This document shows, piece by piece, positions 1-64,000 of a DNA stretch of 64,000 bases. This DNA is from Acholeplasmataceae bacterium (GTDB lineage Bacteria > Bacillota_I > Bacilli_A > Acholeplasmatales > Acholeplasmataceae). The DNA is taken from positions 640,001 to 704,000 of the forward strand of contig OY775910.1 of NCBI GenBank assembly GCA_963675245.1, given 5' to 3'. The notes under the pieces are model-generated. The model was given only the letters and a program-made list of their open reading frames with translations. It was not told the origin of the DNA and did no database searches. The position numbers and the translations under genes are program-made. The first letter of the stretch is position 1. The number at the start of each line of letters is the position of its first letter.

Positions 1-38
1 AAAAGGGTATTGCGCTTAACCAAGCACTATACCCTATT
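1..38 (-). terminator. Intrinsic terminator of the tsa operon
   Basis: AGGGTAT(4-10)/ATACCCT(29-35) stem with an A-run at 1-4 (U-tract on minus strand), just after the tsaD stop. Confidence 0.6.
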
Positions 39-39
39 T

Positions 40-1044
40 TTAATTTTCTAAGCTTTCAAATGTAATCGTTGATTCTCCACCTAACAAGTAATTAGGGTGT
101 GTTCCTTCTTTAAGATATTGATAATAAGCTGCTGCACCAATCATAGCGGCATTATCTGTACAATATTTCATGCTAGGAATAATGATTTCTATATCCTTAA
201 TTTCTTCAAATATTCTCTTTCTTAATCCTTTGTTAGCGGCAACCCCACCAGCAATAATAATTTGTTTGACATCAAACTTTTCAGCAGCCGCTTTTGTCTT
301 TTGAATGAGGACGTCTAAGACACTTGCTTGAAAGGATGCGCACATATCATCCACGTTGATTTCTTCGTGGCGTTGAGCGGCATTATGAACCACATTAATC
401 ACGGCACTTTTTAATCCAGAAAAACTGAAATTAAATGTGTCATTTAGGTATGGTCTAGGAAGGTTATACGTATCTTTTCCTAGTGCTGCTTTTTTATCCA
501 CGATAGGACCACCAGGATAAGATAAACCCAAAGTTCTGGCGACTTTATCATATGCTTCTCCAACAGCATCGTCTAAGGTCGTACCAATCATTTTAATGTC
601 CATATCTTCTTTTATGTATAATAGTTCTGTATGTCCGCCACTGACTAATAACGCAAGTGCTGGGAACTTCATATCATGTTCAATACCCGCAGCGTAAATA
701 TGACCAATTAAATGATTAACACCAATGATTGGCTTCCCATTTGCGAATGCGAAAGCACTTGCTGCATTGATACCAACAAGCAGTGAACCAATTAATCCAG
801 GACCTCTTGTTACAGCGACTAAGTCGATGTCACAAATGGCTAATTGACTCTCTTTAATTGCTTGTTCAAATATTCGTGTCATATGCACTATATGGTTTCG
901 TGAAGCGATTTCCGGAACAACCCCACCATAAATTTTATGAATATCAATTTGGGATAAAACAATGTGAGATAAAACCTCTTTGCCATCTTTTACAATAGCC
1001 ACACTTGTCTCATCACAACTTGATTCAACTGCTAAAATAATCAT
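40..1044 (-). CDS. tsaD: tRNA N6-threonylcarbamoyladenosine transferase TsaD
   Basis: [42 protein letters not shown] motifs. Confidence 0.97.
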
Positions 1045-1047
1045 TAC

Positions 1048-1476
1048 TTACACTTCCTTTAAATAAACAATAGCGTCTTCATTTTTGTAATATTTATCTC
1101 TTGTATACGCTGGTTTAAATCCAAATTTTTCATATAAATGGCGTGCCCATTTGTTACTTACACGTACTTCTAATGTTACTGTTTTAACACCTAACCGTAT
1201 TACTTCATTCAATGTCTCATCAAGTATGTTTGATCCATATCCATTTCCTTGGTGAAGTTTTCCAACGACAAAATTTAATATCTCCGCTTTATCATCGATG
1301 ACATGGTAACCTATGTATCCAACAACTTCTGTATTCAGCTCAAAAACCATATACATGGCGAAAGGATTATTAACGATTTCATTATAGATAAAATTAGCCC
1401 CAAGCGTTGAGCGTAAACCTTGTTTCTCAAGCTTGACAATGGCTAATATATCACCTGTTGTTGCTCGTCTGATCAT
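1048..1476 (-). CDS. rimI: Ribosomal-protein-alanine N-acetyltransferase (GNAT)
   Basis: LEVRVSN..A..LYEKFGF, YY..EDA motifs; canonical position between tsaB and tsaD. Confidence 0.9.
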   Translation of the reverse strand: MIRRATTGDILAIVKLEKQGLRSTLGANFIYNEIVNNPFAMYMVFELNTEVVGYIGYHVIDDKAEILNFVVGKLHQGNGYGSNILDETLNEVIRLGVKTVTLEVRVSNKWARHLYEKFGFKPAYTRDKYYKNEDAIVYLKEV

Positions 1477-2053
1477 GGTTGTTCTCAGCTTCCGTTTTTC
1501 TTAAATAATTAGGAACTAAATCATGAATTTCATCAACTTTTTTCATATGTTTAAATATGTGTTTTGGTGATACTTCATAGTGTCTTTCATCAATAAAAAC
1601 AGTCTTCGCTTTTTTATAAGATGGATCATGTTTTAAGTCATCTAATAATACATAAGTATCATCTAAAATGACATGTCCGCTTTCATGTATATTTGCAAAT
1701 ACGTAACCTCTTCTAGCGTCTATTAACGCCGCTATTTTACCCTCATAACCACTTGTCATGAAGTAGAGACTACTCACTGTATAGACAGGAATATTCTTTG
1801 TGTAACCAAGCATTTTAGCGACCATTACAGCAATTCTAATACCCGTATATGAACCAGGTCCGACACCAACAACGATTTGATCAATATCATCAATTGTCAT
1901 TTTATTTCGTTTAATGATCTGTTCAACCCGATCAACCATATACTTAGCATGGTCACGTTTAGCGATTCTAATTGAAGAATCCTTTAAATCATCATCTTTT
2001 GCAATACCAACATACATGACAAGTGTCGATACATCTATTAATAATGTTTTCAT
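1451..2053 (-). CDS. tsaB: t6A biosynthesis protein TsaB
   Basis: GVGPGSYTGIRI, IDARRG, PNYLRKTEAE motifs. Confidence 0.95.
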   Translation of the reverse strand: MKTLLIDVSTLVMYVGIAKDDDLKDSSIRIAKRDHAKYMVDRVEQIIKRNKMTIDDIDQIVVGVGPGSYTGIRIAVMVAKMLGYTKNIPVYTVSSLYFMTSGYEGKIAALIDARRGYVFANIHESGHVILDDTYVLLDDLKHDPSYKKAKTVFIDERHYEVSPKHIFKHMKKVDEIHDLVPNYLRKTEAENNHDQTSNNR

Positions 2054-2508
2054 ATATATGTCACCGCCCGTTTACACGGAAAACCCACGCAAGTCAATGT
2101 GAGCTCGCGCGTGTTATCATCAATTTTATCAAATTTAATGAGTAAATGATCTTTTGGCATAAATTCAGATACTTGATATGGCCATTCGATAACCACCATA
2201 CCATTACCGTCAATATACTCTTCTAAATCAAAATCATTACCCACTTCATGAAGACGATATAAATCGAGATGATAAAATGTGTGTATTTTATCTTTCGATT
2301 GATATTTTTTCATAATGGTAAAGGTTGGACTATTTACAATTTCGTTAATACCATAACCTTTAGCGATACCTTGAGCCAAAGTTGTTTTACCGGAACCCAT
2401 TTCACCATCCAATAAAATGACGACATGTTTTTCATCTTTTAATAATAGTCCTAATTCAAAACCAACTCTATATGTCTCGTCTGCAGACGTTGTATACTTC
2501 TTTTTCAA
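2050..2508 (-). CDS. tsaE: t6A biosynthesis ATPase TsaE (TTG start)
   Basis: GEMGSGKTT, SPTFTI, HLDLYRL, IEW motifs. Confidence 0.95.
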   Translation of the reverse strand: MKKKYTTSADETYRVGFELGLLLKDEKHVVILLDGEMGSGKTTLAQGIAKGYGINEIVNSPTFTIMKKYQSKDKIHTFYHLDLYRLHEVGNDFDLEEYIDGNGMVVIEWPYQVSEFMPKDHLLIKFDKIDDNTRELTLTCVGFPCKRAVTYI

Positions 2509-2516
2509 TTAAATCC

Positions 2517-3821
2517 CTACTTTAACATATTTTCGTAACCTTGCTTACCTAGCAAAGCGAACATATTCTTTTTATACGCTTCAACACCTGGTTGATTAAA
2601 TGGATTAACACCAATCAAATAAGCTGATAGTGCACATGCTTTTTCGAAGAAATAGACAAGATATCCGAATGTATAACTATCGAACTTAGGTATCGTTAAA
2701 ATAATGTTTGGAACTTGTCCGTCTGTATGTGCCATGACAGTCCCTTTTAATGCTTGTTCATTCACGTAAGACAATTTCTTGCCAGCAATATAATTAAGTT
2801 GATCTAAATTATCTTCATCTTCTGGAATATTGATATCTGCATCAAATTCGTTAACGCGAATAACTGTCTCAAATAAATGTCTTTCTCCTTCTTGAATATA
2901 TTGTCCAAGAGAGTGAAGATCGGTTGAGAAGCCAGCAGAAGCAACAAATAATCCTTTGTTGTCTTTACCTTCAGATTCTCCAAATAACTGTTTCCACCAT
3001 TCGTTCACAAACAACAATCTTGGTTCATATCCAACAAGCATTTCAATCTTTTTACCCATCGTGTACAAAATATAACGGGTTGTCGCGTAAAGGTATGCTT
3101 CGTTTTGAGTCACATCTGGATTCGCAAATCTTTCCATCGCATCCTTAGCGCCCTTTAGCATCGCGTCAGTGTCTGCGTTCGCACATGCGAGAGGTAATAA
3201 CCCTACTGGTGTTAAAACGCTAAATCTGCCGCCAATATCGTCTGGAATGACAAACATTTCATAACCGTTTTGTTTTGAAAGTGAATAAAGCGCTCCACGT
3301 GCTTTATCTGTGGTCGCATAAATACGTTCTTTCGCCTCTTCTTTACCAACACGATCTTCTAAAAGTTTTTTTAGGACTCTAAATGCGATTGCTGGCTCTG
3401 TTGTTGTTCCTGATTTTGAAATAACATTAATACTAAATGATTTATTATCAAGGTAATTAACGAGGTGCTTTAAATAACTACCTGACATTTGATGACCCGC
3501 AAAAATAATTTCTAAATCCCCATCAGAAAATGGTGTCTTTAAAAATTCAATACCCGCTTTGGCACCTAAATAAGATCCGCCAATACCGATAACAACTAAC
3601 ACTTCACTTTGTTTTCTGATTTTTTTGCTCGCTTTAATCACACGTGCATATTCTTCTTTATCATAAGCAGTTGGCCAATCCAACCATCCTAAAAAGTCGT
3701 TACCTGCACCTGTTTTTTCGTGAATCATTTGATGAACTTCTTTTACTCTTTCGTGCAAATCCTCTGGTTGCACACTCAAAAATTTGCGCACATCATTTAG
3801 CGCGATTTGGATAGAATCCAT
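2517..3821 (-). CDS. pgi: Glucose-6-phosphate isomerase
   Basis: [42 protein letters not shown]. Confidence 0.97.
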
Positions 3822-3832
3822 TCTATATACCT

Positions 3833-4156
3833 CTATTTCTTAGTTTTCTCGATCCAAAAAGGCAACGCCTTAGATAAAGAGTGAAACCCTTTTTGAATCT
3901 TTACCATTTTTTGAATTTTAGGGTGGACAGGGTTAGCTTCCTTATAGCTTAATTTTAATCTTTTTTGATCTTCATCAATTTCTAGAATAACTGTTTCAAC
4001 AACATCACCAACATCAAGAATATCTTCTAAGGATGGTACATACTGATCTGAAACTTCAGAAATATGAATGAGACCAACATACTCATCACATTGGACAAAA
4101 ACGCCATACGATTGAATACCCGTAATCCGACATGAAACATGATCTTTTACATTCAT
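3833..4156 (-). CDS. S1 RNA-binding domain protein (YugI/GSP13-like)
   Basis: [22 protein letters not shown]...LP.WI; start moved to ATG 4156 (GAGG SD, TGATATAAT -10 just upstream). Confidence 0.85.
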
Positions 4157-4210
4157 AATTAACCTCGTATAGATTATATCATATTTCATTATCTCATCTG
4201 TGTTATCACG

Positions 4211-4263
4211 AAAAGAAAAAGCGAATGTTATAAATCTTTAAAAGATTTATCAAACAAACGCTT
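4211..4263 (-). terminator. Long-stem terminator after degV
   Basis: ATAAATCTTT(4230-39)/AAAGATTTAT(4241-50) extended by AAGCG/CGCTT; A-run 4211-4220. Confidence 0.55.
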
Positions 4264-4278
4264 CTTATTTTCTATTGT

Positions 4279-5121
4279 TTACTCATATGTAAGGTAGACA
4301 CTTAATCCACCTAAACCCACATGTGCTGAGATCACTGGAGAAATGATACCTGTAATTTTCACACTTATTTTATCACTTAATTGATAAATATTGTGTTCTA
4401 ACTCTTTCGCATCTATACTACGATCAACATAAGATATTCTTACGATGACTTGTTTTCCAAACTCAAGTAACTTCTTCGTTTCATTCACTAAATATTCCAT
4501 CGCTTTTGAAACGCCTCTCACTTTATGCTCTAACTCTAAAACACCTTGTTTAAATCTTAAAATAGGTTTGATTCTTAGAATATTTCCAATAAATGCTGAA
4601 ATCATTCCTAAGCGACCATTTCTATGAAGTGTTTGTAAGTCATTGACAGTAAAAATTAAACTGCCTTTTTTCTTAATGACTTCAAGTTCTTCTAAACCTT
4701 CTTGTGCACTATGTCCTTCATCAAGATACGCAATTAATTTTTCTGTTAGATAAGCACCACCGTTGATTGTAGTCTCACTATCAACAACATGTACTTTAGG
4801 ATTATCAATAATCGTTGAAGCGAGCGTAGCACTATTAAGTGTTCCACTTAATGTTTTTGATAACGTCATACAAATAACTTCTTCATATGTTTCAAGTTGC
4901 TTGTTAATCGCTTCTATAAATTGTTCTGGTGCGGGTTGACTTGTTTTAATGCTCTGTTTATTGTTAAATGCTTGTATAACTAATTCTGGATCAAAGCTAC
5001 CGTCTTGATATTCTTTGTTGCCAATAATGACTTTAAGTGGCACGATGCTTAGATGCTGTTCTTCAGCAAATGCTTCCTCAATACCAAAAGTTGAATCAAT
5101 CACAATTCCCACTTTTCGCAT
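4279..5121 (-). CDS. DegV/FakB-family fatty acid-binding protein
   Basis: DST, TSQP, LSKTLSGT, L..NGR, ISAHVG motifs; ATG 5121 preceded by AGGAGGTG. Confidence 0.92.
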   Translation of the reverse strand: MRKVGIVIDSTFGIEEAFAEEQHLSIVPLKVIIGNKEYQDGSFDPELVIQAFNNKQSIKTSQPAPEQFIEAINKQLETYEEVICMTLSKTLSGTLNSATLASTIIDNPKVHVVDSETTINGGAYLTEKLIAYLDEGHSAQEGLEELEVIKKKGSLIFTVNDLQTLHRNGRLGMISAFIGNILRIKPILRFKQGVLELEHKVRGVSKAMEYLVNETKKLLEFGKQVIVRISYVDRSIDAKELEHNIYQLSDKISVKITGIISPVISAHVGLGGLSVYLTYE

Positions 5122-5177
5122 GTATTTCACCTCCTATAGGTTTTTACTGCTATCCACATTGATTATATCATTTCTGT

Positions 5178-5207
5178 AAAAGAAAAGCGCTCTGTCCAAG
5201 CGCTTTT
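5178..5207 (-). terminator. Terminator after the NifU-family gene
   Basis: AAAAGCGCT/AGCGCTTTT stem flanked by A/T runs. Confidence 0.6.
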
Positions 5208-5211
5208 ATAT

Positions 5212-5442
5212 TTAATCAACCGTTACTACGGCAATTACTCCTGGTACGTTTTCGAGTAACATTGTTTCAATACCTTGCTTAAGTGTGACATCAAGTGCAA
5301 CACATCCATCACAAGCGCCGGTCATTTTAACATATACTATGCCATCTTCTACGCTTACTATTTCAATATCGCCGCCGTCACGTTGTAAATAAGGTCTCAC
5401 CTTATCAATCAGACTAAATACTTGTTGTTCTGTCTCATTCAT
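5212..5442 (-). CDS. NifU/Nfu-family Fe-S carrier protein
   Basis: VRPYLQRDGGD, GACDGC, TLKQGIE; start at ATG 5442 after GAAGGTGA. Confidence 0.9.
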   Translation of the reverse strand: MNETEQQVFSLIDKVRPYLQRDGGDIEIVSVEDGIVYVKMTGACDGCVALDVTLKQGIETMLLENVPGVIAVVTVD

Positions 5443-5494
5443 CAGGACATCACCTTCCTCTCTTCGCATATCTAGTATAGCCTAAAAGGTTATG

Positions 5495-5818
5495 CTATTC
5501 AACTGTTTCATCTTGTTCATCAGTAACGTCATTATCATTCGTCTTTGTCCGTTTATTGCTGACGCGTTTCAAAATAAAGTAAGCACAGTTATAATTACAC
5601 GATTCATTTAAATAATCAGGAATACGTGTAAAGCCATTTTCACTTTTAGGATCTTTATTGAATCCACGAAGTCTTAATTTTTCTGAAGAAACATCACCAA
5701 CGATATACGTATATTTATTAAAAGCTACTGGAACGTATCTTTCAATAAACATTTCGAGATTAAATGCTTCTTTATAATCTTTAATTAATTCAAATTCTCC
5801 AAATTCTGTTTCAATCAT
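5495..5818 (-). CDS. YutD-family protein
   Basis: YIVGD, LRLRGF, DYLNESCNYNCAYFIL. Confidence 0.85.
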   Translation of the reverse strand: MIETEFGEFELIKDYKEAFNLEMFIERYVPVAFNKYTYIVGDVSSEKLRLRGFNKDPKSENGFTRIPDYLNESCNYNCAYFILKRVSNKRTKTNDNDVTDEQDETVE

Positions 5819-6942
5819 TATGATAACCTCTCAAGTAAGACAACAGCTTCCGCTGCCATCGCTTCTTCTTTGCCAATGGCTTCTAACCCTTCATATGTGG
5901 TTGCCTTAACGCTAATTTTTTCTATGTCTACATTTAGCATTGTAGCAATATTTTCTCTAATTGTCGTCATATGTGGATTTAATTTTGGCATTTGTGCGTA
6001 AATTGTTGAATCTATATTTCTAATAAAATATCCTTTTTCTGTGATTAACTCATGTGCTTTTTTCAATATTTCTTTAGAGTCTAAGTCTTTGTATCTTGGG
6101 TCTGTATCAGGAAAATGAGTGCCTAAGTCTCCTAATGCCAGAGCACCCAGTAATGCTTCACTGATTGCATGTAGTAAAACATCAGCATCGCTATGTCCAA
6201 GTAACCCTTTTGAGTGTTCGATCTCAATGCCACCTAAAATCAGTTTTCTGCCTTCTTTTAATCTGTGTAAATCAAAGCTATGTCCAATTCGTCTTTGAAT
6301 ATCACTTTCAATCATAAGTTTAAACGCTTTAAAGTCTTCAGGGTAGGTTAATTTGGGGTTAGCTTTTTTAGATAGAATCACTTCCACTTGTTCATCCGGA
6401 TAAAATGCTTGATATAAACCGATATCGTCATCATAGTGTTTTGTGTTTCTTATATAAGCATATTTGATTTTTTCAGTTAGAAACGCTTGTGGGGTTTGTG
6501 CTAAAATATATTGATTGCGATCTTTAGACTCAACGTGATGATTATTATATAACTTTAGCGCTGAAGTAACGGGTTCTGCTAAAAACACAGCATCATGTAA
6601 TTCAAGCGCACTTTCTACTTTTTTTATATCTTCAATAGATACCATCGGACGTGCAGCATCATGAATATACACATAAGGCGTGATGACTTCGGCAAGTCCT
6701 GATCTAACACTATCGCTTCTTGTTTTTCCACCGATGACAAGTTTCACATTGTCATCAACATAGGTCTTTATTGTATCTAAATCATTTTTCGCTACAACTA
6801 AAATAACTTGATAACCTAACGCTAAATAAGTTTCTACACTATAAAGAAAAATAGGTTTATCATTTACTTTAAAAAGGACTTTTGATTCATTAAGTTGTGA
6901 TCTGCTGCCTGATCCTGCAGCAACGATTAGTGCCGTATTCAT
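5818..6942 (-). CDS. ispDF: Bifunctional IspD/IspF (MEP cytidylyltransferase / MEcPP synthase)
   Basis: N-half AAGSGSR, IHDAARP, QTPQAF, KLTYPED; C-half GHSFDLH, GHSDADVLLHA, SVKATTYEGL. Confidence 0.93.
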   Translation of the reverse strand: MNTALIVAAGSGSRSQLNESKVLFKVNDKPIFLYSVETYLALGYQVILVVAKNDLDTIKTYVDDNVKLVIGGKTRSDSVRSGLAEVITPYVYIHDAARPMVSIEDIKKVESALELHDAVFLAEPVTSALKLYNNHHVESKDRNQYILAQTPQAFLTEKIKYAYIRNTKHYDDDIGLYQAFYPDEQVEVILSKKANPKLTYPEDFKAFKLMIESDIQRRIGHSFDLHRLKEGRKLILGGIEIEHSKGLLGHSDADVLLHAISEALLGALALGDLGTHFPDTDPRYKDLDSKEILKKAHELITEKGYFIRNIDSTIYAQMPKLNPHMTTIRENIATMLNVDIEKISVKATTYEGLEAIGKEEAMAAEAVVLLERLS

Positions 6943-6943
6943 A

Positions 6944-7459
6944 CTACCCCTTTATATAGCCATCTAGTTTTTCATCTAATTCTGATATCTCAATATGATT
7001 GATAAATTGAAATGGATAAATGACGCCAACAGCTTTTTTTGGTCGATGATTTTTTAAGTATCGATCATAAAACCCTTTACCGTATCCAATACGGTGATTG
7101 TTCTGATCAATCGCTAATGCTGGAACAATCATATAATCGATTGTATCAATGTATGGTGTTCCTTCTTCTGGTTCATACACACCAAATGCGCTTTTGATAA
7201 AGCGCATCTCGTCATTATATGGATAAAACGTCATATCTAATCCATTTACTTTCGGAAATAGAAATACTTTATTGTCTTTCAATAGATCACGCAAATCTAT
7301 TTCAAAGGACATCGGATAAAAAAGCGCTACGGTTTTTGCTTGTTGATATCTTTTATCTGCACGAATTAAAGTAACGATTTGTTTATCTAACTCTTTTTTT
7401 TCTTCAGAATTCAATGATTTCCTTAAGTTAATCATGTGCTTTCTAATATTTTTTTTCAC
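6944..7459 (-). CDS. 5-formyltetrahydrofolate cyclo-ligase
   Basis: FGVYEP, IVPALA, RIGYGKGFYDRYL. Confidence 0.92.
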   Translation of the reverse strand: MKKNIRKHMINLRKSLNSEEKKELDKQIVTLIRADKRYQQAKTVALFYPMSFEIDLRDLLKDNKVFLFPKVNGLDMTFYPYNDEMRFIKSAFGVYEPEEGTPYIDTIDYMIVPALAIDQNNHRIGYGKGFYDRYLKNHRPKKAVGVIYPFQFINHIEISELDEKLDGYIKG

Positions 7460-9033
7460 GCACTTATATCCTTATAAAAACATATATGTCCATTATAGTT
7501 TGGTGATTCAGCAATCTTAATCGCTTGAACTGCTGCTTGATATAATTGATGTTCTTCTTGCGCATCACCACCACCAACAGCCACGCCTCCAAACACTTCA
7601 AGTTCAGTTTGAATAGAACCGTATTGCATTTGAAGGTTTAAGAATTTAGGGTTAGTTTTCGTGCCACTTTCCAAAACTTCCATTTTTCTTGGATCTGTAA
7701 GAGTAACAGCAAATTCAATACCTGAAATACGGAAGATACCACCAGATTCAGAAACAAAGTTTTGACGCATCTTCTTAATGTATTCAGCCATTAACATATT
7801 ACCGACTTCTCTGCCATGCGTTTCATTAATAGTCGGGATATTCTTTAACCTAAATATTAAACATTGGAAATATCTGTTTGAATTAAATAATTGATGCATG
7901 TGGACCATAAAGTCGTTATGGTCTTTTAAATGATCTAATTCATCAATATGAGACGATTGGAAGTGTTTCGTTTGTATAGGGTTTAGTGTTCCCATGATGG
8001 TCGCAGTCTGTTGATCTTCAAATAAGCGAATGCCTTTTTCTCTAAACCAGCGATACTGATTATTTACCATCACACGATAAGAAGCTGTGTATTTACGTTT
8101 GTTAATCGTTAAGTCGCCTAGTATGGCTAGATATTTCTTAAGATCCTCTGCTTCAATTAAACGTCTAAAATCAGTTAAGTCAATAAGATTTCCGGGTAGA
8201 TTCAACGATGAGACCAAACTATCTGATGCCCAAATAGTTCGTTCATCTAAATCAATATAAAATAATCCTTCATCTGATAAGTCTAGCGTAGCGATGAATT
8301 TGTGTCTAATACTTTCAAGCTCATTATTTCGATCGCTTAGCTCTCTTTCAACCGCCAGCATATCAAAATCTGTTTTCTTTTCACCAACACAAATTCTTCC
8401 TTTGTATTTACCTAATACGTAAACTGGTTGCATAACCAAGTGAAGAATTACAGGATTGCCATCGTAATTAAGAAACGATAATTCCTGAATTTCTTCATCG
8501 CCTTGATGTGCATGATTTTTATAGTCTAAATAATAATTTTCAAGTTGACGATTATTGATTTCAGTATCGTTTAGTCTAGTAAACCTTACAGATTTATTTA
8601 ATACTTGAAATAATTTTTTACCAATGACTTCGTCTTTTTCTAAATTCAATTCTTGTAATAAACTAAATGATATATCTCTAATACGTTCTTTTTTATCAAC
8701 CACGTAATACGCATTCCATCTACTGTTTTTAATCGATTTAACAAACAGTTGATAGTGATTAGTTTTTAGTGTGGCTGTTTTAAATGTGGCATATAACACT
8801 AAAACAAACACACCATACACGGCAAAGTTAAAGTAAATATAAATTTGTTCATAGGTGGCATTAGTTAAAATGATGGTTTCATAAATGACAAACACAAAAA
8901 TCGTGATGGCAACATTCAAAAAAGCAAGAACTAATCTGTTCTTTAAAACCTTTTCTGTTTGAATGCTTTGCATCACCACGAGAAATAATGTGAATACAGT
9001 TATGATGAGTGGGTAAATTGGGTGTTGTAACAT
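7456..9033 (-). CDS. Membrane protein: 3 TM + PAS-like domains + degenerate GGDEF domain
   Basis: Three hydrophobic N-terminal segments; PAS-like YRWFREKG; INETHGREVGN and FRISGIEFAV (SGIEF replacing GGDEF). Confidence 0.75.
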   Translation of the reverse strand: MLQHPIYPLIITVFTLFLVVMQSIQTEKVLKNRLVLAFLNVAITIFVFVIYETIILTNATYEQIYIYFNFAVYGVFVLVLYATFKTATLKTNHYQLFVKSIKNSRWNAYYVVDKKERIRDISFSLLQELNLEKDEVIGKKLFQVLNKSVRFTRLNDTEINNRQLENYYLDYKNHAHQGDEEIQELSFLNYDGNPVILHLVMQPVYVLGKYKGRICVGEKKTDFDMLAVERELSDRNNELESIRHKFIATLDLSDEGLFYIDLDERTIWASDSLVSSLNLPGNLIDLTDFRRLIEAEDLKKYLAILGDLTINKRKYTASYRVMVNNQYRWFREKGIRLFEDQQTATIMGTLNPIQTKHFQSSHIDELDHLKDHNDFMVHMHQLFNSNRYFQCLIFRLKNIPTINETHGREVGNMLMAEYIKKMRQNFVSESGGIFRISGIEFAVTLTDPRKMEVLESGTKTNPKFLNLQMQYGSIQTELEVFGGVAVGGGDAQEEHQLYQAAVQAIKIAESPNYNGHICFYKDISA

Positions 9034-9057
9034 CGGGTCATCACCTTCTAAAGACGA

Positions 9058-9231
9058 TTATGCAAGTGTGTTGATATAATACATCAATATCACAATAACG
9101 GCAGAAATAACTAGTGCTAAAACATATTGCATGAATTTATACTTGATCAAAAAACTAGCAATACTATCGGCTACTTTTCTACTAAACACAAATTGAAATG
9201 GAAAAACAAACACTTTAAAAATATTTTTCAT
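9058..9231 (-). CDS. Small 57-aa membrane protein (not in ORF track)
   Basis: Hand translation MKNIFKVFVFPFQFVFSRKVADSIASFLIKYKFMQYVLALVISAVIVILMYYINTLA*; AGGTGA SD; fills the gap between cdaA and the GGDEF gene. Confidence 0.75.
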   Translation of the reverse strand: MKNIFKVFVFPFQFVFSRKVADSIASFLIKYKFMQYVLALVISAVIVILMYYINTLA

Positions 9232-9239
9232 GTTGTCAC

Positions 9240-9995
9240 CTACTTCATAAACATATTGAGATATTCTGTTAACTTTTCACGACTATTCATCTTTAACAAA
9301 ATACCTTCAATAGCAATTGATATGCCACCTGTTTCTTCTGAAACAAGGACGGTTAAACTATCCGTTAATTCACTAATACCAAGTCCGGCACGATGTCTCG
9401 ATCCCATCGTTTTCTCATAAGATTGATTTTCTGTTAAAACAAAATAGGCACCGGCACACAATATCTTATCACCACGAATAATGACAGCACCATCGTGTAG
9501 TGGTGTGAGTGGTGTAAAAATATTAACTAGAAGTTCTTTCGAAACTTCGCTGTTCATCATGATTGCTTTATCAGCATATTGATCTAGTGTGTTATGTTTT
9601 TCGATGGTAATTAACGCACCAGTTCTGTGTTCTGATAAATCCATTACAGCTTCAATAATGTTTTCTTTTGTACGTTCACTACCCATAATAACAATATCGT
9701 TTTTCTTATCTGACTTCCAAATTAAATCAATTGATCTACGAATATCTGGTGCCATAATAATGACTAAGATAAGCGGGGATGCTGTGACAAGATAACCAAC
9801 AAATTCTTGGCTGACTGGTAAGTCGATACTTGGTGAACTAGCTAAATAATATAAACCGAGTAGCACTAGAAAAATCAAGCCGATAGAAAACATCTTACGA
9901 TTTGAAATAAGAAGTTTGATTGCGACAATCACTATAATGAAAACAAGATATAAATCTAAAACGAATCGCCAAATTGGTTGTCCAAAAATCGTCAT
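9240..9995 (-). CDS. cdaA: Membrane diadenylate cyclase CdaA/DacA
   Basis: 3 TM helices then GALI, TPLHDGAVII, GSRHRAGLGISE, VSEETG. Confidence 0.93.
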   Translation of the reverse strand: MTIFGQPIWRFVLDLYLVFIIVIVAIKLLISNRKMFSIGLIFLVLLGLYYLASSPSIDLPVSQEFVGYLVTASPLILVIIMAPDIRRSIDLIWKSDKKNDIVIMGSERTKENIIEAVMDLSEHRTGALITIEKHNTLDQYADKAIMMNSEVSKELLVNIFTPLTPLHDGAVIIRGDKILCAGAYFVLTENQSYEKTMGSRHRAGLGISELTDSLTVLVSEETGGISIAIEGILLKMNSREKLTEYLNMFMK

Positions 9996-10054
9996 ATGAC
10001 CAGTGCTCCTTTTGTTTATATTATATCATAAAGATGTTGATAAAACTGTTCTGT

Positions 10055-11239
10055 TTACGCGTTGATGGTTTGCTTGATTCTAGCAGCAAGACCAGTTACT
10101 TCAGGTATTGTAATACTGCACAAAGCTATTCTTATACCGTTCGCCATTGGGATGACATAAATTCCTTTTTCTGAAAGTTTTTCAAATACTTTCATGGGTT
10201 CGTTAGTCTTTACAATTGTATAAAAACCACTCTTGAAAGGATATGTTTCAAGCCCCTCTCTTTGTGCCTCTTCTTTAAATATTGCACTTCTTTTGGCAAC
10301 GACCTTTTTTGTTTCTTCTAACGCTTTTAAGAAATTTTTTCTAGGTGCTTTTTCAGCGAAAAAATTAAAGAGCGAAATTGAGATGGTCGGTGTCGCAGAC
10401 CACGATCCTCTTGATTCATTTACGAAATTTTTATGGAATGATTCAACAGCGGATTTTGTTTTAGATAAGCCAATTGCAGCCCCCATCCTTAAACCGTAAA
10501 CACCGAAAGTCTTACTGCCGCTAAATGCAATAACTACAAAAACGTGTTCTAAAAGTTCGGTTAGTTTCGAAAGCTTGAAACGCGAATTTTTTTCATGCGT
10601 AAACTCTAAATAGGCTAAATCATACAAAAATATGATGTTATTATTGGTGAAATGGTTTAATGACGCGATTATCTCATCCCATTCTTCATCTGATAGTGTG
10701 TAACCCGTAGGATTGTGACAAGGGTCATTTACAATCACGATAACCTGTTTTTGAATAGTACATAGTTCAGCTAGTCTTTCTCTAAATGATTGTGTATCAA
10801 AATGTCCATCCTTAAATGTGTTGTGTTCAAATAATTTTAATTTTGCTCGATCTGCAAATCGATCATATTGCCATCTTACATCAGAAACAAATATGGAATC
10901 ACCTGGTTTTCCATAAACAGAAAAAGTGGCTGCAATCGCACCGCTACCTCCAGGTGTTGCACATGCTCCAACATACATTTCTTTTGAAATACTCTCTTTA
11001 TATTCTCCTAAAACCCAATTAATTAAATTATCTTTAAAAAGCTTCCCACCATCTACTGTAGGATAAGGTAATAGGTCATTATCTGACATGTTGTGAATAC
11101 GATCCAGCACCACTGGAATACCACCAATGTTTCTCTGTTCATCATAAAACATACCAATGGTTGCATTTACAACATTTGGGTCATGTTTTCTTTTTTCTTC
11201 AGCTTCTTTTGCAAGTTGCAATATGTCTATTTGTCCCAT
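10055..11239 (-). CDS. PLP-dependent class I/II aminotransferase
   Basis: NATIG, TPGGSGA, NDPCHNPTG, DLAY, SGSKTFGVYGLRMG. Confidence 0.88.
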   Translation of the reverse strand: MGQIDILQLAKEAEEKRKHDPNVVNATIGMFYDEQRNIGGIPVVLDRIHNMSDNDLLPYPTVDGGKLFKDNLINWVLGEYKESISKEMYVGACATPGGSGAIAATFSVYGKPGDSIFVSDVRWQYDRFADRAKLKLFEHNTFKDGHFDTQSFRERLAELCTIQKQVIVIVNDPCHNPTGYTLSDEEWDEIIASLNHFTNNNIIFLYDLAYLEFTHEKNSRFKLSKLTELLEHVFVVIAFSGSKTFGVYGLRMGAAIGLSKTKSAVESFHKNFVNESRGSWSATPTISISLFNFFAEKAPRKNFLKALEETKKVVAKRSAIFKEEAQREGLETYPFKSGFYTIVKTNEPMKVFEKLSEKGIYVIPMANGIRIALCSITIPEVTGLAARIKQTINA

Positions 11240-11257
11240 ATTTTTCTCCCATCTAAA

Positions 11258-14200
11258 TTAAGAATATAAAAAATCTTCTAAGAATTTATCGAATAAATAT
11301 AGCCAGTGTTGTCTTTGTCCTTTTGTCGACATCGTCATGTGAATATGTCCTTTCACATAACTTAATCCAATACGTGGTTTAAATACTTGAGCACGTTCAA
11401 ATAATTTCTTTCCGTCAATTTTCTCATTTGCTTCTCTAGATAAAATAAGCGTTGTATCATTTACCCCTACAATCGTCTTATGTGCATAGACTTTTGCTGA
11501 TAATTTTTTAAATAGCTTTTCATACATATATAATAACAAATCTACATCTAAAGCGCCATAGCGGTCAGTGAGTTCGTCTTTCAAATCTTCTACATCTGCC
11601 ACTAAATTTAAATCAGCAATTCTCTTATGAATTTCAATACGAGCACTATCTAAATTAACATATTCTGGATCCACGTGTCTCGCTGCGAAAACCTGTTCGA
11701 CTGTGGTTGGTTTTTCTTGTTCTAAAGATTGTCCGGTAACGGCTTCTTCCAATAATTTCATATAGAGCTCAATACCAACACTGTTAATAAACCCAGATTG
11801 TTCAGCGCCAAGAATATCACCTGCACCACGAATAGATAGATCTCTTAACGCGATCTTATACCCACTGCCAAGTGCTGTAAAATCTTCAATCGCGTGTAAT
11901 CTTTTTTTCGCTTCATCATTAATAATCTTTGATGGCTCATAAAGTAAATAAGCATAAGCGATTCGATCACTTCTACCGACGCGTCCTCGAATTTGATAAA
12001 GTTGTGATAATCCTAATCTATCTGCATCGTGAATGATAAGTGTGTTGGTGTTTGGAATATCAACACCTGTTTCAATGATCGTGGTTGATACTAAAATATC
12101 GTAGCGATGTTCAATAAAATCTGATAACGTATTTTCTAGTTGATCTCGGTTCATCTTTCCGTGAGCATAAGCAATTCTAGCTTCAGGAACTAATTTATTT
12201 AATCGTTGAACGATACCTTCCATGCCACGAACGCGATTAAATAAATAGAATATTTGTCCGCCGCGAGCAATCTCACGTTCAATCGCTTCTTTAATTAATG
12301 CGTTTTGTCTTTCTACAACATATGTTTGAACAGGATATCTATTCAACGGTGGTGTTTCAATCATGGATAAATCTTTTAGACCCATCAAAGACATTTGTAG
12401 TGTTCTTGGAATTGGGGTCGCACTTAATGTCAATGTATCAACGTTTTGTTTACTCTCTCTGATTTTTTCTTTATGTTCTACACCGAAACGTTGTTCTTCG
12501 TCAATAATTAATAATCCTAAATCCTTAAATTTAATATCAGATGATAAAAGACGGTGTGTTCCAATCACAACATCCACGTAACCTTTTTCCAAATGATCAA
12601 GCACTTCTTTTTGAACTTTTGGTGTCACAAACCTACTCATTAAAGCAATGTTCGCACCATACTTATCAAAGCGTTCTTTAAACGTGTAGTAGTGTTGTCT
12701 TGCGAGCACTGTTGTAGGTACTAAGTAAAGCACTTGTTTTTGACTGAGTACAGCTTTAAATGCTGCTCTTAATGCAACTTCGGTTTTCCCAAATCCAACA
12801 TCGCCGCAAATCAATCGATCCATAGGTTTATCTGATTCCATGTCGTGTTTCGTTTGTAGTACAGCCCGTTCTTGGTCTCTTGTAGTTGTATAGATGAAAT
12901 CCCGTTCAAATGCTTCTTGCATTTCTGTATCCTTCGCAAACGAAAAACCTTTACTTTGATCTCTAAGGGCATAGAGTTTTACCAGGCGATCACTTAAATC
13001 TTTAATCTTCATTCTAACGCTGGCTTTTGTCTTTGTCCACGTTTTACCACCAAGCTTTGATAATGCTGGATGAGCACCTTCATAGCTGCTATACTTTAAT
13101 ACCATGTCAATTTGATCCATCGGTACATACAACGCTTCTTCATTTGCATAGATGATATGCAAATAATCTCTTTTTGCACCACTTAACTCCATCGTCTTTA
13201 GTCCAACATATTGACCGATACCATAATCATAGTGAACAACAAAATCACCAACAGATAAATCATCGACTGTTCTTATCTTTGTTGATTGGTTTAAAACACT
13301 ACGATATCTAATCGCCTTACGTGTCCTATAACTAAAGAGTTGTGATTCATCAATCACGATGAGTTGATCATTTGCTGATCTAAATGCACCATAAGCATTT
13401 TCGTTTAACAAATAAAAACCAGGTTTATCTGAAAGTTTTTCATTAAGTTTATCTTTATCTTTAAAAAATGATTTTAACTGTAACCGATAATGTGTATTAG
13501 TGACAAAGAAAATAATACGATAATCTTTTATGTCATACAAAAAATCTTGGTAGCATAACGCAAGATTCCCATGATATTCATTAATATTTGTTACATTTAA
13601 AGATTCTCCTTTATCCCTTGTTAAAGATAAATTCTCAATTTCAATATGTGGTTTTTTCAATTGTCTTGATAATGATATTCTAGCAGGAATGTCTAAAAAA
13701 CTTCTCCCATTCATCGTTACAGCATAGGTGTCCAAATCGCTTATCATGTGTTCTTCATTAATTAGCATCTTAGAGACATCAACAAATACACTGTCAAATT
13801 CAGACGTAAAATCAAACAGCGTCGTTTCTTGTGAATTGAAGAATGGTACATATAAATTAAGTGAGTCAAGATTGTGTCTCATCTCAATTGCTTCTATATC
13901 TGTTTCAAGTTTATCCTTTTCTCGTTCGGATAAAGATTTACCTTCAAAAAACTTGTTGATTTTCTTAATTGCCTTTTGTTTCATCTCATCCGTAAAGAAT
14001 AATTCATGTATTGGTGCAAACTCGACTTTATCAATCGATTGAAAACTCCGTTGTGTATCGACCATGAATTTCTTTATTTCATCTAATTCATCACCAAAAA
14101 AATCAAGACGATAGGGATGTTCGTCATCAAACGTATAAAAGTCTAATATATTTCCTCGGACACTAAATTCGCCGGGATTTTCAACCGTGAATGTTCTTTG

Positions 14201-14656
14201 ATAACCGCCATAAATTAAAAAGGTAATTAAATCTTCCATCTGATATGTTTGATGTACTTCGATTGTTTTTACACTTTTTTTGTAATCTTCTGGTGTGAGT
14301 TGTCGCTGCATAATACCATGCATTGTCGTTATAACAACAAAAGGTTTACCTGTCATTAATTGTTTTAAGGTAAACATTCTTTCACTCTTAAATTCGGGAC
14401 TGCCTAAAGCCATCATCGCTGTTAACGTTTGATCAGATGGGTAAAAGAGAACATCTTCACTAGCAAGCAACTGTGATAACACATCGTAATATTTTTGAGC
14501 TTCATAAAGATTTGCAAGTACGACAAAAATAGTGCGTTTTTGATCAAGAAAAGATTTCGCAATCATATACGCATTATAAGTATCGTTTGAATGTTTTAAG
14601 TATGTTGTCTTATTATGTACTTTCCAAGCTGGATGTAACTTTATAAACTCAAGCAT
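11258..14656 (-). CDS. mfd: Transcription-repair coupling factor
   Basis: CarD-like VVHYDYGIG, GDVGFGKT, DEEQRFG, SATPIPRT, QIRGRVGR, RGAGDILG. Confidence 0.97.
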   Translation of the reverse strand: MLEFIKLHPAWKVHNKTTYLKHSNDTYNAYMIAKSFLDQKRTIFVVLANLYEAQKYYDVLSQLLASEDVLFYPSDQTLTAMMALGSPEFKSERMFTLKQLMTGKPFVVITTMHGIMQRQLTPEDYKKSVKTIEVHQTYQMEDLITFLIYGGYQRTFTVENPGEFSVRGNILDFYTFDDEHPYRLDFFGDELDEIKKFMVDTQRSFQSIDKVEFAPIHELFFTDEMKQKAIKKINKFFEGKSLSEREKDKLETDIEAIEMRHNLDSLNLYVPFFNSQETTLFDFTSEFDSVFVDVSKMLINEEHMISDLDTYAVTMNGRSFLDIPARISLSRQLKKPHIEIENLSLTRDKGESLNVTNINEYHGNLALCYQDFLYDIKDYRIIFFVTNTHYRLQLKSFFKDKDKLNEKLSDKPGFYLLNENAYGAFRSANDQLIVIDESQLFSYRTRKAIRYRSVLNQSTKIRTVDDLSVGDFVVHYDYGIGQYVGLKTMELSGAKRDYLHIIYANEEALYVPMDQIDMVLKYSSYEGAHPALSKLGGKTWTKTKASVRMKIKDLSDRLVKLYALRDQSKGFSFAKDTEMQEAFERDFIYTTTRDQERAVLQTKHDMESDKPMDRLICGDVGFGKTEVALRAAFKAVLSQKQVLYLVPTTVLARQHYYTFKERFDKYGANIALMSRFVTPKVQKEVLDHLEKGYVDVVIGTHRLLSSDIKFKDLGLLIIDEEQRFGVEHKEKIRESKQNVDTLTLSATPIPRTLQMSLMGLKDLSMIETPPLNRYPVQTYVVERQNALIKEAIEREIARGGQIFYLFNRVRGMEGIVQRLNKLVPEARIAYAHGKMNRDQLENTLSDFIEHRYDILVSTTIIETGVDIPNTNTLIIHDADRLGLSQLYQIRGRVGRSDRIAYAYLLYEPSKIINDEAKKRLHAIEDFTALGSGYKIALRDLSIRGAGDILGAEQSGFINSVGIELYMKLLEEAVTGQSLEQEKPTTVEQVFAARHVDPEYVNLDSARIEIHKRIADLNLVADVEDLKDELTDRYGALDVDLLLYMYEKLFKKLSAKVYAHKTIVGVNDTTLILSREANEKIDGKKLFERAQVFKPRIGLSYVKGHIHMTMSTKGQRQHWLYLFDKFLEDFLYS

Positions 14657-14687
14657 GTTTGCTCCTATATAGAATGAAAACCCAAAC

Positions 14688-15257
14688 CTATGTTTGGGTA
14701 TTGTATGTCGTCATGATATCTGTGAATGGTTTGTTATTTATAAAATCATCAATTATATTTACACATGTTAATACAGCGAGATCGATTGATATCGCTTCAT
14801 TTTTAGTGAATGTGCCCAAAACATAATGTTCAAGTGGCATAGATGTATTATTATCAACACCAATCCTCACACGTTTAAACTGGTTTGTTTTAAACAATCC
14901 AACGATACTTCTTAAACCGTTATGTCCGCCATGTCCACCGAATTGTCTTAATCTTAATCTTCCAGTTTCAAGATTAACATCATCAACAAAAACCAACACA
15001 TCATCTAAATCAATATCAAAATATTGTACTGCTTTTAAAATTGCTTGTCCTGATAAGTTCATATAAGTAACCGGTTTAAGGAAAATAACTTTTTCTCCTT
15101 GAATGGTTGTTTGACAAATGTCTGCTTCGAATCGCATATCTAATTTAGGTTTTTCATTCAAGTGCTTTAAATAAGCATCTATCACCATAAAACCGACATT
15201 ATGTCTTGTATTATCATATTTTTTGCCAGGATTGCCAAGCCCAACAACTAACTTCAT
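14688..15257 (-). CDS. pth: Peptidyl-tRNA hydrolase
   Basis: GLGNPG, TRHNVGF, YMNLSG, GGHNG. Confidence 0.97.
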   Translation of the reverse strand: MKLVVGLGNPGKKYDNTRHNVGFMVIDAYLKHLNEKPKLDMRFEADICQTTIQGEKVIFLKPVTYMNLSGQAILKAVQYFDIDLDDVLVFVDDVNLETGRLRLRQFGGHGGHNGLRSIVGLFKTNQFKRVRIGVDNNTSMPLEHYVLGTFTKNEAISIDLAVLTCVNIIDDFINNKPFTDIMTTYNTQT

Positions 15258-16240
15258 TAATCCGCCTCAGCATGTGAGATGCGATCGAATATTTGGCTAA
15301 TTGGTTCATCTTTAATAATATGGAGAATGGATAGTCCTAAAAGTGGTCCAATAGATAGTTGTTTAATTTTTGATGCGTTCGCTTTAATTTCAGCTGGTAA
15401 ACAAATGGTATCTGTAACAACAATTTGTTTGACAATAGAATCTTGTAACATTTGAACCGCGTTACCGGAGAAAACACCATGTGTGGCAGCAACATAAACG
15501 TCTTCTGCGCCCGCTTCTTTAAGTGCGTTTGCACCTGCAATGATTGTGCCACCAGTGTCAATGATATCATCAACCATAATGGCGTTTTTACCTTTGACAT
15601 CACCAATAATGTTCATGACTTCAGCTTTATTTGGCTCAGGTCTTCTTTTATCGATGATTGCAAGCGGCGCATCTAGAATTCTTGCAAATATTCTTGCACG
15701 TGTTACGCCACCGTGATCTGGTGACACAACAACGATGTCGTTTAATTTTTTATGGTGTTCAAAATAATCAGCAAGTAAAGGTGTGGCTGGGAAATTATCA
15801 ATCGGTACGTCAAAGAAACCTTGGATTTGCGCTGCATGTAGATCCATACAAATTAATCTGTTAATACCTGCAACTCTCAACATATCTGCGATTAATTTTG
15901 CCGTGATTGGTTGTCTTGACTTTGATTTACGGTCTTGTCTTGAATAACCATAATATGGCATAATAACTGTTACGGATTTTGCTGATGCACGTTTTAAGGC
16001 ATCGACTAAAATCAACAGTTCCATTAAATGTCTGTTTGCCGGTGATGACGTTGATTGGATGACGAATACATGGTGTCCACGAACACTCTCTTCGATATTG
16101 ACTGTGATTTCTCCGTCTGCAAATTCAACGACTTCAGCTGTACTGATTTCAATGCCTGCTGCTTTAGATATTTCTTCTGCTAGTGGTTTATTTGAGCTTA
16201 ACGCAAATAATTTGGTCTTTTTCCCGAACACAATTGACAT
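15257..16240 (-). CDS. prs: Ribose-phosphate pyrophosphokinase
   Basis: FADGE, YSRQDRK, DLHAAQIQGFF, DDIIDTGGT; likely start ATG 16240 after AGGGGTG. Confidence 0.96.
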   Translation of the reverse strand: MSIVFGKKTKLFALSSNKPLAEEISKAAGIEISTAEVVEFADGEITVNIEESVRGHHVFVIQSTSSPANRHLMELLILVDALKRASAKSVTVIMPYYGYSRQDRKSKSRQPITAKLIADMLRVAGINRLICMDLHAAQIQGFFDVPIDNFPATPLLADYFEHHKKLNDIVVVSPDHGGVTRARIFARILDAPLAIIDKRRPEPNKAEVMNIIGDVKGKNAIMVDDIIDTGGTIIAGANALKEAGAEDVYVAATHGVFSGNAVQMLQDSIVKQIVVTDTICLPAEIKANASKIKQLSIGPLLGLSILHIIKDEPISQIFDRISHAEAD

Positions 16241-16309
16241 GTTAAACACCCCTTTAATTTCTATAATCTATTATACATGATTTTACTGAATATTTTTAAG
16301 CTTAGCATT

Positions 16310-16347
16310 AAAAAAAAGTCTTTTTGCAGACACATGCAAAAAGACTT
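16310..16347 (-). terminator. Terminator after spoVG
   Basis: 13-bp stem AAGTCTTTTTGCA(16316-28)/TGCAAAAAGACTT(16335-47) plus A-run. Confidence 0.75.
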
Positions 16348-16380
16348 CTGTTTAACTACTTAATTTGGCTTTTATTACAC

Positions 16381-16659
16381 CTATTCGCCATCTGATTCAG
16401 GTGATTCTAAAAGCTCTTGATATGCGTTAACGATTGCATCTTCAATCAACTTACGCATTTCACCGTGAATTGGATGTGCAATATCTCTAAACGTGCCATT
16501 CGGTGTCTTTTTACTTGGCATCGCAACAAACAATCCATTTTCTCCCTCAATAATGCGAATGTCGTGGACGACGAAACTATCATCGAAAGTGATGGTAGCA
16601 ACCCCTCTTAAGCGACTTTCACTGTTTACAACTTTAACTCTAACATCCGTGATTTTCAT
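16381..16659 (-). CDS. spoVG: SpoVG regulator
   Basis: MKITDVR, VHDIRIIEG, FVAMPS, DIAHPI; start moved to ATG 16659 after GGAGG. Confidence 0.95.
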   Translation of the reverse strand: MKITDVRVKVVNSESRLRGVATITFDDSFVVHDIRIIEGENGLFVAMPSKKTPNGTFRDIAHPIHGEMRKLIEDAIVNAYQELLESPESDGE

Positions 16660-16724
16660 TATGCCCTCCAAGACGTTTGTTATACCGTAATTATAACATA
16701 ACGATATGGCTAAGTTAAGGTATT

Positions 16725-17546
16725 TCAATCAATTAAGGCTGTTTTGATGACTTTTCTCTCTGAAATCTTCTCAATTTCGTCTAAATTAAGATTTTTTTTG
16801 AAAAATTCGACAATAAATAGCGTTGAACCACTGCCGGTCATGTATGCGTTTTTATAGTGTTTTTTTAGATTCATGTAGGCGTTTTTCAGTGTTTTATCGA
16901 GCGAAAATGCAGTTTCTAATAAATCATTATATGTGTATTTGAAGAATGCTTTGAAGTCCTTATTCTTATATGAAAACAGTAGCGCTTCAAAAGTTGTTTT
17001 ATGGTCCTTTTTGATAAAATTTTCAAATGATTCTCTAGTGGAAATAGGATGATCTGAAATGCATAAATAGATGTTTTTGATAACTGGATTTTCGAGGAAT
17101 TCAAGATGCTCACCACGACCACTGACATAGGCTGTTTTATTGTATAAACAAAACAATGTATCAGAACCTAAAGAGAGTGCTATTTTTTCCATTTCATCTT
17201 GATTTAAATTAAGTTCCCATAATGCGTTCAATCCTCTGATGGTTGCTGCTATATCTGCAGACTCTCCTCCTAAACCACTTCCAATCGGAATATGCTTGTT
17301 TAATGTGATGTGTGCGCCGTGTTCTACGTGATATATTTCTTTCATAAGCTTTGCTGTTTTTAGAATCGCATTATCAAAAATGTGAGTTTCACTTTCAAGC
17401 ATCAATTCTTCTGATGGTTGAAAAGTAAGTATATCAGATAATTTTAGTGGTACAACAATCATGTTTAAATCATGATACCCATCTACTCTTTTACCAACAA
17501 CGTCTAATGCAAGATTAAGTTTCGCATATGCATGCTCAATAATCAT
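16725..17546 (-). CDS. ispE: 4-(cytidine 5'-diphospho)-2-C-methyl-D-erythritol kinase
   Basis: AKLNLAL, DGYH, PIGSGLGGES, LGSD, MTGSGST; start at ATG 17546 after AAGGAG. Confidence 0.9.
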   Translation of the reverse strand: MIIEHAYAKLNLALDVVGKRVDGYHDLNMIVVPLKLSDILTFQPSEELMLESETHIFDNAILKTAKLMKEIYHVEHGAHITLNKHIPIGSGLGGESADIAATIRGLNALWELNLNQDEMEKIALSLGSDTLFCLYNKTAYVSGRGEHLEFLENPVIKNIYLCISDHPISTRESFENFIKKDHKTTFEALLFSYKNKDFKAFFKYTYNDLLETAFSLDKTLKNAYMNLKKHYKNAYMTGSGSTLFIVEFFKKNLNLDEIEKISERKVIKTALID

Positions 17547-18315
17547 ATGGCCAACTCCTTGCAATATTAATAAATGTATTCATATCAATTTGTTCTGCAC
17601 GTACATTTTGATTTAAGTTGTTGTTTTCAAGGAATCGTTTCAATTCGTCTTTGGACACGTTAAATGCTTGATGCAAATTGTTGATTAATGTTTTTCTTTT
17701 TTGCTTGAACGCTGCTTTAACAATACTAAAAAACTTAATTTCCTCATCACCCTGTAATGCACGTTTATCATATTTTTCAATTCTAAACACGGCACTATCA
17801 ACATTAGGAACTGGATAAAACAATTTTCTACTCACATTCATCATTCGCGTCGCTTTAGCATAATATTGAACAAGTATCGAAAGTGCGTTATACGCTTTTG
17901 AATTTGGTACAGCTAATAATCTATCGCTTACTTCACGTTGAATCATTAATGAAGCGGTTTTAATTTGCTCTGATTCTAATAGCTTGAATAAAATAGGTGT
18001 CGTGATATAGTATGGTACGTTAGCCACAACATGAAAAGAACCTTCTGGTATAACTGCGGTCATGAAATCTTCATATTTTATCTCAACGTGATCAAGCTCT
18101 TCAAATTGTTTTAAAAATACACTTAATTGCTTATCGATTTCGTACGCTATAACTCGCTTCGCTCTCAATACTAAAAATTGAGTTAAAGCCCCTTGTCCTG
18201 GCCCAACTTCAATCACGTCTTTTCCATCAATATGTGAGTTTGTAACAATCTTCTCAAGTAAATTCTTATCCCTTAAGAAGTTTTGCCCAAATCTTTTTTT
18301 AGGTTGATGATTCAT
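17536..18315 (-). CDS. rsmA: 16S rRNA dimethyltransferase RsmA/KsgA
   Basis: FGQNFL, EVGPGQGALT, ANVPYYITT, PNVDS. Confidence 0.96.
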   Translation of the reverse strand: MNHQPKKRFGQNFLRDKNLLEKIVTNSHIDGKDVIEVGPGQGALTQFLVLRAKRVIAYEIDKQLSVFLKQFEELDHVEIKYEDFMTAVIPEGSFHVVANVPYYITTPILFKLLESEQIKTASLMIQREVSDRLLAVPNSKAYNALSILVQYYAKATRMMNVSRKLFYPVPNVDSAVFRIEKYDKRALQGDEEIKFFSIVKAAFKQKRKTLINNLHQAFNVSKDELKRFLENNNLNQNVRAEQIDMNTFINIARSWPYDY

Positions 18316-18841
18316 TCATAACCTCTTTTATTCTTTCTTCTGTAATATTAAATAACTCAAGTCTTGTTTTTAACGTTTTCCCGTTTACATGACCCAAATG
18401 GAGTTTATCTGAAACATAATCTCTTAATTTTTTACTATTTCTGTGACCTATCAATCCACACGAATATAAAAAGTGCATTGATATCAGATGTTTATCGTTC
18501 ATTACTAATTGCATATGTTTAAGTGCGTAAAGAATATCATCTTTACTTGCATGTTCAATGCCAATCTTTTTTTGGTTTTTACTGATTGCAAGCTCCTGTT
18601 TTAAAAAAGCATGATGAACATGTTTTAGATCTTTTGATACAATTTGTCTAATTCGCTGACCTGCATAATCGGGATCTGTGAAAACAATAAGATCGTGTGC
18701 TTCATCAAGTGCGTTAATAAGTTTTAACGTTTTATCACTTATGTCACTACCGTTTGTTGTTATGACTTCAATGTCACCTAACACTTCTTTCAGTTTAGCG
18801 GCGTCATGTTGTCCTTCAACAATAAATACTTGTTTTCTCAT
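18299..18841 (-). CDS. rnmV: Ribonuclease M5
   Basis: Toprim IVEG..D, FTDPDYAG..IR, GIEHAS; upstream of rsmA. Confidence 0.92.
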   Translation of the reverse strand: MRKQVFIVEGQHDAAKLKEVLGDIEVITTNGSDISDKTLKLINALDEAHDLIVFTDPDYAGQRIRQIVSKDLKHVHHAFLKQELAISKNQKKIGIEHASKDDILYALKHMQLVMNDKHLISMHFLYSCGLIGHRNSKKLRDYVSDKLHLGHVNGKTLKTRLELFNITEERIKEVMNESST

Positions 18842-20040
18842 TTGTCCTCACGATAAAAGAATTTATGGTCTGTTCTAACACCAGTTAAGATAAGTCCTCT
18901 AATGATTCTCGATTCTTCTTGTAGTGTTGAAACGGTACCATCGGGTAATAAAATATGAATTTGATTACCAAGTTCTTCTTCACTGTATGTTAAGTTCTCA
19001 ATGGTTCTTGACGTTGTAAAATATGAACGTTCAAGATCGTTATATCGCTTTTTGATCTCATTAATCTCTTCCTGATGTTCATCATCATTATCCACATATT
19101 TCCAAATGTTGCGATTCATAAAGTCATCTGAAAGTTTTCTTAAAATATCATCTTTAGTGTCTAAGAAACTGGCGATTAATCCATTCATATAAAAATCATC
19201 AATTTTAATATAACTTTCTAAATCATTTGGATTTTTAATAATGGCTTTCATCGGTTCAATATCAACTTTAAATTCATACCCTTCGAGACAAAGATCTTTG
19301 ACTCGCTTATAAATTTTTTCAAGTACAATCTCATAAGCTCTAGAAACCGGATGATAATATACTTGCCAGTACATATGATATCTGCTAATCAAATAGTTTT
19401 CAATCGCGTGTACACCGCTCTTTTTATAAACGATTTTACCGTCTTTGATGCGCATAACTCGCATGAGTCTATCTAAATCAATATGACCATAAGAAACACC
19501 TGTAAAATAGGCATCTCTTTCAAGATAGTCTAGACGATCAATATCTAACTGACTAGAAATCAATTGTTCGATGAGTGGGTATTTTCTTTTTTTTAAGATA
19601 ACACCTGCAACATCACTTGCAAATGTATCATCTACTTGATCTAAAACACTTTTAAGTTCTTTGTTTTCAATGATTAATCTCGCACCAATATGTTCATGGT
19701 TTGTATGAAAAATATCTTCAAAAGCATGTGAATAGGCACCATGTCCCAAATCATGTAATAACGCAGCACATAAAAGGATAGCTTCTTCCCGTGTGTTCAT
19801 CACATCTTTCAAATCAGATGTTAGTAAAAAACGATGTGCTACCTCATATGCACCCAAGCTATGTGAAAATCTAGAATGTTCTGCACCATGAAAAACCATT
19901 TGTACGCCACTTAATTGTCTTACTCTTCTCAAGCGTTGAAAAATACTCGTGTCGATGATTTTTTTTACAATATCATAATCAACATGAATATACCCATAAA
20001 TAGGATCTTTCATAACTTGTTCTCTTGCTAATTTTTTCAT
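18838..20040 (-). CDS. HD-domain phosphohydrolase (YwfO/dNTP triphosphohydrolase-like)
   Basis: DPIYG, FQRLRR, HSRFSHSLG, LLHDLGHG, DIDRLDYL, VYYH; likely start ATG 20040. Confidence 0.9.
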   Translation of the reverse strand: MKKLAREQVMKDPIYGYIHVDYDIVKKIIDTSIFQRLRRVRQLSGVQMVFHGAEHSRFSHSLGAYEVAHRFLLTSDLKDVMNTREEAILLCAALLHDLGHGAYSHAFEDIFHTNHEHIGARLIIENKELKSVLDQVDDTFASDVAGVILKKRKYPLIEQLISSQLDIDRLDYLERDAYFTGVSYGHIDLDRLMRVMRIKDGKIVYKKSGVHAIENYLISRYHMYWQVYYHPVSRAYEIVLEKIYKRVKDLCLEGYEFKVDIEPMKAIIKNPNDLESYIKIDDFYMNGLIASFLDTKDDILRKLSDDFMNRNIWKYVDNDDEHQEEINEIKKRYNDLERSYFTTSRTIENLTYSEEELGNQIHILLPDGTVSTLQEESRIIRGLILTGVRTDHKFFYREDK

Positions 20041-20076
20041 ATATTCACCACCATGCAAAAAAGTGCCATCAGGCAC

Positions 20077-20667
20077 TTATTCGTTAATTGTGTATGACTT
20101 GATGAGTTCGACTTCATCGCCTGTTCTTAATAAGAATGCACTACCATCATCTGTATCTAAATGACAGTCTAAACGGAATTTAGGGCTAACACGACATAAT
20201 ACGCTATCAAGTATGCCTGGTTTTTCCCCACCGATTTTAATGCTGACTAGTTGACGGTCCTCAACACCAAATTCTTTAGCTTCTTCATCAGAAAAATGAA
20301 TGTGGCGATCTGCAATGATGACGCCTTCACTAAGTTCTACTTGACCTTCTGGTCCAACAAGTGTGCATGCGCCAGATCCTTTAACATCTCCTGATGATCT
20401 TACTGGTGCACTAAATTTAAAACGTAATGCATCACTTTTAGATATTTCTACTTGAGACGCTGGGCGTACTGGTCCTAAGATACGAACGCCACTTAATGTT
20501 TTTCCTTCAGGACTAACAACATCAACTTTTTCGTTAGCTGCGTATTGTCCTGGTTGGCTTAAATCTTTTAAAACTGTTAACTCAAATCCTTTTCCAAAAA
20601 GGACTTCAAGATGTTCTTTGGTGACATGTATATGTCTTCCAGAGATTCCTACTGGTATTTTTTTCAC
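20077..20667 (-). CDS. pduL: PduL-type phosphate acyltransferase
   Basis: SGRHIH, LSQPGQYA, RILGP.R, R.SGD, ADRHIH, HLDTDD. Confidence 0.92.
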   Translation of the reverse strand: MKKIPVGISGRHIHVTKEHLEVLFGKGFELTVLKDLSQPGQYAANEKVDVVSPEGKTLSGVRILGPVRPASQVEISKSDALRFKFSAPVRSSGDVKGSGACTLVGPEGQVELSEGVIIADRHIHFSDEEAKEFGVEDRQLVSIKIGGEKPGILDSVLCRVSPKFRLDCHLDTDDGSAFLLRTGDEVELIKSYTINE

Positions 20668-20689
20668 TTTGTCTTCCTCCTACATACGG

Positions 20690-20742
20690 TGACATTATAA
20701 CATTTCGAGGCTATCATTTCAATTAAATTATGGTAGAATGAG
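20690..20742. promoter_or_regulatory. Back-to-back extended -10 promoters for pduL and the HIT gene
   Basis: TGTTATAAT on minus (20694-20702) and TGGTAGAAT on plus (20731-20739). Confidence 0.5.
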
Positions 20743-20762
20743 GCTAGGAAAGAGGTGTTTTT

Positions 20763-21179
20763 ATGCCAACGATTTTCGAAAAGATAATCGCTCGAGAAAT
20801 TCCCGCTCATATCGTCTATGAAGATGACTTAGCTATCGCCTTCTTGGATATATCCCAGGCGACTAAAGGTCATACGTTGATTGTCCCTAAATCGGCCTAT
20901 CCAAATCTTTATGAAATGCCGGATGCTTTGGCTGGTCATATCATGGGAGTGGCTATCAAAGTCGCAAACGCTATTAAACGTGCATTCGAGCCAGAAGGCT
21001 TAAATCTTTTAAGTAATACTGGGACCATTGCCGGTCAATCCGTCTTTCACTTTCACATTCATCTTATCCCAAGATATGAAAAAGATGACATTGGCTTATC
21101 TTTCACATTTCATCAAGATGAATTAACCGTGGAAGATTATAAAGAAAGAGCCGAACGCATTAGAGCGGCTCTATCGTAA
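20763..21179 (+). CDS. HIT-family protein
   Basis: IFEKII, GHTLIVPK, GQSVFHFHIHLIPR. Confidence 0.93.
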   Translation: MPTIFEKIIAREIPAHIVYEDDLAIAFLDISQATKGHTLIVPKSAYPNLYEMPDALAGHIMGVAIKVANAIKRAFEPEGLNLLSNTGTIAGQSVFHFHIHLIPRYEKDDIGLSFTFHQDELTVEDYKERAERIRAALS

Positions 21180-22461
21180 ATTGAACACCTTGATCAACAT
21201 TTTCAACAATTAAACTTAAATTGAAATGTTGTGCAGTTTTTTGAACGATACTCATACCGAGGCCAAACTGCCCTTTGTTTCCTTTTTCATAAGGTTTAAA
21301 TCTAGTATTAACAAATTTATCACTAATTGGCTCACCATCATTAAAGAAGGTGAGTTTTTTGTTGTTTAACGTGATTTTAATCGTAGTTTTTGCATAACGT
21401 AATGCATTCTCAACGATATTGCTAAACATGGTATAGAAATTATCTCTTACGCCAAAGTACGTTGAGTCATCTAGTTCAGTAACAAAGTTTAAATCAGTTC
21501 TAAATTTTTGATTATCAACAATGTTCATAATAATATCTTTAATTGGTATAACTTCAAATTCAGATGGATCTTTCATGTACTCTAACTTATTAAACTCTAA
21601 TAATTGTTTTACTTTTTGATTAAGTACATCTACTTGTTGAATAATTACTTCTGCTTCTTTAGGATCTGATATGCCATCAGAAATCGCTTCAGCATATGAT
21701 TGTATCACTGAAATAGGCGTCTTAAAGTCGTGTGATACATTTTGAAGCATTTCTCGTTTAATGTTATCGCTGACTTCTATTTCCTGTCTCATTCTTTCAA
21801 TCGCTCGAGACAGATCAGTTATTTCATCTCTTCCCTCTATTTCAATTGGAATCGCATAATCGTTTTCGCCTAATTTTCCGACTTCTGTTTCTAACAATTT
21901 AATGCGGTCAACCGTTGATCTTGACCAAATTAGGATAATAATGTTGCCAATCAAAATAATAGAAATAAAACTGATTTGAATGAGCGTAGTAAATTCATTT
22001 GGAATATCTTCTAAATAATCATCATCGGTGTATGCGATATAAACGATATTTTGTGCTTCATCTCTTTCGATAATGAAATAGAAGGTGTCTCCTTCATAAT
22101 CCAACTGTGTTACATATGATTCATCATTACGACTACTAATGTTAACTTGTCCACTCCAATGGACTAAATAGTAATTATAAAGTGATGTGTAAGAAGGGAA
22201 TCTTCCAGTAATAATATTGTAGTTGGTCGATAATGGTAATTGGATGAGTCCGTTTCTATAAATCGCGTATCCATTATATTCACTATCAGGTTTATTTGGC
22301 ACTTTGATCTGCTCAAAATAAATGTTTAGTTGGTCGATATTTTGTTGTTCTCTCGCGCTACTAACAACACTTGAGAGCGTAATAAAAAAGACGAGACCAG
22401 TTATCACGGTCACTATTGTAAAAATGACATTAATTTGTGTAACAAGTTTCATCTTTCTCAT
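21160..22461 (-). CDS. cssS: HAMP sensor histidine kinase, CssS-like
   Basis: 2 TM, HAMP, QNVSHDFKTP, ENALRYA, KGQFGLGMSIV; resembles B. subtilis CssS. Confidence 0.8.
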   Translation of the reverse strand: MRKMKLVTQINVIFTIVTVITGLVFFITLSSVVSSAREQQNIDQLNIYFEQIKVPNKPDSEYNGYAIYRNGLIQLPLSTNYNIITGRFPSYTSLYNYYLVHWSGQVNISSRNDESYVTQLDYEGDTFYFIIERDEAQNIVYIAYTDDDYLEDIPNEFTTLIQISFISIILIGNIIILIWSRSTVDRIKLLETEVGKLGENDYAIPIEIEGRDEITDLSRAIERMRQEIEVSDNIKREMLQNVSHDFKTPISVIQSYAEAISDGISDPKEAEVIIQQVDVLNQKVKQLLEFNKLEYMKDPSEFEVIPIKDIIMNIVDNQKFRTDLNFVTELDDSTYFGVRDNFYTMFSNIVENALRYAKTTIKITLNNKKLTFFNDGEPISDKFVNTRFKPYEKGNKGQFGLGMSIVQKTAQHFNLSLIVENVDQGVQFTIEPL

Positions 22462-23114
22462 AGTAGACGATAGCCATACCCATAGATTGTTTCAATTTTT
22501 AATAGTGGCATCTTGTGACGTAATCTTCTAAGCAAGTCATCAACGACACGATCACTACCATAATAATTATCGCCCCAAACATGTTTTAATATTTCTTCAC
22601 GTTCAAAAGCTGTGTTTGGATTTTTTAAGAAAAATAATAGTAATTCAAATTCTTTATTGGTTAATTCAATCATATCACCTTGGAATTTAATTTCTCGTTT
22701 TGTCAAATTAATATCATATTCGTTGTATTGCATTGACTCGCTTGTTTGTGTGTGTGATTGGCGACGAAGTATTGCTTTGACACGTAATATCAATTCTTTG
22801 GGTGAATAAGGTTTTGCAAGATAATCATCACTACCCAATTCTAAACCAATGATTTTATCTAAATCTTGATCACGTGCAGAGGTGAACATTGTGGCTACTT
22901 CTGGATTATGCTCTTTAATCTCTTTTATTAAATCATAACCGTTAATGTCTCCTTCAAGCATAATATCTAAAATCCAAAGATCAACAGGATCATCAACATA
23001 CTTGATAGCCGTTTCCCCATCAGTAAAAACCCGTACCTCAAATCCTTCACGGACGAGGTACTTCCTAATAATTTCTGATAAGTTTTTTTCGTCTTCAACA
23101 TAATATATACGCAT
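22458..23114 (-). CDS. cssR: OmpR-family response regulator, CssR-like
   Basis: YYVEDE.NL, LWILDIML, SARD.D.D..GLELGS.DY..KP, SDRVVDDL.RRLR, ETIYGYGYR. Confidence 0.8.
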   Translation of the reverse strand: MRIYYVEDEKNLSEIIRKYLVREGFEVRVFTDGETAIKYVDDPVDLWILDIMLEGDINGYDLIKEIKEHNPEVATMFTSARDQDLDKIIGLELGSDDYLAKPYSPKELILRVKAILRRQSHTQTSESMQYNEYDINLTKREIKFQGDMIELTNKEFELLLFFLKNPNTAFEREEILKHVWGDNYYGSDRVVDDLLRRLRHKMPLLKIETIYGYGYRLL

Positions 23115-23134
23115 GATAAAGCCCCCTTTAATAA

Positions 23135-23164
23135 GGAAAATAAGCGTGCTTTCACACGCTTATT
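23135..23164 (-). terminator. Hairpin/terminator between serS and cssR
   Basis: Perfect 10-bp stem AATAAGCGTG(23139-48)/CACGCTTATT(23155-64). Confidence 0.6.
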
Positions 23165-23207
23165 ATAACATAGGAGTATCTAAACAGGAGAAAAATGAAG
23201 TACTTGT

Positions 23208-23235
23208 AGTATAGCAAAACACTATGTGATGTCAA
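23208..23235 (-). promoter_or_regulatory. Sigma-A-like promoter downstream of serS
   Basis: TTGACA (23230-35), 16 nt, TATACT (23208-13) with TG extension. Confidence 0.55.
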
Positions 23236-23258
23236 TGTTTTTTTGATGTGAAATTATG

Positions 23259-24536
23259 TTATTGAATGACATCAACCTTCATATAAGGCACAAGTGCTTC
23301 TGGCACAGTAATGCTGCCATCTTCATTTTGATAGTTCTCGATAATGGCTATCATCGTACGACCAACAGCTAAACCAGAGCCATTTAATGTGTGAACATAT
23401 TCTGTTTTCGCGTCTTTTGTTCGTTTAAAACGAATATTTGCACGACGTGCTTGAAAATCTTCATCATTTGAAATAGACCCGATTTCACGATATTTATCCT
23501 GCCCTGGTAACCATACTTCAATATCATATGTTTTAGTTGCACCAAATCCGAGGTCGCCCGTTGATAAAGAAACCACACGATATGGTAATCTTAAGCGTTG
23601 AAGAACTGTTTCAGAATCAATCAGCATTTTTTCTAGTTCATCATATGATTCTTCTGGTTTCGTGAATTTGATTAATTCAACCTTATGAAATTGATGTTGT
23701 CTTAAAATACCTCTTGTGTCTCGACCTGCAGATCCCGCTTCAGAACGAAACGCCGTTGTATATGCGCAGTATTTAATGGGTAGTTCCTCGCCTGTCAGAA
23801 TTTCATTGCGATATAAGTTAATCGTAGGCACTTCAGCTGTCGGATTTAAATAGTAGTCTGAATCTTCTAAATCTAACTTAAAAGCATCCTCTTTAAATTT
23901 AGGGAATTGTCCGGTTGCATACATGGATTCACCATTCACAATATATGGTGGGATAATTTCAGTATATCCTTCGTCTATCGCGTGTTGGTCCATCATGAAC
24001 TGTATAAGTGCTCTTTCAAGTCTAGCACCTAATCCTTTATCAACAACAAATCTAGTGCCCGTCACTTTAGCGGCTCTTTCAAAATCAAGAATGCCTAATT
24101 TTTCAGAAAGTTCAACATGATCTTTTACTGGAAAATCAAATTGTCGTGGTTCTCCCCATTTTTTGACTTCAACATTGTCATTTTCATCTTTACCAATTGG
24201 TGTATCTTCATGAGGGATGTTTGGGACTTCTGCCATAATGGTTTGAATCTTAAGCTCAACGTCTTTTAATTCGTTGTCCAATACTTTAATAGCATCTCCA
24301 ATATCAGCCACTTCAATAAGTACTTCAGAAGCATCTTTCTTTTCTCTTTTTAATTGTCCAATCTTTTTTGAAGCTTCGTTGCGGTATGCCTTTTTCGCTT
24401 CAACATCCATGATAATAACACGTCTTTTTTCGGCTAGTTCAACAAGCTCGTTCAAATAACTGAAATCCGCATTTCTTGTCGATAGTTTTTTAATTACCAC
24501 TTCAATATTATCAATCACATACTTTAGGTCCAGCAT
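23259..24536 (-). CDS. serS: Serine--tRNA ligase
   Basis: [35 protein letters not shown]; start ATG 24536 after AAGGAGG. Confidence 0.97.
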
Positions 24537-24554
24537 TATTATTTCCTCCTTTAA

Positions 24555-24762
24555 AAAGAAAACGCCCTTAGACAAATGCTAAGGACGATTATTCGCGGTA
24601 CCACCTTAGTTCTAGATTAACTCTAGCCCTCAAATCCTTTAACGCAGGTAAACGGGCGTGATTAGCGCCACTCCGGAGTAGATTCATCAATATCAACCTA
24701 ACGCTTTCACCAACCGCGTTTTCTCTAGACGTCATCAATTGATTATGGTCTCCATCTCGTGT
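24555..24762 (-). ncRNA. T-box riboswitch, Ser (UCU specifier)
   Basis: Minus strand: AG-box AGAGA, GGTGAAAG, specifier GAA-TCT-A (24680-82), T-box AAGGTGGTACCGCG (24594-607), terminator CGTCCTTAG/CTAAGGGCG-TTTT; promoter TTTACT-17-TATAAT upstream. Confidence 0.93.
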
Positions 24763-24809
24763 TACTTATATTATAAATTTAAATATCTGAAAAGTAAAGA
24801 TTTAATCTG

Positions 24810-25673
24810 TTAAACTTTTTTCTTTAATCTTTCTAAAATATCTTCTCTTAATTCATCATTTTGTAAAGCAAAATCAACAATCGCTTCGATGTAATCTACT
24901 TTGTTTCCAACATCGTATCTTTTCGCATCTAAATCAAGAGAATAGACATCTTCTTTATCCATCATTCTTAAGATTGCATCTGTGAGTTGGATTTCGTTGC
25001 CTTTTCCTTTTTGTTGATCCTTTAAGTATTTAAAAATCTTTGGCGATAAGATGTAACGTCCACCGATTGCACTTCTAGATGGTGCATCTTCTGGGTTTGG
25101 TTTCTCAACCACACTTTGAAGTGCTTTTAATCTGCCCGTTTCACCTTCTTTAGGTGCTGTTATACCATATAGGTTTGTATGTTCTTTCGCCACTTCCATT
25201 GTACCAAGAATTGAAGCTTGAACTTTTTCATATTCATCCATCATTTGCTTGATTGCTGGATATTCATGATTAACATACATATCATCGCCCAACAATACAG
25301 CAAATGGTTCATCACCGACGAATGTAGCAGCCTGTAAAACAGCGTGCCCTAAACCTAATTGTTCTCTTTGTCTTACGAAGTGAATATTAGCACCTTCTCC
25401 TAAATGTCTGACAAGACCATATTCATAGTCTTTCCCTCTTGATTTAAGAATAGTTTCTAATTCTAAATTACGATCGAAGTAATCAACGATGGCGTTTTTG
25501 TTTCCGGATACAATTAGAATAATATCTGTAATGCCACTTTCAATCGCTTCTTCAACAATAAACTCTATGGTTGGTCTGTCTATTATGGGTAACATTTCTT
25601 TGGGTAGCGATTTCGTAATAGGCAAAAATCTAGTGCCGTATCCTGCTGCAGGAATGACTGCTTTTTTAATCAT
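24810..25673 (-). CDS. galU: UTP--glucose-1-phosphate uridylyltransferase
   Basis: PAAGYGTRFLP.TK..PKEMLP, LGLGHA, LGDD, VEKP, EIQLTDA. Confidence 0.95.
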   Translation of the reverse strand: MIKKAVIPAAGYGTRFLPITKSLPKEMLPIIDRPTIEFIVEEAIESGITDIILIVSGNKNAIVDYFDRNLELETILKSRGKDYEYGLVRHLGEGANIHFVRQREQLGLGHAVLQAATFVGDEPFAVLLGDDMYVNHEYPAIKQMMDEYEKVQASILGTMEVAKEHTNLYGITAPKEGETGRLKALQSVVEKPNPEDAPSRSAIGGRYILSPKIFKYLKDQQKGKGNEIQLTDAILRMMDKEDVYSLDLDAKRYDVGNKVDYIEAIVDFALQNDELREDILERLKKKV

Positions 25674-26557
25674 GATAATTCCTCCGTTTTTTCTTGTTTT
25701 CTAGTTGAAATATAATATGTTAGCACAAGCCCTGATATGAATAGAACAGCAGCGATAACATATGTATACCATTGTTGCCCCAAAATGCTTGTGTTTAAAT
25801 CTCTATTTAATGTGACGATTATATTTATGGGTGATACAATCACAATACCTAAAACCGCAACATAAAAATGTGTTTTATATTGATGGAATAGAAAATGCAT
25901 CACTTTACCCATACCAATCAATCCAATAAGTGTTCCTAATATTAATAATAACAAAACTGGTAGTTGGCTAGCAAATAGTGCAAAATCCATGGTAGCGATA
26001 GCAACTCCTACATTTGAAATAATATCTAACAACAAATGAAAAAAACCAAACGCCAATAACATGGTTGATCCACTTAATCCAGGAATGATAAGTGCGATAG
26101 CATAAATCACACCAATTAATACCACGATGACGTGATATAACCACGATGTTGGTGAAACATGTGATTCAGTTAAAAAGATAATACCTACCATCGCAACAAT
26201 CGCTAAGACGAACACAAGTATGTGATGCCACGCGATATGTACTTCTTTAACTTCTTTTAATAGAATAGGGATTGCTCCAAAAATAAATCCAATAAATAAG
26301 AACGTCATAGGGATTGGTGCATAATCAAAAAAATAATTAATGAATACAAAACCGATGAGCAACCCTACAATGACACCCACGATATATTGCCATACACTTT
26401 GGATTGCTTTAATTGGATGTCGTGTCACATCATTTAGTGCATCAATTAAATTTTGATATATTTTCAAGATGGCTGCTACCATGCTTCCACTAATCCCTGG
26501 AAGAATACTACCAATACCAACTAGGCTTCCTTTTATGACCTTTATAAGGTGTTGCAT
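25670..26557 (-). CDS. DUF368-family membrane protein (putative undecaprenyl-phosphate translocase)
   Basis: Two re-entrant motifs LPGISGS and IPGLSGS in a polytopic membrane protein. Confidence 0.85.
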   Translation of the reverse strand: MQHLIKVIKGSLVGIGSILPGISGSMVAAILKIYQNLIDALNDVTRHPIKAIQSVWQYIVGVIVGLLIGFVFINYFFDYAPIPMTFLFIGFIFGAIPILLKEVKEVHIAWHHILVFVLAIVAMVGIIFLTESHVSPTSWLYHVIVVLIGVIYAIALIIPGLSGSTMLLAFGFFHLLLDIISNVGVAIATMDFALFASQLPVLLLLILGTLIGLIGMGKVMHFLFHQYKTHFYVAVLGIVIVSPINIIVTLNRDLNTSILGQQWYTYVIAAVLFISGLVLTYYISTRKQEKTEELS

Positions 26558-26642
26558 ATAGTCTCCTTGATGTTTCGTTTCTTTGCTCCTATTTTAACAT
26601 ATTTTTAGTCATATCATATGCTATAATATGAGTGGTGATGAT

Positions 26643-27458
26643 ATGCCTCAACTAATTGAAATAATAAAATATATTGTTTTAGGGATCATTCAAGGTATCA
26701 CAGAAATATTCCCTGTATCTAGTAGTGGACACTTAACGTTGTTTAGTAATATCTTCGGTATGAACTTAGACAACTTAACTGTTTTTTTAATGATTACAAA
26801 TACCGGAAGTTTCCTAGCGCTTTTCATTTATTTTTGGAAAGATATTGTTCAACTCATTAAAGGTACTTGGTTATATTTGATTAAACATCAAGAAACAAGC
26901 AAACAAGATTTTCAATATGTTGTTAAATTAATCATCGCTGTGATTCCAATTGGTCTATTAGGATTTTTCATAAAAGATTACTTACCAAACGATTTATTAT
27001 CTACTGGACTTGCATTACTCATTACCGGTGGACTACTCTACTATGTTTATCGTGTAAAAGACATTCAATGGCGTCAAGAAATTTCTTGGAAAAACGCCTT
27101 AATTATCGGAGCATTTCAGATGATTGCAGTCTTCCCGGGAATTTCAAGAAGTGGTATTACAATGTCGGGTGGTTTGGTTCAAAAAATCGATCTAAAAAAA
27201 GTGCTTCGTTTCACGTTTTTGAGTTATATAATGGTGTCTGTTCCGGTGATGATTTTGGGATTCTATGAAGCAGCAAACGCTTCTGAGTCAATCAACACGA
27301 TTGGATATGGGTTAGCCTTTATTATGAGTTTTATATTTAGTTTTATTTCTGTTCATGTACTCTATAAATTTGTACATGTTAAAAACCTCGTTTATTTTGC
27401 GGGTTACTGTTTCGTTGTAGGTGTGCTATCTATTGTTTTATACTTCACTGTTTTCTAA
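26643..27458 (+). CDS. uppP: Undecaprenyl-diphosphate phosphatase
   Basis: LGIIQGITEIFPVSSSGH and PGISRSG.T motifs; start ATG 26643 because TGCTATAAT at 26619-27 abuts the earlier ATG. Confidence 0.92.
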   Translation: MPQLIEIIKYIVLGIIQGITEIFPVSSSGHLTLFSNIFGMNLDNLTVFLMITNTGSFLALFIYFWKDIVQLIKGTWLYLIKHQETSKQDFQYVVKLIIAVIPIGLLGFFIKDYLPNDLLSTGLALLITGGLLYYVYRVKDIQWRQEISWKNALIIGAFQMIAVFPGISRSGITMSGGLVQKIDLKKVLRFTFLSYIMVSVPVMILGFYEAANASESINTIGYGLAFIMSFIFSFISVHVLYKFVHVKNLVYFAGYCFVVGVLSIVLYFTVF

Positions 27459-27475
27459 AATATTCTTTTTCAAAT

Positions 27476-27514
27476 AACACTTCATGATGCAAATTATCGT
27501 GAGGTGTTTTTTTT
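27476..27514 (+). terminator. Terminator after uppP
   Basis: AACACTTCATGAT/ATCGTGAGGTGTT stem (with G-U pairs) ending in a T8 run. Confidence 0.75.
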
Positions 27515-28116
27515 ATGAAAATCATTTACAGAAAGTCTTACACGTTTATCTTTAATAATTATTGAAATTTTTATGACCAAATAAGCCTTGTAAATGATTG
27601 TGTTAGGTTATCTTTAAATTGTGTGATCTACATAGTCTTTCTGTCTGCATAAAATCAGAACTTTTACATCTTTCAAAAATAATTGATTCATACTTTTTTA
27701 CACACAAAAATGAAAGAGCATTTTTTAAAAATTATTTTATCAACCTCTGTTAAGGTGTCTTAGAGCGGTATTGAAGTGATATATACAAAAATACCGTATA
27801 ATCTCTTTATAGCGACAATTACAGCACGTCACTATAACAGTCAATCGTTCATAGTGTCTTGTGTTGAAAAACAAAAGCTTCGAAAATAGTGTCTATAAAA
27901 ACTTGAAAGACCAATTGGACGTTTCTCAAAAAAATTCTTTTGAAAAACCTAAAATTGATCTATTTTTTGTAGTATCGTATGTTATTTATATGATATTCCC
28001 TTAACTGGGCGATTATCACCATATAAATTTCACTTTCTTTATACAATTATATCTTTGTGTTGTAATTGATGTTATTTGTTGTTTTACATCACTTTATACC
28101 ATTGTTTTCGGTAATT

Positions 28117-28926
28117 CTAGTGAATTACCATCATTAAAGATTCACAATATAATTCATATCCTATTTTCATATAGATGCTATTGGATGTTGGATTAGATGC
28201 GTCTGTGTAAAGTGTTGCATATCGTTTATTTTCTAGAATCTTTGATGTTACTTCTGAAACAAGTTTTGTTGCGAAACCTTTAGCTCTATGTGAAGTAGGT
28301 GTGTACACCATAGCTACTGTTTGACTGTTTTTAGTCTCTCTGGTTTTCGCTGTCATCGATACGATTTCACCTTCGTTTTCCATCACGAACAAGTTCTGAT
28401 TTTCAATCGCATGCAATAACGATCTTTTAATCTTATCATCCGATGTTGGTCCTTCTAAAGTAGTGATGAAATCTTTATACCATGTAAATAAAATATCAAT
28501 ATCTTTTCTAGCGGCTAATCGTATGTTATTCTCTGAGTTTAAATTGCTTTTTGCTCTTTCACACTTATAGATTTTTTGATTCATTTCAATACTCATTTTT
28601 CTTTGTGTATTTTTTTCAAATACTCGTTGATATGTAAGACATGCCAAGCGTTCACCAATGATGCCTGGGTATGCTATTTTCTCCATATGTTTAACCAAAT
28701 CCACATACACATCTTCGTCTAAAGTGTTCGCTGTTATAATCATTTTTCTTCCCATGATAACACCCAATAATATGTGATCACCAATAACGGAAGACACAAA
28801 ATAAGCGTCCTTATCAATGGCTTTTTTTGCAATCCCAATTATTAAATTATTTTTGATATCATCCATTTCAAGAAATGTTAGATACTCATTTAAAAACATG
28901 TTGTTGTCTTTATATTCTTTGATCAT
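28117..28926 (-). CDS. GNAT-family acetyltransferase (C-terminal FR47-like domain)
   Basis: VYTP..HRAKGFA, LYTDASNPTSNSIY.KIGY. Confidence 0.85.
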   Translation of the reverse strand: MIKEYKDNNMFLNEYLTFLEMDDIKNNLIIGIAKKAIDKDAYFVSSVIGDHILLGVIMGRKMIITANTLDEDVYVDLVKHMEKIAYPGIIGERLACLTYQRVFEKNTQRKMSIEMNQKIYKCERAKSNLNSENNIRLAARKDIDILFTWYKDFITTLEGPTSDDKIKRSLLHAIENQNLFVMENEGEIVSMTAKTRETKNSQTVAMVYTPTSHRAKGFATKLVSEVTSKILENKRYATLYTDASNPTSNSIYMKIGYELYCESLMMVIH

Positions 28927-28944
28927 GTTACTTTCCTCTTGTCG

Positions 28945-31050
28945 CTATTGGTTTAAGAGCGCATTTAGTTCTTTCAATTTATCTTTGGTAGATAGTAGAT
29001 AATCGCTATACATTTTGTACGTTCTAATATATTCATATAAATCAACATCCACGGTTGCAGATGTCGGATATACTTTGCTCGGTTGACGTAACGAATAAAA
29101 GTATTGATCTGTAACAACATCTAAGAGTCTATTATCTAAAACAAAAGTTGGTTCAGTGGATAATACGTTCACGCCAAAGTATGCATCATTGCCTACTGGC
29201 ATATCAAACAATTCAACCATTGTGCGATATAAATCAATAGGTGATCTAGCCCTTTCTTGATCTCCAACCAACATGCCTTTTCTTAATGAATAGTCACCAT
29301 AATCAACATACTCATCATTACTTGGGACATATATAAACGCTAATGTTTGTTGGAGAATTTGTCTTTCTTCCAACTCACTTAGTTCTTTATCAAGTAGTAT
29401 ATCCAAATCACCATTTTTCAATCCCGAACCATGGTCACTATAAAATATATAAGCTGTATCGCTGATTGTTTGATCCGTTCCATCTTCGGCAATAAAGAAG
29501 CGTTTAATCGTTTCGCTATAGTAGTTTGCATAGTTAAGATACTTGAGCGTAATTTCGTGTATATAAGGTGCATAGTTTGGATAAATAGATGTCATTGAAC
29601 CATAAGGTCCAAAATCAAACGGAGTATGCCCCATCATATAAATAGGGAATAGCATGAATGGATTTGTCATGCTGTTTCCAAGTGTCGCTGTGCAATCTCC
29701 TAAATAATAATCACTTACCCAAGGACTAACATGCGTTAGCTGATTTTCTTCATCATATAGATAACCTTGATTGATATCGTATCCATCCTCCATGAAATCT
29801 TCTAGTGAATATGAACGACTAAAATTATAGAAATTAGGATAAACGACATTACGATTATAGAACGTTTCATGATCTCCGTGAATCGATTCTGTATAGTAGC
29901 TTTCTAGTGTTAAGTATTGTGGAATCGATGGTAACTCATAAACTATGTCGCTATAATCCCAATATAGTGTTTTATCTCCTTGTGGATTCAAACCTGTAAG
30001 AACAGAAAACTCAGCGTCTGAACTTACACCCATACCAACGTTAGCGTAATAATTAGAAAGCACATAACTCTCGTTAAGTAGGTTATTTAAAAAGCTCATT
30101 TGAGCATTTGTATATTGATTTTGTAGTAAGAAATAGTTAAACGATTCTAAGTGAATTAGTACAAGATTTTTATCTTTCAATATACCTTGTAATTCATCGC
30201 CATTTTGAAGAGATGGATCAATATAATCAATATCTGCTTGATTCATCGTTAATCGATTTGAATAGGTTATACCGTCAATGGGATTTACATAACTAGAAAC
30301 ATTTTTATTATATATATTCATATATGATAATGCGTCTTCATCTGTCTTTATATTCAAAGCATCTTCTGAATTTATTTTAGTTTTTATGCCTAAAAACTCT
30401 TTTATATAATATGGATAAACACCATAGTTTTGAACTGAGTAACTGGATACTGCAGATTGAATGGGCATATCTGAATTAACTTGGACTGTAAATGTAATGG
30501 ATGTGGCAACCATCACAACCAATACAGCAATCAATTGTGTTAACACTCTTTTGTAATTGAATTTAAATCTCAACCCTTTCATTTGTTTAAAGGAAATAGC
30601 TGTCCAAATAGTTAAGGTGAAAAATGGAATAAATACTACAATTCGATAATAGCTAATCAGTTCTCTAAAAGCCTCTATTGCTGTTTGTCCAGCAAAACCA
30701 CCGGTTGGATTATTGAATAAATTTAGCATATCTACAGCAAATGCTGTACCATAATATAAATTAAATATACCTAACACAAATATAAATGAATTGAGAATAA
30801 GTGTAAATACTATCAATATCACCATTCTAGCTCGCATGGATTTAATTACCAGTGAGACAATTAAGATGATAAAAATAAGTGCCCCTACATTGCCAATGAT
30901 AGCCGTTAATTCACCAATAAACGTATGAGAAAAAGGCGCAATATATTTATTTAGCGCACTTGATGTTAAAAAGTATGTGTTTAAAACATTTAAAGCAATG
31001 AATAATACAATGAATATCGTATATGCATAATCTCTTGTTGTTTTCTTCAT
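28945..31050 (-). CDS. LtaS-family (alkaline phosphatase/sulfatase superfamily) membrane phosphoglycerol transferase
   Basis: 5 TM N-terminus; HLESF, GVSSDAEF, IHGD..FYNR, GHTPF, YSDHG metal-ligand motifs. Confidence 0.85.
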   Translation of the reverse strand: MKKTTRDYAYTIFIVLFIALNVLNTYFLTSSALNKYIAPFSHTFIGELTAIIGNVGALIFIILIVSLVIKSMRARMVILIVFTLILNSFIFVLGIFNLYYGTAFAVDMLNLFNNPTGGFAGQTAIEAFRELISYYRIVVFIPFFTLTIWTAISFKQMKGLRFKFNYKRVLTQLIAVLVVMVATSITFTVQVNSDMPIQSAVSSYSVQNYGVYPYYIKEFLGIKTKINSEDALNIKTDEDALSYMNIYNKNVSSYVNPIDGITYSNRLTMNQADIDYIDPSLQNGDELQGILKDKNLVLIHLESFNYFLLQNQYTNAQMSFLNNLLNESYVLSNYYANVGMGVSSDAEFSVLTGLNPQGDKTLYWDYSDIVYELPSIPQYLTLESYYTESIHGDHETFYNRNVVYPNFYNFSRSYSLEDFMEDGYDINQGYLYDEENQLTHVSPWVSDYYLGDCTATLGNSMTNPFMLFPIYMMGHTPFDFGPYGSMTSIYPNYAPYIHEITLKYLNYANYYSETIKRFFIAEDGTDQTISDTAYIFYSDHGSGLKNGDLDILLDKELSELEERQILQQTLAFIYVPSNDEYVDYGDYSLRKGMLVGDQERARSPIDLYRTMVELFDMPVGNDAYFGVNVLSTEPTFVLDNRLLDVVTDQYFYSLRQPSKVYPTSATVDVDLYEYIRTYKMYSDYLLSTKDKLKELNALLNQ

Positions 31051-31071
31051 GTTATCGTGCCTTTCTATCGT

Positions 31072-31647
31072 TTAAAGCTGCTTCCTCATGATTGCACATG
31101 TTTCAAATTCCTTATGTACATCAAATCCTTGTTTTTCAAACATCAGTTTATAACCGTGATAATTCATATAACAATCTTGGTGTCCGGTATCTGGGTAGGC
31201 TTCAATATATTGATATCCTTCTTTTCTCGCTTCTTCAATTGCATGTGTTAGTAGTGCGGTTGCGATGCCTTTATGACGATAATGAGGAGAAACTACAAAA
31301 CAAGCAATGGATTTTATATGCTCATCTTCGCTTGTGGAGACATCAACATCTGAAAATAATCTTACATATTTTTGTTTTTTATTGGAACTAATCCAACCAA
31401 TCATTTGTTCGTTTTCATATGCTAAATAGCCTTGTAGTAATTGACTTTTAACATATTCAGCAGCTTTACTTCTTGTGTAGTTAGCATCATAATTCGTTTT
31501 TTTAAACGCGTCTAATTCGTTTTTACCAAAATGATTAAATGTACAATAACATCCCGCCCAATCTGGATGATCGCTAAAAGCAACTTCATCAAAAAACGTT
31601 AAATAATCGTCTAACGATTCTTCATTTAATGGTTTAAATATCAACAT
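31072..31647 (-). CDS. GNAT-family acetyltransferase
   Basis: W..CYC, IACFVVSPHYRHKGIA, IEAYP, YHG...MFEKQGF. Confidence 0.85.
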   Translation of the reverse strand: MLIFKPLNEESLDDYLTFFDEVAFSDHPDWAGCYCTFNHFGKNELDAFKKTNYDANYTRSKAAEYVKSQLLQGYLAYENEQMIGWISSNKKQKYVRLFSDVDVSTSEDEHIKSIACFVVSPHYRHKGIATALLTHAIEEARKEGYQYIEAYPDTGHQDCYMNYHGYKLMFEKQGFDVHKEFETCAIMRKQL

Positions 31648-31705
31648 ATGACCATCTCCAATCTATATGTTCATATTTTACCATATCAATATACCTATAT
31701 TGAGG

Positions 31706-31738
31706 AAAGAAAACGCGATCTATTTCAATCGCGTTTTT
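31706..31738 (-). terminator. Terminator after the dikinase gene
   Basis: AAAACGCGAT(31710-19)/ATCGCGTTTT(31728-37). Confidence 0.7.
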
Positions 31739-31742
31739 CGTG

Positions 31743-34130
31743 CTATATTTTGGCTGTTTCTACGATAACTACTGTTCCACTTTCACCATCAATAGAAAGC
31801 GTATCTCCTGTTTGAATTTTTCTTGTCGCGAAATCAATGTTAGATACTGTTGGAAGTGCATATTCCCTAGCGACTACTGCACCATGCGATAATGCGCTAC
31901 CTACTTCTGTGACTAAACCACCAATAACTGCATAATATGGTGACCAACCAATATCTGTGTATCCCGCAACCATGATTTCACCAGGTTTTAGTTTTTTAGC
32001 ATCTTCAATCGACTCAATTACGCGTGCGACGCCAACCACTTTGCCTCTCGATAGCGGTGTTCCTTGTAGCTTTGAACCCATACCGCTTAATTCTTGTGTG
32101 ATATCAATTGGTTTAGGTTTTCCTAAGTAAACATGATTGAATCTCAATTGTTCTTGTTCTTTTAGTAGTCTTCTTCTTATACCGCTCTTTTTAACATAAA
32201 GTGGATCTTTATTGAAAATGAGATTTCCTAACTCACGATGTGTTAAGAAATAAATTAAATCTGTTTCAGGGAGTGCGCCTTGATCAACTAGCATTTGTGC
32301 AAGTTTTCTATACGCTTGTTTGAATTTATCTACAACGAGAATCATACGTGACTTTGAAAACTCTCTGTTTCTGCATCCATTCCTTGCTTCGTTAATTAAA
32401 TATTTAAGTGCTGATCTTTTCATTCCCTTATAGGGTTCTAATATACTCTCGATAGCTTGTTTAGATGTGTTGGCTTCTTTTTCTTTTTCGACGCCTTTTG
32501 TTTGTAATACAGATTGTAAATACGCCATTAATCCTAGTTCATCATCTTTCCAACCAACATTTCTTAATTCAGATTCTCTAATAGATCTATGACCGTGTTT
32601 GGCTAGAAACTCATTTAAACTTTCTGTCACACTTGCTGGCGCATTTTTCATATAGATTGCAAGTGCGTTGACATCCATGTCCGTAACTTTAGGATTGTCA
32701 GAAAACATGGCTCTCGCGATTTTTCTTAATGATCTTAAAATATCAACACTTTCAATATCATCAATATCTTCTAAAACACTAGTTAATTTAGATTTAACAA
32801 CATCTTGATCTTTGATATCTTCAGATAGTATGTAATAAATCGCGGAAGACATCGCACCTGAATGAGATGATGTCATATAGTGATACGATAAGGTTTTATT
32901 TAAATATTTAGTGTTGTATGTAATTGATTCATATAATGATTCTATGCTTGATTCATCAAATTTAATCTTATTGGCCACTTTAGCGACACGACGTCTCGCT
33001 TTATTCTTAGACATCATGTATTTTGCATAACGAATGCCATTAATTAATTTTGTTAATTTTCCTTTTTCTTGATAATCGTCAATTTGTTCAGATTCTAAGA
33101 CTTTTCCACAAATACCAATATCTACATTTTCTTTTTTAGCTCCTAATACAGCTTTGGCTATGCGATAAAGATATCTCATATTAAAGAATAAATGCCCTTG
33201 ATAGTGGCTTATCAGTAATTCTTCAGGTATTTTCGTTATATCCTTGTACATGCCTATTTTAACGAGCATGTCTCTTAAACCGTAATCGATAGCATATACA
33301 ACCGTCGAGATCGTTAGCGGTGTAATCGCGCCTGGTAACATTTCACCCACGTTGTGATTAGTAATCACATCTTGATCGACTTGAAAGTTTGTATCAATTT
33401 CATCGATTGTTGGATCGTTAAGTGTTGTAATTGGTCTCGCTTGTAGCCAAACAACACTATTGTTCTGGTTGATAGCCCATTCTAGATCCATTGGTGTGGA
33501 CCATGTTTTCTCAGCTTTAATCGCCCCATGGTATAGTGCTTTGATTTGACCTTCAGTTAGCAATCCATCTTGTTCATATATGAGTTTTTTTCTGTTAAGT
33601 TTATATGATTTAGCTTGTTTTGTCCCATCTACTAATGCATTACCCAACCCCTCAACTGCTTCAATGACAACGTTTGATTCACGCGTGAGTGGATCCATTG
33701 AGAAAATAACACCAGCTGCTTTAGCTTCAACCATTTCTTGAATAACAAGGTTCATGTCACTTTGTCCTTGCGTGAAAAAAGCACGATATTTTTGGATTGT
33801 AGATTGATTTAGACTTGCTAGACAACCTTCAACCGCTTTTAAAAACGTGCTTTCATTATCAATATTTAAATAACTTTCATATTGGCCAGCAGAAGAAAAA
33901 TCTAGGCCATCTTCTAAGGTTGCTGAAGATCTTACAGCAACTTTTTTTAATCCTGATTGTTTCCAAAAAGAAACAAGTTCATTAATTTCTTCATCCGTTT
34001 TAACATCTGTAGCTACAAAACCTTTTGCTACGTCAAAACGTGCTTTATTGAGCTGATAAAGCCCTTTTGCTTTTCCGCCTACTTCATTAAGTTTGTTTTC
34101 TGGGATTTGATCAAGCCAATAAATGTTCAT
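31743..34130 (-). CDS. PEP-synthase-type dikinase with RPH/PigC/YvkC architecture (ATP-grasp, substrate domain, C-terminal swivel His domain)
   Basis: VGGKA, AVRSSA.LED..SSAGQY, VIQEMV, DLEWA, LQARPIT, NVGEMLPG, HGHR...E, TDIGWSPY, GSALSHGAVVAREY; likely start ATG 34130. Confidence 0.88.
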   Translation of the reverse strand: MNIYWLDQIPENKLNEVGGKAKGLYQLNKARFDVAKGFVATDVKTDEEINELVSFWKQSGLKKVAVRSSATLEDGLDFSSAGQYESYLNIDNESTFLKAVEGCLASLNQSTIQKYRAFFTQGQSDMNLVIQEMVEAKAAGVIFSMDPLTRESNVVIEAVEGLGNALVDGTKQAKSYKLNRKKLIYEQDGLLTEGQIKALYHGAIKAEKTWSTPMDLEWAINQNNSVVWLQARPITTLNDPTIDEIDTNFQVDQDVITNHNVGEMLPGAITPLTISTVVYAIDYGLRDMLVKIGMYKDITKIPEELLISHYQGHLFFNMRYLYRIAKAVLGAKKENVDIGICGKVLESEQIDDYQEKGKLTKLINGIRYAKYMMSKNKARRRVAKVANKIKFDESSIESLYESITYNTKYLNKTLSYHYMTSSHSGAMSSAIYYILSEDIKDQDVVKSKLTSVLEDIDDIESVDILRSLRKIARAMFSDNPKVTDMDVNALAIYMKNAPASVTESLNEFLAKHGHRSIRESELRNVGWKDDELGLMAYLQSVLQTKGVEKEKEANTSKQAIESILEPYKGMKRSALKYLINEARNGCRNREFSKSRMILVVDKFKQAYRKLAQMLVDQGALPETDLIYFLTHRELGNLIFNKDPLYVKKSGIRRRLLKEQEQLRFNHVYLGKPKPIDITQELSGMGSKLQGTPLSRGKVVGVARVIESIEDAKKLKPGEIMVAGYTDIGWSPYYAVIGGLVTEVGSALSHGAVVAREYALPTVSNIDFATRKIQTGDTLSIDGESGTVVIVETAKI

Positions 34131-34167
34131 CGTTAGTAATAGGCAAAAGCCTTTCCTTCCTAGAAAA

Positions 34168-35217
34168 TTATGTCGTCCATCGCTTTTTATCTTTGTTAAA
34201 TCCAAATTCTAAAATACCACGCGCTGGATATCCATTAATGTCAAACGTGCCAATTCCTTCACAGATTGTATAATTACCATTATCAAAAGGAAATTTAATT
34301 TCTAGTTCTTTGATTGCGTCTATATGAAATGCGAGTCCATTTTCTAATATGATATCATACTTTAGTTCTTTTGGAACATTTCCTGTCAATTCAAACGATT
34401 CTAGCGATGAGAATATTTCAATGTTGTTGACTTTACCTTTATTTTCATAGTAACCTGTTTTTAAATTTTTCATATGAGGATAACTCACCATGTTGACGTT
34501 CAAAGATTCTTCATCACCCATAAGTGCCATCAACCACATATGACGATCCATGTAGTTCCAGTCTCTTCGACCAAATGAATGATCTCTCATGGCGGTCAAC
34601 GTCAATCTTTCTTTTGACCCTTCAATATCTATATCAACTGTCACTATTCCTTGTTGTTCATAATGTCTTTGTTGATTTTCTTTCATGTTTTTTTGAAATG
34701 TTTTATCCCATGTTTCATTAGCAAGTGTTTTGGCCATAAGTTTAGGGTTTAAATGGTATGTAAAATCAAATATTTCAGAAGTAGCTTCAAATATCATTTC
34801 AATGTTAGCTTTCAAAGCTTTTCCAGACACTTTTGCAATACCTTTATTATCAGTTTCTGCTTTATATATATCACCCTTATAAGAAGCCTTCCATGTTTTC
34901 GCTGTTTCTACACATTGAACGGTAACTGGCGCTTTATAGAGCGGATATACTTGCTCTTTATTCGTATAAATTACATCATTTTTCTTATAGGCAACCCAAA
35001 CTTCAATCGTTTGATCACCTCTTTCAGCACGCCTTAAAAACACGCTATTCCCTTTTAAGTCGTGAGCGGAAAAGTAATAACTATTTGTGTCTAGCTTTGT
35101 AGACTCTTGTGGTAATTGATGGTGTTCGGCAATTTCAGCGATAAAAGGTTCTTTTTTATTCTTTTTCTTAATTGAATGTACCATAATCGCTTCTTTTAAA
35201 CGTCTTTTTAAACTCAT
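34168..35217 (-). CDS. Hypothetical protein, AttH/tocopherol-cyclase/DUF7064-like beta-barrel
   Basis: NSYYF, HYEQQG, MRDHSFGRRDW, GILEF motifs typical of this fold family; identified by eye. Confidence 0.6.
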   Translation of the reverse strand: MSLKRRLKEAIMVHSIKKKNKKEPFIAEIAEHHQLPQESTKLDTNSYYFSAHDLKGNSVFLRRAERGDQTIEVWVAYKKNDVIYTNKEQVYPLYKAPVTVQCVETAKTWKASYKGDIYKAETDNKGIAKVSGKALKANIEMIFEATSEIFDFTYHLNPKLMAKTLANETWDKTFQKNMKENQQRHYEQQGIVTVDIDIEGSKERLTLTAMRDHSFGRRDWNYMDRHMWLMALMGDEESLNVNMVSYPHMKNLKTGYYENKGKVNNIEIFSSLESFELTGNVPKELKYDIILENGLAFHIDAIKELEIKFPFDNGNYTICEGIGTFDINGYPARGILEFGFNKDKKRWTT

Positions 35218-35234
35218 AAAGTGGCCTCTTTCTA

Positions 35235-35972
35235 TTAATTATAAGTTAACGCAGGTTGATTGTAAAGTCTTGGTTGAATAACAGTTGATAACGATTGATA
35301 TTTTGCAATAATGCTTTTTACAATTAATTTTTCGCCAAATATTGAAGGATGTATACCATCAAGACAAATGAGTTCATTTAATTTATCGCCGTTTTCTAAG
35401 AAAACCTTACGAATATCAATTAAATCCACGCCAACTTCCATTGATACCTCTAAAATAGCTAAATTGTATAATTCATGGAATCTATAAATATGCTCAACAT
35501 CCCCTAAGAAAAATAAAATATTATCTGCGTTTCTTCCTTTAGAAACAATCCATTTAAAATATTTTTGTGCATCTAAGGTAGGTAATGTCATTAAAATTGG
35601 GTGCATGCCTTTAGATCTAATCGTGCTGACCATATCTATCAAATGCTCTTTAAAAACCTCTGGTGTCACCTTTGGTAAGTGTTTTTTTGATTTTTTCTTT
35701 GAAACTTTATCCCAATCAAAATCACAATCATTCCCACCAAACTCTATTAATACTGAATCCGCATCAGCGTTTTGAGATAAATATCTATCCAACCTTTTCT
35801 TGCCATCTTTAATGGTCGCTCCCATTTTTGCATGGTTATCAATGCCAATATTTAAGACACGTTCTATTTTTTTCCAATTAATCGCTGTTGAAAATGTGTA
35901 TTTACCTTTTTTTTCATCATAGATAACCCCACGCATAACGGAATCACCAAATATCGCTAGTTTTTTTGTCAT
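35235..35972 (-). CDS. SGNH/GDSL hydrolase
   Basis: FGDS block I, G block II, EFGGND block III, DGIHP block V. Confidence 0.9.
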   Translation of the reverse strand: MTKKLAIFGDSVMRGVIYDEKKGKYTFSTAINWKKIERVLNIGIDNHAKMGATIKDGKKRLDRYLSQNADADSVLIEFGGNDCDFDWDKVSKKKSKKHLPKVTPEVFKEHLIDMVSTIRSKGMHPILMTLPTLDAQKYFKWIVSKGRNADNILFFLGDVEHIYRFHELYNLAILEVSMEVGVDLIDIRKVFLENGDKLNELICLDGIHPSIFGEKLIVKSIIAKYQSLSTVIQPRLYNQPALTYN

Positions 35973-36043
35973 ATAACTACCCTCCTGTTACTTCCATCTT
36001 ATTACATGTGCGCTCAAATGGCTCTCTACGGCCTTGTTTTGAG

Positions 36044-36095
36044 ATTATACTGCTCAGTATGCTCAGAGTAGAGTGTTTTATAATCACTCTACTCT
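36044..36095. promoter_or_regulatory. Divergent promoter region with two inverted repeats (candidate operators)
   Basis: ATACTG-CT-CAGTAT (36047-60) over a minus-strand TATAAT (36044-49); AGAGTAGAGTG-N9-CACTCTACTCT (36065-95) enclosing a plus-strand TATAAT (36079-84). Confidence 0.6.
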
Positions 36096-36140
36096 CGGTA
36101 GATATTATGTTTTTTCGATATATAGTGGTAAAATAGTGGT

Positions 36141-36758
36141 ATGGAAAAAGAAAAAATAACTCGGGTGATAGCGGCCAATATTCAACGCTATCGAAAATTG
36201 AATGGTTTGACGCAATTAGAACTGGCTAATCAGTTGAATTACTCTGATAAAACAATATCAAAATGGGAACGCGCAGAAGGTGTTCCTGATATATATGTTT
36301 TAGTAGAATTAGCCACATTTTTTGGACTAACTGTTGACGATTTATTGGACGAGAATCCTCCTTTAATTCCAATCAATGCGAAACAAAAAAAGCATCTTAT
36401 GATCACATTAACAGCATTTGCTAGTGTTTGGGTGGTTGCTGTTGCTTTTTATGCGATAGCCATTATGTTATCGTTTAATGTATTCCCTTTATGGATGACA
36501 TTCATTGTTGCTTTACCAATTTCAGCTATCGTTTTGACTGTGTTTACTTCAATATGGACCAGTTATAAGCATATGATTTATCCAGTAACGTTTTTGATTT
36601 GGTCAACAGCACTTTCTTTAACCCTGATTGTTCCAGTACAAAATAGTTATCTATTCTTTATTATTGCAATTCCAGTACAAGTGTTAATTACATTTATTTA
36701 CTTTGTTGTAAGGTATAGAAAAAAAGAAAAACTACTCTTAAAAAAATCAAAAGAATAG
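36141..36758 (+). CDS. XRE-family HTH regulator with 4 C-terminal TM helices
   Basis: LTQLELA..LNYSDKTISKWERAEG.PD followed by four hydrophobic segments. Confidence 0.88.
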   Translation: MEKEKITRVIAANIQRYRKLNGLTQLELANQLNYSDKTISKWERAEGVPDIYVLVELATFFGLTVDDLLDENPPLIPINAKQKKHLMITLTAFASVWVVAVAFYAIAIMLSFNVFPLWMTFIVALPISAIVLTVFTSIWTSYKHMIYPVTFLIWSTALSLTLIVPVQNSYLFFIIAIPVQVLITFIYFVVRYRKKEKLLLKKSKE

Positions 36759-36773
36759 TTCGTTGATAAAATG

Positions 36774-36804
36774 AATAAAACCGCTCAATAAAGCGGTTTT
36801 TTTA
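36774..36804. terminator. Bidirectional terminator between the XRE gene and phnE
   Basis: AAAACCGCT(36777-85)/AGCGGTTTT(36792-800) with A/T tails. Confidence 0.75.
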
Positions 36805-37620
36805 TTAAACTAATTTTGTTCTTAATCTACTTGAGACTGCATCTACAATAAGAACAACCGTTATCAAAGCTACTAAAATGCCTCCCAAGGTTTCCCAACT
36901 TTGGAAATTAATTGATGAAATCATCAGTGTACCTATACCACCGGCACCTATCACACCTAAAACGGTCGCTGATCTTACATTAATATCAAATCTGTATAAT
37001 GCAATTGATGAAAAGTCTGCCATAAGCTGAGGGACAATACCCCATCTTATTTTTTGCATTGTATTAGCCCCAACAGCATCCAAAGCCTCAATAAAACTTC
37101 TGTCCATATTATCAATGGCTTCAGCATATAATTTGCCGATCATTCCTATTGAGTGAATACCAATTGTTAATATACCGGTAAGTGCATTTAAACCAAACCC
37201 TGATAGTAATATAATCGCCAGGATGATTTCTGGAAAAACTCTAATAACAATCAACAGAACTTGTCCTATTTTTGATCCTTTTTTACCACCGATGCTTTCA
37301 CTCGCTAAAAAACCTACTGGAATCGCTAAGACTGCACCAATGAAGGTACCCAAAAATCCTATTGCTACTGTTTCAAACGCTAAATAAAATATGCTTTGAT
37401 TAAATGTATACTGTCCAAAGCCAAACAAATACTCTGGATTAATATCTACTAGTTTTCTGAAAAAAATCTTCATTGTAATTCCGATGCTATCAAATCTCGT
37501 CATATTGATTTGAGACCCTCTAAACGAGAGTACTATAAAAATCAACACAATAATTGCAATGACTACATTATAAATCCATTTTTGAGGTTTTTCTGTTAAT
37601 TTCTGCTCATACTTTGTCAT
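36805..37620 (-). CDS. phnE: Phosphonate-type ABC permease
   Basis: RVFPE, GKLYAEAI, EALDAVGA, INVRSATVLGVIGAGGIG. Confidence 0.88.
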   Translation of the reverse strand: MTKYEQKLTEKPQKWIYNVVIAIIVLIFIVLSFRGSQINMTRFDSIGITMKIFFRKLVDINPEYLFGFGQYTFNQSIFYLAFETVAIGFLGTFIGAVLAIPVGFLASESIGGKKGSKIGQVLLIVIRVFPEIILAIILLSGFGLNALTGILTIGIHSIGMIGKLYAEAIDNMDRSFIEALDAVGANTMQKIRWGIVPQLMADFSSIALYRFDINVRSATVLGVIGAGGIGTLMISSINFQSWETLGGILVALITVVLIVDAVSSRLRTKLV

Positions 37621-38477
37621 GTCAGTTTACCTCTTATCCAATTTGTAATGCCTTGTAGTATAAGAACGACAGCAAACAACAACATTAAAGCTAAACCAAT
37701 AATATGATAACTTGTACCCATGTTTGCGCTAATAACTGTACCTATACCACCAGCACCTACATACCCTAGTATTGTAGAGGCTCTAACATTTACTTCGAAA
37801 ATATATAATAAATAACTAAAGAACATGGGTAATACTTGTGGAAGAATAGCCACCCTAAATGCAACAATCCGATTTGCACCTGAAGACTCTAGTGCTTCAA
37901 ATGGTCCCATATCTACAGTTTCAATAACTTCATAAAACATTTTTACCATTATGCCAAATGTGAAAAGAGCAATAGCGATAGTACCTGAGATAACACCACT
38001 CAATATTCCCCCTCCCAAAGCTTGTACAGCAATGGTCGCTAGAACAACCGCGGGAATTGTTCTAAATATATTCATCAAGAACCTAACCGGAACATATATA
38101 TACTTTGTTTTAATCACGTTTTTGGCTGCTAATACAGCAACTGGAAACGCAAGTACAGATCCGATGACCGTACCCGAAAGACTCATTGACAATGTTTCCG
38201 CCAACGGCCCAATTAATTCATCTATATTACCAAAATATCTAGCCCATTTTTCTCCAACTGAATATCCAATATTTGAAAAAAGAGGATCGGGATATGTAAA
38301 CATCAATCTAAGAACTGTCCCTAACTCACTAAAACTGATATTGATTATCATATTACTGACGAAAGCCAACATTAAAATAAAACCAATAACTAGTGCAAGC
38401 ACGATAGAAAGAACAAGCCATATTTTGCTTGTTGGTTTGGTAACTTGTTTTCCATTAGTGAGACTAAATTGTTTCAT
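37617..38477 (-). CDS. phnE: Phosphonate-type ABC permease
   Basis: RTIP, EALESSGA, EVNVRASTILGYVGAGGIG. Confidence 0.88.
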   Translation of the reverse strand: MKQFSLTNGKQVTKPTSKIWLVLSIVLALVIGFILMLAFVSNMIINISFSELGTVLRLMFTYPDPLFSNIGYSVGEKWARYFGNIDELIGPLAETLSMSLSGTVIGSVLAFPVAVLAAKNVIKTKYIYVPVRFLMNIFRTIPAVVLATIAVQALGGGILSGVISGTIAIALFTFGIMVKMFYEVIETVDMGPFEALESSGANRIVAFRVAILPQVLPMFFSYLLYIFEVNVRASTILGYVGAGGIGTVISANMGTSYHIIGLALMLLFAVVLILQGITNWIRGKLT

Positions 38478-39264
38478 CTAAAACTCCTTGTTTAAGTTCT
38501 TTTTCTCCTAACAAGTCATCATCAGTAAGTGCGCGTCCATAAATTTGAACAAGCATGTTATCATCTATTCCAGAAGAAGGTCCATCATAAACCACTTCTC
38601 CATCTTTAATGCCAATAATTCTGGTCGCATATTTGAGTGCTAAATCGACATGGTGCATATTCGCGATGACTGTAATCCCGAATTTCTTATTAATACGCGA
38701 AAAATCGTTCATTACTTGAACGGTTGTAATTGGATCTAATGAAGCAACTGGTTCATCAGCGAGAATAACTGATGGTTTTTGAGCTAAAGCGCGTGCTAGT
38801 GCCACTCTTTGTTGTTGGCCGCCAGACAACTGATCTGCACGTGTAAATGCTTTATCTAAAATTCCCATTGTATCAATCGCTTCAAGTGCAATCAATTTGT
38901 CTTCCTTAGGAAAAATCCCTATTAGAGTAGGAAAGGTAGGGTGATAAGCCACCCTACCTGCTAGTACATTATTAAATACTGACATTCGCTTAACTAAATT
39001 AAACGATTGGAAAATCATGCCAATATTACGTCTTAACATTCTAAGTTTCGTTCCTGTTAAATCACCAACATTTACACCATTTACTAATAACGTTCCTGTT
39101 GTAATTTTATGCATTCGGTTAATGAGACGTAATAATGTGGATTTTCCTGCTCCAGAAAGACCGATGATTGCAACGAATTCGCCGTCTTTTATTTCTAAAT
39201 TGACATTTTTAAGGGCTTCAACACCGTTAGGATATGTCTTACCAACGTTTTCAAATTTAATCAT
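38464..39264 (-). CDS. phnC: Phosphonate-type ABC ATPase
   Basis: GLSGAGKST, IFQSFNLV, LSGGQQQRV, ADEPVASLDP. Confidence 0.9.
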   Translation of the reverse strand: MIKFENVGKTYPNGVEALKNVNLEIKDGEFVAIIGLSGAGKSTLLRLINRMHKITTGTLLVNGVNVGDLTGTKLRMLRRNIGMIFQSFNLVKRMSVFNNVLAGRVAYHPTFPTLIGIFPKEDKLIALEAIDTMGILDKAFTRADQLSGGQQQRVALARALAQKPSVILADEPVASLDPITTVQVMNDFSRINKKFGITVIANMHHVDLALKYATRIIGIKDGEVVYDGPSSGIDDNMLVQIYGRALTDDDLLGEKELKQGVLDETI

Positions 39265-39286
39265 CGATTTTTTTAATTATTTACTC

Positions 39287-40327
39287 TTATTCTTCGCTAT
39301 GTAAGAATGAATAGAGTCCTCTTTCACCATCATAATCTTCGTCATAAGCTCTAAGATATCCTGAATGATCATAAATAGCAAATATATCTGCACCTTCAGC
39401 TGTAGCAATTAAATCAATAAATGCTTGAGCTAATGCTTCTCTTAAGCCATCTGATAATGAGGCTGTTGTTGAGATTGTATCATTGTAAATACCTGTTGAT
39501 AAAGCAGCTACTTTAGTTGCTTCAAAAATACTTACGCCAGGGTTAGCTTCTTTCCAAGCATCAAAAGCAGAAGAAATACGAGCATCCCAATAAGCAAATG
39601 CAGCATCAACTTCACCGTTTAATAATGCAAGAACAGCGTTTTGATGACCTTGGTAAACTACGTTTTGAACTTGACCAGCACCAGGTGTGCTTGTTGTGAA
39701 TTCAAGTCCGTTTTCATAAAGTAAGAATGATGGATAAACAAATCCTGAACCTGAACCTTCATGTTGTGTAGCAACTGTTTTTCCTTCTAACCATGAAATA
39801 CCTTGTGTGCGAGCAGCATCAACATCATCAGCATTCACTAATAACATTGAATGATATGAACTTACGCTTACATCATCGTTGTATGAACCATCATATGAAG
39901 AATCGTTAATGTTGTCAATGATATCTTCCAAATCAGCAATTTCTTCACCATTAGCAATTTGTGCATTGTATGCACTACGTACAGATGTTAGTAAAACGTT
40001 AACTTTATCTGGAAATTGTAATGTTGTTTGTGCATATTGTTGTGCAGTTAAGAAACCAACGTGTACTTGATTTGAAACCATTGCTTGAACAACGGCTGCA
40101 TAAGATGTACCAATTGATACAACAACATTGATGTCATAACCAGCATCTGCGAGTTTTTCTTCTAATAATCCTCCAAGACTACCTACTTTAGTTAACAACT
40201 CAGAATCTACAGTAGTAGATGGAACAAACTGGACTACCAATGTTTCTGGGTCCCCTTCTCCGCTTTGACATGCTGCTAAACCGAATGCAGCAAACAAAAA
40301 GAGTGCAAAAACTAAAATTTTCTTCAT
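39287..40327 (-). CDS. phnD: PhnD-like substrate-binding lipoprotein
   Basis: Lipobox LAAC, FVPS, SYAAVVQAM, SGSGFVYP, GHQNA, DAR. Confidence 0.8.
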   Translation of the reverse strand: MKKILVFALFLFAAFGLAACQSGEGDPETLVVQFVPSTTVDSELLTKVGSLGGLLEEKLADAGYDINVVVSIGTSYAAVVQAMVSNQVHVGFLTAQQYAQTTLQFPDKVNVLLTSVRSAYNAQIANGEEIADLEDIIDNINDSSYDGSYNDDVSVSSYHSMLLVNADDVDAARTQGISWLEGKTVATQHEGSGSGFVYPSFLLYENGLEFTTSTPGAGQVQNVVYQGHQNAVLALLNGEVDAAFAYWDARISSAFDAWKEANPGVSIFEATKVAALSTGIYNDTISTTASLSDGLREALAQAFIDLIATAEGADIFAIYDHSGYLRAYDEDYDGERGLYSFLHSEE

Positions 40328-40451
40328 TCTTTGTATCCCCTTTTCCTATGATTTTTTTTGGTTTGTCACTTCAAACAAACCTTAATCTCATTATATTGTT
40401 TAATACTTATATTTTCAATGAATTAATCGAATAAAATTTATTTTGTATGTA

Positions 40452-40482
40452 TAAAAATAAAAGGAAGCTTTATGCTTCCTCT
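40452..40482 (-). terminator. Terminator after gyrA
   Basis: AGGAAGC(40462-68)/GCTTCCT(40474-80) with an A-run. Confidence 0.6.
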
Positions 40483-40510
40483 TAATATATGTTTTTATAG
40501 CGCCTTTTTA

Positions 40511-43123
40511 TTATTCTTCGAAAAGACTTTCCTTGGTGACTGTTTGTTCCTCTTCGGTGATTTCTTCATCGCTTTCCACAGCGGATAAAACGATGGTTTC
40601 TACTTTTTTCTTTGTATCTTCAACGTTGATACTTTCTTGAACAAATTGTTCATCAGTTTCAAATGAATCCTCTTCGTCTTCTTGTTTAGGAACTAAAGCA
40701 ATCGTAGAAACTTTATGTCCCGCTCTCAATCGAATAACTCTAACGCCTTGTGTTGCACGTTTGGTTTTTGATATTTGATCGATGTGCGTTCTCATAACAA
40801 CACCTTTATCAGAAACGACGATTAAGTCATCTTCTGGTGTGACAGAGCGAAGTGTTGATAGACGACCGTTCTTCTCTGTGATATTAATTGTCTTAACGCC
40901 TTTACCGCCACGTAATTGTAAACGATATTCGTCAACATCTGTACGTTTTCCATATCCCTTTTCAGTAATGACTAGGATTTCATCTTCTGGTGATTCTACA
41001 ACAGCTACACCAACAACTTCATCGTCTTTACCAAATGACATACCTCGAACACCGGCAGCTGTTCTACCTACTGCTCTGACATCATTTTCATTGAATCTAA
41101 TTGCTTTACCGTTTGAAGCACCGAGAATGATTTCTCTTTCACCATCTGTGTGTCTTACGGTGAGTAATTCATCATCATCTTTTAAATTAATCGCGATAAT
41201 ACCGTTTGCTCTAATGTTTTTGAAAGAAGAAACTGGTGTACGTTTGATTGTACCTTTCTTTGTAACGAACATTAAAAATTCGTTTTCTACATCAAAGTCA
41301 GTAACAGATGTAAATGAAGATAGGGTTTCATCTTTATCAAATTGTAGTAAATTGACAATCGGTAAGCCCTTTGCGTGACGTGATCCACGTGGAATTTGAT
41401 AACCTTTAATCTTATAAACACGGCCCTTATTTGTAAAGAACAAGTGATGGTCGTGTGTTGAGGTCATGCGAATGTGTTCAACGAAGTCATCTTCGTGAAC
41501 TTTGATTCCTGACATACCAACACCACCGCGATTTTGTGATTTATAATTATCGATATTCATACGTTTTATATAGCCATTATTCGTTACCGTAACGATAACA
41601 TCTTCAATTGGGATAAGACTTTCATCTTCAATTGCTAAGTCATCTGATAGGTTAATTTCAGATTGACGAGCGTCACTATATTTTTCACGTAATACTGTTA
41701 ATTCTTCACGAATAATCTCAATTTTTCTTTCATGAGATCCAAGAATACTGTTGAAATCATCAATTTTCACTCCAAGATCTGTATGTTCTTCTTCGATTTT
41801 TTCAATTTCTAGCCCTGTCAATCTTTGAAGTTGCATCGTCAGAATCGCGCGTGATTGAATTTCTGTTAAATCATATGTTTCAATGAGTGAATTTCTTGCA
41901 TCTTCAGACGTTTTAGATTGTTTAATAATCTCAATTGCGTGATCAATATCATGAAGCGCTTTTAAAAGACCTTCTAAAATATGTTGTCTCGCTTCAGCTT
42001 TTTCAAGGTTATATTGTGTACGTCTTTGTGTGACTTCCACTTGGTGTTCTAAATAATTGACGATAATATCTTTGAGTGTAACTTGTTTTGGTTGTCCTTT
42101 AACAAGGGCAATCATGTTAATCCCAAAGCTAGATTGAAGTTGTGTATACTTATATAAGTTATTCAAAATAACTTCCGGTTCTACGTCTCTTCTTAATTCA
42201 ATAACGATACGCATACCTTTTCTGTTTGATTCATCTCGTAAATCAGTAATCCCATCAATAATCTTGTTTTTAGCAACCTCAGCAATCTTTTCAATCAATG
42301 TTGTTTTATTAACTTGATATGGAATTGCTGTGATAATAATGCTGCTCTTATTTTTATAGTTAATGATTTCAGCAGATGCACGCATTGCGATAATGCCACG
42401 ACCTGTTTCATATGCTTGTCTTAGCCCTGTTAAGCCGAGAATTTGGCCACCGGTTGGAAAATCTGGTCCTTGAATATATTCCATTAATTCAGAAATGGTG
42501 ATGTCTTGGTTATCCATATAGGCTAGTAATCCATCGATAACTTCACCTAAATTATGAGGTGGAATATTTGTTGCCATACCAACCGCAATCCCTGTAGATC
42601 CATTGACTAATAAATTAGGGTATCTTGCTGGCAATACAGCTGGTTCTTGTTCAGAACCATCATAATTGTCGATAAAGTCAACCGTGTTTTTATCCAAATC
42701 TGATACAAGTTCGCCTGCTAATTTCGACATACGTGCTTCAGTATAACGCATTGCAGCAGCACCGTCTCCATCCACAGAACCAAAGTTACCATGTCCATCA
42801 ATTAAAGGCATGCGATAACTAAATGGTTGCGCCATACGTACCATCGCTTCATAGATAGATGAGTCACCATGAGGGTGATATTTACCCATAACTTCACCAA
42901 CGATACGTGCTGATTTTTTATGTGGTTTATCAGCGGTCATACCTAGTGAGTTCATGCCATATAAAATACGTCTTTGAACAGGTTTTAAACCATCTCTAAT
43001 ATCAGGTAATGCACGTGAAACAATAACGCTCATTGCGTAGTTGAGGAATGAGGTTTTCATTTCTGAGGATATATTTATCTCTTTAACTTTACCTTCGGTT
43101 GTTTTTGTTGTTTGATCGTCCAT
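40511..43123 (-). CDS. gyrA: DNA gyrase subunit A
   Basis: [17 protein letters not shown], GyrA-box QNRGGVG; acidic tail. Confidence 0.98.
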
Positions 43124-43134
43124 TTTATCCTCTC

Positions 43135-46055
<2,921 letters not shown>

Positions 46056-46063
<8 letters not shown>

Positions 46064-46268
46064 TTTTTAAAATGTATTGATCATTTTCAACTACAACAAT
46101 ATCTCCTGGATAAAGTTTCTTTTTTCTTTCCCGTCTAACTTCACCATTCACATATACGTCGTTTTCGAATAAAAAAAACTTAGCTTGTCCTCCTGAAGCT
46201 ATATATCCGTTGACTTTTAAAAATTGTGTAAGTGTTATAAACGCTTCATGGACTCTAAATTCTTTCAT
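46056..46268 (-). CDS. yaaA: S4-domain protein YaaA
   Basis: ITLTQFLK, SGGQAK, VNGE...R.KKL.PGD. Confidence 0.92.
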
Positions 46269-46368
46269 TGATTTTCACCCTTCTTTCTCTTATATTATAA
46301 CATAATATAAGGTAAAAAACCACCAAATTTACCGGCTTTTCTTGAAAGTAAGTGTGTTATTCCTTATG

Positions 46369-46411
46369 AAAAATAAAAAGCCGATATTTTCGCGATTTCG
46401 GCTTTTATTTT
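46369..46411 (-). terminator. Terminator after the orphan gene
   Basis: AAAAGCCGA/TCGGCTTTT stem with A/T tails. Confidence 0.65.
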
Positions 46412-46413
46412 TC

Positions 46414-46761
46414 TTATATGTAATAGTGTTCTTTTTTTATCGGTGTATATTTTTTTACGCTGTTTTCATCTTCCTCGTGTAAATATACATAATCATCTCC
46501 ACTACGATAAATCACATCTCCGGGTATACTTTCTACTTGCTCAAGTTCCATTTTATATGGAATCTTAAGGCATTTGTTTGGTGTTCCGTCTGGTCGAACT
46601 TGTTTATCAATTTTGACATAAATTTTATCAAGTTCTATGTTTTCGCCATTTTTGTTTCTAATATACACGTGCGGGTTTTGATTCACATAAATGATATCTC
46701 CCGCAACGGCCTGCACTGAGGCTGGATCGGTTCCTTGTGGACATTTAAAACATTTTTTCAT
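46414..46761 (-). CDS. Hypothetical 115-aa protein with an internal tandem duplication
   Basis: GGAGG SD; residues 3-34 and 63-94 align without gaps. Confidence 0.75.
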   Translation of the reverse strand: MKKCFKCPQGTDPASVQAVAGDIIYVNQNPHVYIRNKNGENIELDKIYVKIDKQVRPDGTPNKCLKIPYKMELEQVESIPGDVIYRSGDDYVYLHEEDENSVKKYTPIKKEHYYI

Positions 46762-46794
46762 ATTTTTCCTCCAATATTTTAGTCTTTTAGTATT

Positions 46795-46824
46795 GAAAAA
46801 CCCGATTTCAAAAGTGAAATCGAG
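46795..46824 (-). terminator. Terminator after dnaN
   Basis: CGATTTCA-AAAG-TGAAATCG stem plus an A-run. Confidence 0.6.
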
Positions 46825-46839
46825 CTTATAGTCAATTTA

Positions 46840-47970
46840 TTAATCAATACGCACAGGTAAAATAAGATGTAATAAATCTTGATCCAAATTACCTTTAATA
46901 ACAAATGGTTTTACTTCACCTGCGAACTGGATAATCACTTCACTTGAACTGAATGCACGTAAAGCATCAACAAGATATCGCGAACTAAACGCGATTTTAA
47001 TCACAGGTCCTTCTACATCTGAGGAAGGGATTATTTCTTCTAAAGCATCCCCAATTTCGTGATTGGTTGAACTCATTTCTACAACATGATCTGGTCGTAA
47101 ACTCAATTTGATGATGTTATAATTAGTTTCTCTATCTTTGGGTGAAAGAAGTGATACACGTTCAACAGCTTGTAATAATTCTTCTTTATTAAATGGGATT
47201 GAGACTGGGAATTCTGTTGGAATGATGCGTTGTGTATCAGGATAAGTTCCTTCAAGTAATCTTGTTTGGAATAAAATTGAGTTCATTTTAAACAAAACTT
47301 TGTTTGGGTTGATATATAATTCAACATCTTCATTGTAGTTATCAAGAATACGTGATAACTCATCTAAACTCTTGTTCGGTATAACGATATCAAATTCTTT
47401 ACTGTATGTTCTGATTTTAACGTTTTTTTGAGCTAAACGATAACTATCAGTAGCTACACAATAAATATGGTTGTTTTTATATTTGAAATTGACGCCTGTT
47501 AAAATAGGGCGTTTTTCATTGTTTGCGGTTGCAAAATTTGTTTCACGAATAATTGTTTTAAATAATTGACTATCCAAAATAATAGGATCGTTTAAATCTA
47601 AGAAGTCAACTTCAGGATAATCTTCGACATCCATTAATCTTAATTTAAATTCTGAACGATCTGCTTTAATAATAATCAATTTATCTTCAATCAGTGCAAA
47701 TTCAACACGTTGAGATACAATCTTGCGCATGATTTCAATTAAATAACGACCAGGTATAGCAACATGACCTGTTTGTACAATGTTTAGTGAACGATCATCA
47801 ACAAGTACCTGAATGGCAACATCTGTGTTACTCGTTGTTAGAATCATATGATCTTCATGAACTTCGAATTTAACTGCATAAAGAATTGGAAGAGGTGTTT
47901 TACTTGGCAATCCTTTTTGAACGACAAGCAAATGATTTAATAAAATGTCTCTATCAATACTGAAAATCAT
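46840..47970 (-). CDS. dnaN: DNA polymerase III beta clamp
   Basis: RPILTGV, ATDSYRLA, RLLEG.YP, LILPVR. Confidence 0.97.
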   Translation of the reverse strand: MIFSIDRDILLNHLLVVQKGLPSKTPLPILYAVKFEVHEDHMILTTSNTDVAIQVLVDDRSLNIVQTGHVAIPGRYLIEIMRKIVSQRVEFALIEDKLIIIKADRSEFKLRLMDVEDYPEVDFLDLNDPIILDSQLFKTIIRETNFATANNEKRPILTGVNFKYKNNHIYCVATDSYRLAQKNVKIRTYSKEFDIVIPNKSLDELSRILDNYNEDVELYINPNKVLFKMNSILFQTRLLEGTYPDTQRIIPTEFPVSIPFNKEELLQAVERVSLLSPKDRETNYNIIKLSLRPDHVVEMSSTNHEIGDALEEIIPSSDVEGPVIKIAFSSRYLVDALRAFSSSEVIIQFAGEVKPFVIKGNLDQDLLHLILPVRID

Positions 47971-47984
47971 AACGAACTCCTTTA

Positions 47985-48100
47985 TTTTTTTATTAATTAT
48001 TCTTTAATTATTGTTGTTAGTATGTGTGGGTTAGTGGGTAAACATACTTAAAGGCTCTATACTGCTATCATTATACCATATTTTACACAATTTATACACA
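47985..48100 (-). other. oriC unwinding subregion (dnaA-dnaN spacer)
   Basis: TTATACACA (48092-100); minus-strand tandem boxes TTACCCACT-AACCCACA (48025-41) followed by a trinucleotide run TAC TAA CAA CAA TAA and an AT-rich tract. Confidence 0.75.
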
Positions 48101-49465
48101 TTAGGTTTTGCTTGGATGATCGATTTTTTTATTGATGGTTTCTATTGCTAATCGCATTTGGACATCATTTTGTAAATCGCTTTCAATTTTCTCACATGCA
48201 GCGAGTACGGTAGAGTGATCACGACCACCAAATAACAAACCAATTGTCTTATAAGGAATATCATACTTAGATTTGATTAAATACATCGCGATATGTCTTG
48301 GTAAGATGTATTTTGCATGTCTTCTCTTACCGATTAAATCAGAAACGGTTATCCCATAAAAATCGGAAACAATAGATTGAATTTTATCATAATTATTTTC
48401 ATTTAAAGTATTACTTTTTTTGCGGGTTTTTAGTAAAGGTTCAAGGGCTTCTGTTGCTGTAGCGACTGTCACATCTAAATTATTGGTTAAACAATAAAAT
48501 AACACACGCTTTAAAGCACCTTCTAATTCACGAATATTGGTCACAAAAGAATCTGCAATAAACTCTAAAACACCTTCGCCAACATCCTCAATATCACGGG
48601 ATTCAGAAGCTAATTTTCTTCTTAATATTTCAACACGATGTTCATGATCAGGTGTTTGAATATCAATTGACAAACCAACCTCAAAACGGCTTGTTAAACG
48701 CGACATCATGTTTTTTAATTCAGATGCAGGTTTATCTGAAGTGATAACAATTTGTTTATTTCTATGATACAGATAATCAAATAATTTAAAGAATTCCATC
48801 TGTGTTTTTGTAGCGCCACCAAGGATCTGAATATCATCCACTAACAAAACATCTAAATCACGATATTTTGAGTTAAAATCATCCATCTTTTCACGCTTTA
48901 ATAGATTAGCAAAATCTTCAATAAAACCATCTGCTTTTACATACATAATTTTCTGAGTTATGTCGTTATCTAAAATAAAATTACCAATCGCTTGCATTAA
49001 GTGTGTTTTGCCTAATCCAACATCACCAAAAATGTATAAAGGATTAGCAACCGTACCTGGTTGATCGGCAACTTTCATTGACATACGAAATGCAAAATTA
49101 TTACTTTTACCAACAACAAAATTATCAAATGTATAAGTCGCGTTTAAATTACCTTGACGATACTTTGTATCCATATTTCTTTCAGGACTAACTAGTGTCT
49201 CTTCAGGTAACATATCTGCATCTGTGACAAACTTAAAACGAACTGGCTCGTTATGATATTTTGAAGCCAAATCGTTGACCTTATTCAAATAGAATCGGTT
49301 GATGCGATTTTTGATAAATTCGCTAGGAACAAGTACGTAAATATAACCGTTTAGATATTTCAGTGTTTGCTTGAGTGGTTCAAAGACATCTGCAAATGTT
49401 TCTTCGGAAAAGATTGTCTCTAAATCGTTCAATATTTTTTGCCATAATTCATCATAAACCGTCAT
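48101..49465 (-). CDS. dnaA: Chromosomal replication initiator DnaA
   Basis: YTFDNFV, NPLYIFGDVGLGKTHL, DDIQ, NIRELEGAL, GGRDHSTV; likely start ATG 49465. Confidence 0.98.
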   Translation of the reverse strand: MTVYDELWQKILNDLETIFSEETFADVFEPLKQTLKYLNGYIYVLVPSEFIKNRINRFYLNKVNDLASKYHNEPVRFKFVTDADMLPEETLVSPERNMDTKYRQGNLNATYTFDNFVVGKSNNFAFRMSMKVADQPGTVANPLYIFGDVGLGKTHLMQAIGNFILDNDITQKIMYVKADGFIEDFANLLKREKMDDFNSKYRDLDVLLVDDIQILGGATKTQMEFFKLFDYLYHRNKQIVITSDKPASELKNMMSRLTSRFEVGLSIDIQTPDHEHRVEILRRKLASESRDIEDVGEGVLEFIADSFVTNIRELEGALKRVLFYCLTNNLDVTVATATEALEPLLKTRKKSNTLNENNYDKIQSIVSDFYGITVSDLIGKRRHAKYILPRHIAMYLIKSKYDIPYKTIGLLFGGRDHSTVLAACEKIESDLQNDVQMRLAIETINKKIDHPSKT

Positions 49466-49499
49466 ATTCAAATACCCCTTTGTCATAAGTATTTTTAGA

Positions 49500-49860
49500 A
49501 TAACATAAACTATTGAAAAAGTGTAAAAAACTTACCCACAAAATTTGTGGAAAACTTATTTATCAACATTGCACTTTGTGGATAAAATGTGGATTAATAA
49601 GGGATATAAAAACCTTTGTTAAGCAATTTATACATTTTTTCCAGTTATCCACAAGATAACGTGTTTTATAGAAAGTTATCCACAAGAAGACTGTTGATAA
49701 AATGTTAATATTTTAATGATTTATTTCAAAACAAAAATAATTTAAGGAACCACATTTATAATGGATAAAAAACGCTTATAAAAAGATGTCAAAAATAACT
49801 ATAAAAATGGTGTTTTTTATTATGTATATTAACAGAATTAAAAATAAAATTGTTTCTTAT
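49500..49860. other. oriC DnaA-box cluster (dnaA-rpmH spacer)
   Basis: Perfect boxes at 49577-85 (-), 49645-53 and 49676-84; one-mismatch boxes at 49532-40, 49546-54, 49560-68, 49588-96, 49692-700; gene-strand switch here. Confidence 0.9.
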
Positions 49861-49888
49861 TGACAAAAGAATATCATTTCTATATAAT
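49860..49888 (+). promoter_or_regulatory. Consensus sigma-A promoter of rpmH
   Basis: TTGACA(49860-65)-17 nt-TATAAT(49883-88). Confidence 0.85.
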
Positions 49889-49925
49889 AAAAAAGCATGG
49901 TTTCGCATGAAAGGTGGTTTTATTC

Positions 49926-50060
49926 ATGAAAAGAACGTATCAACCTAGTAAATTAAAGCGTAAAAAAACACATGGCTTTAGAGCTAGAATGGCAACCGTA
50001 GGTGGTCGTCGCGTTCTCGCGCGTCGCAGACTTAAAGGTCGCGCAGAACTTACAGTATAA
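49926..50060 (+). CDS. rpmH: 50S ribosomal protein L34 (not in ORF track)
   Basis: Hand translation [44 protein letters not shown]. Confidence 0.98.
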
Positions 50061-50081
50061 TAATTTAATAAAAATTACTTG

Positions 50082-50123
50082 GACTACTCGAAAATATTTA
50101 AGCTTTTTGAGTAGTCTTTTTTT
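50082..50123 (+). terminator. Terminator-like hairpin between rpmH and rnpA
   Basis: GACTACTC(50082-89)/GAGTAGTC(50109-16) followed by T7. Confidence 0.65.
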
Positions 50124-50132
50124 ACAAACCTA

Positions 50133-50486
50133 ATGAAAAAAGAATATCGCATTAAAAAAAGTAGCGAAATCGATGCGATCTTTAAGAAGAGGCAAAGTAC
50201 AGGTGACAAGTTTTTTGCAGTCTACAAACTACAAAATAACGAAGACACTCATTTTCGTTTTGCCATATCGGTGGGTAAAAAGTATGGGAACGCTGTAGAA
50301 CGTAATTTAGTTAAACGACGTATTAGAAATATTGTTCAGGAATTAAAGGAACAATTGATATGCAATCGCTTTGTTATCGTGATTAAACCACAAGCAAAAG
50401 AGTGTTCATATCAACAAATTAAAACAAAAGTTCACGATTTATTAAACAAATTAAAATTATTGGAGACCAAACATGAAAAATCTTAA
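50133..50486 (+). CDS. rnpA: RNase P protein component
   Basis: RIKK, SVGKKYGNAVERNLVKRRIR. Confidence 0.95.
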   Translation: MKKEYRIKKSSEIDAIFKKRQSTGDKFFAVYKLQNNEDTHFRFAISVGKKYGNAVERNLVKRRIRNIVQELKEQLICNRFVIVIKPQAKECSYQQIKTKVHDLLNKLKLLETKHEKS

Positions 50487-51948
50487 AAAGGTATTATTCA
50501 CTGCCGTTATACTTCTTGTGGCATTCATCTTAGTGGGTTGTGGTAGTAATGATGACCCAATGTATGCAATTGCTAATAATCCAATTAATGAAAAAGCAGT
50601 CTTTAGTTTTGGAGAAACTAACATTAACTTTCAAGGCGAAGATGGACTATCATATTGGAACATTAGAGCAAACAGCACAACTACAGAAGAAGTTTATGAA
50701 GGTGCAAATCCTACAAATTACGATATAGAAACAACAACTAATGGTGGGACAATAAGAACATACACCCCAGTTGTTTATAACGGAGATACAGCTATCTCTG
50801 TGACATTTAAAATCTATATATTGCCAGAAGACACATCGAGTCTTACAGATGAAGTTGCATTTATCGCTTTCCGCTATAGTGAAGATAATGTTTTAACATT
50901 AATTGGTGAAACATATGACTTCACTGGCATTAGAGCGTATGCTTTCTTAGAAAACGGAACAGTTGTTGATATCTATGACGAATATGAGAACCAAAATGAC
51001 TTAGACAGCTATTATGCGATGTTCAGTGATGGTAATTATGATATTTTTAACCCTGGCGATGATGGATTCAAAGAATTTCAAGCAATTTCAACATTAACAT
51101 TCTCATACGATGGTAATGATTATGCTGTTGATGGATATGTTGCTGGTGCATCTACTGCTGGTAGACCAATTAGTACTAAAGATGCAAACTGGTTTGATTA
51201 CATTTTAGTTATTCCTGTTGCCTTTATTATGCAGTTATTTGCAGGTTTAATGGGTAATAATTTTGCACTCGGTATTCTATTTACAACCATTATTATTCGT
51301 ACTGCTGCGTGGCCAATTTATGCGAAAACAAATGATATGAGTCTCAAGATGAGCCTTGCTCAACCTGAGATTAATAAATTACAAAATAAATATGCATTGA
51401 AGAAAGATCCGCAATCACAACAAATGATGCAGATGGAAATGATGCAGTTATATAAAAAATATGGTATCGGATTCAGTGGATGCTTAATGCCGTTCTTACA
51501 AATGCCAATCTTTATTGCAATGTATCGTACAGTAATGAGAATTACTTTGGAAGGCGGTATGTATGTAAATCAAGTTGCGAACACAAAGTTCTTAGGCATT
51601 GATCTTGCTTCTGGTGGTGCTGATGGATTTAACTTAGTCAGTTTACTATTAGCTGTAATTGTTGGTGGAACGATGTTCCTCTTACAAAGAATTTCACAAA
51701 AGAAACCAAGTTATGCGAAAAACACAGGTGCTCAAAATAAGAATCCACAAGCTGAACAAACTCAAAAGACAATGAAATTCATGATGTATTTCATGGTCAT
51801 TATGATGGCAGTGTTTGCTTATCAAAGTAATGCACTCGGATTATATTGGGTATTTGGTAATGCATATTCAATCGGTCAAACCTTATTTAATAGACATTTA
51901 AGTGAAAAGAAACATGCAAAACTTAAAGAGAAAGAATTATTGGGGTGA
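50473..51948 (+). CDS. yidC: Membrane protein insertase YidC (lipoprotein, long N-terminal domain)
   Basis: Lipobox LVGC; TIIIR..WP, QPEI..LQ.KY, GCLMPFLQMPIF, LYW..GN. Confidence 0.93.
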   Translation: MKNLKKVLFTAVILLVAFILVGCGSNDDPMYAIANNPINEKAVFSFGETNINFQGEDGLSYWNIRANSTTTEEVYEGANPTNYDIETTTNGGTIRTYTPVVYNGDTAISVTFKIYILPEDTSSLTDEVAFIAFRYSEDNVLTLIGETYDFTGIRAYAFLENGTVVDIYDEYENQNDLDSYYAMFSDGNYDIFNPGDDGFKEFQAISTLTFSYDGNDYAVDGYVAGASTAGRPISTKDANWFDYILVIPVAFIMQLFAGLMGNNFALGILFTTIIIRTAAWPIYAKTNDMSLKMSLAQPEINKLQNKYALKKDPQSQQMMQMEMMQLYKKYGIGFSGCLMPFLQMPIFIAMYRTVMRITLEGGMYVNQVANTKFLGIDLASGGADGFNLVSLLLAVIVGGTMFLLQRISQKKPSYAKNTGAQNKNPQAEQTQKTMKFMMYFMVIMMAVFAYQSNALGLYWVFGNAYSIGQTLFNRHLSEKKHAKLKEKELLG

Positions 51949-51952
51949 TTAG

Positions 51953-52576
51953 ATGTTAAAACGTGTAGAATTTGAAGCGAAGACGCTTCAAGAAGCAGAA
52001 AAAACGGCAGTTGATGCGTTGCGCATACAACTAGATAAAATAAAATTATCTGTCATCAAAGAAAAGAAAGGTATTTTAGGTATTGGATCTTCAGCAATTT
52101 ATGAAGCAACACCTAATGTCAATCTTGCTATTGAAGGAAAAGTTTATCTAGAAGCAATTTTACTAACAATGGGCATCGAATCAAGAATGGAAGTTAGAAC
52201 TGTTAGTGAAGGTGCAGAAATTCACTTCTTAATAGAAAGTGATGAAAATGCATTACTTATTGGTAGGGAAGGAAGAACGTTAATCAGTCTTCAATACTTA
52301 TTAAGAAACTACTTAGCGACATTTACTGATGGACATCAAATAGTGTCTTTAGATATTGGAAATTATCATGAAAATAGAAAAAGACAACTTGAAATTTTAG
52401 CAACCAAAACTGCAAAAGAAGTAGCTAAGACAAGAATTCCAGTCAGATTAGATCCTATGAATGCCTATGATCGTAGAATCGTACACACCAAACTAAGTGA
52501 TTGGCGTGATGTTTATACAGAATCAGAAGGTGAAGGCGATCAAAGACGTCTTATCATTAAACCAAGAGATAATTAA
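51953..52576 (+). CDS. jag: Jag/EloR/KhpB RNA-binding protein (Jag_N-KH-R3H)
   Basis: KKGILGIG, LIGREGRTL.SLQ, PMNAYDRRIVH, SEGEG. Confidence 0.93.
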   Translation: MLKRVEFEAKTLQEAEKTAVDALRIQLDKIKLSVIKEKKGILGIGSSAIYEATPNVNLAIEGKVYLEAILLTMGIESRMEVRTVSEGAEIHFLIESDENALLIGREGRTLISLQYLLRNYLATFTDGHQIVSLDIGNYHENRKRQLEILATKTAKEVAKTRIPVRLDPMNAYDRRIVHTKLSDWRDVYTESEGEGDQRRLIIKPRDN

Positions 52577-52580
52577 AAAT

Positions 52581-52614
52581 AAGACCATCATGCTAAAACG
52601 CATGGTGGTTTTTT
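52581..52614 (+). terminator. Terminator after jag
   Basis: ACCATCATGC/GCATGGTGGT stem followed by a T-run. Confidence 0.7.
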
Positions 52615-52694
52615 ATGACATTTGATGTGAGGGTTTAACATCTCAATTAAGCGTTAATATGCTATAATTAATATATATTGATTAAGGTGTTTAT

Positions 52695-53642
52695 ATGGCA
52701 AAAACAAAAATAAAAAAACATAAAAACCGCAAATTTTGGCGTCGTACCAAACGCTTATTATTACTTTTTGTTTTCTTTTGCCTTGGCGGCATTACATATA
52801 GTTTAGGGGTTGCGGCGTTTGAAAACACACAAGTTTCTATCATGATTAATCAATTTAAAGACCGTGCAACATTTGAGAACGAAACAACCGTGATGTATGG
52901 CAATAACGAACAAACCAGAAGATATTATAGTGTTGAACGCCGTGAAGACTATGAATTAAACGATACTAGAAGTGTATTTGAAACAGAGGATAGAAAACAT
53001 TTTGGAAAAGATGGAGATATTCTTTTGACACAGGATTCACCTTTTCCATTTGTTCCTGTATTTCATCAATTTATGACATTTTATTTTGGTGGTCATGCAG
53101 CTTTAAAATCTGAAGAATTAGGATATATTCAAGCGACTGGTTTTCCAACCTCAAATCAATCACTTCTTGACATCATTTTCACACGTGGAGATGAGCCTCA
53201 TGACTATGGCAATGTCACAGCTCATATTACACCATTTGATGCTTGGACAAATCCTGTATATCGAGGTGAATCAGACCCCTCATATCCATACTATGGAAAC
53301 TACTATCGAAATAGATTTTTAGGTGTAAGAGTGAAGGATGTTGACGACGAAATTTTAAGTAATACTATTGCTTATGCTGAAGACAAAACTGGACAAGCGA
53401 TATATAACTTTTTATTCTTTTTAGATATGCAATATAAGTATTATTGTACTGATTTTATTTCAAGATCTTATCAGGCAGCAATGCTTCCTGAAGAGGACCA
53501 AGGCAACTATGCCAGAGTCCTTAATGATGATTGGTTTATTACATCAGTCAACGACTTAATATTATCGAATGATACATACTTAATATTCTATGTTGAAGTT
53601 GTAGATGATATTTTTAACATCTACTACTTAGAAGACCTATAA
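52695..53642 (+). CDS. Membrane-anchored permuted NlpC/P60 (YiiX/YebB-like) protein
   Basis: Basic N-terminus + TM; GDILLT, GGHAAL (His), then Y and YYCTDFISRSY (Cys): His-before-Cys order. Confidence 0.65.
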   Translation: MAKTKIKKHKNRKFWRRTKRLLLLFVFFCLGGITYSLGVAAFENTQVSIMINQFKDRATFENETTVMYGNNEQTRRYYSVERREDYELNDTRSVFETEDRKHFGKDGDILLTQDSPFPFVPVFHQFMTFYFGGHAALKSEELGYIQATGFPTSNQSLLDIIFTRGDEPHDYGNVTAHITPFDAWTNPVYRGESDPSYPYYGNYYRNRFLGVRVKDVDDEILSNTIAYAEDKTGQAIYNFLFFLDMQYKYYCTDFISRSYQAAMLPEEDQGNYARVLNDDWFITSVNDLILSNDTYLIFYVEVVDDIFNIYYLEDL

Positions 53643-53653
53643 GGGGGTATAAC

Positions 53654-54790
53654 ATGATAGACTATTTAATAATTGGATTGTTAGTTGTTTTAATTGGATT
53701 GGTGATTTACACCATTGTTTTACAAAACCGAAAAAAAGAAGCTGGCGAAGCACCTGACATGGGTGATTTTAAAGGTTATATGCAGAAAGAATTCGGAGAG
53801 TTTAAAACAGATTTAGCAGATAAATTTGGAGGCTATAGTAAAGAGAATCAAAAGGATTTAAATGACTTCAAAGATCGTATGATGGCACACATTGAAAAAC
53901 AGATGACAGGTATTAATGAAAAGGTAGAAGAACGCTTAAGTAAGGGATTTAAAGACACAAACGAAACCTTTCATGATGTCATTGAAAGACTATCGAAAAT
54001 CGATGAAGCACAAAAGAAAATTGAAGCTTTATCAGCGGACGTTCTTGATCTTTCAAGCATTTTAAGTGATAAAAAATCAAGAGGAACTTATGGCGAAGTT
54101 CAACTCTATTCAATACTAGAAGCAGTGATGGGAAATAACCCCGAACTTTACGAAACTCAGAAACAAATTGGTGATAATAAAGTAATGGTGGATGCACTCA
54201 TTCATGCACCAGAACCACTCGGTGATATTAGTGTGGATTCGAAATTTCCACTTGAAAATTATCAACGCATGATTGATAAAAAATTAAGCACGCAAGAACG
54301 TGCAAATGCTGAAAAAGATTTCAAGAAAGATGTTAGAAAACATATTGATGATATTGCCTCAAAATATATCATTGATGGTATCACATCTGATCAAGCATTT
54401 ATGTTCATTCCGGCGGAAGCAATCTTCGCAGAAATCACGGCATATCATGAAGACTTAATTATGCATTCTCAGAAACAACGAGTATGGCTTGTATCACCGA
54501 CGACGCTCATTTCAACACTCACAACAATACTCACAATTACTAAGAATATTGAAAGAGATAAACAGACATCATTGATTCGTGAACACCTACGTGCATTAGG
54601 TATTGAATTTGATCGCTATATGAGTCGTTGGGACAAACTTGATAGGACTATTTCTACGGTCGTTTTAGACGCTAAAAATATCAGTGTTTCAAGCAAGAAA
54701 ATTTCGAAACAATTTAAGCATATTTCAGATGCGAAATTTGATGAGTTAGACCTATCTGACGAAGATGAAATTGAAGAAGGTAATAATTGA
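53654..54790 (+). CDS. rmuC: DNA recombination protein RmuC
   Basis: N-terminal TM, coiled coil, RGTYGE, VDSKFPLENY, KHIDDI..KYI, MFIPAE, SPTTL. Confidence 0.93.
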   Translation: MIDYLIIGLLVVLIGLVIYTIVLQNRKKEAGEAPDMGDFKGYMQKEFGEFKTDLADKFGGYSKENQKDLNDFKDRMMAHIEKQMTGINEKVEERLSKGFKDTNETFHDVIERLSKIDEAQKKIEALSADVLDLSSILSDKKSRGTYGEVQLYSILEAVMGNNPELYETQKQIGDNKVMVDALIHAPEPLGDISVDSKFPLENYQRMIDKKLSTQERANAEKDFKKDVRKHIDDIASKYIIDGITSDQAFMFIPAEAIFAEITAYHEDLIMHSQKQRVWLVSPTTLISTLTTILTITKNIERDKQTSLIREHLRALGIEFDRYMSRWDKLDRTISTVVLDAKNISVSSKKISKQFKHISDAKFDELDLSDEDEIEEGNN

Positions 54791-54816
54791 CATTTTTGTT
54801 AGTTGTTAGGTATAAT
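54787..54816 (+). promoter_or_regulatory. Sigma-A promoter of the T-box-NYN-asnS unit
   Basis: TTGACA(54787-92)-18 nt-TATAAT(54811-16). Confidence 0.8.
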
Positions 54817-54822
54817 GAATAA

Positions 54823-55058
54823 CGAAATCTATGAGAAGAGAGTAATCCTCAATTAACGTTAAAAAGCGAGTCGATAAAAGGTGAAAGATCGATTAACGGT
54901 TTAGGGTGAAAAACACTTTGAGTGATAGAAGAAATCCATTTGGAGATTAGAACTATACGTACCCCTGCGTTAAAGGGATTGAGTGCTAGATTTATCTAGA
55001 ACTAAGGTGGTACCGCGGATTTATTCGTCCTTAGCTATTTTTTAAGGACGAATTTTTT
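54823..55058 (+). ncRNA. T-box riboswitch, Asn (AAC specifier)
   Basis: AG-box AGCGA, GGTGAAAG loop, specifier GAAA-AAC-A (54912-14), T-box AAGGTGGTACCGCG (55004-17), terminator ATTCGTCCTTA/TAAGGACGAAT (55023-53) + T-run. Confidence 0.93.
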
Positions 55059-55076
55059 ATTAGAAAGGAAAAAAAT

Positions 55077-55793
55077 ATGAAAAAACCAGAAAATATTGCA
55101 GTATTAATCGATTATGATAACTTTAACAACGAACTTTACTTGGAGTGGCTTTATAAAGCGATTAATAAAATGTCACCAAGTGTAAGGTTATTAGTAAATA
55201 ATGCCTTTTACAGTAACTTAGGTGATACAAAATTAAATCGCAAACTACAAAAATTTGAATTAACACCGATTATGCAGATTAACCACTCAGATATGAAAAA
55301 TGCGACGGACATTAAAATGACAATTGAAGCGATGAAATTATTAGATAATGATTGTATTGATACATTCGTAATCGCATCAAACGATTCTGATTTTTCTGCA
55401 GTCGTTGATTATTTAAAATTTAAAGGTCGCCTCATCATCGGTGCAAGCACCAAGGATGTTTCTTCTCAATACAAAAAACGATTTGATGAATTTATAGATT
55501 TAAACGCTATGATTAATCAAAATAACTCAAAAGAAACAATTTTTGATGATAAAGATCCACGCATTAATGAATTGCTCACCCAAATTCAAAAGATTATGGA
55601 TGCATCAGATAAAGAGTATATTCACTTATCAGATGTCGGAAATATTTTAAGAGACATTTACAAAAAGAAATTTAATCCAAAGAATTTTGGATATAAAAAC
55701 GGAAGAACAGCTGAATTCTTCCAGGTACGATTAAAAAAATATATTGAATGTAAGAAAGATGGCTTGGTTGTCTTAATTAAGCTAAAGAAATAA
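55077..55793 (+). CDS. NYN-domain (LabA/DUF88, PIN-like) ribonuclease with a probable C-terminal OST-HTH/LOTUS domain
   Basis: [30 protein letters not shown]-terminal LSDVGN.L......FNPKNFGY. Confidence 0.88.
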
Positions 55794-55803
55794 GGAGATC
55801 TCC

Positions 55804-57192
55804 ATGGAAACAACCGTAAAAGAGATATTTAGATCAACGAAAGACTATATCGATCAAGAAGTAACACTGTATGGGTGGGTTAGAAATAATCGTGCACAAA
55901 AATCATTTGGTTTTATCAATTTACACGACGGGACGTTTTTTTCACCCATTCAAGTCGTTTATGAAGAAACGCTTAACACATTTAGTGATGCACAAAAGTT
56001 GAGTGTAGGTAGTTCAATCGCAGTTACGGGTGTTCTTAAATTAACACCTGAAATGAAACAACCTTTTGAATTAAAAGCATCAAACATCACACTATTAGGA
56101 GATGCCGATGAATCATTTCCTATTCAACCGAAAAGACACACAAGAGAGTTTTTAAGAGAAGTAGCTCATCTAAGAATGAGAACGAATCTGTTTCAAGCTG
56201 TCTTTAGATTAAGAAGTGTTGTTGCATTCGCTATTCATGAATTCTTTCAAAGAGAAGGGTTTGTTTATGTTCACACACCAATTATTACAGGGAATGACGG
56301 TGAAGGTGCAGGACAAATGTTTAGTGTAACGACACTACCGCTTGAAAAAATGCCCAAAAATGAAGATGGAGAAATCGACTTCAAGAAAGACTTCTTTGGT
56401 CGTAAAACAAATTTAACAGTTACTGGACAATTAGAAGCTGAAGCATACGCTTTAGCGTTCAATAAAGTATATACGTTTGGACCAACATTTAGAGCTGAAA
56501 ACTCAAACACGCAAAGACATGCATCAGAATTCTGGATGATTGAACCAGAAATCGCGTTTTGTGATTTAGAAAAAGATATGGAAATCGCAGAAAAAATGGT
56601 GAAATATATCATTGAATATGTGTTCGCTCATATGCCTGAAGAAATGGACTTTTTCGATCAATGGGTTGAAAAAGGCATTAAATCAAAATTGTTAAAAATC
56701 GTGAATCAACCGTTTGCTAGAGTAACACATAAGGAAGCTATTAATATCTTATTAAAGGCGAATCTCAAATTTGAAAATAAACCAATACAAGGGCAAGATA
56801 TGAACACAGAACATGAAAAATATTTAACAGAAGTTCACTTCAAATCACCTGTGTTTGTAACTGACTGGCCAAAAGACATTAAAGCATTCTATATGCGCAT
56901 GAACGAAGATAATGAGACTGTCGCAGCGATGGATCTTCTCGTTCCAGGAAGCGGTGAATTGATTGGTGGATCTCAACGTGAAGAACGTTTAGATCGACTT
57001 GAAAAACGTATGGATGAAATGGGCGTTCCTAAAGCCGATTTAGAGTGGTATTTAGATTTAAGAAGATATGGTGGATGTGTCCATAGTGGATTCGGCATGG
57101 GTTTTGAACGCCTACTCATGTATTTATCAGGCGTTGAAAACATTAGAGATGTTATTCCTTTTCCAAGAACACCAAAGCACGCAGAGTTTTAA
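55804..57192 (+). CDS. asnS: Asparagine--tRNA ligase
   Basis: [50 protein letters not shown]. Confidence 0.97.
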
Positions 57193-57308
57193 CATTAAAC
57201 TATATAAAAAAAACGTATAAATTTGCAATAAAAACAGTAAAAAAACCTCTATACATACGAGTTATATAAAATACATGTAAAAATTGAAAATTAGTAGAGC
57301 AAAAGCAA

Positions 57309-57341
57309 TTGTAATTTTTACATTAGTATTATATAATACTA
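57309..57341 (+). promoter_or_regulatory. Promoter of the ABC operon with a perfect 18-bp palindrome over the -10
   Basis: TTGTAA(57309-14)-17 nt-TATAAT(57332-37); TAGTATTATATAATACTA (57324-41). Confidence 0.65.
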
Positions 57342-57358
57342 TTGTTGAGGTGAAGCAG

Positions 57359-57445
57359 ATGTATCGAATTATCTACACAACACCAACCACATATACAGTT
57401 TCAGAAAGTACTTATTTTTCATTTACAAAAATCTATAAGCACTAA
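57359..57445 (+). CDS. Putative 28-aa leader peptide (not in ORF track)
   Basis: GAGGTGA SD 5 nt before ATG; MYRIIYTTPTTYTVSESTYFSFTKIYKH*; stop lies inside the terminator 5' arm. Confidence 0.55.
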   Translation: MYRIIYTTPTTYTVSESTYFSFTKIYKH

Positions 57446-57474
57446 GGGTGTATGCCTAAAGTGCTTTTATTTTT
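57437..57474 (+). terminator. Attenuator-type terminator upstream of the ABC ATPase
   Basis: AAGCACT(57437-43)/AGTGCTT(57460-66) plus inner AGG/CCT, followed by TTATTTTT. Confidence 0.6.
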
Positions 57475-57499
57475 ATAGAAATTTAAAGGAGCATAGTAC

Positions 57500-58549
57500 A
57501 TGGAGATACGCATTGAGAATTTAACAAAAATATTTACCGACAAAGCAGGTAACGAAACACATGCAGTTGAAGATTTGACAGTAACCATACCTTCAGGAAA
57601 ACTAATTGGTCTATTAGGACCTAGTGGTTGCGGAAAAACGACAACTCTTTTTATGATTGCTGGCTTACATAAACCAACATCAGGAAAAATATTTTTTGGG
57701 GAAGAGGAAGTGACCAAACTTTCTTCAGACAAAAGAGGAATTGGTCTTGTTTTTCAAAATTATGCGCTTTATCCTCATATGACCGTTAAACAAAACATTA
57801 TGTTTCCATTAGAAAATTTGCGCGTGAGTAGAGAAGAAGCACTAGCTCGTGTTGAAGAAATGGCAGCATTAGTAAGAATTGAAGATCAATTAAATAAAAA
57901 ACCAGCACAGTTATCTGGTGGACAACAACAACGTGTCGCGATTGCTCGTGCATTAGTTAAGAAGCCAAGAGTGTTATTGTTAGATGAACCACTTTCAAAC
58001 TTAGATGCAAGATTGCGTCTTCAAACACGTGAAGAAATTAAAAGAATTCAACGTGAAACAGGTATTACAACGATCTTTGTCACACATGACCAAGAAGAAG
58101 CGATGAGTATTAGTGATGAAATCGTAGTTATGAAATCAGGTTTAAAACAGCAAAAAAATGAACCACAACAGGTGTATTTAAAACCAGTTAATAAATTTGT
58201 TGCTGAATTTTTAGGGAATCCACCTATTAATATCGTTGAAGGTGAAGTAAAAGATAATCAACTTTATATTAACGATATTAAACTAGCAAACAAAAATGCA
58301 AAAGATGGTAATTACGATGTTGGTCTTCGTCCAGAAGACTTTGTTATTAGCAAAGAAGGCATTAAAGCTGTTGATCCAGTTGTTGATACAATCGGTAGAG
58401 ATACCATGATTAGATTTAACGTTGGAGATACCGCTATTCGTGCTTTAGTAAATTCTGATACACTATCAGAAGATAAACATATCGTATTAACGGTCAAAGA
58501 ACAAAAAATACTATTATTTGATAAAGAAAGTGGTGAAACAATCAAATGA
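57500..58549 (+). CDS. Carbohydrate-family (MalK/UgpC-like) ABC ATPase
   Basis: GPSGCGKTT, VFQNYALYPHM, LSGGQQQR, DEPLSNLDA, VTHDQEEA, C-terminal TOBE-like region. Confidence 0.92.
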   Translation: MEIRIENLTKIFTDKAGNETHAVEDLTVTIPSGKLIGLLGPSGCGKTTTLFMIAGLHKPTSGKIFFGEEEVTKLSSDKRGIGLVFQNYALYPHMTVKQNIMFPLENLRVSREEALARVEEMAALVRIEDQLNKKPAQLSGGQQQRVAIARALVKKPRVLLLDEPLSNLDARLRLQTREEIKRIQRETGITTIFVTHDQEEAMSISDEIVVMKSGLKQQKNEPQQVYLKPVNKFVAEFLGNPPINIVEGEVKDNQLYINDIKLANKNAKDGNYDVGLRPEDFVISKEGIKAVDPVVDTIGRDTMIRFNVGDTAIRALVNSDTLSEDKHIVLTVKEQKILLFDKESGETIK

Positions 58550-59583
58550 TAGAAACGATAAAATCATGGATATGGAATTCACGCTCATTCATTAATAAAA
58601 TAAAACAAGCAATCAGCGACAAGCTTAAATTCCGATTTAAAGTTCCGGTTTGGATTAGAGCACTCATTTATTTATCTCCAGCGCTCATACTACTAGGTGT
58701 TTTCACTTTTTATCCAATCCTAAACGCGTTTAGATTGGTTATTTATGAAGGGTATCAACACGTTAGAGACATAGATGGTAATCTTGTTGAAAGCATTACT
58801 GGATATACAGTTTTTGGTAACTTTTTAACTGTATTACGTACAGATAACTTTATCGTACCGTCTAGCCATACCGGTTCCAGTGTTATTTTAAACACATTGG
58901 CAATTGTCTTTATTTCGGTTCCAATTTCAGTGTTATTATCACTATTTATTTCTGCTACTTTAAACTCAGTTGGAAAAATGAAAGGTTTCTTTCAAACCAT
59001 TTTCTTCTTACCATATATTACAAACACTCTTGCCATAGGGTTAGTCTTTGCCTATATGTTTACGAGTGGTAATGCGGGTCTTATCAACCAATTTTTAGGT
59101 ATATTTGGGATAGAACCTGTATCTTGGATTGAAAGAGGTGCTACTTACTGGCACGCAATGGCTGTACTCATCATATTTGGTGTGTGGGATGGTATGGCAT
59201 TTAAAATTATGGTGTTCTTATCTGGTATGCAAGGAATTGATAAACAATATTATCAAGCAGCTGCCATCGATGCAACACCAAGATGGCGCATTTTCCGTCG
59301 AATTACAGTGCCGCTTATATCACCTATGATTTTCTACATTATTGTTACATCGCTAATTGGAGCATTCAAAACATACACATCAGTGGTTGCCATATTTGGT
59401 GATATCGGTCAACCGCCTAGCGCGAATTACACGTTGAAAACGATTGTATTCTATATTTACGATTACATATACAGTGGTGAAAACTTATCACTAGCCGCAG
59501 CAGCATCCATCATATTGTTCGCGATTATTCTCGTACTTACACTTGTTCAAATGCAAGTAGGTAAGAGACGCGTACATTATTGA
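58546..59583 (+). CDS. Carbohydrate ABC permease (MalF/UgpA-like)
   Basis: FFLPY, EAA-like YYQAAAIDA, ITVPLISP. Confidence 0.9.
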   Translation: MIETIKSWIWNSRSFINKIKQAISDKLKFRFKVPVWIRALIYLSPALILLGVFTFYPILNAFRLVIYEGYQHVRDIDGNLVESITGYTVFGNFLTVLRTDNFIVPSSHTGSSVILNTLAIVFISVPISVLLSLFISATLNSVGKMKGFFQTIFFLPYITNTLAIGLVFAYMFTSGNAGLINQFLGIFGIEPVSWIERGATYWHAMAVLIIFGVWDGMAFKIMVFLSGMQGIDKQYYQAAAIDATPRWRIFRRITVPLISPMIFYIIVTSLIGAFKTYTSVVAIFGDIGQPPSANYTLKTIVFYIYDYIYSGENLSLAAAASIILFAIILVLTLVQMQVGKRRVHY

Positions 59584-59599
59584 TAGAGGGGTATAGAAT

Positions 59600-61024
59600 A
59601 TGAATAAAGAGCAAGTACGTAAGATTAAATTGTTTGAATTTATCATTCAAAGTATAGATGCAGTATTTATTGTCATGTTTATGGGAGTATTTATTTTCTT
59701 GTTTACAAATTTACAAGTGCCTACAACACCACCTGTAACAGATGACATTTTACTATATACATATCATATCTTTGGAAGAGAAATGAGTGCAGCAAGTTTA
59801 AACACAGTGATTAGTTTAAGTGCCATTGTTTTATTGGTTACAGTGCCACTATTTTTTGTCAATTTAAAGAAAACACTCAACCGTGAATTTTATGAATATA
59901 GTCCTTGGACTTCAGGCACCATATTTACACAAAGTATTATTTCTTTGTTATCAGCAAATGTTTTCAGCTTCGGATTAAGATTATACGTTGCTAGAAGGAT
60001 ACTTAAGCAAACAGTAGGATATGGGTATATCACAGTTCTCCAACACTTAGGACAAAGCATCAAAAAAATGTTTACTAAAAAAGAAGCATCAACCGAAGAT
60101 GATGAGCTAAAAAAGAAAATTAGAAAACAAATCTTTAGCAAAATATTTGTAACATTTGGACTTTATTTTTTCCTAGCGATTATGGCACTCTTCATTTTCA
60201 TACCATTTTATTGGATGCTGCTAACAGCGTTAAAAACATATTATGAAAGTAATATAACGTTAACACCTAGATTTTTCATCTCATTATCAGAAATGCAATG
60301 GATTAACTTCAGATATGTATTGGAAGAGATTAATTTTGGTATCTATATAAAGAATACTTTAATCGTTGGTATTTTCTCAACAATAGGCACACTTTTGACA
60401 ACGATTCTTGCTGCATTCGCGTTTTCAAGATTGGAATTTAAAGGAAGAGATACGATATTCTCTATTCTTTTAATGACAATGATGATTCCAGGTGAATTAT
60501 ATATTATTACAAACTTCTTGACAGTTTCACAAGCTGGTGTTGGCTGGATTGGTGGTGCTGCAGGAAATAATCAATATTTCCTAGCAATGATTGTGCCGTT
60601 TATGACAAGCGTATTCTACATATTCTTCTTAAGGCAAACATTTAAACAAATACCGGACACACTGTATCAAGCAGCTAAAGTGGATGGATCAAGTGATTTT
60701 AAATATTTAACAAGAGTAATGTTGCCTATCGCTGCTCCAACCATATTTACCATTACAATTCTAAATGTAATCGGTTCGTGGAATGCATTTATTTGGCCAA
60801 GACTTGTTACAAGTGTTGGTGATGTTCAAGAAGGGCAAATGTTCTGGTTGATCTCGGCAGCATTAAGAGACGCCGACTTCACAACTGGTGGGACAGATGC
60901 ACGCATTATGTTTAATATGCAGATTGCTGCAAGTGCAATGGTAACGATACCACTTATCATTGTTTTCCTACTCCTTAGAAAATATATTATGTCAGGGGTA
61001 GGAAGAAGCGGTATTAAAGGATAA
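59600..61024 (+). CDS. Carbohydrate ABC permease (MalG/UgpE-like) with an N-terminal membrane extension
   Basis: PFYWM, AAFAFSRLEFKGR, LYQAAKVDG, WNAFIWP; about 180 extra N-terminal residues. Confidence 0.88.
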   Translation: MNKEQVRKIKLFEFIIQSIDAVFIVMFMGVFIFLFTNLQVPTTPPVTDDILLYTYHIFGREMSAASLNTVISLSAIVLLVTVPLFFVNLKKTLNREFYEYSPWTSGTIFTQSIISLLSANVFSFGLRLYVARRILKQTVGYGYITVLQHLGQSIKKMFTKKEASTEDDELKKKIRKQIFSKIFVTFGLYFFLAIMALFIFIPFYWMLLTALKTYYESNITLTPRFFISLSEMQWINFRYVLEEINFGIYIKNTLIVGIFSTIGTLLTTILAAFAFSRLEFKGRDTIFSILLMTMMIPGELYIITNFLTVSQAGVGWIGGAAGNNQYFLAMIVPFMTSVFYIFFLRQTFKQIPDTLYQAAKVDGSSDFKYLTRVMLPIAAPTIFTITILNVIGSWNAFIWPRLVTSVGDVQEGQMFWLISAALRDADFTTGGTDARIMFNMQIAASAMVTIPLIIVFLLLRKYIMSGVGRSGIKG

Positions 61025-61047
61025 AAAATGATAAATAGGAGAACAGT

Positions 61048-63030
61048 ATGAAAAAAACAATAACACTTATTTCAATTATTTCACTTGTAATAGGCTTAAC
61101 TGCCTGTGTACAAGTTAGGAACACAGCACCTACATTAGTAGGGGTTCAATCAGAAGTCACCATTCAATATGGTGATATTTATGATCCTGCAGATGGCATT
61201 ACCGCAAATGACGCTCAAGATGGTGATTTAACTGCAGCCATTGAATTTAGTGGTTATAATCCAGCTTGGTTAGAAGATTCAAGAGGTGGTATATATCAAT
61301 ATACAGTTTACGTAGAAGATAGCGAAGGTGCATCAGCTACAGAACAAGTACAATTAACAGTAGAAGGTTCTGTAGAACAGACTGTTTCTTTAAGATATGT
61401 TCAAACCGCACGTACATATTATATTGGTTCTGGCAATTATGATCCGTTTCAAGGTGTAGAAGCTATCGACTCAAGAAATGATGAGGATTTAACAGATAAC
61501 ATCATTGTTGACAATCTCCCATCGCTTACAAGAACTGGACGTTATACATATACATTAAGAGTCGAAAACGAGTTAGGCGCTAGTGCAACAATCTCAGTGG
61601 CATTAACAATTAAAAATGCTGTTGATTATATCCCAGATACATTAACAACGGACCCAATTGAAATCACGCTTTGGCATTCAAACGGTTCAACCATTGAAAC
61701 AGCGCTAAATCTTTATGCAGAAGAGTTCAAAACACTTTATCCAAACATCACAGTTAATATCCAGAAAAATGGTGATAACTATGATCAACTTAGACAAAAT
61801 ATCGTTAGCGCTATTAAAGGTGGTACATTACCAAACATCGTACAAGGCTATCCTGATCACGTTGTTGAATATTTATCCAATAACGTTATTTTAAGCCTTA
61901 ATCCATACATAGATAATCCAATATGGGGATTTGATGCAGATTTAGTTGACGAACAATTTGAAGATATTTTATGGAATTATCGTCAAGAAAACAGCAGTTA
62001 TACAAATGATGGTGAATTCTATTCACTACCATTTAATAAATCAACAGAAGTTATGATTTATAACAAATCTGTTGTTGATGATTTAATTGCGTCTGGTGCA
62101 ATTACTGAATTTCCAACAACATGGCAAGGTCTTATGGCCATTTCAGATGAATTCTTTGCAGTAGCAGACGATTACATTGATGACTACAGTGCGACATTAG
62201 GATTAACACAAGATGAAATCGATTTTGCAAAAGAATTATTTGCCCCATACTCATATGACTCAGACGAAAATGCGTTCATCACACTTATTCGTCAATGGGG
62301 TGGAGAATATACAAGTATTAACAGTGAACGAGAGGGCATGTATGAATATGATACACAAATAGCACTTGACATGCTCAATTACTTTAGTGCACACCGCTCT
62401 GAATTAACCATCGCATCTCATTGGCGAGCAGATTATGCTTCAGATTTATTTAAAAAAGGTCAAACATTCATGACCATTGGTTCAACTGGCGGTGCCTATT
62501 ATAATACACCATCATACGTGAATGATGACATAGGTTATTTATTTGAATTTGATGTTGCCCCTATTCCTTATAATGCAGATCTTCCAGAGTCAGCAGCTGC
62601 TATTCAACAAGGGACCAATTTATCATTAACTAAAGTTGGCACAGATCAAGAAAAACTTGCTTCATGGTTATTCTTAAAATATCTATCAAGCAAAGAAGTA
62701 CAACTCGACTTTACAATGAAGACAGGTTATTCACCAATTCGTGAATCAGTCTATGATACACCAGAATATCAAACATTCTTAAGTGGATTTGATCAAGATG
62801 GTGTAACACCACTTGAAGGTGAAATGTTGATGCGCTCTAAAGCTGCTGCTGCAGCTATTCAACAATCAGACATTCTCTTCTATGATCCAGCATTTAGTGG
62901 TTCATCAACCATTAGAACCGCGGTTGGGGTTGCATTTGCAAGAGTCGTTGACCCAACCGAAACAGATACAGTTGAATCAGCATTAGCATATGCTGTTTCA
63001 GAAGCTAGACGTATATTAGGATTAACTTAA
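61048..63030 (+). CDS. Extracellular solute-binding lipoprotein with two N-terminal Ig-like (DUF5011-type) repeats
   Basis: Lipobox LTAC; APTL.G..YDP..GITA.D..DGDLT and YDP..GVEA.D...EDLT repeats; SBP motifs ITLWH, LPFNKSTE, ASWLFLKYL, TGYSPIR. Confidence 0.88.
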   Translation: MKKTITLISIISLVIGLTACVQVRNTAPTLVGVQSEVTIQYGDIYDPADGITANDAQDGDLTAAIEFSGYNPAWLEDSRGGIYQYTVYVEDSEGASATEQVQLTVEGSVEQTVSLRYVQTARTYYIGSGNYDPFQGVEAIDSRNDEDLTDNIIVDNLPSLTRTGRYTYTLRVENELGASATISVALTIKNAVDYIPDTLTTDPIEITLWHSNGSTIETALNLYAEEFKTLYPNITVNIQKNGDNYDQLRQNIVSAIKGGTLPNIVQGYPDHVVEYLSNNVILSLNPYIDNPIWGFDADLVDEQFEDILWNYRQENSSYTNDGEFYSLPFNKSTEVMIYNKSVVDDLIASGAITEFPTTWQGLMAISDEFFAVADDYIDDYSATLGLTQDEIDFAKELFAPYSYDSDENAFITLIRQWGGEYTSINSEREGMYEYDTQIALDMLNYFSAHRSELTIASHWRADYASDLFKKGQTFMTIGSTGGAYYNTPSYVNDDIGYLFEFDVAPIPYNADLPESAAAIQQGTNLSLTKVGTDQEKLASWLFLKYLSSKEVQLDFTMKTGYSPIRESVYDTPEYQTFLSGFDQDGVTPLEGEMLMRSKAAAAAIQQSDILFYDPAFSGSSTIRTAVGVAFARVVDPTETDTVESALAYAVSEARRILGLT

Positions 63031-63076
63031 TCCTTGATATAAACAATATATAGATAACAAAATAGGAGGATATATA

Positions 63077-64000
63077 ATGAATTTCAAACGTTTATTATTA
63101 GCATTTACGTTATTGGTAGCAGCCGTATTTTTAGTTGCATGTACAAACCCAACACAAGTGCTAGAAGAGTCTGAAACGGCATTATTAGAAGAATATGCAG
63201 ATACAATTGCATCTTCAACATATGTTGTTTCCGAAGATTTGACGCTTATCACCTCAGTTGGTGAAGCGACAATTACATGGGCATCAAATAACACAGATGT
63301 ACTCGCAAACGATGGTTCAATTACGAGACAAGCAACACCAACAACTGTCACGTTAACAGCCACTCTAAGCTATGGCGAAGAAACACTTGCCGTACCATTT
63401 ACGATTACAATTGCTGCGATTCCAGATGCAGATCAAGTGGCAACAGCCAAAGCAGCACTAATTGCTAATTATGTAGATACACTTGGTGATGATACATATA
63501 ATGTTACATCTGATCTAACACTCGTTACATCTATTGCAGGTGCCACAGTTTCATGGTCAAGTAGCGATACGGCAATCGTTGCTACAGATGGTACTGTTTC
63601 ACGACCTAGTTATACAGTTGGTAATCAGAATATTACATTAACAGCAACTATTACTGTAGGCACTGCGAGCGATACACAAGTATTCTACGCATATGTAATT
63701 GCTCTTGATGAAACTGATGAAGAAGTTATGGCACCAGTATTCTTAGTCGTGATGGCATTCCCTGAATACGATGGTATTACAGGTGATGAAGATTTCTTAA
63801 GAGTTCAGTATCAAACATATGCTGAAGCGGATCCCGAAAACAATATTGAAGCTGGAGACTATGTTGAAGACGAAAATGGTGATCGTATCGTTGATACATT
63901 CCCATTCTTTGAATCATATGAAATTAAAGGTGAGTACTATGATGTAGCATGGAGTTCAAGTAACACAGATGTCATAGAGTTTATTTATTACACAACAGAC
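63077..64000 (+). CDS. Lipoprotein with tandem Ig-like (atrophied Big-type) repeats, truncated at the window end (not in ORF track)
   Basis: AGGAGG SD; MNFKRLLLAFTLLVAAVFLVAC lipobox; repeats DLTL.TS..ATI/VxWxS.....DGxI/VxR....V/ITLTAT; frame open to 64000. Confidence 0.85.
   Translation, partial: MNFKRLLLAFTLLVAAVFLVACTNPTQVLEESETALLEEYADTIASSTYVVSEDLTLITSVGEATITWASNNTDVLANDGSITRQATPTTVTLTATLSYGEETLAVPFTITIAAIPDADQVATAKAALIANYVDTLGDDTYNVTSDLTLVTSIAGATVSWSSSDTAIVATDGTVSRPSYTVGNQNITLTATITVGTASDTQVFYAYVIALDETDEEVMAPVFLVVMAFPEYDGITGDEDFLRVQYQTYAEADPENNIEAGDYVEDENGDRIVDTFPFFESYEIKGEYYDVAWSSSNTDVIEFIYYTTD

Follow-up and report, generated by a model that had tools for sequence, protein, structure and literature searches.

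A predicted NYN-LOTUS ribonuclease gene ahead of asnS in an asparagine T-box operon of Acholeplasma-like bacteria

The known contents of T-box regulons are aminoacyl-tRNA synthetases, enzymes of amino-acid biosynthesis, transporters, and a small number of regulators. T-box leaders can also be RNase substrates, as is the B. subtilis thrS leader, which is cleaved by a host RNase. B. subtilis also possesses a ribosome-associated NYN RNase, Rae1, which is not known to have a LOTUS domain. In S. aureus, the met T-box leader is described as being cleaved by RNase III (PMC7913692). As far as the text of Wels 2008 (PMC2494555) goes, asnS is commonly the second gene in T-box operons, and 8% of T-boxes precede genes of unknown or unrelated function. 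The bacterial proteins associating an LK-nuclease domain with an OST-HTH domain are described as probable stand-alone RNA-degradation enzymes, and the passages dealing with them report that no conserved gene neighbourhoods were found (PMC2848206). The section of the 2017 PIN-superfamily classification on the bacterial NYN group states that functional studies are lacking (PMC5499597), while the RNase activity of the animal protein MARF1 is reported as established (PMC6217404).

The window analysed here is a stretch of 64,000 nucleotides from an Acholeplasmataceae genome (G000). Its + strand carries, in this order, a consensus promoter, an Asn(AAC) T-box, a 12-bp terminator, a gene coding for a 238-residue NYN+OST-HTH/LOTUS protein, and asnS:

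53654..54790, + strand: rmuC-like gene, upstream context (Pfam RmuC, 7.5e-58)
54787..54816, + strand: sigma-70-type promoter TTGACA-18-TATAAT (12/12 matches)
54822..55035, + strand: T-box leader RNA, Asn-specific (Rfam RF00230)
54912..54915, + strand: specifier codon AAC (54912-54914) and conserved 3' purine A (alignment to the Rfam consensus)
55000..55034, + strand: T-box sequence and antiterminator, AACUAAGGUGGUACCGCG (UGGU bulge at 55008-55011)
55023..55059, + strand: intrinsic terminator (12-bp stem, 55023-55053; 7-nt loop; T run, 55054-55059)
55063..55069, + strand: ribosome-binding site of the NYN gene, GAAAGGA (sequence comparison)
55077..55793, + strand: NYN + OST-HTH/LOTUS gene (238 aa)
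55092..55502, + strand: NYN domain, residues 6-142 (Pfam)
55557..55790, + strand: LOTUS-type winged helix, residues about 161-238
55792..55797, + strand: ribosome-binding site of asnS, AAGGAG, overlapping the NYN stop codon TAA (55791-55793)
55804..57192, + strand: asnS, asparagine--tRNA ligase, 462 aa (NCBIfam equivalog)

The terminator stem ends 23 nt before the NYN ATG, and the NYN stop codon lies 10 nt before the asnS ATG. These distances bear out the order and spacings given in the original prediction, as well as its placing of the asnS Shine-Dalgarno sequence across the NYN stop. At the proximal end, the stop codon of the rmuC-like gene falls within the T-box promoter's -35 hexamer, a junction devoid of terminator; an rmuC-like gene is also located 5' of the T-box in the related genomes G005 and G006. 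Judged from this layout, the NYN gene opens an Asn T-box operon in which asnS comes second.

The leader matches the full RF00230 model (1-219) at 112.1 bits, above the gathering score of 93 (E 1.2e-24), and the orthologous leaders score 116 bits in G005 and 108.7 bits in G006. Within the specifier loop, AAC lies at the 3' end and is followed by the purine A, this AAC-A being conserved in five related leaders (G005, G006, G002, G003, and G014). The codon matches both the single tRNA-Asn(GUU) of the genome and the downstream gene, asnS. The T-box sequence contains GGUGGUACCGCG at 55006-55017, and the antiterminator folds as CUAAGG/CCUUAG with a UGGU bulge, in which N is a U and would form a wobble pair with the G discriminator of tRNA-Asn. 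The antiterminator's 3' strand doubles as the terminator's 5' strand, nucleotides 55024-55034 being common to both. The terminator itself (12 pairs at 55023-55053, then the T run) has a predicted stability of -13.8 kcal/mol (z = -6.29), which 0 of 200 shuffles equals. A TTGACN -35 box and a TATAAT -10 box occupy the same place in G005, G006, G002, and G003. By its score, its specifier, and its competing folds, this is a genuine transcriptional Asn T-box, for which tRNA-dependent read-through is predicted.

Transcription would begin at the consensus promoter (54787-54816), and the leader would recognise the tRNA-Asn(GUU) anticodon through its AAC specifier. If that tRNA is uncharged, its free CCA end would pair with the UGGU bulge and stabilise the antiterminator; otherwise, the 12-bp terminator would fold, 23 nt before the first start codon. 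Read-through would yield a single mRNA encoding the NYN-LOTUS protein and then AsnRS, each with its own ribosome-binding site, and the NYN protein level would follow that of AsnRS as tRNA-Asn charging varies. The asnS product is assigned with 654.8 bits to NCBIfam NF003037 (cut-off 414) and with 603.9 bits to TIGR00457 (cut-off 342.6); it is the single full-length match and the only AsnRS of the genome, in which GatB, searched with the GatB_N profile, was not found. Because asnS is the sole AsnRS gene and no GatB was found, the operon must be read through substantially at all times. The RNase had been proposed to be induced by asparagine starvation: expression driven by the T-box is indeed predicted, but, given this constant read-through, the enzyme would be raised rather than switched on.

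A different account would have NYN and/or asnS expressed mainly from an internal promoter, with the T-box not truly governing them. The sole promoter-like match within the NYN ORF, TTTACA-17-AAGAAT (9/12, 55657-55685), could serve this purpose, and G005 and G006 have a common 9/12 match, but at a different position. Such matches occur at chance frequency, however (8 promoter-like matches in 54500-57600 versus 13.7 +/- 4.4 in shuffles, hence no enrichment), and no internal promoter is conserved in position across G000, G005, and G006. Furthermore, the spacers on either side of NYN are short (23 nt from the terminator, 10 nt to asnS), and asnS relies on the T-box alone in the ancestral layout described below, making this account very improbable. 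The earlier statement that there is no room for a separate intergenic promoter stands, and a promoter of NYN's own, which would have spoken against the proposal, is not seen as a conserved element within the ORF. The NYN gene appears to have no visible transcription route other than through the T-box terminator, and its T-box-dependent co-expression with asnS is well supported at the sequence level. A search of sequencing runs returned no RNA run containing this DNA.

The protein-family scan (threshold E <= 0.01) reports NYN, OST-HTH, and PIN7 only. Both profiles that were expected are above their cut-offs: Pfam NYN (PF01936) over residues 6-142 with 67.6 bits versus 24.2 (2.3e-18), and OST-HTH (PF12872) over residues 165-208 with 27.4 bits versus 23.8 (3e-6). 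The acidic motifs IDYDN, KNATD, and SNDSDF are intact, as had been noticed, and the catalytic set D12, N15, D78, D103, and D105 is invariant in an alignment of 77 diverse family members; relatives number 2549 at E <= 0.001 among 50% representatives. The AF2 model (pLDDT 93.2) exhibits a PIN-like α/β fold, followed by a C-terminal domain of four helical segments (161-177, 184-194, 201-204, and 211-218) and a β-hairpin (223-236). This winged helix, together with the profile match, confirms the LOTUS-like domain. Foldseek returns, with probability 1.00, the structure 2QIP (VPA0982) and the MARF1 NYN domains 5YAA and 6FDL (target TM 0.69-0.77; E 2.9e-8 to 2QIP and 3e-7 to a MARF1 NYN domain). From sequence and model, we infer that the protein would be an active metal-dependent endoribonuclease of the LabA/MARF1 type ('LK-nuclease' + OST-HTH). 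The analogy drawn with Rae1 is not supported: a YacP-type NYN match is absent at E <= 0.01, and the protein is of the LabA/MARF1 type. No second NYN gene is carried by the genome. A complex prediction of the NYN protein with AsnRS scored 0.00 versus a mark of 0.32, giving no answer either way. The hand count of about 22 Asn in 238 residues is exact (9.2%, 98th percentile of the ORFs of at least 200 aa in the genome). Asn-richness was considered as an adaptation and rejected: relatives without a T-box contain 5.8-12.7% Asn, and more distant ones a median of 6.9%.

The NYN domain might not act as an RNase here. The product could instead have a regulatory role or act on DNA, or it could be an accessory or defence-type nuclease for which the operon only provides expression. 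Cyanobacterial LabA, a clock-output factor, is known through genetics alone. The part of the 2017 classification covering NYN.COG1432 mentions no demonstrated activity in any bacterial member (PMC5499597). The full acidic set is conserved, however, the MARF1 NYN RNase domains come closest among structures with an established activity, and the fused OST-HTH is treated as a predicted RNA-binding module in the text on this domain (PMC2848206). The sister copy in genome G007 adjoins GmrSD-like and PLD/DpnI-type restriction genes, without a T-box link, which favours a defence-type nuclease, but PADLOC returns 0 families at E <= 0.01 for the NYN protein; its one PHROG match is of unknown function. 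Taken together, a non-RNase role is improbable.

Thirty asnS loci were searched with nhmmer for a same-strand T-box upstream, and 18 possess one. Thirteen of these 18 are direct (gap of 35-84 nt), two have asnA as the first gene between the T-box and asnS (G040 and G044), and three have the NYN gene in between (G000, G005, and G006). Six further genomes of the genus gave an asnS match, and each of them exhibits the direct form (gap of 61-65 nt). In the three NYN genomes, the ORF is inserted directly 3' of the leader's ribosome-binding site, which it took over: its GAAAGGA corresponds to the original leader site preceding asnS in G002 and G003. The new asnS site overlaps the NYN stop codon, and this TAAGGAG is kept in 3/3 genomes. 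As reconstructed from these loci, the comparison shows that the layout originated when a NYN ORF was inserted into a T-box-asnS unit that already existed in the ancestor. It illustrates the capture of a promoterless gene by a riboswitch operon. Two more T-box operons of G000 likewise begin with an added cistron: a GNAT gene precedes valS in one, and another precedes hisS-aspS in the second.

Since its gene lies physically inside the transcript, the RNase could be a cis-acting processing factor that cleaves the leader or the intercistronic region of its own operon and sets the stability of the asnS message. The account of the S. aureus met T-box leader, in which cleavage alters downstream mRNA stability (PMC7913692), offers a precedent. 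Nevertheless, no result of the analysis favours this, the same T-box-asnS unit operates without NYN elsewhere in the genus, and the 10-nt gap has no obvious structured target (the fold of 55760-55830 is unremarkable, z = -1.98). Such a role is highly improbable.

Across G000, G005, and G006, pN is 0.062-0.097 for NYN and 0.067-0.077 for asnS, while pS of NYN is 0.66-0.80, with synonymous sites saturated. In the one pair allowing both estimates, dN/dS is 0.061 for NYN and 0.047 for asnS. By these measures, purifying selection on NYN is as strong as on asnS in three species, and such selection, over a divergence that saturates synonymous sites, exceeds what a neutral passenger would show. Given this selection, the passenger insertion first envisaged holds as a possible origin but not as a neutral state, and an arrangement unique to one strain under relaxed selection, with the layout present in three genomes and a NYN dN/dS of about 0.06, does not hold. 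In the NYN tree, the protein of this clade groups with G007, P0011, and P0013 on a long branch (stem 1.01), and the asnS tree places G007 in the genus's other subclade. The NYN type is a divergent, patchily distributed lineage, probably moved by horizontal transfer, and its long stem branch could reflect a functional change linked to the new control. Closer proteins are P0002, P0004, and P0006, which are 76-89% identical, and a metagenome scan for further clade members returned only the G005 contig.

In a survey of 401 Bacilli genomes, 122 NYN matches were found in 116 of them. A T-box directly upstream of NYN occurs only in G000, G005, and G006 (regex and nhmmer over 179 loci), each with the T-box-NYN-asnS order and rmuC upstream. 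The synteny is thus kept in three species but confined to one small clade, and, with just three genomes, the conserved order is weak evidence either way. Genes flanking NYN are heterogeneous over 107 loci. A tRNA gene lies within 500 nt in just 1 of the 107, and somewhere in the flanks of 4 among the first 20 loci; of the 149 proteins encoded in the flanks, 2 are synthetases (L207 and L227), about chance level. A general link between NYN genes and T-boxes in Bacilli was rejected, as other T-boxes are near NYN in four places only, all as separate units. In genus g20 (G028, G296, and G333), a T-box-trpB unit precedes NYN, and the two intervals inspected contain a terminator and a promoter (G333) or a promoter (G296). 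In G172, a T-box-asnS unit is followed by a 174-nt gap with a TGnTATAAT promoter, and then by a NYN-only gene. The T-box is downstream of NYN in G410 and on the opposite strand in L115.

These results bear on the idea that the NYN-LOTUS RNase came under T-box control because its substrate is linked to a shortage of asparagine, be it the mRNA of ribosomes stalled on Asn codons, tRNA-Asn in its uncharged form, or mRNA in bulk, cut to lower the demand for Asn-tRNA. Several observations agree with it: the seemingly obligatory dependence of NYN transcription on T-box read-through, a selection equal in strength to that on asnS, a long stem branch that fits a functional shift, and a position held in G040 and G044 by asnA, a true Asn-supply gene. 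Neighbourhood hints mentioned in the 2017 classification also tie bacterial NYN to tRNA and rRNA maturation genes (PMC5499597). Yet the layout is found in 3 of the 116 NYN-bearing genomes, the copies most closely related to this NYN type lack a T-box link (G007), Asn-richness is not confined to T-box-linked copies, associations with tRNA or synthetase genes are rare or at chance level, and the trpB and asnS adjacencies of g20 and G172 are separate units with their own promoters. The asparagine-starvation-specific function first advanced was conjecture, and what is seen is one small clade in which a patchy NYN type entered an older T-box-asnS unit; such recruitment is unlikely. A broader version, in which NYN-LOTUS nucleases are effectors responding to tRNA charging and this operon is one of several independent recruitments beside cognate synthetases, is rather doubtful; here the enzyme would be produced while tRNA-Asn is uncharged and would act on mRNA at ribosomes paused at Asn codons or on tRNA-Asn. 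If true, a very large family of bacterial RNases would gain its first physiological handle.

The reading judged probable, with appreciable room for doubt, is that of a two-gene T-box operon in which NYN dosage is tied to asnS by position and not by an Asn-specific substrate. The tie would date from the arrival behind the leader of a patchily distributed NYN gene, probably moved horizontally, and the asparagine link would follow from that position; it may since have become useful to the cell. That only three NYN loci are headed by a T-box, that flanks are heterogeneous, that the protein falls in a long-branch lineage with G007, whose copy lies beside restriction genes, and that two other T-box operons of G000 have an added first cistron suggests this position-driven origin. 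The protein would be the cell's only NYN RNase, a stand-alone enzyme of RNA turnover or RNA processing, and should be co-produced with AsnRS when asparagine charging drops. The deacylation of tRNA-Asn hence provides a testable condition for the production of a member of the NYN/LabA + OST-HTH family, which counts thousands of members without assigned activity. A conserved and selected predicted RNase gene as T-box cargo extends the range of T-box regulon contents, although, in the genomes compared, the weight of the case is limited by its narrow distribution in three uncultured species of Acholeplasma-like bacteria.

Compared with known NYN proteins, the closest group is the bacterial LK-nuclease/DUF88 + OST-HTH type (PF01936, NYN.COG1432; 2QIP, VPA0982), which has the same two domains, acidic residues, and fold; in contrast to that group, the gene here is embedded in a riboswitch-controlled synthetase operon. 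With respect to the standard Mollicutes NYN type, whose N-terminal sequences look very alike between families by eye, the protein is a divergent long-branch member, about 40% identical by a by-eye estimate. MARF1, an animal oocyte endoribonuclease, likewise has the NYN catalytic domain followed by LOTUS/OST-HTH, and its NYN domain superimposes with an rmsd of 2.6-3.3 Å at 16-17% identity. However, MARF1 possesses an RRM and tandem LOTUS domains, whereas the protein described here has no RRM and a single LOTUS domain; with profile E-values to MARF1 chains that are marginal (0.043-0.11), MARF1 is a functional analogue rather than, strictly speaking, a member of the same family. Rae1/YacP (PF05991) shares the PIN-like NYN superfamily but belongs to a different Pfam family.

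The leader resembles the Asn-type T-box leaders of Firmicutes (RF00230) in its AAC specifier, its T-box bulge, its competing antiterminator and terminator, and its control of the cognate synthetase. A literature search, the supplementary gene tables of Wels 2008 being outside its reach, found no described nuclease gene under T-box control, in agreement with the original prediction, and neither 'nuclease' nor 'RNase' occurs in the main text of Sun 2013 (PMC3766115). Where known T-boxes have a synthetase, a biosynthetic enzyme, or a transporter, the first cistron here is a predicted RNase. In the leaders cleaved by RNases, the enzyme is encoded elsewhere and acts on the leader; here, the RNase gene is itself the cargo of the T-box.

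The NYN gene of the window, which encodes a 238-residue protein with an NYN and an OST-HTH/LOTUS domain, lies between an Asn T-box leader and asnS, and the elements of this operon are arranged as follows.

53654-54790, + strand: rmuC-like gene, whose 3' end adjoins the operon (Pfam RmuC, 7.5e-58)
54787-54816, + strand: promoter TTGACA-18-TATAAT, perfect (12/12 matches)
54822-55035, + strand: full-length T-box leader (RF00230, 112.1 bits; gathering score 93)
54912-54914, + strand: specifier AAC (Asn), at the end of the specifier loop
55023-55053, + strand: 12-bp terminator followed by a T run (-13.8 kcal/mol, z = -6.3)
between terminator and ORF, + strand: ribosome-binding site GAAAGGA of the NYN gene
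55077-55793, + strand: NYN ORF, 238 amino acids
55804-57192, + strand: asnS, starting 10 nt past the NYN ORF

The stop codon of the rmuC-like gene falls within the -35 hexamer of the T-box promoter. The specifier loop terminates in GAA-A-AAC-A, which identifies the specifier as AAC, for Asn; tRNA-Asn(GUU) is present as a single copy in the genome (G000). Nucleotides 55024-55034 serve both as the 3' strand of the antiterminator and as the 5' strand of the terminator, and the asnS ribosome-binding site, AAGGAG, overlaps the TAA of the NYN ORF. A search for internal promoters in the NYN ORF returned only weak matches (9/12), at positions that are not kept in the sister genomes; over 54500-57600 such matches number 8, no more than the 13.7 +/- 4.4 of shuffled sequence. 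The original prediction is correct in its layout, in its motifs and in its tally of 22 Asn residues. T-box-dependent transcription of NYN and asnS as one unit is predicted as firmly as sequence alone allows. Expression of the NYN gene independently of the leader, a cis-processing function and a role other than that of an RNase jointly take the small share of probability left beside the two readings weighed below.

Pfam places NYN (PF01936, 2.3e-18) at residues 6-142 and OST-HTH/LOTUS (3e-6) at residues 165-208; the YacP/Rae1-type NYN is absent from the Pfam families reported for this protein. A search of 1.84 billion representatives yielded 2549 relatives (E <= 0.001); an alignment of 77 of these shows D12, N15, D78, D103 and D105 to be invariant. 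AlphaFold gave a confident model (pLDDT 93.2, pTM 0.87), whose best matches by Foldseek among solved structures are VPA0982 (2QIP) and the NYN domains of MARF1 from mouse and human (probability 1.00, TM on target 0.69-0.77), with which a profile search of PDB sequences agrees. The two domains recognized earlier from the sequence, for which a profile search had been proposed as a check, are thus both found. From conservation and fold, the protein is predicted to be an active RNase.

Among the three genomes that share the T-box-NYN-asnS order (G000 and its relatives G005 and G006), synonymous sites have reached saturation (pS 0.66-0.80). At non-synonymous sites the NYN gene (0.062-0.097) and asnS (0.067-0.077) have diverged to a similar extent, and in the one pair with both values defined dN/dS is 0.061 for NYN vs 0.047 for asnS. 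Both domains are constrained, relaxation being restricted to a 15-residue linker. To judge from these substitution patterns, the NYN gene is not a decaying passenger; the suggestion of a passenger insertion is weakened as to neutrality, not as to origin. Selection equal in strength to that on an essential gene also speaks for the original reading of the product as an RNase with a role specific to asparagine starvation.

How the layout arose can be traced in the relatives. NYN protein matches occur in 27 of 61 of them; asnS adjoins NYN only in G000, G005 and G006 (3 of the 30 loci examined). In the 20 loci scanned with Rfam a T-box stood at NYN only in G005 and G006, and in the loci beyond these T-boxes were sought with a core pattern and an nhmmer profile. 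A same-strand T-box lies upstream of asnS in 18 of 30 asnS loci, directly in 13 (35-84 nt), with asnA in between in two (G040, G044) and with NYN in between in three. Each of the six further genomes of the genus that have an asnS match (G001, G002, G003, G007, G008, G009) shows the direct form, with a gap of 61-65 nt. By eye, the coding sequence that lies upstream in G002 and G003 ends just before the same promoter, and the leader ribosome-binding site of these two, TAGAAAGAGG, corresponds to the site that precedes NYN in G000, TAGAAAGGA. The direct form in the rest of the genus and the matching ribosome-binding sites therefore indicate that the NYN ORF was inserted into a pre-existing T-box-asnS unit. 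The new asnS site, TAAGGAG, is kept in the three genomes, which form a clade in the asnS tree (100% SH-aLRT), and the insertion dates to their common ancestor. On the synteny and dN/dS proposed for survey with the original prediction, purifying selection acts in the three genomes, and the layout is confined to their one clade.

Two further features were seen at these asnS loci. The asnS of G008 (L053 1501-2889, - strand; genome 92% complete, 3% contamination) contains one in-frame TAA, which may reflect a sequencing error, pseudogenization or recoding. A divergent lysine riboswitch (L061 825-990, - strand) and the Asn T-box of asnS lie ~250 nt apart in G014.

The NYN type found in the clade was placed in a tree of 45 NYN proteins, from which the program dropped one row. 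There the six sequences of the clade group together (support 100/99), with those of G007, P0011 and P0013 as their sister (99/99). A stem 1.01 changes per site long separates these from the "standard" Mollicutes NYN gene, with which the clade protein shares only about 40% identity; the N-terminal sequences of the standard type are, by eye, very similar between families. G007 belongs to the other subclade of the genus in the asnS tree, and NYN has no match in its close relative G009, a genome 99% complete; the distribution of the divergent type is therefore patchy. The standard type is absent from G000. The G007 copy overlaps a small, unassigned downstream ORF and adjoins a GmrSD_C-like gene and a PLD/DpnI_C-type methyl-directed restriction gene (L033 3-2746). 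The patchy distribution fits horizontal movement.

Across Bacilli, PF01936 gave 122 matches in 116 of 401 evenly drawn genomes (107 newly taken loci and 15 already in the set). Two scans, one by the core pattern and one over 179 loci by an nhmmer profile derived from 13 G000 leaders, showed G000, G005 and G006 to be the only genomes with a T-box immediately ahead of an NYN gene; weak or truncated T-boxes could escape, since both are less sensitive than the Rfam model. The other hits are as follows. In one genus (g20) the order is T-box-trpB-NYN (L038 of G028, L152 of G333, L161 of G296), with a terminator and a promoter (G333) or a promoter (G296) intervening before NYN; the NYN protein there is 300 residues long, apparently with two OST-HTH-like regions, and in the fourth sampled genome, G382, other genes lie upstream of NYN. 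The distant Bacilli family of G172 (about 51% G+C) provides an Asn T-box (about 695-891 of L207), asnS (837-2309) and an NYN-only gene (2483-3064, 193 residues). The 174-nt gap between asnS and NYN holds an extended -10 promoter, TGnTATAAT, belonging to NYN itself, and this second, independent adjacency is probably coincidental. Of the remaining two, one has its T-box downstream of NYN and the other on the opposite strand. The flanks of NYN genes are heterogeneous: aminoacyl-tRNA synthetases make up 2 of 149 scanned flanking proteins, and a tRNA gene lies within 500 nt at one of 107 loci. Separately, an HNH endonuclease gene lies directly 5' of an NYN gene in G044 (L031 845-2199), and L227 (G353) carries a 566-residue ORF whose match to NYN is weak (5.5e-11); next to it downstream comes a 635-residue class IIb synthetase with a fused tRNA_bind domain.

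The complete genome G000 (1.63 Mb, 33.9% G+C) holds 14 T-box matches, 11 of which exceed the gathering score. Those outside the operon include the following, listed with two first cistrons that T-boxes precede.

G000:C1:202711-202941 (L003), - strand: second Asn T-box, specifier AAC-A, before an asnB-type asparagine synthase gene (136.9 bits)
24578-24766 of the window, - strand: T-box before a 438-residue ORF (102.4 bits)
L004:931-1464, - strand, and L014:1620-2225, + strand: GNAT genes (Acetyltransf_3, RimJ/RimL-like), outside the window

The Asn regulon of G000 therefore consists of asnB and NYN-asnS. The genome has one NYN gene and one asnS, and neither asnA nor GatB has a match in it. With a sole asnS and no GatB match, Asn-tRNA can be made only through AsnRS, and substantial read-through of the operon is therefore needed at all times. 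The GNAT genes are first cistrons before valS in one case and hisS-aspS in the other, so that, with NYN, three of the 14 T-box matches precede an extra first cistron before a synthetase.

Such tolerance of extra cistrons behind T-boxes weakens the case for a function specific to asparagine starvation, to which position alone points: the layout is limited to a single clade, the NYN type seems to be mobile, and the Asn content of the protein, although at the 98th percentile within G000, is matched by Asn-richness in NYN relatives that lack a T-box. Despite the strong selection, we consider that function rather unlikely. A general RNase that is co-expressed with asnS through its position is the explanation we favour, with moderate confidence.

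The T-box-NYN-asnS arrangement is real and well defined, and it can be interpreted in evolutionary terms: it is a T-box operon with a predicted RNase as cargo, in three uncultured species. No description of a nuclease gene under T-box control was found in literature searches, and only in the sense of those searches is it called not described; Sun et al. 2013 (PMC3766115) use neither "nuclease" nor "RNase" in their main text. According to Wels et al. 2008 (PMC2494555), the genes that follow 8% of T-boxes have an unknown or unrelated function, and asnS frequently takes second place in a T-box operon. The 2017 classification of the PIN superfamily (PMC5499597), in its entry on NYN.COG1432, the group of this protein, gives the function as unknown and functional studies as lacking. 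The fold of the modelled protein matches that of 2QIP, the "DUF88/LK-nuclease" prototype, and its architecture is that of the bacterial "LK-nuclease + OST-HTH" type in the account of Anantharaman et al. 2010 (PMC2848206), sections of which describe these genes as having no conserved neighbourhoods and propose a stand-alone enzyme of RNA degradation.
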